In this document: positions 1 through 64,000 of the stretch, piece by piece
How the letters are laid out: the number at the start of each line of letters is the position of its first letter
How positions within the stretch are numbered: the first letter of the stretch is position 1
NCBI GenBank assembly: GCA_025786725.1
Contig: JAHLTZ010000018.1
Span: 124,001-188,000, forward strand
Reading direction: 5' to 3'
DNA length: 64,000 bases
Origin: Syncephalis fuscata S228
Lineage: Eukaryota; Fungi; Zoopagomycota
The notes under the pieces: generated by a model
What the model was told of the DNA's origin: nothing
The model's input: the letters and a program-made list of their open reading frames with translations, nothing else
Database searches by the model: none
Made by a program: the position numbers and the translations under genes

Positions 1-1227
1 GATCTACTCAAGTCTTTAGGCTGGATAGTCAAACTAGCCAAATCACATCTAACACCTACTCAGAAGCTGGAACATCTTGGCTATCAGATAGAGACGGATA
101 CAATGACCATACGTCTACCATCCAAAAAGATACGCAGTCTGCGCAAATCCATTCAATCAGTATTGAACAGTACGTCCCACACACCACGTTTAATACACAG
201 TCTAACCATGAGAATAAAAGCAGCGACCTTAGCGATCTTTCCAGCCAATCTATACACACAGGCCCTAATGTTCTTCAAAAACAGTCATGTCACCGATACA
301 ACATCATGGGACAGGCCACAAACATTACCACAGGACTGCAGGCAGGAATTACTATGGTGGAACAACAACCTAACACAATGGAATGGTCGCTCTCTAATGT
401 CGTCACCACCGACACAGACAATATTCGTGGACGCCAGCGACGAAGGATGGGGAGGCGTCTATCGCAACAGGACAGTTCAAGGCCTATGGACTCACGAAGA
501 AGCAGCTCACTCAATCAATTGGAGAGAACTAAAGGCCGTCCACCTCACTCTACAAGCATTCCCCAAGTTACACCACTGCACCGTTCTGATTCGCACAGAC
601 AATACAACAGCCATGGCTTACATAAACAAGCAAGGCGGCACTCGTTCACGTCCACTCAGCCAACTAGCCACCTCCATATGGCAGATGTGTCTACAACGCG
701 AATTACGCATTCAAGCACAGCATATCCCGGGTGTACAGAACCAACAAGCGGATTACGCATCGCGCCATTTTTACCGCAAGAACCTGTGGCAACTGAAACA
801 CAATGTGTTCAACAACATTCAACGCCGATGGGGCCCTCACGACGTAGATCTGTTTGCGGACAGAACATCCCACCTACTACCATCTTATGTATCATGGAAG
901 CTGGATCCACAAGCGATAGCCACGGACGCAATGTCCATACAATGGAAGAGATTCCGAAATCCATATCTCAACCCACCGTGGAGCTTGATACTACGTTGCC
1001 TGCTCAAGATTCAACAAGAGCAAATCAAACAAGCAACAATCGTCACCCCATACTGGCCTTCCGCCCTATGGTTCCCTATGTTACAGGAACTGGCGATACA
1101 TCAGCCAATAATACTCAATCCAATGACAACGACACAATTGACCACCCATTCCGCACTGTCACCTTGGACAAACCAGCATTGGAAGCTAGCCGTATGGAGA
1201 GTCAGAAGCGCAAATTTACAGAATTAG
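1..1227 (+). CDS. DIRS pol: end of reverse transcriptase, RNase H and Dam-like adenine methyltransferase domain (5' partial)
   Basis: Frame is open from base 1 (LGWIVKLAKS..LEHLGY). RNase H motifs VDASDEGWG, INWRELKA, TDN, ADYASR. MT motifs VDLFA and YLNPPW. Confidence 0.9.
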   Translation, partial: DLLKSLGWIVKLAKSHLTPTQKLEHLGYQIETDTMTIRLPSKKIRSLRKSIQSVLNSTSHTPRLIHSLTMRIKAATLAIFPANLYTQALMFFKNSHVTDTTSWDRPQTLPQDCRQELLWWNNNLTQWNGRSLMSSPPTQTIFVDASDEGWGGVYRNRTVQGLWTHEEAAHSINWRELKAVHLTLQAFPKLHHCTVLIRTDNTTAMAYINKQGGTRSRPLSQLATSIWQMCLQRELRIQAQHIPGVQNQQADYASRHFYRKNLWQLKHNVFNNIQRRWGPHDVDLFADRTSHLLPSYVSWKLDPQAIATDAMSIQWKRFRNPYLNPPWSLILRCLLKIQQEQIKQATIVTPYWPSALWFPMLQELAIHQPIILNPMTTTQLTTHSALSPWTNQHWKLAVWRVRSANLQN

Positions 1228-2138
1228 GTTACAGTGAACAAGCAGTAGAAGACTTAATGTACCAATTCCATGACCCCAAGAAAGCATCTTACATACGCGC
1301 TCAACACTTATTCATCCAATGGGCCATGCAGTTTGATATTGAAATTACAGAATTTAGTACCATTGATTTGGCAAATTTCTTGGTAGAAGTAAACGCGGCA
1401 AAATACAGCGCAAGCACACTGAAAACTTATCGCGCGGCCATCACACATCTACATAGAGATCCAAATTCGATTAGAAGCAATGAACATTTAAAAACACTAA
1501 TGCGCCAATACAAATCTACAAAACCACGTCCATTCAATCGCCCAACCATTAATCTAACAAACACCATGGATAACGTCCGTACCAATAATGAAATCTTACA
1601 ATTCAACCAATTAAACATAAAAACAGCATTTTTATTAGCTATGGCGGCCTTTCTACGCCCTTCAGATCTCAATCGTATAGATCTACAACAATGCCATATT
1701 CAAAACGATAATTTAACTCTAACAATAGTAGCACCAAAAGAAAAACGCAACAATAACACCATTAATAAGTATATATTTATACATCCAAATACATACGATG
1801 AACGACTTTGCCCAGTAAAAGCCTTTATTGCACTTCGTGATCATCCAAGAGCAAAAAACCGTGTACCAACCTCACTATTCGTTCACAGTATTTCACCGAA
1901 CAAACAATTAAAAGATGCTACTATTGCAACATGGCTAAGAAATATAGTTAGATTGTCAACAGATTTAAGACCAACACCAAATATCCGATCGATATCATCA
2001 ACACTAGCACTTGACAGAGGAGTAAGCGTAGATGATGTTGTAACATTAGGAAATTGGACATCATACAGCACATTCAATCAACACTACAGAAGAGACAGGT
2101 TAAACAAGATAAATATAACTAATCTGGTGCTAAGATAA
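306..2138 (+). CDS. DIRS tyrosine recombinase (true start uncertain; frame overlaps pol)
   Basis: C-terminal YR motifs FLRPSDL, APKEK, LCPV, NIRS, LGNW, FNQHY. Confidence 0.88.
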   Translation: MGQATNITTGLQAGITMVEQQPNTMEWSLSNVVTTDTDNIRGRQRRRMGRRLSQQDSSRPMDSRRSSSLNQLERTKGRPPHSTSIPQVTPLHRSDSHRQYNSHGLHKQARRHSFTSTQPTSHLHMADVSTTRITHSSTAYPGCTEPTSGLRIAPFLPQEPVATETQCVQQHSTPMGPSRRRSVCGQNIPPTTILCIMEAGSTSDSHGRNVHTMEEIPKSISQPTVELDTTLPAQDSTRANQTSNNRHPILAFRPMVPYVTGTGDTSANNTQSNDNDTIDHPFRTVTLDKPALEASRMESQKRKFTELGYSEQAVEDLMYQFHDPKKASYIRAQHLFIQWAMQFDIEITEFSTIDLANFLVEVNAAKYSASTLKTYRAAITHLHRDPNSIRSNEHLKTLMRQYKSTKPRPFNRPTINLTNTMDNVRTNNEILQFNQLNIKTAFLLAMAAFLRPSDLNRIDLQQCHIQNDNLTLTIVAPKEKRNNNTINKYIFIHPNTYDERLCPVKAFIALRDHPRAKNRVPTSLFVHSISPNKQLKDATIATWLRNIVRLSTDLRPTPNIRSISSTLALDRGVSVDDVVTLGNWTSYSTFNQHYRRDRLNKINITNLVLR

Positions 2139-2225
2139 AAATTATTATTATTATCCCCTTCTCCTTTACACTTATGGTCATTTATTATGTGGTTTCAAGT
2201 GGTCGCACTTATTTACGTTGGTAAT

Positions 2226-2343
2226 CAGCAATAATAAGGTTTATATTGAGTAGTCTGAATGAACTACTAAGATTTCCTTAAATTAATTTATTAATGAAAG
2301 GAAATTGTATGTAGTTCTAAAGACTATGAAATATAAACCTTAT
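2226..2343 (+). repeat. DIRS internal complementary region (ICR)
   Basis: Right half (2303-2343) is the reverse complement of 2503-2543. Left half (2226-2278) is a diverged direct analogue of the 3' terminus, as expected if it pairs with the 5' end. Confidence 0.75.
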
Positions 2344-4066
2344 GTATTTCACCCGCCCACCCACGCCAAAGGTTATAAACCAGCAAGCAAAAATGATCAA
2401 AGAACAATAGATAAGTCCACAATAGGTGGCATATTTATACTGTAAAGGATGAAAGTTTTTATTTTTCGATATTAATAAAAGAAAATGATAACAGCAATAA
2501 TAATAAGGTTTATATTTCATAGTCTTTAGAACTACATACAATTCCGCAGTATATCCTATAACTCTAGAATTACTGTTTTAATGCTTTATATACTTTAATA
2601 TTCAAAATCTAGTTAATGAAATACACAACGCGTATTATTAAAACTTTATTAAGACAATGCTTAGACAAGTAAATAAATATAAAAAAGATGAAAAACAGAA
2701 TAGTGAGATACAGTCTATAAAAGTAACGTGAATAGTGTAAACAATAAAATGATAACTATATATCTAGTTACAGTTGTTATCAATAAATTATTACAACATG
2801 TTCAATTGAAACAATTCTAATAATTAAACCCATTAAATTTGTAGTAAAAGAATAAAACGATTTTTGTACTATTCGTTGAATTGTATACTTTATAGTAGTG
2901 TCGGAGATTTAGAAAATCTTATTGCGAATTAATTAAAATATGTGAACGTAACTTTAATAATTTGTAAGGATTTTAGCAGAGTTAAAACACCGCTAAATTA
3001 AATAATTGATAAGATTGTAAATTAAACAAAGTATGCTCATAAAACATGCCAGTATTAAAACAGGAAATGTCGTAAAAACGATACAATCATCAAGCATGCT
3101 AGCAATGAATCTATAAATACATTCAAGAGTATTGCTTGTTCTTTATAGTTATCATTTATTACAGATACACATGTCAAAACCATTAAAGATCCCGTGTAAG
3201 TTTGCATCAGAACAAACAATGGAATTGTGACTTGGTGTCCGTGCTAGATTTCACTATGACCCAGGCTATTGCTGATGGCAATTAAAACACCGTTAAGCTG
3301 AATAAATAGCTTTTTAGTTCATACATACTAGCAAATAACGATATTTTTAGCACGACTGGTTTGGTTCACATGTTAAAAAACAGTTAGTTGCTTTGTCCAT
3401 TGGTTGTTGCTCAGTAGCCTGTTGCAACAAAATAACGTTTTTGTGCTATAATTGGCCTGTTGATATCGCCGACATTGTTTTGTCTATTCTGGCTTTGTTC
3501 AGCAACTGGTCGCTATTATTATGCAAAGTACAAAGAGTTATTTGAACAAAGAAAACATTACATTTATGTGATTGGTTCAATTGAACTTTAGTGTTGAAAT
3601 TGAGAAGCGTAGTGATTAAATTAGGAAATATTATATTGCATTGTCAATGGCTCTATGGCCTTAGCCATTTAAGTAAAGCAGTACTTTGTCACTTTGCTTT
3701 CCTTGCATTGTGCTTGTGCGTAGTAGCATTCGGAGAACATTCTGGCCCCCGTCAGCTACGTTGTTCTATGCAGCTAAAAACCGGTTGCTTTCATGGTTCT
3801 TTCAGCCATACTGAAACATTGAACGAATAGCGTCTTTGTAGGCTGCATAATTATGGTAACACAACAATCAATTGATTCTTGCGTCTTATTGTTTCTAATG
3901 CACATTGCTAATAATACTGTTCAATTCCAAGCCTTTTAAAATATGTATAAATATTGGATAGATATGCAGCTAATATGCCATACTACAACTCAATAGCCAC
4001 TATTAACTAATAGTTTACAATCCTTTCAAATTCTGCACCTCTATTACTACACCAAAAATTACCAAT

Positions 4067-5689
4067 ATGCGTTCTACATTTGTTATCTTCGCCGTCAGTA
4101 TGCTTGTTGCAGCGCTTCAGCACTCGGCAGAATCGCTTCCTCTTTTAAGCTCTTCTCAATCAAGTGCTTCAGTCGAGGCCAGTGTAAGCGGCTTACTTAA
4201 TCTTGGTATTGGCATTAACACTGGCAATGACCAAAAGCAGCCTTCAAATCAAGCAAGCAGCGGTGGCGGCAATACCGCCTACGGCAGCAACACTAATAAA
4301 AACGGTGGCGCTAGCACTGGCTACGGTACTAACACTGGCACCAGCACCTCTGGTGGCAACACGACCGTAAATAATACTAATAAGTCAAGCGGTGGTGACA
4401 CTACTACTGGTGGATATACATCACGCACCACCGGTTACAATACATCCAATGGTGGTAGCAATGTTCCTATTACCCCAAGAAGTGGCTATGGCACATCCAC
4501 TGGTACAACAAACGGTGGTGGCTCTACCCCAGGCACTCCAAGCACCTCAAGTGGTGGCAGCACTGGTACCGGTACTCCTAATGGTGGTAACACTACTGGC
4601 AAGGGCACTCCTGACTGCGATACCAAAACTGGTACTGGTACTGGTACTGGCACTGGCACTGGCAAGCCAACTGGTGACAGCTCTACTGGTAAGGGCACTC
4701 CAAACACTCCAAGCACTCCAAGCACTCCAAGCACTCCAAATACTCCAAGCACTGGCTATGGTACCAGCACCGGTACTGGCAAACCAACTGGTGACAGCTC
4801 CACTGGTAAGGGCACACCAAGTACTCCAAGCATACCAAGTACTCCAAGCACTCCAAGTACTCCAAGCATACCAAGTACTCCAAGCACACCAAGTACTCCA
4901 AGCACTCCAAATACTCCAAGTACTCCAAATACTCCAAGCACTGGCTATGGTACCAGCACCGGTACTGGCAAACCAACTGGTGACAGCTCCACTGGTAAGG
5001 GCACACCAAGTACTCCAAGTACTCCAAGCACACCAAGTACTCCAAATACTCCAAGCACTCCAAATACTCCAAATACTCCAAATACTCCAAATACTCCAAG
5101 CACTGCCTATGGCACTAGCACCGGTACTGGCAAGCCAAATGGCGATAGCTCTACTGATAGTGGTGATGACGACTGCGATACTGAGACTGATACTGGTACT
5201 GGCACTGGCAAGCCAACTGGTGACAGCTCCACTGGTAAGGGCACACCAAGTACTCCAAGCACACCAAGTACTCCAAGCACTGGCTACGGCACCAGCACTG
5301 GCACTGGCACTGGCAAGCCAACTGGTGACAGCTCCACTGGTAAGGGTACTCCAAGCACTCCAAGCACTAGCTACGGTACCAGCACTGGGACTGGAACTGG
5401 AACTGGCAAACCAACTGGTGATAGCTCCACTGGTAAGGGTACTCCAAGCACTCCAAGCACTCCAAGCACTGGCTACGGTACCAGCACTGGCACTGGCACT
5501 GGCACTGGCACTGGCACTGGCACTGGCAAACCAACTGGTGATAGCTCCACTGGTAAGGGTACTCCAAGCACTCCAAGCACTAGCTATGGCACCAGCACTG
5601 GAACTGGCAAACCAACTGGTGATAGCTCCACTGGCAAGGGCACTGCTGACTGCGATAAGACTAAAAATACCGGCAAATCTGCCTACTAA
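4067..5689 (+). CDS. Secreted Ser/Thr/Gly/Pro-rich tandem-repeat protein (mucin/cell-wall-like)
   Basis: Signal peptide [23 protein letters not shown]. Repeats of (TPS/TPN)n and [26 protein letters not shown] near 3946. Confidence 0.85.
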
Positions 5690-6248
5690 GTCTTGTATGC
5701 GTAACAATATAACTGTTGTTTATTAATAAATATATTCCTAAATGCATACTATTCTAGTATTATAAGTTTAAACTTTTACAATTGATTAGCTTGCTACACA
5801 ACAATGATCTTTAATAAAATAAAATAATTACATGCACAATTTTTAAAGTATTTAAACAGCTTTTCTATTCAGAAGTTAAGGCAAATTATTTAACATTTTT
5901 ATTGTTATTGAAAAATGTAATCGAAAAGATTGTTAGTAATAAAATAAGCATTCTAACTGATTAGTTGATATGACTATGTGTAATAATTGAAAATGGTCCA
6001 ATAACTATACAATTCTTAGTATCGAAGAATTGGAAACCATAAATGCTATCATACATTCCAAGTGTTATTTTTACGCACATAGAAATAACTATATAAACTA
6101 GTATTGAACATTAGTAATAAAAATAAACTTTTCCTAAATCCCTGACCTCCCTGACTAAAATTATAAGCTTTTTTCCAATCCCTGACCATACTGTTAAAAT
6201 ATTAAATTAGTATATAACAGCTAACAAAAATATAAATTAGTAGAGCTA

Positions 6249-6894
6249 CTGTACTTTTACTTTCATATTTTTATTTACTCATTTCACTCCTTAGCACTTA
6301 AATACAATTAAACATTCACTCATAACTATAACATGTATAATCTTATATCCAACATTAATTAATTTATGTGCAATTATCAATACAATAATGTAATTAAATA
6401 TGCACATTACGGTATTAGGTGAAGTTGAAATAACATTTAATAAAATAAACGACTTTTTACACTGAATTGTTAAATATCTTTGTCGAAAATGGTCTACAAG
6501 TATAAAAAGAATAAAATAATTACGATTATTAAATATAATTATTATAATATGCAAGTGTGGTTCAAGTAAACAGAAACAAGATAGAAAAAAATAGATCACA
6601 ACACTTTGGTGTGCAGGATGACAAACAGACAACAGAAGTAATGAGGAACGATATGGAATTGCAATCATATGGCTTCTATTAATATTCAATCAATCTTTCT
6701 ACGCATAGCCAACAACAATAATAATTGACCTCAAATGTTTCAAAGAAATCAAATAGTATGTTACACTATTTATTAAATCAATTTATTAACAATATTTTAA
6801 TATGAAGTAATATAGCTATGCTGTGCATAATAATGGCATGACTTTGATTGGAACAAATTGTGCTTTAGGGACAGATGTGGGAGTCAAAGTACAG
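6249..6894 (+). mobile_element. Non-autonomous Fanzor-derived TIR element, copy A
   Basis: TA|CTGTACTTTTACTTTCATAT...ATGTGGGAGTCAAAGTACAG|TA. 6645-6773 translates GTIWNCNHMASINIQSIFLRIANNNNN*PQMFQRNQ, a decayed RuvC-III region. Left part aligns with copies B and C. Confidence 0.75.
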
Positions 6895-8565
6895 TAATTA
6901 TTCACTTTATACACGCACATTTCAATCATTGCTTTCCTTCTTTGCTCTCGCTCTCTCGCCCCTCTCCACATAGTATATTGCAGAAAGAAAAGTTTATTTT
7001 GCACTGAGTTGCTTTATAATTGCACGCTGTATTCGTGTATTTTGCACTTTTGCAGTATATGCAGAAACCGGAAATGCTGCTCAGACTAAGTTAGAGCAGT
7101 TACGAAATAACATTGGGCTGCCTAAGATAGCGTTGCAGTGTTTTATAATATTACTTATTTGCATTGGTCAGCAATGGTTAATGTAGACACAGATAGTGCT
7201 GCTTATCTGTAAGCTGCGCTGAAACTGTATTATCTGTGCCTTTAGCAGCCAATGATGGATTTTTGCATAAACATGGATATTGCTGTTTAGTTGTAGCTTA
7301 CATTAAACAGTATATTGCTTGTGCTTTTATTGGCCAGTAATGGTTTGATATGAGCATAAATGTTGGTGATTTTTTATAAAACACTAAGCGTTGGTTTGCA
7401 TTATTTATTGCTTAGGCTATGAAGAGATGTAGCGAGCCGGTACTGGCTCAAAGTAATGCTTACTTTTAGGCTGCGCTGAAAGGAACAGATTTGGCGACTG
7501 GTTACTTTGATGTTCAGGCTAGAATGTATTTTAAAAACAAAGATGGCTAGCAATGTTTGCAATGGTCAATATGATTTGTGTTATAATTCCATATTCATTA
7601 ATTTCAAACCAAACTTTGCTAATGATATTTGGAGTGTCCATGGCACGTCATTTCGATTGTTTTCAGTAAGGCCATTTTTTTCTGCATTTTACGACTTGCC
7701 ATGCGTAGTATACTGTACAGTTTAATAGGCTATACAAACGAGTTGTACTTTTTGCCATTTATAATGCGCTTTAAAACTGCTTTTAAATGATTTAGTATTA
7801 AGTGCACAAGACAGAGTTAATGACCGAGCTTTATAATATAATAGTAATTATAGTTACTTGAAAATGGGTTTATATAAAGCAAAGTAATTGCTCGTTGTCG
7901 CTGCACTTGATACTGTGCCATATATGTCAGCCTATAATGGGATGTGGCATATACGAGCACGCTATTTAATTGCAGGGGATTACTAGTAAGGTTTTTTTTT
8001 AGCGGCGGAAATTGTTTAATGCATATCATTATTGCACCCTTGGTTTCATGTGCGAGATGAGCTATCTAGGGGCCTACACTGATATGCTTTAGATGATTTT
8101 GCGCACTAAGATATTCCCCTAGCAATACCAATGTGCAGGTGGTGTTATATATTTGTTTGCGACAAGCAAAAGTTCCCAGATGTAGCTATAGGCAATCTAG
8201 CAGATTTAATGTGCCATGTAACATTGCGCATTTCTTCGTAAAGTCCTATGGTGAACCTGGATAGCAACGACACATTGTAAACAGCTATATTAACGCTACC
8301 AATCGCCGTAAAGTCGTCTGGTAAAACGCGAATGGATATTTAAAAGTCATAAATGGCTAGTATATAGATATTACAAGCCTCAGTTGCTTTTATTGCTGGT
8401 GCTTCTGGTAAGGCGCTATTTATGTTTTTAAATGGAAATTTGTATGTTAGTCAGTTAACTTTGCATCCCATCCCTCTTTTTAATACTTTTGAAATTGTAT
8501 ACATCAACTAAGCACAAAAATATAGCAAAACACAATATCAATAGCACAAACCAACAACACAAACA

Positions 8566-9730
8566 TGAACAAAACAAATAGGAATAACAGCAACCAAGTA
8601 CGCAATTGTTATGCGATGTTTATTGCTAACCAATGCTGAATACAGCAGCTTAACCGATTTTGGACCATTACCAGTAATAAGCAATGCGGCCAAGCTATAT
8701 CTACTGGACTTTCAACCTTCTGTCGTATGTAGTTTGTGGCATTAATTATTGCTTATGGATTGGCATTTTCCTACTGGCCGCTACAATACTTACAAGACAT
8801 CACCACTGCTTGGCATGGTTTTATGAATGGTTAATTGTTTGTAAAGCTTTGTTTTTGTTTATTTTTTATCCGCCAAGTAGATTTTACTGCTGTTGCCGCC
8901 ATGTCTATCACTGTCAAATTACCGTCGTAATCTTCGCCGATATTACTACTTTATTTAATTATGCAACATTTACCATTTACCAGTACTTAATAAATTATCA
9001 TTTTTGTTATTTCAATTATTATTGGTGCTTATTAATAATTTTATTAGATTGCATGCTACAGCTGATATCATTTTGGATACAATACTGCACAAGTAATAGA
9101 TGTGTAAATTATTAATTCTATACTACATTTAGCTTTATAACATATATTTTATTATTAAATCGCCGCTTTAATCCAGTGTGATTTGTTTTTAAATATTACT
9201 ATGCGTTCAATATGTATTATAAATATTATTAATATAACTAATTTCTTATTTATAATACTTATATATATATATATATTAAAAAATCAGAGTAATAATACAC
9301 TTGATTAAATATACTTGATTAAACATATTTTATTACTTTATTTGGAGTAAGAAGTGTTTTACTACTCTCAATATTGTATATGTATTGATCAGTCGTGGTA
9401 TCCACTATAATAATAATAATAGCATACTTAATTTAATTTAGGTATTAGTTTTGTAAACGATTACTAAAGTCTAATCAAAAATCAAGATATGTGGTCATCC
9501 AAGCATTAGCAGATAAATGGTTCCAGATTCAAGAAGTAGTAAATAAGCTATCATTCATCTCAACTCCAGACATGCCGTCAGAAGATCTATTAAGTGCAGA
9601 TCCAGCTCCGATTTCTACGTCAAGTAACGATGGCAATAGCAGGCGAGCATTGCTGGATACTTCCCCAAAACCAGTCAAGCGGCGTAAGAAAGGTAAGTCA
9701 CATGCAAAACAATTGTTTTATGTTAATTAA
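8566..9730 (+). other. Possible small spliced orphan gene or gene relic
   Basis: ATG at ~8566, then GTACGC..GCTAAC..CAG and GTATGT intron signals. Downstream exon-like ORF 9491-9730 has a basic PVKRRKK patch. No homology recognised. Confidence 0.25.
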
Positions 9731-9879
9731 CCGTTTATTAGATTTGTTGCCGCAAATAATTTGTTTATTTCTTTGTCTCAATTAACAAATTTGTATAAAA
9801 TAATTGTCTGTTTAACAGTGTCGTTATCTACAACCATGTACTTCTTGCAATAATATACTAATACTTTATCATTAGATGT

Positions 9880-10990
9880 TACATTCTACGATTATATTAA
9901 ACTTTGGTGTCGAATAATTTTTATTCTTTTAATAATTCGCTATTATACTGAATATATATTCCTATAATAATGAGTGTTTTTTGGTGTAAATGACTTTTAT
10001 TATATTTAATTAATCTTTTAGTATACTGAATATATGTTCTATAATAATGAATGTTTTTTGTGTTAAATAATTTTTATTCATTTACTATTAATCTGTTTTA
10101 TGATGTACTGACATGTTGGGTAGATTGACTTTTATTATTTACATTCCATTTATTAATGAATTAAACTCGGCTGTTTATAAATATTGACTGACAGGCTCAC
10201 ATCTCACAATCTACGTCATCACATTTTCCTTTCTCTTTCTTCACACTTGATAACATGTATACATTGTATATACTTGTACACTCTATATATCTTATATAGA
10301 CAGTATCAGTAGTTGACCGACTACTAGTTATGTACAAACACCTTCTACACTATGTACTTGCATTGCTTTTTTGTAATCTAACCTTCATTACTCCAATCAT
10401 TGATATTGGCAGTTTTATTGACACTGTAGGTACATTTCTGGTTTGTTTTATATTATGTTGAGTATATACTGTTAAAATCTTGTTGTATGCTTTGTTTTTG
10501 CTATAGATAATTGCAGATCATTTGGTAGCAGCTTGTGCAATCTTACCAGTAACAGCACGATCTACTACTATCAAGACGATACAAGCTATTGCCAATACAG
10601 CTTGCAGTCGCAATCTATAGCAAAGCAAAAGCATATATTGATTTTGACAGCATACAGCCACTACAGTCATCGTACACAGCAGCTTTACACACACAACAGT
10701 AGTAATATTAGAAGCAATACTACTATTGCTACTGTTGTATATGCACAATCGTCAACACAATAACTGCATAGACTATAGCTTCTGTTACTTCTTTACCAAT
10801 AAAATGATATATACGTACTGGATAATAATTTACACTAATGAGTATTCGATGCCTGATGCCACTCACCACCCATCATTATGTTCAATAAAACGAATGTTTA
10901 GTTCAATTACGCAAATATGATTAATTGATGCTGTTTGACATTCAAATCACAATAAATGTGATGATTCGATTAGTTAATAATATAATTATT
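9880..10990. mobile_element. Degenerate copy of the long-TIR MITE/foldback-like family
   Basis: 10805-10990 resembles 42403-42550 and 60995-61130 (TACTGGATAAT..ATGAGTATT..CACCA..GTTCAAT). 9880-10160 holds tandem ~75-bp units resembling the other end. Confidence 0.45.
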
Positions 10991-11066
10991 TGCACACATC
11001 ATCAATATTAGCTAATGAAAACGATTTATAGTTTAAAACATAGAAACATATAAAATTGGCCACGCT

Positions 11067-13946
11067 TTAGTTATCATCATCGTTTGAATCGTCGCCATCA
11101 TCCGAATCGTCGTCGTCGTCGTCGTCATCCGAACCATCAGCATTATTTTGCTTCTTTGCTGCTTTCGCTTGAAGCGCCGACTCCATTTTAAGCTATCGAA
11201 CCAATCATTAGCATAATAGTATATCTACGTCATTTGTCTTGTAATATGTCCTACCTTCCATTGGTGTGCCATCTCCAATAATTTAAGATTTTGTTGTTGC
11301 GAATCGTCGTCTGGAAAGATGTAATCGTAGTATTCCTCCCAAGCCTCGCCAGTTTGACCACCCGCCTCGTTGTCTTCCACCTTTCTGCGACGTTTAACAA
11401 CCTTGGGCATCTGCTGAGCAACTTGTTTCTGTGTGGCAGCATTACCGTGATGTGTTTCCATTTCACGCCACGCTTCAAGTAACAAAACACGCTATCATAT
11501 AGCTAGTTAGTATACAAAGTACTATAGCAAAAGCTACAATAAATAAAATAGTTACCTCTTCTTTAAGTCCTCGCTGTTTCATACTGTCATAAGCACGTTT
11601 AAACGTTCTACGTGCTCGCTCTACACGTTCAGCCACGGCCGTTTCGTCCTCTTCTGCATCACTTGCCATGGCCGACAGTTCAAAGTGTGCATAGCTGATC
11701 CATACCTATAGCAGTTATTGTGAGTATTGGCAGGCTTATGCTATCATTTTCTCTCTTCACACTTGCCTTGACATGTTCGGTACGTTGTAATAAGCGCTCA
11801 TACAATTTACGTGTATGTTCAAATTCACCCAGCTCGAATTCAAAGTCAATATACGCCTTCCACAATAATTCAGGCATATCTAATGCTGGCTGACTAACGG
11901 CCAATTCAAATATGGCTCGTGCTCGGTCATCATCGCCTAAGGAGCGTTCCAATTCGGCAAATCGTATCCAAGCCGTACAATGAGCTGGATCAAACTCGAG
12001 ATATTTCGTGTAGAGTATACGGCAACGATCGAATTCACGAAGCTAGTCATTGTATAAGTAAGAAATAAATCATATTGATTATGTAAAATGTAAATACCTC
12101 CAATTCCAATTCGATGTAGCCTTTAAACAGTCGATGTTTTGGTGCTTTACCTATTTTATATTGCATATTAATAACTATTTATGTTAATTACATCAATGCT
12201 AATGAACTTACCAATACCAATACCTAGCATTTTTCTGGCTGCAGTAATGTTCAATCGACGAATTTCAAATCGTGCTGCTAATAGCCAAATCTTGGCAAAG
12301 GTAAATTGTTTATGAGGAATTAAACGTATACATTCTTGGTACACTTGACGTGCACGCTCGTAATCCTACACCATTGTAAGTCCATAGTCATTATTAGTAT
12401 ACAGTATATTACCTTAGTCGTTAGCTCTTCATATAAAGCATAGTTAATCCAAAGATAGATGTAACGCCGCCAGTGGCGCTTTTCTTCAGATGGTGGCATT
12501 TGTGCAATAGCTCGTTCGTATACATCACGAACCCGGTCCTGGTCACCAGCCTCTTCCTCTAGTCGGGCATAATCAAACCATGCATCGTAGTTGCGCGGAT
12601 TCTCTTGTACTTGCTATAGCATATAACACAATATAGGCTTAATATTAAACTCATTTATCATCATTTAACCTTACCTCTTCATACTGAGCGCGTCGTTTAG
12701 CAATGACTACATTCTCAATTTCATCCTGATCACCAAATCGTTTCTCAAACTGTGTGTACTGCTTATAAAGCGCCTCAGACTTTGACTTTGGCATTCTTTC
12801 CAAAGCATATTTGTAGATGGAACGAGCTCGTTCATACTAACCACATTTGATTTGTTAATACACCACTGTTAATTATAATAGCAAGATAATCCCACTCATC
12901 GCCGCTTACCTCTCGTTGTTTCGTTTCAAATTTAGCAAAAGCAATTACTAATTTCTGATCCATATGATCATCGCCCAGGAATTGAAATGCATTATCAAAT
13001 ATTTCCCGTACTTGATCTAGTAATGACTATTAATATTATACTAATGCATTTTAGTGGCTATCACCTACCAACATTACTTAAATCTTCTTCAAACTTGACC
13101 CATTTTAACCAGTTCTTTGTAACTGGATGGACCTGAACAAAACGACGATATATGGCACGTGCCCGGTCCTCCTCCTCATATCGCATCTCCATTTTGGCAT
13201 AAGCCATCCAGGCCGGTTCTTCTGGCTGCCATTGCATCCACCGCTCGAATATCTGACGAGCACCATTAACGTTACCCAACATCTCCTCCATATAAGTGTA
13301 TTTCAGCCTATTTGTATTACATTATTGTGCTATTCTTTTACAAACATTAACATTAGCTTACCAAAACTGATCAACGCGCGGTAATAACGAAACAACTCGA
13401 TCGAATAAGTTACGCGCACGATTAATATTACGATGCTTCATCTCCATCTCGGTGTATTTTAGATACAATGCAATATTACGTGGATCAATTTCCAATGCAC
13501 GTTCGTAAATAGAACGCGCTCTATAAATACATTACAATTATTGTTATTATTATAAATATAATTAATGTAATTAATATAAATATACTACCTTGTAATTTCT
13601 TCTTGACTTTGCTCCCAAGCAGCATAGTTAAGCCATGTGCCAATATGAATGCGATTTCGTCGTACCATATCCTCAAATGCCTTACGCTTTTGCATACGAT
13701 ATTCGTTAAGTTCTTCGCGATCTGTAATCTTTTGTCGAGGGGCAGCCACTGCTACTTCACGGAATTCATGTGCTTCGCGCATCAGCTGTTCAGCTGTAAT
13801 CTGAACTGCGGCCGGATTCTTATTTTTGATCTAGAACGATGCTGTAGTTATACTAACCGTATCTATAGCCAAGATACTTTTCTGCTTACCTTGGGCACGC
13901 GACCGCCCCGATCGTACCCACCAGGCACCTGCTGTTGTTGCTCCAT
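11067..13946 (-). CDS. CLF1: Pre-mRNA splicing factor Clf1/crooked neck (HAT repeats), multi-exon
   Basis: [66 protein letters not shown] introns. Confidence 0.95.
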
Positions 13947-13962
13947 ATTGTCTGTAATAACA

Positions 13963-14003
13963 GTAGTAGTAGTAGTAGTAGTAGCAGTAGTAGTAGTAGT
14001 AAT
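13963..14003. repeat. (TAG)n microsatellite
   Basis: GTAGTAGTA run upstream of CLF1. Confidence 0.8.
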
Positions 14004-14187
14004 GTAATAGTAGCAAATAACAAAATGACAGCGTTGTATAAGAAGAAAGCTAGACTGTGTAGAAAAGTGTATTTGAGGTGGAGGTTGCCAAAACTTTTGA
14101 ATCTTGGCCCTTGTGATCCAGTAGACGAACCAGCTTCTTCTCTTCTTCTTTTTCTTCAATTCACGTTTACAGCTATTAAGAATCAGT

Positions 14188-14487
14188 ATGAAGTCGCGTA
14201 TTCTACGGGATATTCGTATTCGATCCGGCGTGTCGGCCGCTGAAATACAACGACAAGCATATCGTTATATTACGCACAACGAACAATTACCGGCGCGTAT
14301 TCGCCATCAAGCACAACTTGCGCTTAACAACTTTCCACGCGACACTAGACCAGTTGCCGTGAATAACCGCTGCGTGATCACTGGTCGTGGTCGTGGTGTT
14401 TTACGCGATTTCCGTATGTGTCGCTTCCAATTCCGTCTTCATGCACTTAATGGCCAATTGCCTGGTGTTATGAAGAGCACTTGGTAA
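14188..14487 (+). CDS. MRP2: Mitochondrial ribosomal protein uS14m
   Basis: [34 protein letters not shown], the S14 signature. Confidence 0.92.
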
Positions 14488-14999
14488 TATACACGCCAAC
14501 AATGGGATTTCTTACAATACAGCATTAGCTAATTTGTCCATTAATAAAATTACTACATTATAACCTTTATTACTACTAATACAATTATTGCTGCCTTTGA
14601 ATGGCTATTTATATATACGTTATAGTTATTGGCATATCTTGATATTAAATTTATATGCAGAAATACTACTACTCTACCACAATACTGACTGGCTTATCTT
14701 GCCAGTAGTCGGTTATTTCGGTTAATCTAAAGCAAATCCGATACTACCTTAGCGCTTTTTAATGCTATCCTGTAGAAACTAAGGCCATAAAAGGCATTAA
14801 GATAATGGCATGAATCTAATAATTAATTGCCGAACCAAGGTCTTGGACTAGTATTAGTATATAAACAAGCTATTGAATTGTATCTGCAGCGATAGTTTAA
14901 CATCCAACACAGATGAAAACGCCAACACGACACATTACGCTTAAGTTCTGCCTTTATTGTTTGTTTTTCTTTAATCAGCTTAATTATTTTACTAGTATA

Positions 15000-15569
15000 A
15001 TGAATAGCAAAACGCTACTTACCTTGGCCGTATTGTTCGTCGTATCGTTGCCATCGACGTCCTTAGCCGTTGGATTTCCACCATCAAAGGATTTCAATCA
15101 ATGGTCACCAGATCCTATTGATGCCAGTGCCAATTATAAACTGTATCAACCGTATTTCCATACGTGTCTTGGCCAAACCAAAATGAATCCTTACTGGTAC
15201 GAGTGCTTCGCCAGTACGAAAGAGGAAACCAAGCAAATTACTTGGAAACTCGAGCCTCATGGCGATTACTATCTATTAATTAATACACTACTACACCAAT
15301 GCATCGAAAGAACTACCGATAAAGTGGTTGTACGGACATGTGACGCACAAAATGATAAGCAACTCTGGCGTTTCAATTACGAGAAAGGATATGGCTGGCA
15401 CGAAGAAAAGATTATATCAAAATACACTAATGATAAAAGCGGTCAACAGCTCGACTGTTTAACAAGCCGTGTAAAGAATGAATTCGACCAAAGTGTATTC
15501 GTGGCACCTTGTACCAACAGAATTGGTCAGACATTTGTTCGTGGCTATCAAAATACGGATGGCCTTTAA
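15000..15569 (+). CDS. Secreted ricin-B (beta-trefoil) lectin-like protein
   Basis: Signal peptide from MNSKTLL (ATG 15000). Three Cys-pair subdomains ending QITW, QLW and QTF. Confidence 0.7.
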   Translation: MNSKTLLTLAVLFVVSLPSTSLAVGFPPSKDFNQWSPDPIDASANYKLYQPYFHTCLGQTKMNPYWYECFASTKEETKQITWKLEPHGDYYLLINTLLHQCIERTTDKVVVRTCDAQNDKQLWRFNYEKGYGWHEEKIISKYTNDKSGQQLDCLTSRVKNEFDQSVFVAPCTNRIGQTFVRGYQNTDGL

Positions 15570-15757
15570 TATAAAATAGAGCAATAATAAATATAGCTAT
15601 TATTTTATTTTCATTTTAACCTATCAATACATCTATCAACGTGTTCTAGTTCTAGTATAAACGATTTATTCGTAATAAAGAAATAAATACACCAAAGTAC
15701 TGCCTGCCATACGTACATACATAAAAGTCTTTGGATGTATAAGTTTTTTATAAAAGA

Positions 15758-17013
15758 TTACCATGTAGGTCGCGAGCCATGTTTGGCCATATCAATAATA
15801 CGCCATCCACCGGTAATTGGATTTTGTAAATCTTCTTCGGTTTTGGTAAATACACAGGCATAATAGACACGTTCAATATGATCCTATTGTTATGGTAGTC
15901 ATCATTGAGGCTATATTAGTTTGATACTTGTACAACTGTTTAATTGTTACCTCTTTGCCATGTACCAATTCATCCGTTTTCTTATTTCTAAACAATATAA
16001 TCTCTTGTGTATTAAAGGAGACAACAATCACTGGTATATCATTTTCCAGTAATTTGGCCGATACAAACTAATAGTGCTAGTAATTAGTACTAATAGTCTA
16101 TTGCCTCTATAAACAAATATTACCTCTACATTACGTAAATCAAGAATCTTTGAATCGCTGACCAGTCCTTGTTGGATTTGTGTTTTAATGCCTGCTGTCA
16201 ACACATTAAACGTCTATATACACGCCATCATTAGTACACTTCTACCATATTATGTGACCATCTACATACCGCCTCAGAACACCATAGACGAAGTGTATCG
16301 AGATCGCCGTGCAAATAAGCATCAATAACCTCGGGAATAATAAATTCGCGTGCCTGCCGCATAAAAACCTCAACATTAAAGTTAGGATCAAGTGTTGCCT
16401 TCAAATGAGCAATAGCAATAGCATTCTCTGATTCAGCAAACATTGAACTAAATGTATCGGTAACACGTTCTGTAATAGATCGTGTATATTGAATTAATAC
16501 ATTGTCACTATCCTCGTAATTGCGCTTCATATTAAATATTCCTAACAATGATTACATTTATTATTACCGTTACTATTATTACAATTACAGTGCTTATTAG
16601 CATACCTTGCATTACAGTATTTTTTTCTTTAAAGCTCTTCCAGCTTTCTTTCCAGGCCGAATCTTTATGCATTACTACCGATTCACCCGCTCTATTATCA
16701 TGGTACAATTAATGATCAACCTCATGTATGCTACATTTATAGTATTATCCAATAACTTACTCGGGATTGGCCTCCATTCGACGTGCACTTAATGCGTCCT
16801 GTCCGCTAATCTCATAAATTGACTTGCGTCGGTGTTCCTTTGGGATATAGCCACCGTAGCGCGAACTCGTTTCATCGACGTAGTCTTTAACCTGACCGCT
16901 AACCTCTTTGTAGGCCTTACTTTGTCGAATTGGCTCAGTTGTTTTATCGAGTGTATCCGCCACAGCAGAAGCTGTTTTGTTAATCTATATATGAATGTAT
17001 AAGCATTCTACTC

Positions 17014-17047
<34 letters not shown>

Positions 17048-17604
17048 ACTCTCTATAACAACTTACCGTTTTCTTACTGGCCTGTGCAAATTTTGTATCT
17101 CCAATATCTTTTGCTACGTTACGCATCTTTTCACCAACTACATCGGCATTCTTCTTTACCTCTTCTACCGTTTTACGTAACTTTTCCGATCGAACACTGG
17201 CATCCGCCTAAAACAATAACATACAGTATTTATATGATTCACCGCTTTAACTAACTAATAGTCATTGTTACCTTTGCCTTATCAAGCACTTCCTTTGCTT
17301 TACGCATTGATTCCGATTCTGAGATTTCAGACGATTTATCCTGAAGCTGCTTTACATTTTGCTGGAATTCCTGATTCTCCTTTACTTGTTCACGAATAGA
17401 TTCCATGAATCGTGCCAAAGCACTTTTATTTCGCGTTACTATCCTAGTAGCAGCACAGCTGTTGCCAATACCACCATGGGTCATGGCTATTGACACTGGC
17501 CCATAACCACGGCTTGCCTGACGAAACAGGGACGATCCAGTAGCGGGTGTACCACGCACCAAAGACATGGCCCTGCCGGCAACTAAAAGACGCTGTGTGG
17601 CCAT
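15758..17604 (-). CDS. TIM44: Mitochondrial import inner membrane translocase Tim44, multi-exon
   Basis: Presequence-like N-terminus, SRYGGY, FAESENA, IIPEVIDAYL.GD, LVSDSKILDLR, GWRIIDMA. Confidence 0.93.
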
Positions 17605-18764
17605 ACTGTCAATAATGTATAGTCGTAAAAATAGACGAAGGTGGTGTAGATTTGCTTCTTCTTTTTATTCGTACCATCAATATACAAATAGTAGCTATTG
17701 ATGATCAGTCTTACTATTCACACATTTACATTCACACACACACACATTTACACCCTACAACATTATTATAAACTATTAAATTTGAAACTATTAACTTATT
17801 AATTATCAATGAATGGCCAATATAGCTTGATTTGTATAATTGCATGCTTATTCCTTCTCTATTCTCTCTCCTCTCCTCACTCACACTCATTCACACACAC
17901 ACTCTCTCATACCACTTATTCATATTGAACTGTCTACACCACTATTTTCATTGTTATCCTCTCATTGTCGATCAGGCTTCCTTGATCATTGTTGTTCATT
18001 CATCCATCAAGCCAAGAGGAACGTACAGGCATAAATATACAGTTATATTAGGTACGCTGCACTCAATGTTCAGGTTGTATTTCGCGACAACTACCTTCAC
18101 TGCCGCCGTCGCATACTATCGTGTATCAGCCCGTTGAAAAGAAAAGAACGCGCTTCCTTGGATAAAAAGATCATTTTTATTTTTATACTCTTTATACGGC
18201 ATACTTTGTGGGTGGCTATCTGATCTACTTTACCAGATAGACAGATAAGAAGCGCGGTGTTTTGATTACTTTCGCGTGTATGCGTACTGTATGACGACTT
18301 CAACGCGTACTGTTTCCGATCGCAACAGCTGCTGCGATGATTAAGATGACCATACTACAGCAAGCTATCTAGGACGATATATGAATTACCATTGTGGCGG
18401 ATATTGCTACCGTTTATGCTCGGTCCAGTATATAGTTTGTTAAAGCTTAATACTTAATAGCAAACTATGTATTTACCCATGTTATCGGTCAAATAGCGTC
18501 AGTATTAATAATACCGTCTATCAGCTGTTGCGCTTCTTTAACTACAATAGTTATTATTGCCGTATAAAGAGAGAAAGAAAGAAAGAAAATAGCCATTTAA
18601 TAGTACAAAATATAATAATAGTAATAATAATAATAATACTACTACTACTACTACTACTACTAATGACGGCGGCAGTAGCGACAATTCTAAATACGCGTAT
18701 ATTATTTATTTTATTTCTCACTTACATTTATTCTATTTATTAATACTTCAATTAAAGCGACAAT

Positions 18765-20385
18765 ATGGCCGATCATCCAGAAGAGCTTTTGGACTTTGAC
18801 GAGGTCGATGCTATTCGTACCGAGACGAACGATGCGACCATTGCTGCTCCCAGTGCCGACACTACAGGTGCTGGTAATGGAACGGCCGGTGAAGCAGGCG
18901 GTGAAGCCGATAAGAAGGGAAGTTATGTAGGCATTCACTCGACAGGCTTCCGTGATTTCTTGCTTAAGCCTGAGTTGCTACGCTCTATCGTTGATTGTGG
19001 TTTTGAACATCCCAGTGAAGGTGAGTAGACGCGTATTATATAATATTGTTGCATATATGCTGACAATTCATGCTATTATAGTACAACAAGAATGTATTCC
19101 ACAGGCAATCATTGGCATGGATGTTATCTGCCAGGCCAAGTCAGGTATGGGCAAGACAGCCGTATTTGTTCTTGCTTCTTTGCAACAGGTCGATACTTCG
19201 ACTGACGAAGTTGGTGTGTTAATTCTATGCCACACCCGTGAATTGGCCTTCCAAATTCGCAATGAATACAATCGGTTTAGCAAGTATTTGCCAGATGTGC
19301 GTATTGAGGTATTCTACGGTGGTGTACCTATCCGCAAGGACCAGGAAACACTTCGCGACAAGGCAAAGACCCCACACATCGTTGTAGGCACACCGGGACG
19401 TGTGTTGGCACTAATTAAGGATAAGTCGTTGCGCGTAGGCAGCTTGAAGCATTTCATTCTTGACGAATGCGACAAGATGCTCGATCAATTGGGTAAGTAT
19501 ACTATTACAATATAGCCAACACTTTACTAATACGGCTTTATTGTTTTACTTATTAGATATGCGTCGTGATATTCAAGAAATCTTCCGTGCAACACCGCAT
19601 CACAAGCAAGTGATGATGTACAGCGCTACACTTAGCGATGAAACACGTCTCATCTGTAAGAGATTCATGAATAATGTAAGTAATTTAATGAGCAAATTAA
19701 ACGCAATTAATAACCATTACAATTTATTATTCTTTTTTTTTAATTAGCCGGCTGAAGTCTATGTTGATGCTGAGTCAAAATTGACCCTTCACGGTTTGCA
19801 GCAGCATTACGTCAAGCTACAAGAGGAAGAGAAGAATCGTAAACTAAGCGATTTGCTTGATTCGCTTGACTTTAACCAAGTAGTGATTTTTGTCAAATCA
19901 GTAGGCCGTGCCAATCAGCTTAACAAACTACTTGTTGACAGTAAATTCCCCAGTATTTGCATTCACAGTAAGATGCCGCAAGATGAACGTATTGCACGCT
20001 ACAAGGCCTTCAAGGACTTTAGCAAGCGTATCATGGTGGCCACTGATGTATTCGGACGTGGTATCGATATTGAACGAGTTAATATTGTAGTCAACTACGA
20101 TATGCCTGATGGTCCTGATACTTATTTGCATCGCGTAAGTAATATTGTTTATTTTACGTTTACTATTACTAACCAACCAACCAACCAATCGACTATTTAT
20201 TAATTTATTTATTAATTAATTAATAGGTGGGTCGTGCTGGTCGTTTCGGTACCAAGGGTCTGGCTGTCACTTTTGTATCAAGTGAAGAGGATGCCACTAC
20301 GCTAGACAAGGTGCAAGAACGATTCGAGGTCAATATTACTGAGATGCCCGAAACAATTGACAAGGCCAGCTATATGAACGCTTAA
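18765..20385 (+). CDS. SUB2: DECD-box RNA helicase Sub2/UAP56, 5 exons
   Basis: [50 protein letters not shown]. Confidence 0.97.
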
Positions 20386-20709
20386 ATCAATTCGACTATT
20401 GTTATTGTTCTCTCATTTAATCGAATAAATATCACGATGGCGTAGTGTTTTTGTGATCCACGTAAAACTGTTAATTTACTAAAAACTAGCAAAACAACAA
20501 AAGGAGCAGGATAGTAAATAGTCATGCCAAATTATAGCCACATTATTATTGCTATACCATCATTACAACGACCACATCTATTATTTGCTAACTACTGCAA
20601 TTGCTACTACAGCAGTGTCAAGTGCGTCCATTCTTCTGTTACTCTTTCCTCTACTATTGTTGCCCACTCTTTCATACTGCGCTATTCAGTAAAGTAGCTA
20701 TAGTGTATT

Positions 20710-21230
20710 ATGGTATGTATAGGCCTTGATGGCATTCCATCGATGATAATAATATATAGATATGAATCTAAACAAATCATTTGACTCTCTAGGGTGCAGG
20801 TCCACGTTATCCCTATCCAAAGCAAGTATGGTAAGTAGTCATGGCGGGGTTGCTGTAACATTGTAGATTCAATGTAACCGGCATCTTATCTAGGTCGCCA
20901 GCCGGTGGTTGGTGGGTCAATCCTACAAACTGGAAACGCAATACAGCTATTGTTGGTCTGGGTGTTGCCGGTATCACGGCTCTAATCTGGCGTTATTCTG
21001 CTGAACGCGAAGTAAGTGGAAATGTGCTATTAAACGCATAGCTACTAGTTGAATAACATGGATACAATAGTGGCGTCATACTCCTCCACGTCGATTTATC
21101 CCTTCGATGCTGTGGGCCAAGCAATATACGGTAATGTCGCGTGAATTAATATTAGTGCTGCGTCTATACTGATACACCATCCATAATGCACATTTAGGAT
21201 CCTGAAAACTTTAAAGAACCAAAGCAATAA
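20710..21230 (+). CDS. Small mitochondrial complex I accessory subunit (fungal NUUM-like), 5 exons
   Basis: Spliced product M|GAGPRYPYPKQVW|SPAGGWWVNPTNWKRNTAIVGLGVAGITALIWRYSAERE|WRHTPP.. with one TM helix. Absent from the ORF track. Confidence 0.8.
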
Positions 21231-21442
21231 ATTACCGTTAATTAAACGGGTTTCTTTTTACTTATATTATTAAACGAATTTGTCAGTGCAAAACAAACAA
21301 TGACAGCATAACTTTATTGATAGTGTTGTTAATGAATGAACAGCCATGTTGGCTCAATGAAAGATACCGTGATTACAATCATGCTTTCCTTGTTATCGCT
21401 TGCATACACCAACTATAAAGCCATTTTCAATGAAAATCACTC

Positions 21443-22388
21443 CTATCCTTCGTAGTGTTCTGATCAAATAATTTGTGTTAATGTAAGCTTAGTTTTGTGC
21501 AATCTACTTACGTGGTAAATCATTTCCTGCTACAAATAGACGCTCCACACCTTCTTCGGTAATAATAGCCAGTCGAATAACACCGCCTGATGATCCATCG
21601 CGTGCCATTGCCAATGCCACAGCTATTAGTAAAATATACTGTTAGTGCCATTGTTTTATATATTGATCATTATGTACGTGCCATTCTTTGCAAATTCTAC
21701 ACATTCGTCGCGGGACATGCCTTCCTTAAAGGCAGAGTCACAATAACCGTAGATGTAGGTAGAGCCAGAGCCTAAGATTTATCACTAGTATCAGTACTTT
21801 TGCTATACTGTTAATAATGTAGTTGTTATTAAATATTTACCGCCAATAGCAAACGGCTGACGATGTAGCGATCCGCCTAGAGGAATGCCGTAGACTTGAC
21901 CGCCGTGTTGTGCATCCCATCCTGCTACAATAATACCAGCACTTAGTCCATCTTGTTTTTATAGCATAGCTCTTGGAAGAGCGAGGCGGCGACCCGGGTG
22001 GTCGGTGCTTCTCCATGCTGTACGCTATATCATCCAAGTGTTAGTATTTATCCGCGTAACTACTGCAGTCGACTGCAGTACCTGTAAAGTTGAAGGTAAT
22101 AATGGACAATGTCGGCTACTGCCTGTGTATCAGCCGCAGAGCCTGATCGGCAGCAGTAGATGCGTTCGTGAACTTTGGTTAGCTTGTCAGTAACTCGATT
22201 AGCAATATAGGCCCCTGTAGTAGTTCGAGAGTCAGCAGCTACAACAACACCACCATCGAATTCCACTGCCATGATGGTTGTCTACAAAATGATGCCATCC
22301 ATAGAACATTAGAATATTGAAAGAAAATACCAGATAGCACACAACTTACGCCAAGATTGACCTCGCCTGCTTTAAGTACTGTAGTCAT
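21443..22388 (-). CDS. PRE3: 20S proteasome beta1 subunit, multi-exon
   Basis: GEVNLG|[53 protein letters not shown]. Confidence 0.95.
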
Positions 22389-22668
22389 TGTGGATAGAGA
22401 GCAAACGAGCGCAGGATAGATCTGTCAGATGTACGATGAATAAAAGAAACAAGTGCTGACGCAACAACTATAATTTGATTCCGACGTCATAATAATTAGA
22501 CACACAAATAATTTAATATCAGCATTACTATTACTTGTATTCCGTTTACAATATATATATATCATTGTTGTTTTTACAATAAATAAAGCACAAATATGTT
22601 AGTTGTATTTTAGTATAGTGACTCACTAAACTTTTATGCAACTATGTAAAATTGATATTATGATTGAA

Positions 22669-23397
22669 TTGTACTTTGACTCTTAATTTTGAGTCTTCAA
22701 AGCAAAATTCGTTCCAATTCAGGTCGCACTGTTATGTACAACAAACATAGTTATGATGTTTATTTAACTACCTTGCAATTCGCGAGGCCAATTATTATTG
22801 CTGTTGGCCATGCATAGAAAGATTAATTGAATATTAATAGAAGCCATTGATTGCGATTTTATATTGTTCCACAGTTGTTATTGTTGTTACTACATACAGT
22901 GTAGTTTCTTGCATCTGAATGGTCCCTTCTATTCCCCAATCTTCTGCTGTTGCATTTTGGGCATATTTGCAATGTAAGATACTCGTCTATGGTGACAAAA
23001 AGGTAGGACGACTGGCATTTCTGATGTTCACCATTGTCTTGAGCATTCTTGTATCAACTTGGTAGGTACAGTTTATTTGCCGACCATTGATCAAGCAAAT
23101 GGCCTTCACCATATGCAATAATAATAGATTGAATGTCTTCACCAGGAAGATATTGTGGCGACAGTTGTAACCAAAAGATACAGCATGCTATTGAGGTTAC
23201 TTGAACAAGTGCTATGTAACATAAGAGAAATAAAGACCAGAGATTAAATAGTGTTCTTTATTAATGTTCAAATACGCATGCTATTTATATTGTTATATTC
23301 GACATTATAATATAATATATTACTGAGTAAAACAATAAGATAGCAATAGAAAAACAGAGTGAAATGAGTAAATAAAAATGTGGGAGTCACAGTACAG
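22669..23397 (-). mobile_element. Non-autonomous Fanzor-derived TIR element, copy B, with the longest nuclease remnant
   Basis: Minus-strand translation of 23160-22780 with stops and shifts: IIIAYGEG..FA*SMVGK*TVPTKLIQEC..YLFVTIDEYLTLQICPKCNSRRLGNRRD..NCGTI*NRN.MASINIQLIFL. Ends CTGTACTGTGACTCCCACAT and GAGTCAAAGTACAA. Confidence 0.82.
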
Positions 23398-23603
23398 TAG
23401 CTCCCAAATTTTAATACAATGCTGAACCAATGCTATACAAAAATTGTAAAAATTTTAAATTTTAAATAGAACAGTTTATTACAAAATGTTATTTTAAGGC
23501 AAAAATAACTAGCAATAAGAATCAGATATATATATAGCCGTATAAACAAGATCTGTCAATTGTTTTTGTATAAACTGCAGCAGCATTGGTTTCTGCTGGT
23601 TAA

Positions 23604-23792
23604 TTACATGTGCCAGCCCCAAGTGCCGGTACCATCGCCATTATCCTTGCACTCAAGTTGTCCAACGGGTGGTGTGCCAATAACGCATGGTGTACCGCTA
23701 GTGGGCGGCTTGGTAAATCCTGGAGCAGCTTCGACCGAAACGACAGCGACCAAGAGGGCAGCAGCGGCAATGATTACAGCAGAGAACTTCAT
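23604..23792 (-). CDS. Small secreted two-Cys peptide (62 aa), copy 1
   Basis: MKFSAVIIAAAALLVAVVSVEA|APGFTKPPTSGTPCVIGTPPVGQLECKDNGDGTGTWGWHM. Paralog at 28309. Confidence 0.85.
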   Translation of the reverse strand: MKFSAVIIAAAALLVAVVSVEAAPGFTKPPTSGTPCVIGTPPVGQLECKDNGDGTGTWGWHM

Positions 23793-26511
23793 GTTGAATA
23801 AATGGTAGTTGATTAAAGGGAGTATGGTAAGTACAATTTGATTAACGTAGTTTGTTCGACTAGATACTTGTGTTGTTGTGTGTAGTAGCTTTTTAATGTG
23901 CAAGTCTATCCAAGTATTTATATTGTTATTACCAGCTAGTCAATTCAATATGGTTAAGCATTATTGCTCAAACTTGAAGCTTATAGAGTGGCATTGGCGA
24001 ATGTACATTTTGGGAATCAAATTGTGCATATTTCGTTAACTGATTAAATTTTCTCAGAAAACCGGGTCTATGCTTTAAACAATCAGCGTTTGCCAAATTA
24101 GTAAGCAATGCTGGAAAGGGCATGTTACGGCTAAGCTTACAGAGGCTTAATACAAGCTGGAGTGCTGTTTGATAAGCTTAAACATTATGCATCTTCATGC
24201 ATTTTGTATATCCATATTGCAAATAACAATGCTAATTGTTTGGCTTTCTATTAAGACTACTTGCTTTCAAATTAAACCGGCCATTTGAGCACAGACCCGT
24301 ATAATTGATCACAGCTGCTTATTATCCAAGTGTAGATTTTGTCGAGTTTAATCGGCAATTGCTTTAGATTCCGATGGCTTGTGAACATGGCTGTGCGAGG
24401 AATGTGAATACTCGGCTTATCCGTCAGGTATCAAGTCAAAAACATTACGCACAAAAATGGCAGCAGCGGAGTCATAAGCAAGTTGCTTGATAACCAGCCA
24501 AGAAATGGCAAAATGCAGCGCAATCGGCGGTGTTCACAACAAGCAATTATTGTGCAACAAGCAGGTCAATATTATTGCAATAGTAATAGGCAATAGACAG
24601 AAATTGCATGGCCAAATATAGTAGCTGCGACTATTAGCTAGATATAGCGTTTGTTTTGTACAGCATTACTGTTTAATTCTCAAGCGGAGCTTTTATAATA
24701 TCAAATTGTAATGTCGACCTTGGCAATTGGCAGCTGACTGGTTTATTTTCCTAGTTAATAGCAGTGATTGGCTGGTAAAATAATAGCAATAGTACTAGCA
24801 AGTACAATACTGTGCCATGCTAGTGTAAGCTTAGCCGCAATCTAGTGCTGTAATAGCCACACACAGATGATTTATTATCAATATTGCTAAGCGTGCAATT
24901 TATAACAACATTGAGTATTAAATAAAACATTTATTACAACATATTACATGAAATAACAACAACTAGTAGTAAAAATCAAATACATGTATGTAACAGTTTG
25001 ACTAAACCAGTATATTTTGACCAAATACTTGTAAAGTTGTGTACACAATGAGTCGGCTGATGTATATTACTTTGAGTGTGTATATTGTAGTTTGTCAGTA
25101 AAACTTTTTTAGCAAACCAATGCTGCTTTTTAAATTGAGTAATCTCTATTATTAGTGTAAATGATTTTATATTGTCCAATGTTTGTATATCTATAGCAAG
25201 TTTTACTGACAAACTACAATATGCACACTAAAAGTAATATACATCAGCCGACTCATTGTGTACACAACTTTACAAGTATTTGGTCAAAATATACTGGTTT
25301 AGTCAAACTGTTACATACATGTATTTGATTTTTACTACTAGTTGTTGTTATTTCATGTAATATGTTGTAATAAATGTTTTATTTAATACTCAATGTTGTT
25401 ATAAATTGCACGCTTAGCAATATTGATAATAAATCATCTGTGTGTGGCTATTACAGCACTAGATTGCGGCTAAGCTTACACTAGCATGGCACAGTATTGT
25501 ACTTGCTAGTACTATTGCTATTATTTTACCAGCCAATCACTGCTATTAACTAGGAAAATAAACCAGTCAGCTGCCAATTGCCAAGGTCGACATTACAATT
25601 TGATATTATAAAAGCTCCGCTTGAGAATTAAACAGTAATGCTGTACAAAACAAACGCTATATCTAGCTAATAGTCGCAGCTACTATATTTGGCCATGCAA
25701 TTTCTGTCTATTGCCTATTACTATTGCAATAATATTGACCTGCTTGTTGCACAATAATTGCTTGTTGTGAACACCGCCGATTGCGCTGCATTTTGCCATT
25801 TCTTGGCTGGTTATCAAGCAACTTGCTTATGACTCCGCTGCTGCCATTTTTGTGCGTAATGTTTTTGACTTGATACCTGACGGATAAGCCGAGTATTCAC
25901 ATTCCTCGCACAGCCATGTTCACAAGCCATCGGAATCTAAAGCAATTGCCGATTAAACTCGACAAAATCTACACTTGGATAATAAGCAGCTGTGATCAAT
26001 TATACGGGTCTGTGCTCAAATGGCCGGTTTAATTTGAAAGCAAGTAGTCTTAATAGAAAGCCAAACAATTAGCATTGTTATTTGCAATATGGATATACAA
26101 AATGCATGAAGATGCATAATGTTTAAGCTTATCAAACAGCACTCCAGCTTGTATTAAGCCTCTGTAAGCTTAGCCGTAACATGCCCTTTCCAGCATTGCT
26201 TACTAATTTGGCAAACGCTGATTGTTTAAAGCATAGACCCGGTTTTCTGAGAAAATTTAATCAGTTAACGAAATATGCACAATTTGATTCCCAAAATGTA
26301 CATTCGCCAATGCCACTCTATAAGCTTCAAGTTTGAGCAATAATGCTTAACCATATTGAATTGACTAGCTGGTAATAACAATATAAATACTTGGATAGAC
26401 TTGCACATTAAAAAGCTACTACACACAACAACACAAGTATCTAGTCGAACAAACTACGTTAATCAAATTGTACTTACCATACTCCCTTTAATCAACTACC
26501 ATTTATTCAAC

Positions 26512-26699
26512 ATGAAGTTCTCTGCTGTAATCATTGCCGCTGCTGCCCTCTTGGTCGCTGTCGTTTGGTCGAAGCTGCTCCAGGATTTACCAAGCCGCCC
26601 ACTAGCGGTACACCATGCGTTATTGGCACACCACCCGTTGGACAACTTGAGTGCAAGGATAATGGCGATGGTACCGGCACTTGGGGCTGGCACATGTAA
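26512..26699 (+). CDS. Small secreted two-Cys peptide, copy 2, with a -1 frameshift at ~26566 (pseudogene or assembly error)
   Basis: Matches copy 1 except GTCGTTTGGTC versus GTCGTTTCGGTC. Confidence 0.65.
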
Positions 26700-28308
26700 T
26701 TAACCAGCAGAAACCAATGCTGCTGCAGTTTATACAAAGACAATCGACAGTTCTTGTTTATTAATAGCCATAAGTTGCAGCTGTTTATAATAAACTATTA
26801 ATATTAACCAATATACATATTTTTGTATATAACTTGATTATAATTTATACGCATATTGTATAGACAATATTATTACAATAGAGTTCATACTTAAGTATGA
26901 ATATTAAATATAATTTGATTTGGTGTGTTGTTTAACATTTTCTACATATGTATAATATTATATATTATACCTGTTATGCGACATTCAAATTGCCAATGCA
27001 AAATCCAAATACACTGGTATATAATCGTTTTATAATCAATAATTTGGAATCGTTACGTGACTCAATGTTTTATACGTGGCTAGGCGTTATGCACAAAAAA
27101 GTATTAAATAATACCGAGTTTCTATATTGATAATAAGATTATTGACGACAAAAATGTTTAATCTTATAGTACAATATGACTACAATTGAACTATAGATAA
27201 ACGATTAAAATCGCTTTAAAATAAAATCACTAAATAATTAGTGCGATATTCTAGTTTTAAAAAATAGTATTAAATAAACTGATCAAATAACTGGATTTTA
27301 TAAGCGATAAGCATAGCAATATGTGTAGTATTACAGCTAGCATTATGACTACAAGGCCTTCAGCACTAATTCTAAAATTTCAATACTTCAAATTATTTTA
27401 CTATCAGTCAATTGAGTATGAGTATGCAATAAAATATCATGTTCAATTTGATTAGCGGTACGATCTATTGTTGGGGTATTGTTTTCTACCAGTCGGGTTA
27501 AACAGTAGTTACCTTATTTGGCATTTTCTTAGTAAGAGTGTTTTATTTAGTATGTGTGATGCTAAAAAACTACTGTTATTTCAACAAGCCAAATTAGATC
27601 AATAGATTTTTATTCACACTCATATTTAACAGATTGTGTTGACTACCATAAACGTATTTTTTTGTTTTTAGACATCGGAATCTAAATCAACTCTAGATAG
27701 TTAGATAGTGTCTATGTCTAATAGAGCAGTTAATAAAAACATAAAATTGGCACTAGTACATAAAAATTTGTATGTAGCATTGTAAGATTGCACACAATGC
27801 TAAATTGCACTTGAATGGTGCCATTTGATTAAGAAGCCAATCGATTATATTTATTGTATTAGCAACATACAATAGCTTAAAGTCACCTTAATTAATACTA
27901 ATAACGAATGTATAAATCTACTGCTTTCACACATGTAAAAAAGCCAAGATTACATATATAGTTGTGTTACACTGGTTCTCACGTCTATCCAAATTTAGTA
28001 AGCAATTATACTATCGTATAATACTCAAGACTGATTGCATTCACAACCAAACGATATTTTCTCAGCAGATCACACGTTCTTTCTAAATTAAGTATTTGCC
28101 AGTATTTAGTGTGAGTATTGTTGTATTGGCCAATGGCTAAATATTTATAGCCGATTTTACTGACGGATTACAGTATAAATATCCAGGCTAATATGCATGT
28201 CAATTAACTCATCACACACACACATCCACACAAGTATCTAGTCTGACTCGCTATCTTAATCTAATTGTATCCAACATACACCACTCAATCTACCACCAAC
28301 CAATTAAC

Positions 28309-28497
28309 ATGAAGTTCGCCACTGCCATTATTGCTGCTGCCGCTCTCTTGGTCACTGTTGTCTCGGTCGAAGCCAGGCCAGGATTCACCAAGCCACCCAC
28401 TGCTGGTTCTCCATGTGTCATTGGTTCTGCGCCCGTGGGCAATCTCGAATGCCAGGACAATGGTGACGGTACCACTACTTGGGGCTGGAGATACTAA
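28309..28497 (+). CDS. Small secreted two-Cys peptide, diverged paralog 3
   Basis: MKFATAIIAAAALLVTVVSVEA|RPGFTKPPTAGSPCVIGSAPVGNLECQDNGDGTTTWGWRY. TATAAATA at ~28174. Confidence 0.87.
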   Translation: MKFATAIIAAAALLVTVVSVEARPGFTKPPTAGSPCVIGSAPVGNLECQDNGDGTTTWGWRY

Positions 28498-29535
28498 ATA
28501 GCCAGTAATACTGACATGGTGACAGTTTATACAAAGGCAATCGACAGATCTTGTTTATACAGCTATACGTGTATAGCCTGCTTGTTAGCAGCCATTAATC
28601 AACATTGTTTATAATAAACTGTTTATTAAATATATAATTTTAAATACACTTTAATGATATGTGCAAATTTAGTGACTAATTGATACGGATCATCATGCTA
28701 ACAAATAATATTATGGTAAGCTGAATATTGATCAAAAGTGCTATGTATAAAAATGTTATAAATGCTTACCACTGTCGCTCAAGCACTAATAAATATAGCT
28801 TTTTCTTACTCCGACTTTATTGAATTAATACTCCAACATTTGACTAAACTATCTCTTTATACGTTCTCTTCTTACATGGTTGCTTGGCCAACGTTGTATC
28901 GTCGCGCTACTGACGTTGTAAAAATATAAACGTCAGCTTCCACAACACAGTAGTACCCAGCTAGCCTTTATTATTTTGGTATATATTTTCTACATATAAT
29001 TTACAGCAATTTATTCTATATTATACAGCATCTAGATTATTATAAACAGTATGAATACAATGCAGTAATTATTAATAACAGCAGGCTAGCACACTTACTG
29101 TTTGCAAACTATCTGCAAACATCAACGGTTTTCATTAAAGCAATATAGTTAGGTAAATATATTTTAAATAGTATATAATCCATTATTTATTTATTTGTGT
29201 AGAACATGGTTCTATTTGTAGTTTAATAGTTTTAGTGTATTTATAAAACTCACTAACTACTGTTTTGTTAGTAGTATTGCACATGGTTCAAGCATGCAGT
29301 TGTTATTCTATTGTAAATATTATTGAAATCAATACAATTTGTATAACTAAAAGTTTACGACATCAAACAAACAAAAACTGTTGTCTATTTATTACATTAT
29401 TGCAGTAGATAGTTTTACATTTGGCATATATTGTTACAAATTTAGCATAAAAATATATTTAATTCAATCAAAAGCATTTTATTATACTGATGTCGAATCA
29501 AACAATACAAATACTTTGAATGTATTTGTACAGCT

Positions 29536-30678
29536 CTAATCAAACAGACCAAAGCCCATATCCTCATCGGACTCATCAGCTTCCTCGGCGGCGGCGGCAG
29601 TGGCACCACTGTCAGCAGCAGCAGAAGTGGCAGCAGGGGCGGCAGCAGCGAAGGCAGATGGATCAGCCAAATAGGCCTTGACCTAAAATAACCGTTAGCT
29701 ATCTGAAAACACAAACTATTATCTTGTTTATATCTCAAGAGTGTCAATCAGGAAAAAATTAGAGTGATTGCTTTAAGCCATCATTACTATTTCCGCAAGC
29801 GAAAGTATTTTCATCATATTGAAACTCGTGCATCCGTGCACCATAGCGATATAACTATGCCAGCCCAGATCATCCACAATACTTACCTTCTCGGAACCAG
29901 GGAAGGTGTAGTCGGTACCAACGGAGACGGCCAAGACGTTCTTGTAGCCGTTGACGATGGAGTGAGGGACGGCAGCGAGTGTTGGGTAGCCAATGGCCAA
30001 CGACAAGGCAGCAATGGTCTTGACACCGGTCATGTACTGCTCAATGAGCTGGCTTTCCTCAATGTCCAAAATGGCTGGGGAGAAGATGGTGCCGTTGTCA
30101 TAGACTTGGACAACAGACATACCGTAGGTGAACGGCGAAATGTTCAACATGTTGAGCAGAGTAGCTTCGGAAGCACCGACCTTCTCGCCGACCTTAACCA
30201 AATGCATATCGCTGGTAATTTCAATGGTACCACGAGCAATCTTGGTTGGGACACCGAGAGCCTGGAAGAAAGAAGTCTTACCTGGTTCCATACCAGTGTT
30301 ACCGGCTGGGACAAATACATCAACAGGGGCCAAAGCACCAGCACGAGCAGGGGCAGCGACACGGTTGGAGGTGATGGTCTCACGTACGTTCTTCAAGTCA
30401 CCGTTGGTGAAGACAAAACCAATGTTGCCACGGACGTGTGGAATAAGCTTTTCAAAGATTGAGTTCTGAGCGCAGAGGATCTTCAAGGCACGACGGACCA
30501 TGGTATTCTTGCCCATCAACACGGTAGCATCGCCGCGAAGAGACTGACGAATCTGGTGCATCTGGTTGGAGCCAACATTGTCAACGTTGACAATGAAGAT
30601 GGAGGTGTGGTTCTTGAGAAGCTCTTCGAACTTAACAAAGTAGTTCTCTTTCTTGGTACGAGTGTCTCCCGATGACAT
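29536..30678 (-). CDS. RPP0: 60S acidic ribosomal protein P0, one coding intron at ~29683-29886
   Basis: [33 protein letters not shown]-terminal [10 protein letters not shown]. Confidence 0.97.
29744..29822 (-). ncRNA. Intronic box C/D snoRNA candidate
   Basis: TCAAT-ATGATGA (C box) ... ATGATG (C') ... CACTCTAATTTTTTC-CTGA (D box)-TTGA, with a terminal stem. The guide is antisense to conserved 18S GAAAAAATTAGAGTG. Confidence 0.75.
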
Positions 30679-31553
30679 CTTGAGTGTTTTGTGTTCAAAG
30701 GGCTCCGATAAAGGAATTTAAAGACAGTCTATAGTCGAATAAACAGTAATTAATATACATAGTATTAAAGACGACGCGGTGTTAATTAAATGAACTACAT
30801 AATCATATGTATCCATCCATCCATCCATCCATCTGCTTATAAGTATAGCTTGGATTTATACATGGATTATTAGACGGAAGATCCATACATATGCAGATGA
30901 ACTCAAAGTGCTTATACGCGTAAACACTTACCAATTAGATGGACTGTTTGGACGTGAATAATCAGAAGAAGGAGGAAATTTCAGTATTCACTGAGTGGTG
31001 TAATTATTATCAATTCCACCACACAATTAATTTCTATACACGAACACAGTCTCTCTTTTACACACACACACACTTGTTTATAAAAAGAGAGATAAAGACA
31101 GAAATACACCTTAATGCACTTGAATACATCGGTATACATCTCAACTGTAATAAATATCGTTATTATATAAAAACTCAAAACAAATTATTAATAGTAAATA
31201 CATTTTAAACAAGTGTTACCTATTTATTGCTGTGTATTAGAAAAAAAAGTCTCAGTGTATACTTTCACACTGTTATAAATTGAACCATAATGAACTTGTA
31301 TTATTGTACTTAATTAAAGTGACATTGGCAATATTCGCAATATTGTGGAGAATGATGCTGTAAATGGAATTGATAGACTTGTATTTGCTTGATATGACGT
31401 GATTTTTTGGATTAATAATATGTATACATAATTAATAATCCAATTGAGTTATAAAAGGCCATGTTAATTTGATGCCGTAATTATTAGCCATTATTCACAT
31501 CGATAGCAACACATTTCATTCCTTTGTAGCAAACTATAACAGTACTTAGCAAG

Positions 31554-32300
31554 ATGGCTTTAACACTTTACAAAGCGTTGTTTGTCCTTATGCTCATCGC
31601 GCCCGATTGGCACTGATCGAAACTAACACAAAGGCTGAGGAAATTGAGATCGATCTACGTAACAAACCAGAATGGTATGCATGCTAGTGCCAAGGTACAC
31701 TCTTTTTAAATACACCTATGCTAACATTAATATTCAAATAGGTATACAAAAGATATTAATCCAGCTGGCAAGGTGCCGTCTCTAAAGCTAGAAGATGGCC
31801 AAATTCTTGTTGAATCTTTGGTGATTACCGAGTACATTTTGGAAAAATATGGCCCAAACACTGGCATCATTCCGTCCGATCCATTGGAGCGTGCCAAGAC
31901 TCGCTTGTTTATAGAACAATTTAATAGCTTTATCAGTGCGTTCTATGCCTTTTTTATACATGGCTCGGAACACGATGAAGAATCAAAGAACAAGCTTCTT
32001 GCAGCTATTCACCAGCTAAATATTAATCTTGAAGCGCTGTCCAAGGAAGGTCCCTATGCCACTGGATCTCAGTTCACGCTGGCCGATCTCATTTCTGCTC
32101 CTCATTTGGCCCGCTTGGATTCATTAAAAGAATACCATCGCCTTACTATTCCTGAAACGAGCGAGTATGCCCGCGTAAGTGCTTGGATCAAGACATTGGC
32201 AGAGCGACCAAGTGTACAAAGCACCCTTCCGTCTGGTGCTGAAACTAAAGCATCGCTCGATAGGCTTAGAGATCGCTATGCTACTGCTGCCAGCAAATAA
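31554..32300 (+). CDS. Glutathione S-transferase (omega-like CPY motif); apparent 1-bp deletion near 31576
   Basis: CPYAHR, IDLRNKPEW|YTKDINPAGKVPSL, LVESLVI, FTLADL. Confidence 0.88.
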
Positions 32301-33433
32301 TTATATCTGTTTGTAAACGACAATAAACTCGGGTTCTTTCCTTATTACCTTTTCAGAGCATAAAATAACATCAATTAAACTATAGCCAAATAGCTTTCAG
32401 TGTTTACAAGTTTTAAAATTAAAAGCTAAATGTAAATGCAACACTATTACGGTAAAAAGAATAGTGTATATAAGCCATTACATCTTAGGACTATATTATT
32501 TGTTCGGCAGATGATCTAAAACATGGCTACATTATTATTATAATTACCATTTTCATATTTGGTGATTATAGAGTATTCAAATACTCGCACGTTAAATAAT
32601 CATAATTGCGCTTTTTACCATATTCTGAGCATTATTTTTTATTTACATATAAAATGATTATATGACTAATTCAATTTTATTATCAATAAATAATAAGAGC
32701 TTTAGTTTTACTTTATTTCTTTGTGGTTTATATAAAGTTGCTTAGTTTATTATACTTTAATTGCGATAATTAGTAAAAATAAAAAGTAATCTTATTATAT
32801 ATTTATATATTAATCAACTAATACGTTATATCCTAAGTATTAAAACAGGTATTAGCAAACAACAAGAGCTAGTATTATATAACAGAATCAGGATAGATTA
32901 CTACCTGGTCAGCTAGCTTATAGCTTCTAAACCAAACTTTTAATATTATGGTGAATATAATTATCGGCTGGTTCACTATTTAATTTAACGTGCCAAAACC
33001 ACATTATATTCAAGGAAGATCTGGAGATGTATCCATGTGAACCATTAAATGAATTTATTGAAATAGCACTACTAAATCCCGTAAATAAATTTAGATTCAA
33101 TTCAGTATTTTATGATTTCCATCGTTACCGGCTTGTCAATGTATATATACACGTACGCATATACCTGTACAAACAATTGGCATTAGACATTTATACCGCT
33201 AAAAATTACCATACTCTGACAATGGTTAATGACTGTTGTTCAAATTTGCCTATTCACTTGATAGTTCTGTAAACTGCTGCTGTTAATCAGGATAATATCC
33301 GACAGGCCTGTTGATTTAAAATTAATTTAAAACAAATAGGCACTACAGCTTTAATAACATTCTGTTTTCTTAATTACAAGTGTTATAAATAAGATATTAA
33401 TGCATTAAATCGCTGAATATTTTGATTAATGGG

Positions 33434-36091
33434 ATGTCGCAACCTGACCGTAATGTGCCGTCAGCTTTTCATGCCACCATTGGTTCTTCTCATAGGCAAA
33501 ATGTGCCACCCACATTTTTTGATACGAGAAATCAAAATGAGGAGGAAATTTCGACGTAATAAATAGAACTAGTGAATTGTATACAAACTATACTGACAAA
33601 TCTTTTATATTCGACACAGAGAACCGTATACCATTATCGACATACCTGATATGCCAGATGAAATGCCCAATGCAGAGTTTCCCGTAGAACAATATCCAAG
33701 GGAAACATTTGCTTTACCTGAGGAAAATAGAAATAATGAGGGCAGACAGGATGAATTTCCATCTGCATCTTCCTCGGCGGATGAACAACCTTATGTAAGC
33801 AAATAGCATGGCGTATATTATGTATAAAAAACTTAGCAATATTATAATAGGGTAACTAGCCTTGCAATCAAATAGCTCGAGTTAATAAATAAAGAAAAAA
33901 GAAACAGATGCTGAATCTCAAGGACGGCTGAAGAAAGATGACGACTCAAGTAGAAAACATATGCGATATCTTATTATACCTGAATCCATGGAACGAGACC
34001 GTATCAATAATATGAATTGGTTTCGTCGTAAATGCTACTACTTTTTTATAGAGCCGCGATCTATTCCTGTATGTTAAACAATACAAATGCTACAAAAGCC
34101 ACCACAGTTTGCATAACTAACAGTTAACGGTACAATATAGGCGAAAATGTTTGTTGTATTTATAGCTGCAATGATTATGCAATCAGTCACGTTAAATATC
34201 ATCGATAGTCTACCTGAATTGCGTAATAACGACGATTACATGGCTGTTATACTGTAAGCAATGCTAGTTATCGCTATTTAACTGACCATCTAACAAAACT
34301 CAATAGTTCCAAAATCAAGCCGTACAACATTGTAGTATTTTCGATCGATTATTTCGCTCGTCTTTACGCTTCTGCCTACCGTTTGAGATTCATAATACGT
34401 ATGCATTTTATATTTGCCTACTTTTTACTAATTGAACTTTTATAGAGCCGTTACAGATTATTGATCTTATTTCTCTTTTTACTTATTTTGTCGATCAGTT
34501 CTTGCCTCCATCCAAACTTGCGGTATGTTTCAGGTAGCAGTCATGCCTATTGCTGTCTAACATTAAACCATTTAGACGGCGTTACACTTCATTCGTGTAC
34601 TACGTATATTTCGCCTATTCCGTGGCTTCCAGCCGTCGCAACGGAGCATCAACACACGGGTAAAAGCTGTTCTATTGAGACAAAGAATTTTATGTCAATC
34701 TGAATTAATACTGTTTTAGATGGTCTTTTATTCACTTCGAAGAAGCAAGGTGCAAATAGCGACATTTATTTCCTACCTAATTGTCGCGCTTATCATTTCC
34801 TCAACGCTAATGTATATTGTCGAGCAGGACGTGCTTGACGAGCAAACCGGCCTATGGACCTACCATGTCAATGGTACAGTTATCATTAGTCCGTTTCAGT
34901 CTGTGCCCCACACATTCTGGTGGTCCATCTCGACATTGACAACGGTTGGATACGGTAAGCTGAATCCACAGTCACGCTCTGCAATTGTTTCATCCCTCTA
35001 TTCTAGCTAATGTCTTGTTTTCGCTACATCATAGGTGACAACGTTCCTCGTACCGCTCTCGGCAAGGTAGTCGCCGCGTTTACTATGGTGCTTGGCGTTA
35101 TGGCAAGTATTTTACTAGCACAAAGCCGCCGTCCACATCATTAATTCGTCATTTAGATGATTGCCCTGCCATCGTCTATTCTTGGTGCTAGCTTTCTCAA
35201 CGAATGGCAGCACTACCATAGAGAAAAGTACAACGCTCGTGTTCGTTTGGCACGTGCCAGTCATAAAAAAAATCAGCCGCCAGCAAGTGAAGCAGAGCAG
35301 ATTCGTCGATTACGTGCGCACAACGAGCTACTAGTCAATGCTGTTGCTGATGTTCAAGAATCGCTAGCGACGGTAAGTGCATTTTGAAGGGTTAATGACA
35401 GTAAATTAACAAATATTATAACAATATTCACTTTTATTGGCAAAAACTTTGTCTATTATTTGTTTAGGTTAATCCAACTATGCATTATCAATTGTTGCGC
35501 GAGGCGGAGAAGCGTGAACGTGCTGCAAACCAATTTGTCGCACAGCTGTACACGGAAGTCCAAACGCTGCGTTCACAATTGCAGCAAAACGCCGACCACA
35601 ATCTTGACTTTGTCGATAATCGTCCGCAGTCTTTTCTTAGTCTTTTCCGTCGTGAGCGCCATCAATTACCGACAGCCTTGCGACCGCAAACACTGCATCG
35701 AGCGTCGTATCCAGAGGCCACCTCATCAAATGGCGGTGATTCAACGCTGGCACCGCCTAATTTAGGAACTCGGCTCGGCGACCGACCCACGCGCAGCAAG
35801 CCTACTACACCAAAGTCAAATCGTACAAATAGCGAAATGGCCACCACAACGGCAAAAGGTAGTGACCGCTTTACACAACCACCTACAAATGAAATACCTA
35901 CATTGGGCGGTACTCATATGGATATGCGTGGGACAAGTACTACGCTTAATGTTCAGCGCACCTCACCATCTCCCTCGCCGCCCTCGTCGCGTCCTATATC
36001 TTCGACGCTAATAAGACCACCATCACCGAGACCATCAATTCATCGGAGGTATTCACGTATACGAAATGCAACTAATCATAATGGCAAATAA
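33434..36091 (+). CDS. Voltage-gated (6TM, Kv-like) potassium channel, multi-exon
   Basis: S3 QIIDLIS, S4 IRVLRIFRLFR, pore FWWSISTLTTVGYG|D, S6 IALPSSILG, then a coiled-coil-like and low-complexity tail. Confidence 0.88.
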
Positions 36092-36534
36092 AAATAATAT
36101 TATACCCAATGTCAATATGTTTGATTGTGATAGCATGGCTTCCATAATAAAGTATTCTTAAGTAGTTAAGCTAGATTGCAGTTTGATTTGATATAATTTT
36201 TGTTTGTTTAATAAAAATAGCTATGTTTCTATATTAGTTATTTACCAAGTGTAATATTACTGCTAACACTAATACCAACGACAATTTACATCGCATTGCA
36301 CTGGTAACTAACGTGGCTTTGGTCGGGCATCTACTTTACCCCCCCCCCCCAGGGCAGTAAATCTTTTTACGCAATCGATCGTAATGATTTGAATAGTTGA
36401 CGAGTTGATTGAATTAATTTGTGTTTAAATGATCATTCATAATATATATTAATAAATGTAATAGCATTACCATTTTCATAAAATAGAATAGAATCGAATG
36501 TAACAGAACATCGTGTTTGTAGTTGCTATTTTAA

Positions 36535-37038
36535 ACATTTAAATAAACAATGTGCTATACCATTTGATTTCTTTAGAGCATTTGAGGCCAATTATTATTG
36601 CTGTTGACTATGTGTAGAGAGATTGATCGAATGTTAATAGAAGTCATATAATTGCGATTCCATATCGTTCCGCCGTTGTTGCATCTACGTACAGCATGGA
36701 TTATTGCATTTGAATGGTCTCTTCTATTTTCAATATTCCACTGTTGCATTTTGGACATATTTGTGATGTAAACTCAAGATTAATATACTTATTATAAAAG
36801 TCGTTTATTAAACAGTCATTTCCTCTATAGCCAATCTGACTAAATAAATAACAATATATATATTAAAGAAACAATAAAGATAACTAGTTAATTACATTAT
36901 TTTACTGATAATTACACATAAATTAATTAATATTGGATGTAATATTATACATGTTATAGTAATGAATGGGTGCTTAATTATATTTAAAAGTGTTGAGGGA
37001 TGAAATAAATAAATAAAAATGTGGGAGTCAGAGTATAG
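36535..37038 (-). mobile_element. Non-autonomous Fanzor-derived element, copy C (right end not found)
   Basis: TSQICPKCNS/ENRRDHSNAIIHAVRRCNNGGTIWNRNYMTSINIRSI. Left end CTATACTCTGACTCCCACAT; ~150 bp align with the left part of copy A. Confidence 0.78.
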
Positions 37039-39177
37039 TAGCTTCCAAGGTATAATAGCAATCTCTATTACAATAATAATAATAATAATGCTATATATTG
37101 TTGTAATTTCTATTGGCCTTTAGCCTTTTTCTTGTCCAATCTAGTTCATGCTTAACGTGGGTATCACAACACTTTCATATGTTGCTCAACTATAGTTTAC
37201 TTCCATTGCTATAGCCGTCGTCGCCTGTGCTGTGCAGGCCACTCGACCGGCGAACGAATCAACTGCACCGTGTAACATGAGAATACAAGGCGTCCTGCTG
37301 CACCTCTATGGCTACCACTGCTTATAGAAGCATACTTTGCCTTCTTATCATCCTAATGCAGCGATGCCGTGCCTTTGAACTATTTTTTTTCTATTTTCTT
37401 TATCTTCCTTTTCTTTGTGCATTTGTGTGTGTGTGTGCACAATTTGATAAGAACAGGCCAGTTACCCATTTGAAAATATCTATTTTTACGTAAATTACAT
37501 TCATATTAATTAAACAAAATTATGATTTTATTTAATATCTCAATTATAATCAAGTAGCTTCATTGCTATGTATGGCCATTTGCAACCTGGTTGCTTATTG
37601 GCAATCACCACGAGCTATGCATGGTCAGATGGATTCTAATGCCTAACATCAAGCTAGCCAGACCATAAAAAAGCATGATTAATAAAATAATTTACATGGC
37701 TGTAAGTACACGTGGGTCGGTTGTTGCGTGACCCATGAACTAATTGCTGGAAAAACCTGTTTGATTCAACCGACAAATACCTCAACATGTCTCAGCTTTA
37801 ACGAACTTAGCAATAAAACAGCCACTCGTGCACACTTGCAATGTATATCCACCATTGCTGATTTGTCTATCGACTCCGTGCACACACCCTCACAAGTAAA
37901 AAACAGGCAAACACGCATAGCATGACTATGAATTGCACAGCCAGCCATGTTTTACTTTGTTAAAACTATTCATCATCGAGGCAAAATGTCTCACAATTTA
38001 TCCATGTGGTGTGCATGCTTGCATGTTCTAATTATATAGAGATGTTACAACATCAAGGCGCTGCTCAGCTGTCGTGCTCGGATAATTACTGGGTCGGCTG
38101 CTTGACCGTTTGTTTATTTGTTCGCTCGTTCGGCAATTTGCTTGCTCGTTCAACCATCAATCTACTTTGCCCTTTGCCTTTGTGATCCTAATAGTTTACC
38201 AATTTTATCGGTACCGTTATATCTTTGTCAAGTTTACAATTTGCATAAGCATCTTGTATTCTTCGTCTTCGCCTCCTTCCCATTATTATCCCCCTCTTCT
38301 CCTTCTCCTCCTTAATATATTTTACTTCTACATTCGTACATGCTTTCTCAATATCGGCAGTGCTAATGCGTATCTCCTTTCACACTGCCCATGAGCCAAT
38401 AATCTTTAATCCCAAACCAATACACTCATTTATCGACAACTCTTGACAGCTTCATCAGCTTCTTCTCCTCCTCTTTCCCCTCTATCGTATCTACGGTGAA
38501 ATTGTGTTTTATTTTACAATTGTTATTACGGTCGATAGCAACTCGTATAGAGTATACAATTTTGTTGTCCATTGGAAACCATTGTACACTTGGACTTGTT
38601 TCGTGTGTGTGTGCACTCAGCTGACCCGACTCGTGGCCGCTCATCCCTCGATCCAGCTAGATCTTTGCCATTGAACTTGCTTTGCTTTTCCTTTTTATCT
38701 CTATAGACCATTGGCTATCGAACGCGTGACTAGTTTTGCGTGCCATTCCGCAGTCCTTGATTTTTCTCCGCTATTGTTGTGACACGTTGCTGTGTAATTT
38801 TTTTTACAAACGGCTACGAGCCATCACTGTGTCCTACACTTGCTCTTTGTGCTAGTGTCTGCAACCTCTGCGACGTTATTTGCACTCAAAAGGTAAGAAG
38901 CAATGCGTGCCTTGAGTCCGATTGGATGTCTGCAATACCAGTGCTGACACTGAGTGCTGCACGCTAAGTTCGTTCTTAAACAGCGTTGTTCATACCATCT
39001 GCCATTGCCCATTATTATATTAACGTGCGTTAACATTTGCTCTCATTGGTTTCCTCCCTAGATTTTATATACAGGCCTTTCAGCCCAATTAGGCAACGGT
39101 GCCAATAGGCTATTCCGAATTTTATATTTCTATTCGTTTCATAGGTTTTGATTAGCGTCGACTGTATTTTTACAACA

Positions 39178-41408
39178 ATGTACAACATAAATGCAGTGCC
39201 GCGTTTAAGACTCCCATCAGGTCTTACTGACTCTACCCCTTCTTCGTCAGCTTCTCCAGCTTTTCGTTCATATCCGCTTGTATCTTCCATTATTCAACAG
39301 CAGCACAGCAGCAACAGCAACGCTTATCTCGACACTATTTGTTGCATTTTTCAAGTAATACGGATCAATTGCATTAAAAGAAAATAACCAAATCAATAGT
39401 GATAATCAGTCAACTAGCAATTCTTCAGATACTTTATTATCATTACCAACATCATACGAATCGTTTGACATTGCAACAGCATCGCCAATATCCTCTTCTC
39501 AGGACCTTTCAACCAGGACTATATCTTCTGATAGTACCATAGCTACAAACACTGCCAGTTCTGTCTTTGATTACACAGCTATTCCATCTACGACCACAAC
39601 TAATATCCATCTCAATTCAATTGAAGATAATTCTACAATGACTACCCTCCCTATTGTACCAGTTGAATTAAATGACCACCATTCATCCTCTGATATGATG
39701 GACTATGGTAAAACCTCGCCATTTCTACTGACCAGTACATTGCACGTCGAGACATCAACAGCCAGTTCACTTGAAACGACCGTTGCCAATTCTACCACGT
39801 CTCGCCCCTTGCCGTTGCCCATTGTACTTGTGTCCCGTCAACGTGATGTCGTCAATAATTGCTATCCCGAGGAATTCGACACAGATGAAACCGACACGGA
39901 TAATGATAGCTGCGGCTATCATACAACGTCGACAAATAGTTCAATGACAAGTATCAAGCAGTTTGCTATGCCGTGCCAGCAATTCTCATTGATGCCAAGA
40001 GAAATTAGACTGCACATTTTTCGTCATTTGCCTAAGGCAGACCTGCTAAACGTTTACAAAGTCTGCCATGATTGGCGAGCACTAGCCCTCGACGGTTGCC
40101 ATTGGGTATCGCTCGATATTCGTGGCTGGCGCGACTCCATAACTGATATACAGTTACAGGTTATTGCGAATACGGCAGGCAGCTTTATGCGTCATGTCAA
40201 CCTACGGTAGGTTCCTTTTCTCATGCAAATGCATAGTACAGCAAAGCTAATATGTTCTACGGTTCTTCCTTTGCTCTGTTGATTGACCTATCCAATTTGT
40301 TTTATTATTATATGCATTGTTTACTGCATAACAGTGGTTGTATGCAGCTACAGTCTTCGACATTAAAGACCATCACATTGCAAGCAACGAATTTAGAGTC
40401 ATTGACGCTGACAGGCTGCCGGGGCCTGACTCCGTCGGCCATCAGTCTCGCCTTGACGCTATTGCCGAATCTACGACAGCTGGATCTATCCGGCCTTACC
40501 GCAGTCACAGAAGGCTCTTTGTCCCATTTCAATGCTCCTTTACTTGAAAGTCTCAATTGACTCGGTGCAAAAGCCTTTCGGCCGTCGGTATGTGGCGACT
40601 TCTTACCGAAGGTGTTGGCAATCAGCTACACACACTTCATATGGCCGGATGTGAGCGTGCAGTCAACGACAACCTATTGGCCAAACTAGGCCAGCGCCAT
40701 TTACAACTTGATCATCTAGATATTGCCGACTGCAATACTGTCACTAATACGGGTATTGAAGCGCTTGCTCTTGGCTGTCGCCAATTGACGAAATTGAGTA
40801 TGAGCAAATGCATTCGTATTGGTGATGCTGGAGTTAGCGCTATTGGTACGAGCTGCCCGCTACTTACCCATCTTGATCTATCGAACTGTGGTGAAATTAC
40901 GAGCCAGGCTCTTGTAGTGCTAAGCCGCGGCTGTCCAGAACTGACGCAACTCGATCTTGAAGAATGTACACAAATATCGGATGAAGGTTTACACGCCATT
41001 GCCGTTGGTTGTTCAAATCTACAAAGTGTAGCACTTGGCCATTGCAATAGCATTTCAGACGATGGCGTTTTCGCGCTTATTGCTAAATGTTCACAGCTTA
41101 AATGCCTTGCCATCGATAATTGCGAATCGGTTAGCAGTGAAGTATTAACACGATTAAACGCGTCGACCGAGCAGATCGACGTCTTTGACTGCCGGCTTAT
41201 TACCGAGACCGCGTGTACCCAGGCTACTCTACGTGCACCGCACCTCCAAGTACGATCGTCTTATCCCTGGCTTGCCGGCGTTGAACGAAGACGGGGCGCG
41301 TTCGGGCCAATGAACTTTCACAATCGGTTTATGGATGTTATTGACGGCATCGGCATAGGTGGGCCGGCACACAACAGTACACTGGTCGGCAATTGCACTA
41401 TATTGTAA
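39178..41408 (+). CDS. F-box/leucine-rich repeat protein (FBXL2/20-like); 5' end uncertain, -1 shift at ~40557
   Basis: F-box MPREIRLHIFRHLPKADLLNVYKVCHDW, many Cys-containing LRRs (LDLSNCGEIT) and a C-terminal CaaX (CTIL). Confidence 0.85.
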
Positions 41409-41839
41409 TACCATGGCATGGCCTATGCCATTTATTACATCATAGCCGACAGTCACCATCACGGTTAACGCAACAATTATACTATTTAGACTTTTCTATA
41501 GTATGTTGTAAATAGGCCTTAAAGCGTTCATACCATCCATTACCATCAGATTTAGATTTTATAATCTATATCATTGTAACAAAACTACACTTTTTTATTT
41601 TTGCTTCCTTTATTTTTGCGCAAGTTGGCATTTCCTTTGCATAGATGCCGACCTACATTTCTTGATTATTATGATCAACATCTTCATCGTCGGTCATAAA
41701 CAGCTTATTAATAAAATAATATTCACCTATGATAGATCGTCTATGCTTGTGACCAAGTGATGCTATGTGAATTGTTACGATTACTTAGACCATAATACAA
41801 TAAGACTTAATAGAAATATGGCTGTTAAAGGTAAACTGC

Positions 41840-42550
41840 AATTACTACTGATTTAATGTAATTTGGTGTTAAATGACAGCACTTGGTAATATGCGCGTAA
41901 TTAAATTAGACATTCGTTCTAGTAAACATCATGGTGGGTGGTGAGTGACATTATCCATCAAATAGTCATTATTGTAGATTCATTAGTCTGTACACATATA
42001 TCTTCCATCCACTTATATCATTCCCATTCTATTTCGTATCATTATATATCATCCTATGACATGCAGACACATTCTATTGTTTATATATTCCCATATACTT
42101 CCTTCATTCCGTTTATTAGGCCATATACACTGTTACTTTAATACTGCTAGTCGTCACTCTATATTGCATATTTAGCACGCTATTTGTTGCTTTATTATAT
42201 TGCAATAGCGCGCTATCTATAACCGTTGTCTATTTGATTCTAAATTTATTACTACTAAATTTCGACGTAGTTTACTTATTTTATTCACTAAACTATATGT
42301 GCTTGAAACCATAGTAAATAAAGTGTAATTAGTACATGATAGAATAATAATATATATATATTAGCATGGGTATATATATATAGTAATAACATTTATTGTG
42401 ATGATGATATACGCATACTGGATAATAAATCTATGATGATGAGTATTTTAATAATTGATGTCATCTACCACCAGTCCAACATTCAATTACGTGACTATAA
42501 TTAATATAGCCCTTTAACGCCAAATCATAATAAATGATTAATAAATTACT
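41840..42550. mobile_element. MITE-like element with ~150-bp imperfect TIRs
   Basis: 41840-42005 is inversely similar to 42403-42550. Internal 42010-42110 is similar to 60225-60330. Confidence 0.6.
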
Positions 42551-43633
42551 CTTTTTATTTTAACTGATATTTAATAAAATTATTAAAAGCAAGAAATAAC
42601 ACACAATTAGTTACTACAAAATACACCAGGTTACAGACCAGGATCCCTGTGAGTATGAATTAGCATGATGTGTGTGATTTGTTGCTCATTGATAGCAATA
42701 GGTACATGTCATCTGAAACAACCTCTTTCTATAGCCAAAATAACACAACTCCTACATGTGTACACCCATCCATCCATCCGTTTACGCTCACACACACGCC
42801 TACACAACACATGAACACCGAACGGTCAGAGAACATCTCTGTAGCGTCAGTTGTCGCCTTTTCTGTCAAAATGCGACAATATTATAGGTGCCATGCAGCA
42901 AGCAAGTATTTTTTTCTTCTATCTTTATTACTACCTCGTTTTTACAGGCCTTTCTTTTATCTGTTAGTATTGTTGTTTTTACGTGCACTTGTCGTTGTCA
43001 TTCTACTTTCTTTATCTGCGGTCTATCTGACAGCTACGTTGCAACAGCTGCTGCCAAGCTGAAGTTATTGAGGGCCGGCTAACACTTGTGTAAGCACGTG
43101 GCTGGTAGTGTGCATAATAACCATACAACCATACACACTTTTGAATTCCACTACTATCCTCATCTTAATTGCTTAACTAGCCTATTAATCTTTATAATTT
43201 TATTTTATTATTGTTATTGTGCGACATATTTTTTCGCTATTCGTAAATACCAAGCGACGGAGTTTCTTTCATTTTTCTTGTTGGAACTCAGCGTCCCTCC
43301 GCAATACAGCATCGCTTGCTGTCAACGCACTCACCTTTGGAGTGGACACACTCGTGTTTCCTTTGCACTATATTAGCGCTTATTTCAACGACGTTCAAAG
43401 GTAGTTTTTAGGCTATATAGGCAATAGTTGGCGTTTTCTTTTTTCTTTGTCTCGCCTCGTCTTCTTTGGCCTTTCCGTGCTATTTTTGTTGAGCTATAAC
43501 AATAGTCTGTACTATAGAGCACAAACAACACAAGCACAATATATATATTCAAGTAGTTGATTATATATAGCTATTTACGTTCATGCAAGCTAGTCTAAAT
43601 ATTGTTGTTTAGCTTAAACTTTTATGATTTAAA

Positions 43634-45875
43634 ATGTACGTACTCTCTTTGAACACTTCCTCGGGCTATTGTAGTCAAATATTTGGTTTGTTGCGCGTGA
43701 TTAGCAGCCTACTTGTTGTCCAGACACTATGGAGTAGTAGCAATAATGCAGACTTATTTGTGCATGCACAAAAGCTATCTCCTGTAGGACGTTGGGGACA
43801 TACGGCTACTTTAGCAGGTTCTAGTGTATATTTTATTTGCGGTCAAAACAGCAATAAGGAATATATCACAGGCGATGACATGGTATTAGCCTTGGATCTT
43901 GATTCATTCAGTGACACAAAAAATCCCACTTGGAAGCAAATAAAGAGCTTGGGCAATGGTAATCCAAATGGACTATCTGATCATAATGCTGGTTACGATA
44001 AATCCAACAACCGTATCGTTGTATATGGCGGTACAAGCTCTGATACATCGAACAAGAAAGCGCTTTGGGACTTGGATATCAGTAAAAGTATTTGGACGGC
44101 CGACAATTCAAATAATGGGCCATCGACACGTCGTTTCAATGCAGGCGGCGTAGTGGCAGATAACAGTCTGTATATTATGGGCGGCGCAGCCAGTTCAACA
44201 TCTATGGGAAGTGGATTTGCCAATAAATACTATGATGAAATGTTCAGCGTTACTTTCAATCGACTTACATGGCAAAAACAACCACGGCTTCTGGAGTATT
44301 GAATGCAACTGTTTATCAACATACGCTAAGTTATATTAGCGGAAAAGACGTGATTGTGTCCATTGGTGGTAATGATGGTTCAAATATGATTTCTATGGAC
44401 AAAGTAAATGTCTACAGTAAAGAAAAGGCCATCTGGACCAGCGTAACAACACACGGCAATACACCTCCAGCACGAAGAGAACACACAGCCGTTGTTTCAG
44501 GCAATAATATCATTATCTACGGTGGATGTGACCAATCTTATTCTTCATTCTACGATGATGTATGGGTGCTTGATACTAATAGCTGGACATGGACTCAAAA
44601 GAATATACCCAATAGTCCTCCGGGCCGTTATGAACATACGGCAACAATGCTTGGCAAATATATGCTTATTGGATTTGGTTAGCGATTAAATAAGCGCATC
44701 TGGAATGACATGGCTAACATTATATAATGATAATAGGCTTTTTGAGTGACAGTAGTGCTGATTCTAATATTTATTTGCTGGATACGCAAGATTGGCAGTA
44801 CACAACGCAATACTCTAGTGATGCAGGTGCAGGTAGTATCGTTGATCCAGGATCGAGTGGATTGTCGTCTGGTGCTATTGCAGCCATTGTTGGTGGTAGT
44901 GTAGTTATACTTGCACTGTCAGTGTTAGCAGCAGTCATTGTTCTTCGCCGTCGTCGACAAATGCGAGAGAAAAATCAGCGTGCACCTTATAGCGATCCTT
45001 CTGGCGCAAAGTCCAATGCGCCGGCACCATCATGGCAGTCTCGACCAAACAGTGGGCCAGGAAATGCCACTAATACAGCAGCAGAAGCCATGACTGATGC
45101 CGGTAGACCAACATCTGGACCAAGTGTGTCATTTGCGACAACAGCAGGGGCAATTGCTGGTACTAGTGCCGGTGCCGGTCTAGCCTATGCAGCACAGAAT
45201 AATAGTGCCCCAAAGGCTGCATCACCGAATAGTATGCGCTACTCTACTGACTATCCCAATTCAATGGCCAGCCAGGATAATGCTACATCTGCACCAATTC
45301 CGAGTAATGCACCGTTGCCATCTGGATTAACTAGTACCAACAGTAGTGATTGGACATTGGCACCACAACGTCCTGTATCGCCACCGGTTGCTCCAAAAAC
45401 TACTGGCGGTAATCGTTACTCTAATGTGTCGAGTATTGATGGTGGCCTATCACCTGTGCCCGTCAGTAAAGGCAAATCGCCGTTTGATTCATACGGCAGT
45501 GCACGACCTGATTCTGACATCATGGCCGGTACTCAGTTTAAACGAGATCATGGTTCATCATTACTTGGTCCTAACTCATCCAATGGTCAGCTTAATCGTG
45601 AGTCCTGGCTTACTAACGATAGCTACACGGCCAATGAAAGCAGTGGACAAGCCAGTGGCCGTCTTCAAGCCATTGCTCACTCGCCTACGTTTCGTGCCTC
45701 TTACTCGATCCAAGAAGAGGCAAATACCATGGCAAATGCCACGGCAAATACCACCCTAAGCGACGAACAACGAGAAGCCGAATTAGAAGCACTGGCCAAC
45801 GAACGTAGCGTCTACATCACGACTGGACCCAAACAAGCACTACGTGTTGCCAATCCAGACTCGGATTCTGAGTAG
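43634..45875 (+). CDS. Type I membrane protein with extracellular Kelch repeats; -1 shift at ~44275
   Basis: RWGHTA, VYGG, RREHTA, IYGG, RYEHTA repeats. TM helix AIAAIVGGSVVILALSVLAAVIVL-RRRR, then a Ser/Pro-rich tail. Confidence 0.85.
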
Positions 45876-46662
45876 ATATATTTATCTATATATGCAATTA
45901 TTATTGTCAATATCATTATCCATAACAGCAAAAGTCTTTAAGATATATAAATTTATTCATATTTATATATATATTCAGCTATCTATCCGTTATTTACTGT
46001 CGTTTTTCTTTTGCGACACAACCAATATATTTAGTCCTATTCGTTGGATGAAGGTTGTTTTCTTTTATTATAATTAATAATGTCTAAATAAATATGCCAT
46101 ATCAATATTTAATAACGCTACAATTAAATATTTAACTTTTAAGCTATATTTATTATAAACATATAGTGTTATTAAAACGAATTTATTATTTATTATGATA
46201 TAGCTGTGGTGTATAAAGGTCGCGCTACGATATCTAGTTGCAATCGGGTACATGCATTTCGTCGTCTTTACAAAGCGCGGCGAGTAAACGCCACTACTCG
46301 ATGCAGTGAACGATAGAGTGAAATGCAACGACGGCTCCCGTATCGGGCAACATTCTCGTCACGGCACGAAGATATAAAAAAAGTTAATTAATTATAGATA
46401 GGCCAGATTAGATTATTGCATAGTGTTTATTTGCTCTAAACCAAAATATATGGGATTTCCTTATAAAAACTGCCAGTTTAAAACTATGCATTCTCACGCC
46501 GTATTAATCAGATTAAAAAAAGAAAGAAAGCCTCATTATAGCTGCTTGTTTCTTTGCACGCCACCACTCGTCGACTATTGAATTCTGTCGTCTCAGCTTT
46601 CTATCAACGCCCACCCGCCCACACACACACACATATATATATACTAGCATTTATTAGGAAGC

Positions 46663-46984
46663 ATGACGTCGTTTTACGATGAAATAGAAATCGAAGATAT
46701 GGAGTTTGATGAGGAAAATGAACTTTATCACTATCCATGTCCTTGCGGCGATCGTTTTGAAATTACAAAGGAGGAACTGATGGATGGCGAGGAAATTGCT
46801 CGCTGTCCAAGTTGCTCGCTTATCATTCGTGTAGTATACGACCCGGTAAGTGCTACAGTAACATATAAACATGCCAATCTACTAACCAACTTGAACTATA
46901 TTACGGCTACTGTCCATCATTTAGGACGACTTTGATGGCGACGACGGCGAAACTGTGTCACTTGCTGAAGCAATTGCCGTCTAA
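46663..46984 (+). CDS. DPH3: Diphthamide biosynthesis protein Dph3/Kti11 (CSL zinc finger)
   Basis: [28 protein letters not shown]; one intron. Confidence 0.95.
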
Positions 46985-47362
46985 ATAGCACCGGCACACA
47001 ACACAACTCATTGCCTGTATCAACGCCACTCTACGCGCTACTTCTATAGTGTTGCATAGTTTTATCTGTTATTCGTTTAATAAAACTAAAAGACTTTACT
47101 AAAACAACACTACACCAGTAACTACTATTAATCACGTGATGGTGTCTGGTCAGTGCTACTTGTTTGTGTCCTTGCGTGTTGTTGTAGCCACCGCTGCTAT
47201 TACCGCCGCTTAAGACGTAATCGGCCCACGCTGCTACCTTTTCCTTTCTATTTTCTTACGCTGTCGTCGTTGCTGCGGTGATTGCAGCCTCACTAGCTGA
47301 CCAAACTGCCTTGTCGCTCTCCAAATTCCCAGTAACTTATCTATCCTCTTTCCTATTACGCC

Positions 47363-48882
47363 ATGTCGGACGACGAACGACAAGATGAATTTTTAAGCGA
47401 TCTTGAAGATGATGGTGATTTCCAGCCGCTAGAGCCTAGTCTGCGCAACGTACTTGACCAGGAATCGCTTCAGTGGATTTTCGTCGGTGGTAAGGGCGGT
47501 GTTGGTAAGACGACAAGTAGGCAAGTATTCAATGATCCGTGACTATTTATCGACTGGATAAACTGACGAGCGAGTGTTGTATGTGTACATACAGTTGTAG
47601 TCTGGCCGTACAGCTAGCCAAAGTACGCCCAAGTGTACTGCTTATTTCCACGGATCCAGCCCATAATTTATCCGATGCATTTGGACAAAAATTTGGTAAA
47701 GATCCCTTGTTGGTTAATGGTTTTGAGAACTTGTATGCTATGGTAGGCTATATAATAATGCTAAAACTCGCTGTAGTAATATCAATTGCGTTGCAATTTA
47801 ATAGGAAATTGACCCAACTGGCACAATTCAGGAAATGCTTGATTCGTGTAAGTAGCGGCTAAACAGCAAATAGTGTCAAGTGTGGCACCATTTGACATCT
47901 GTCACATTAATAGCTAATATACATATATGACTAGCGGAAGGCGGTGCCATGAGTGCTATGATGCAGGATCTAGCCTTTGCCATCCCAGGTGTAGATGAGG
48001 CTATGGGTTTTGCCGAAGTGATGAAGTAAGTTATAGGTGTAATTCAAATAAAACCAGCTATATTGATGAAATGGTCTTTTAATCCTGCTTGTAACTTGAT
48101 AGATTAGTAAAATCGATGGAATACTCGGTTATTGTATTTGATACTGCTCCCACTGGCCACACACTTCGTTTTCTTTCTTTTCCCGCTGTATTGGAAAAGG
48201 CATTGGCCAAAGTATCCCAGCTGAGTGGACGTTTTGGACCAATGCTCCAGCAGGTAAATAAACCTGGAATTTAAACAACCTATATGACTAATTAGCCAAT
48301 TAATAATGAACAATTTAGATGAGTGGCATGATGGGCTTAAATCCACAGGAGGATATGTTTGGCAAACTTGAAGGCATGCGTGCAGTAATTACAGAAGTCA
48401 ACAATCAATTCAAAGATCCAGTAAGTTGAATAAAATTAATCTAATAATTATACATAAATATTGATATATTAATTTGCAATTTTAGGATAAAACAACGTTT
48501 ATTTGTGTTTGTATCTCAGAATTCTTGTCACTTTACGAAACAGAACGTATGATTCAAGAGCTGACCACTTACGGTATCGATACACACAATATTATTGTGA
48601 ATCAGCTGTTATTCCCTCGAAAAGGTATAAATCAACACAGCTTTATTAGCAATAGTAGCACATTAATACATTTACTAATGATAATAATGATAAATAGATA
48701 CCAACTGTGAACAATGTACGGTGCGACATAAAATGCAAGCTAAATATCTAGAACAGATTTATGACTTGTATGAAGATTTCCATATAATCCGACTACCGCT
48801 TTTAACCAAAGAAGTGCGTGGTGTGGAGGATATTTCTGAATTTTCTGAAATGCTCATGGTGCCATTTGAACCAAAAGATTAA
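47363..48882 (+). CDS. GET3: ATPase Get3/ASNA1, multi-exon (first intron GC-AG)
   Basis: [45 protein letters not shown]. Confidence 0.96.
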
Positions 48883-49370
48883 CCATAGCCAGTTGTTGCG
48901 TAATATGAATAAATGAAGGATATTGAAAGATGTACAAAATCATTGCATTACTAAATCAAAATTACTATTTAAAATGAGAATAGTTGAAAAGTATACCATT
49001 AAAAATACATTCTGTATTTACCACATGGCTACATCTATTTACCGTTTTATAGACATCTTTATATAGAGATGATAGCGTGTTCAAATGGATTTTTTTATTA
49101 AAACTGGTATTCAAATAGATTACCACGCGATGGAGTGAAATAAAAATGCTATAATTAGCACAATTCCCATCGTCATCTATTTTTTAATAGTCCGACTAGC
49201 AAATATCTCCGCTAATATTCCGTTTTAGTTTTGTATTTTCTTGTTAAATAGACGCCACTGATAGTCATTTTCTATTCTAAAATTTCAATTTTGCAATTCA
49301 ATTTAGATACCATCTATCATCATCTTTTTATCAGTTAAAACTACACATTAATTATAAGATAGATCAGGCT

Positions 49371-50456
49371 ATGATTAAGTTCGTACTATGTGCCATCAGC
49401 ATTATTGCTGGTATAACGAATGTTTATGCAAATCCCGCAGGATTTAGAGCTGGAAGTAAGTGATACTATGCTATTTATTATTATTATTATTTCTTATTAA
49501 CGCTATTTAATCTAGATCACGTTGAAGTTCAGCTGTTTATGGATACGCCTATTGGTGATAAAGATACTTATGGACAGACAGGTCTTACTCTTATTGAGGT
49601 ACTTGGTCAAAAAGATAGTCTGATGGTGGCAAAAGCAAGCTACATTCAAGAATCAGTGACTAAGCTGGCTATTCTTAAGTGTACCAATGTGCCTATAGCC
49701 ATTTATAACGAGCTTTTAGCCTATAACATGCTTAGAGATGCGCCATCTAGACCAAATACAGGTAGCACAGATGGAAGCCAATACATTGCCCAACTTTATC
49801 ACGACTTTCCACATAATGGTGGCCACTGTATGGTTCTTTCATATGGAGGATCGGAAACCATTGATGCCTACGTCAGCTCATTAGATCCATTTGTTAAAGG
49901 AAGAAAGATTAAGAAGCTGTTTGACAAGATTGTGCGTGCTGTTGCCTATTTGCACCATATTGGTATATCCCATGGTGATCTTAGTAGTAGAAATATTCTT
50001 GTGCCCATTGCAACTACCGCTAAAGAGGATCGTGATATTATGATTATTGATTTTGATATTTCACAGCCTCTTTTATTTGATAGTAATCATAATGAAATTC
50101 CCTCAAAATCTCGCCCAGGTGCCTTGCAGTTCCTGGCTCCAGAGTGGTATTTATATCCTACGATTAAACAACAAAAACGTGATACATTTGCCATTGGTGC
50201 TGTATTGCATCATCTGCTTGCGGGCCAATACTTTTACACGCACATGATGACACAGAATGTTCATTTTCGTCAGCAAATAGCGGAAATCCAACATGGTTTA
50301 AAAAATGGAGTAAATCCCATGCTGCCATTTATGCTTGAAATCCCCAATAATCCTGAACTACAAAGATTAAAAGAGATCATGTTTGCACTAACAACCTATG
50401 TAGTATCAAAGAGAAAAATACCAGAGGACCTGTTATTTGATGCTAATTGGGAATAA
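49371..50456 (+). CDS. Signal-peptide-bearing divergent protein kinase, 2 exons
   Basis: Exon 1 MIKFVLCAISIIAGITNVYA.., intron ~49457-49515. Kinase motifs AILK, HGDLSSRN, IIDFD, FLAPE, DTFAIG. Confidence 0.8.
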
Positions 50457-50771
50457 CACGCCAATACTACAAATAAAAAAGCTTTATTTGTTACAAATTT
50501 AAGATAAATAGCCGATTAAATAGACTATAGTTTATTAATATTAGTAATATTGATGGGAATTAATAGAAAACACTTTGATGCAAGCATAGTGGTAAAAAGA
50601 TCGATAATCTTGATAATGATGATGATGATGGTGCAACAAATGAGTTAGCAAAGGTAATGTAATTATAATTCACTATTTTATTTTACTACTTAGCGCTATT
50701 CTATTTTTCTTCTTGTTGCGGTGATAACATATCAAATCTTTTTATTCATTAAGTTTATATAACGGTCACTA

Positions 50772-64000: not shown

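Follow-up and report, generated by a model that had tools for sequence, protein, structure and literature searches.

The 64,000-nucleotide stretch of Syncephalis fuscata S228 DNA analyzed here (hereafter the window) contains an element, copy B, that very probably descends from a cut-and-paste DNA transposon equipped with a Fanzor1 gene and the omega-RNA belonging to it, and is now a dead, MITE-like derivative (Table 1). Together with its relatives in the genome (family 1), copy B shows the defining features of non-autonomous transposons that have terminal inverted repeats (TIRs): it is short, possesses TIRs and a target-site duplication, is present in high copy number and has no coding capacity. 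The sequence-only reading had placed its boundaries at 22669-23397; the element was correctly located, but extends 7 bp further on each side. Its TIRs are imperfect, approximately 27 bp in length, and have GG...CC termini.

Table 1. Family-1 elements and their features in the window (an asterisk in a translation marks a stop)
Feature	Position	Strand	Basis or remark
Copy B, entire 743-bp non-autonomous element (family 1)	22662..23404	-	sharp boundaries common to ~20 genomic copies
Left ('A') TIR, starts GGAGCTACTGTAC	23378..23404	-	genome matches to outer 19 nt
Right ('B') TIR; family consensus ends GTACAGTTCAACC	22662..22688	-	alignment of ends
Decayed 8-bp target-site duplication, left copy (5/8 positions match the right one)	23405..23412	-	
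Right copy of 8-bp target-site duplication	22654..22661	-	
ATTAA motif, -11..-7 of A end; one-sided target preference, TAM-like	23411..23415	-	
Terminal hairpin, TIR core as 3' strand	22669..22707	-	fold z
Omega-RNA SL1-like hairpin, 7-bp stem, ATAACA loop	22723..22742	-	shared with 3' regions of Fanzor relatives
Fanzor1 C-terminal pseudogene remnant, ~4 frameshifts, one stop in frame	22764..23173	-	tblastn with P0007 and P0164; translations
Copy B piece 1: WLQLSPQYLPGEDIQSIIIAYGEG	23173-23102	-	six-frame translation
Copy B piece 2, past frameshift: TVPTKL	from 23072	-	six-frame translation
Copy B piece 3: FVTIDEYLTLQICPKC...NNNCGTI*NRN	22999-22850	-	six-frame translation
Copy B piece 4, past 1-bp deletion: MASINIQLIFLCMANSNNNWPRELQGS*	22847-22764	-	six-frame translation
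IDEY motif with RuvC-II glutamate (codon 22982-22984 intact)	22979..22990	-	aligned with Mucorales Fanzors
Zinc finger, first CxxC; second CxxC degenerate in copy B	22952..22963	-	translation
RuvC-III WNRD region: W to stop, D to N, then 1-bp deletion	22843..22864	-	translation
Copy A	6242..6901 (end approximate)	+	both ends present, RuvC-III part only
Copy C	36321..37045	-	zinc finger and RuvC-III part, alternative 3' subterminal module

The Fanzor remnant proposed for the minus strand of copy B is borne out by six-frame translation and tblastn searches. It corresponds to the C-terminal ~135 residues of a Fanzor protein, with fragments in the order WLQL...IIIAYG, PTKL, FVTIDEYLTLQICPKC, CGTI*NRN and MASINI...NNNWPRELQ. 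In tblastn searches against the window copy B is matched by two independent full-length Fanzor proteins, P0007 (E = 1.9e-10) and P0164 (E = 1.7e-8), and copies A and C are also recovered with independent full-length Fanzors. The RuvC-II, zinc finger and RuvC-III remnants reported earlier are all present, though the second CxxC and the WNRD motif are degenerate; RuvC-I is absent. Other copies of family 1 retain the WNRD motif, and sister copies of copy B read TSQICPKC...RCNNC..WNRD. Searches with broken copies used their separate pieces, or a reading in which X marks each break. The 64-aa piece of copy B alone scores 17 bits (E = 0.007) against PF07282, below the cut-off of 26.3 bits, and less-decayed sister copies exceed this value (e.g. 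C310:93952, 34.6 bits).

A profile built from the remnants retrieves 864 proteins; the ~30 named proteins checked among these are all from Mucorales, and carry PF07282 at their C-terminus wherever they were scanned. In the PDB the family profile best matches chains of TnpB, Fanzor and Cas12, with PpFz1, GtFz1 and SpuFz1 among them. Both lines of evidence agree on the Fanzor identity of the consensus, and no unrelated zinc-finger family scores higher. The C-terminal motif of Fanzor1 is defined as [TS][TS]xx-C4 zinc finger-X(5,50)-RD (PMC3627910); family 1 conforms to it, and it is degenerate in copy B. The RuvC-II glutamate (DEY) lies directly ahead of the zinc finger, as in Fanzor1, while the RuvC-I aspartate (DPG), found 125-275 aa upstream, is deleted in all family-1 copies examined. 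In the tree family 1 falls in a clade (support 98/90) with Rhizomucor, Mucor and Helicostylum proteins of 830-940 aa. A functional nuclease would require an intact ORF with the D-E-D triad, and copy B has the frameshifts, the stop and a D-to-N change. As judged from its sequence, family 1 is a pseudogene member of Fanzor1 and not a usable nuclease. Copy B alone lies under the Pfam cut-off and gives a weak Zn_Ribbon_TF match (E = 0.36), which might point to a fortuitous similarity or to the relic of an unrelated zinc-ribbon protein. Such readings have a negligible probability: chance is ruled out by three motifs that match full-length Fanzor1 proteins collinearly, and there is in addition similarity at the DNA level to Mucorales Fanzor genes and a downstream hairpin common to the copy B family and its Fanzor relatives.

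Two further derivatives had been recognized in the window. The one given as 6249-6894 (copy A) exists, but is slightly longer and retains the RuvC-III part alone; that given as ~36535-37038 (copy C) is likewise real, but extends further and has lost the DEY motif. The 61-aa ORF attributed to copy C is present. Copies A and C have in common a 5' region that is absent from B, and the 3' subterminal region of copy C differs from that of copy B. The high copy number anticipated for the family is upheld by genome searches with DNA, profile and TIR end. The DNA search of the 29 Mb genome gave 565 first-look candidates; in the 40 that were scored, identity is 83-86% over 610-770 bp, with similarity breaking off sharply on both sides. 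With the remnant profile 1,149 first-look candidates were obtained, each frame and fragment being counted on its own. For the outermost 19 nt of the A end the genome has 103 matches at <=1 mismatch, as against 0 for the reversed control. Some family-1 copies lie inside a larger shared repeat with flanks common on both sides (L006, L011, L013-L016, L020, L026).

The 17 full-length copies are on average 90.5% identical to their consensus and 84.5% identical to each other, with changes at 25% of CpG sites. Among them codon positions show no bias in change, the 3' end is conserved no better than the rest of the element, and no purifying selection on the coding remnant was detected. The copies decay neutrally. 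As the family consensus itself carries frameshifts, amplification took place after the gene was broken.

At a length of 8 bp, paired flanks of the elements match at 56% of positions as compared to 41% for shuffled partners (p<0.0005). This is the sole duplication length, among the lengths of 2-12 tried, that beats shuffled partners, and the signal persists on positions 3-8 alone (p=0.00035). A TA duplication of the Tc1-mariner type was considered and rejected: the TA is part of the TIR, and lengths 2-7 and 9-12 are no better than shuffled. The duplication match (~56-66%) is lower than the ~85% expected from internal divergence, which may reflect recombination between copies, with many of them being chimeric. 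Exact TTAA occurs at -10..-7 in 28 of 106 A ends genome-wide, against a background of 1-5%. An empty site was sought in the flanks of paralogous peptide genes at 26.4 and 28.2 kb, where homology stops short of the insertion point. These genes code for a ~62-aa secreted two-cysteine peptide, of which there are three versions (23604-23792, minus strand; 26512-26700 and 28305-28497, plus strand). Two of the three are nearly identical and divergent in orientation, the gene at 26.5 kb lacks 1 bp, perhaps through an error of assembly, and copy B lies ~200 bp downstream of the first.

The partner transposase envisaged earlier was not found linked to the TIR ends of the family. The genome contains remnants of MULE transposases (15 PF10551 matches), and the four strong matches are adjoined by no A end among the A ends listed. 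The 8-bp duplication and the G-starting TIRs fit MULE/MuDR elements, which produce 8-11-bp duplications. The ends would also fit Merlin, which has an IS1595-type transposase, GG ends and 8-9-bp duplications; Merlin is disfavored as a partner, as PF12762 has no match in this genome. An 8-bp duplication is typical of hAT elements and GG...CC termini are atypical of them; PF05699 and PF04937 found no hAT transposase in the genome, in searches without a positive control. The mobilizing DDE transposase is most likely to have been a MULE, with a probability that falls just short of even.

The 3' region of copy B contains two predicted hairpins. The first, with an ATAACA loop, starts 21 bases past the stop codon, and five intact relatives (in Mucor, Helicostylum and metagenomes) have the same loop, on differing but paired stems, 3' of the stop. 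Over an alignment of 15 rows 92% of the cells of this stem are paired, as compared to 25-47% in slid controls, and 16 cells show two-sided change, a count that is inflated by relatedness. Solved Fz1 omega-RNAs have in common a 7-bp stem-loop 1 (SL1), and in that of PpFz1 from Parasitella parasitica SL1 has a 6-nt loop and is followed by a GGTAAG motif (PMC11423790). The ATAACA hairpin, with its identical stem and loop lengths, resembles SL1 in predicted structure. A GTAAG motif is also found 20-23 nt past the hairpin in the intact relatives; it is absent in family 1, which in its place forms the second, TIR-core hairpin. An Rfam search gave no match. The fold z for copy B positions 22662-22750 is -3.5 versus -0.35 for the left end, and the family means are -1.9 for right ends versus +0.2 for left ends. 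Within the Syncephalis copies 85% of the SL1 cells are paired versus 90% under neutral simulation, so that SL1 is not being maintained; no selection on it was detected within Syncephalis.

The closest intact relatives of family 1 are those of Mucor circinelloides (P0288) and Helicostylum (P0290), and the ATAACA-loop hairpin provides a prediction for the omega-RNA of the intact Mucorales Fanzors in this uncharacterised clade (P0288, P0289, P0290, P0291). In Mucor circinelloides (L080:5656-10373) and Helicostylum (L081) the Fanzor gene is flanked by 126-143-bp inverted repeats. In Mucor the GTAAG lies ~70 nt inside the inverted repeat, so that any guide beginning at this motif would be internal and invariant. 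The TIR of family 1 was not found in the Mucorales relatives, which lie in other TIR elements or in none.

The suggestion that an intact Fanzor persists elsewhere in the genome found no support in searches with two profiles built from the relatives' upstream and RuvC-I regions, which recovered one real locus, C317:~732.9-735.7 kb. This gene belongs to a lineage different from family 1 and has N-terminal, RuvC-I (AVDPG) and RuvC-II segments that contain frameshifts, stops and what appear to be introns; no zinc finger or RuvC-III is recognizable in it, and it is 3'-truncated. A 140-bp 3' module is common to this gene and copy C, and ~1.4 kb upstream of the gene there is an A end (C317:737182), which suggests that the gene was part of a putative ~4.3-kb element of the same end family. 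No Fanzor-length open frame was found in 150 scored profile matches; the longest frames, two of 274 aa, were inspected and are not Fanzor genes. An intact Fanzor could lie in unassembled DNA, or could have been missed by the loose first look.

The genome yields four Fanzor1 lineages, namely families 1, 2 and 3 and the C317 gene, which are 16-35% identical to each other and each nest among different Mucorales proteins; three of the four are tied to one repeat family. Family 2 remnants point to the A end, and are often found back-to-back with a family-1 remnant, pointing to the B end, in a single ~1-kb element. In the composite elements at L017, L059, L074, L075 and L016 each remnant is directed toward a TIR with a terminal hairpin. 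Family 3 remnants stop sharply at AGTAAG without a 3' TIR (L019, L022, L029, L032, L035). This end is preceded by two small predicted hairpins in a layout like that of the PpFz1 omega-RNA, and the AGTAAG itself is akin to the GGTAAG motif of the latter (PMC11423790). Fanzor remnants, chiefly of family 3, often adjoin genes of an expanded family of membrane proteins starting MPFINYTS (L004, L019, L022, L035, L068, L070).

In the reading of copy B that we favor, the ancestral transposon would have expressed both the Fanzor and a right-end RNA with a guide from the flanking DNA (PMC10432273, PMC10530073), and their complex would most likely have cut empty sites, favoring retention of the element. 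An internal deletion would then have taken everything up to just ahead of RuvC-II, with the 3' part surviving because it adjoins the right end. A DDE transposase with an 8-bp stagger and a preference for ATT|AA would have multiplied the already broken derivative in trans. As no intact Fanzor was recovered from the assembly, the copies would now perform no such cutting. Alternatively, they might still express omega-RNAs with diverse flank guides that serve an intact Fanzor missing from the assembly, along the lines put forward for the Spizellomyces ghosts, whose omega-RNAs function with SpuFz1 (PMC10432273). The SL1-like stem and terminal hairpin occur solely at ends downstream of Fanzor remnants, and the terminal stem is paired in 97.5% of cells versus 90.6% under neutral simulation, as this proposal would have it. 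However, that stem falls partly within the TIR, on which other constraints act, SL1 pairing falls below the neutral expectation, the 3' end shows no excess conservation, and family 1 is devoid of the GTAAG scaffold end of its relatives. With the RuvC-I profile searches yielding no intact gene in the assembly, a living system of this kind appears quite improbable.

The ATTAA at the A end might, on the other hand, represent the TAM of the family-1 Fanzor, enriched as only TAM-adjacent insertions were kept. The motif is strongly one-sided and its ATT stands directly ahead of the 8-bp duplication, which is reminiscent of the ATN TAM of PpFz1 (PMC11423790). Against this, the motif is also seen at A ends downstream of family-2 Fanzors, i.e. 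on their guide side (n=6), so that it tracks end type rather than Fanzor orientation; moreover, the family amplified after its own Fanzor was broken. A TAM is therefore rather unlikely, and transposase preference is the simpler reading of the ATT|AA motif.

Syncephalis is a haustorial parasite of Mucorales. As an extension of our preferred reading, the four Fanzor lineages might have entered it separately from its Mucorales hosts, a proposition that we consider evenly balanced. In the tree family 1 groups with Rhizomucor, Mucor, Helicostylum and Benjaminiella (98/90), Rhizopus delemar is the sister of family 2 (97/88), the C317 gene clusters with Apophysomyces (100/99), and family 3 with Rhizopus and Blakeslea (92/89); monophyly of the Syncephalis sequences is rejected (p-AU 1e-44). 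The decayed copies retain 47-50% identity with the relatives nearest to them, well above the identity between families, and 0 of the ~30 named matches are Zoopagomycota proteins. However, the tree rests on 141 alignment columns, the Mucorales affiliation is read from those ~30 among 864 matches, and polyphyly would also follow from ancient paralogous lineages inherited vertically. Zoopagomycota are thinly sampled, dead copies are invisible to protein databases, and near-identity at the DNA level to any host is absent. Contamination with host DNA does not account for the elements, since they lie among Syncephalis genes on many contigs. At a distance of 6 kb, a ribosomal P0 gene has 91% identity to those of Syncephalis plumigaleata and S. 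pseudoplumigaleata, 88% to that of Thamnocephalis and ~75% to those of Mucoromycota. More tentatively, and with clearly less than an even chance, the four host-acquired lineages might have encountered one TIR vector, which took up, in opposite orientations, the 3' gene-plus-omega-RNA modules from two or more of them, yielding composite elements with an outward guide-RNA end on each side, and reached several hundred copies before the nucleases died.

Relics of dead Fanzor mini-transposons are a known kind, with a match in the Spizellomyces ghosts; ORF-less Fanzor elements have already been described (PMC10432273). Like ghost Spu-1 of Spizellomyces punctatus, family 1 comprises short TIR-bounded non-autonomous copies that exceed full elements in number, has an omega-RNA-like region at the right end and a one-sided motif outside the left end, and lacks an internal transposase. 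In contrast, Spu-1 has TA duplications rather than 8-bp ones, and 19 full-length Fz loci where no intact gene was found in Syncephalis; its ghosts are ORF-less with a working omega-RNA, while family 1 retains ~135 decayed codons in hundreds of copies with a decaying SL1, alongside three further Fanzor1 lineages (PMC10432273). PpFz1 is similarly comparable in its PDB match to the family profile (E 0.01), its mycoparasitic host that attacks Mucorales, and the resemblance of its TAM to the flank motif; family 1 differs in its loop sequence, in running into a TIR hairpin rather than a GTAAG end, in being catalytically dead and in residing in another phylum (PMC11423790). The MuDR-type elements ROr-4, PBl-3 as well as MCi-4 are also zygomycete TIR elements with Fanzor1 and no transposase, but have 9-bp duplications (PMC3627910), as opposed to the 8 bp and short (~27 bp) TIRs of family 1. 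hAT elements are the most frequent partners of Fanzor1, and non-autonomous Fanzor1 elements are associated with them (PMC10530073). Family 1 has the 8-bp duplication expected of hAT, and departs from these elements in its GG...CC termini and in the lack of a hAT model match in the genome, in searches without a positive control.

Published copy numbers reach 122 per genome for Fanzor1 (PMC10530073) and 134 for the Spizellomyces ghosts (PMC10432273). The present family places Fanzor1 in Zoopagomycota, for which no earlier report was found in the literature searched, at copy numbers above those published. It represents the end state of a Fanzor invasion that is invisible to protein annotation, and its value is evolutionary: mycoparasitism has been suggested to move Fanzors between fungi (PMC11423790), and the family offers a test case for this.

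The window contains several other repeats and genes. The 3' part of a DIRS-type retrotransposon at 103-2543 carries an RT/RNase H plus Dam methyltransferase ORF and an overlapping tyrosine recombinase ORF, and includes a 46-bp inverted repeat (2303-2348/2499-2543). A second, non-coding MITE-like repeat family, unrelated to the Fanzor family, occurs in inverted copies at 10804-10957, 41851-42470 and 59946-61236. A putative secreted 218-aa protein encoded at 14913-15569 gives a weak ricin-B-type lectin match (E 4e-4, below cut-off). Finally, a 508-bp duplication (59234-59741 and 61811-62318; 99.4% identical) covers the 3' part of a 574-aa ORF for a putative secreted protein.
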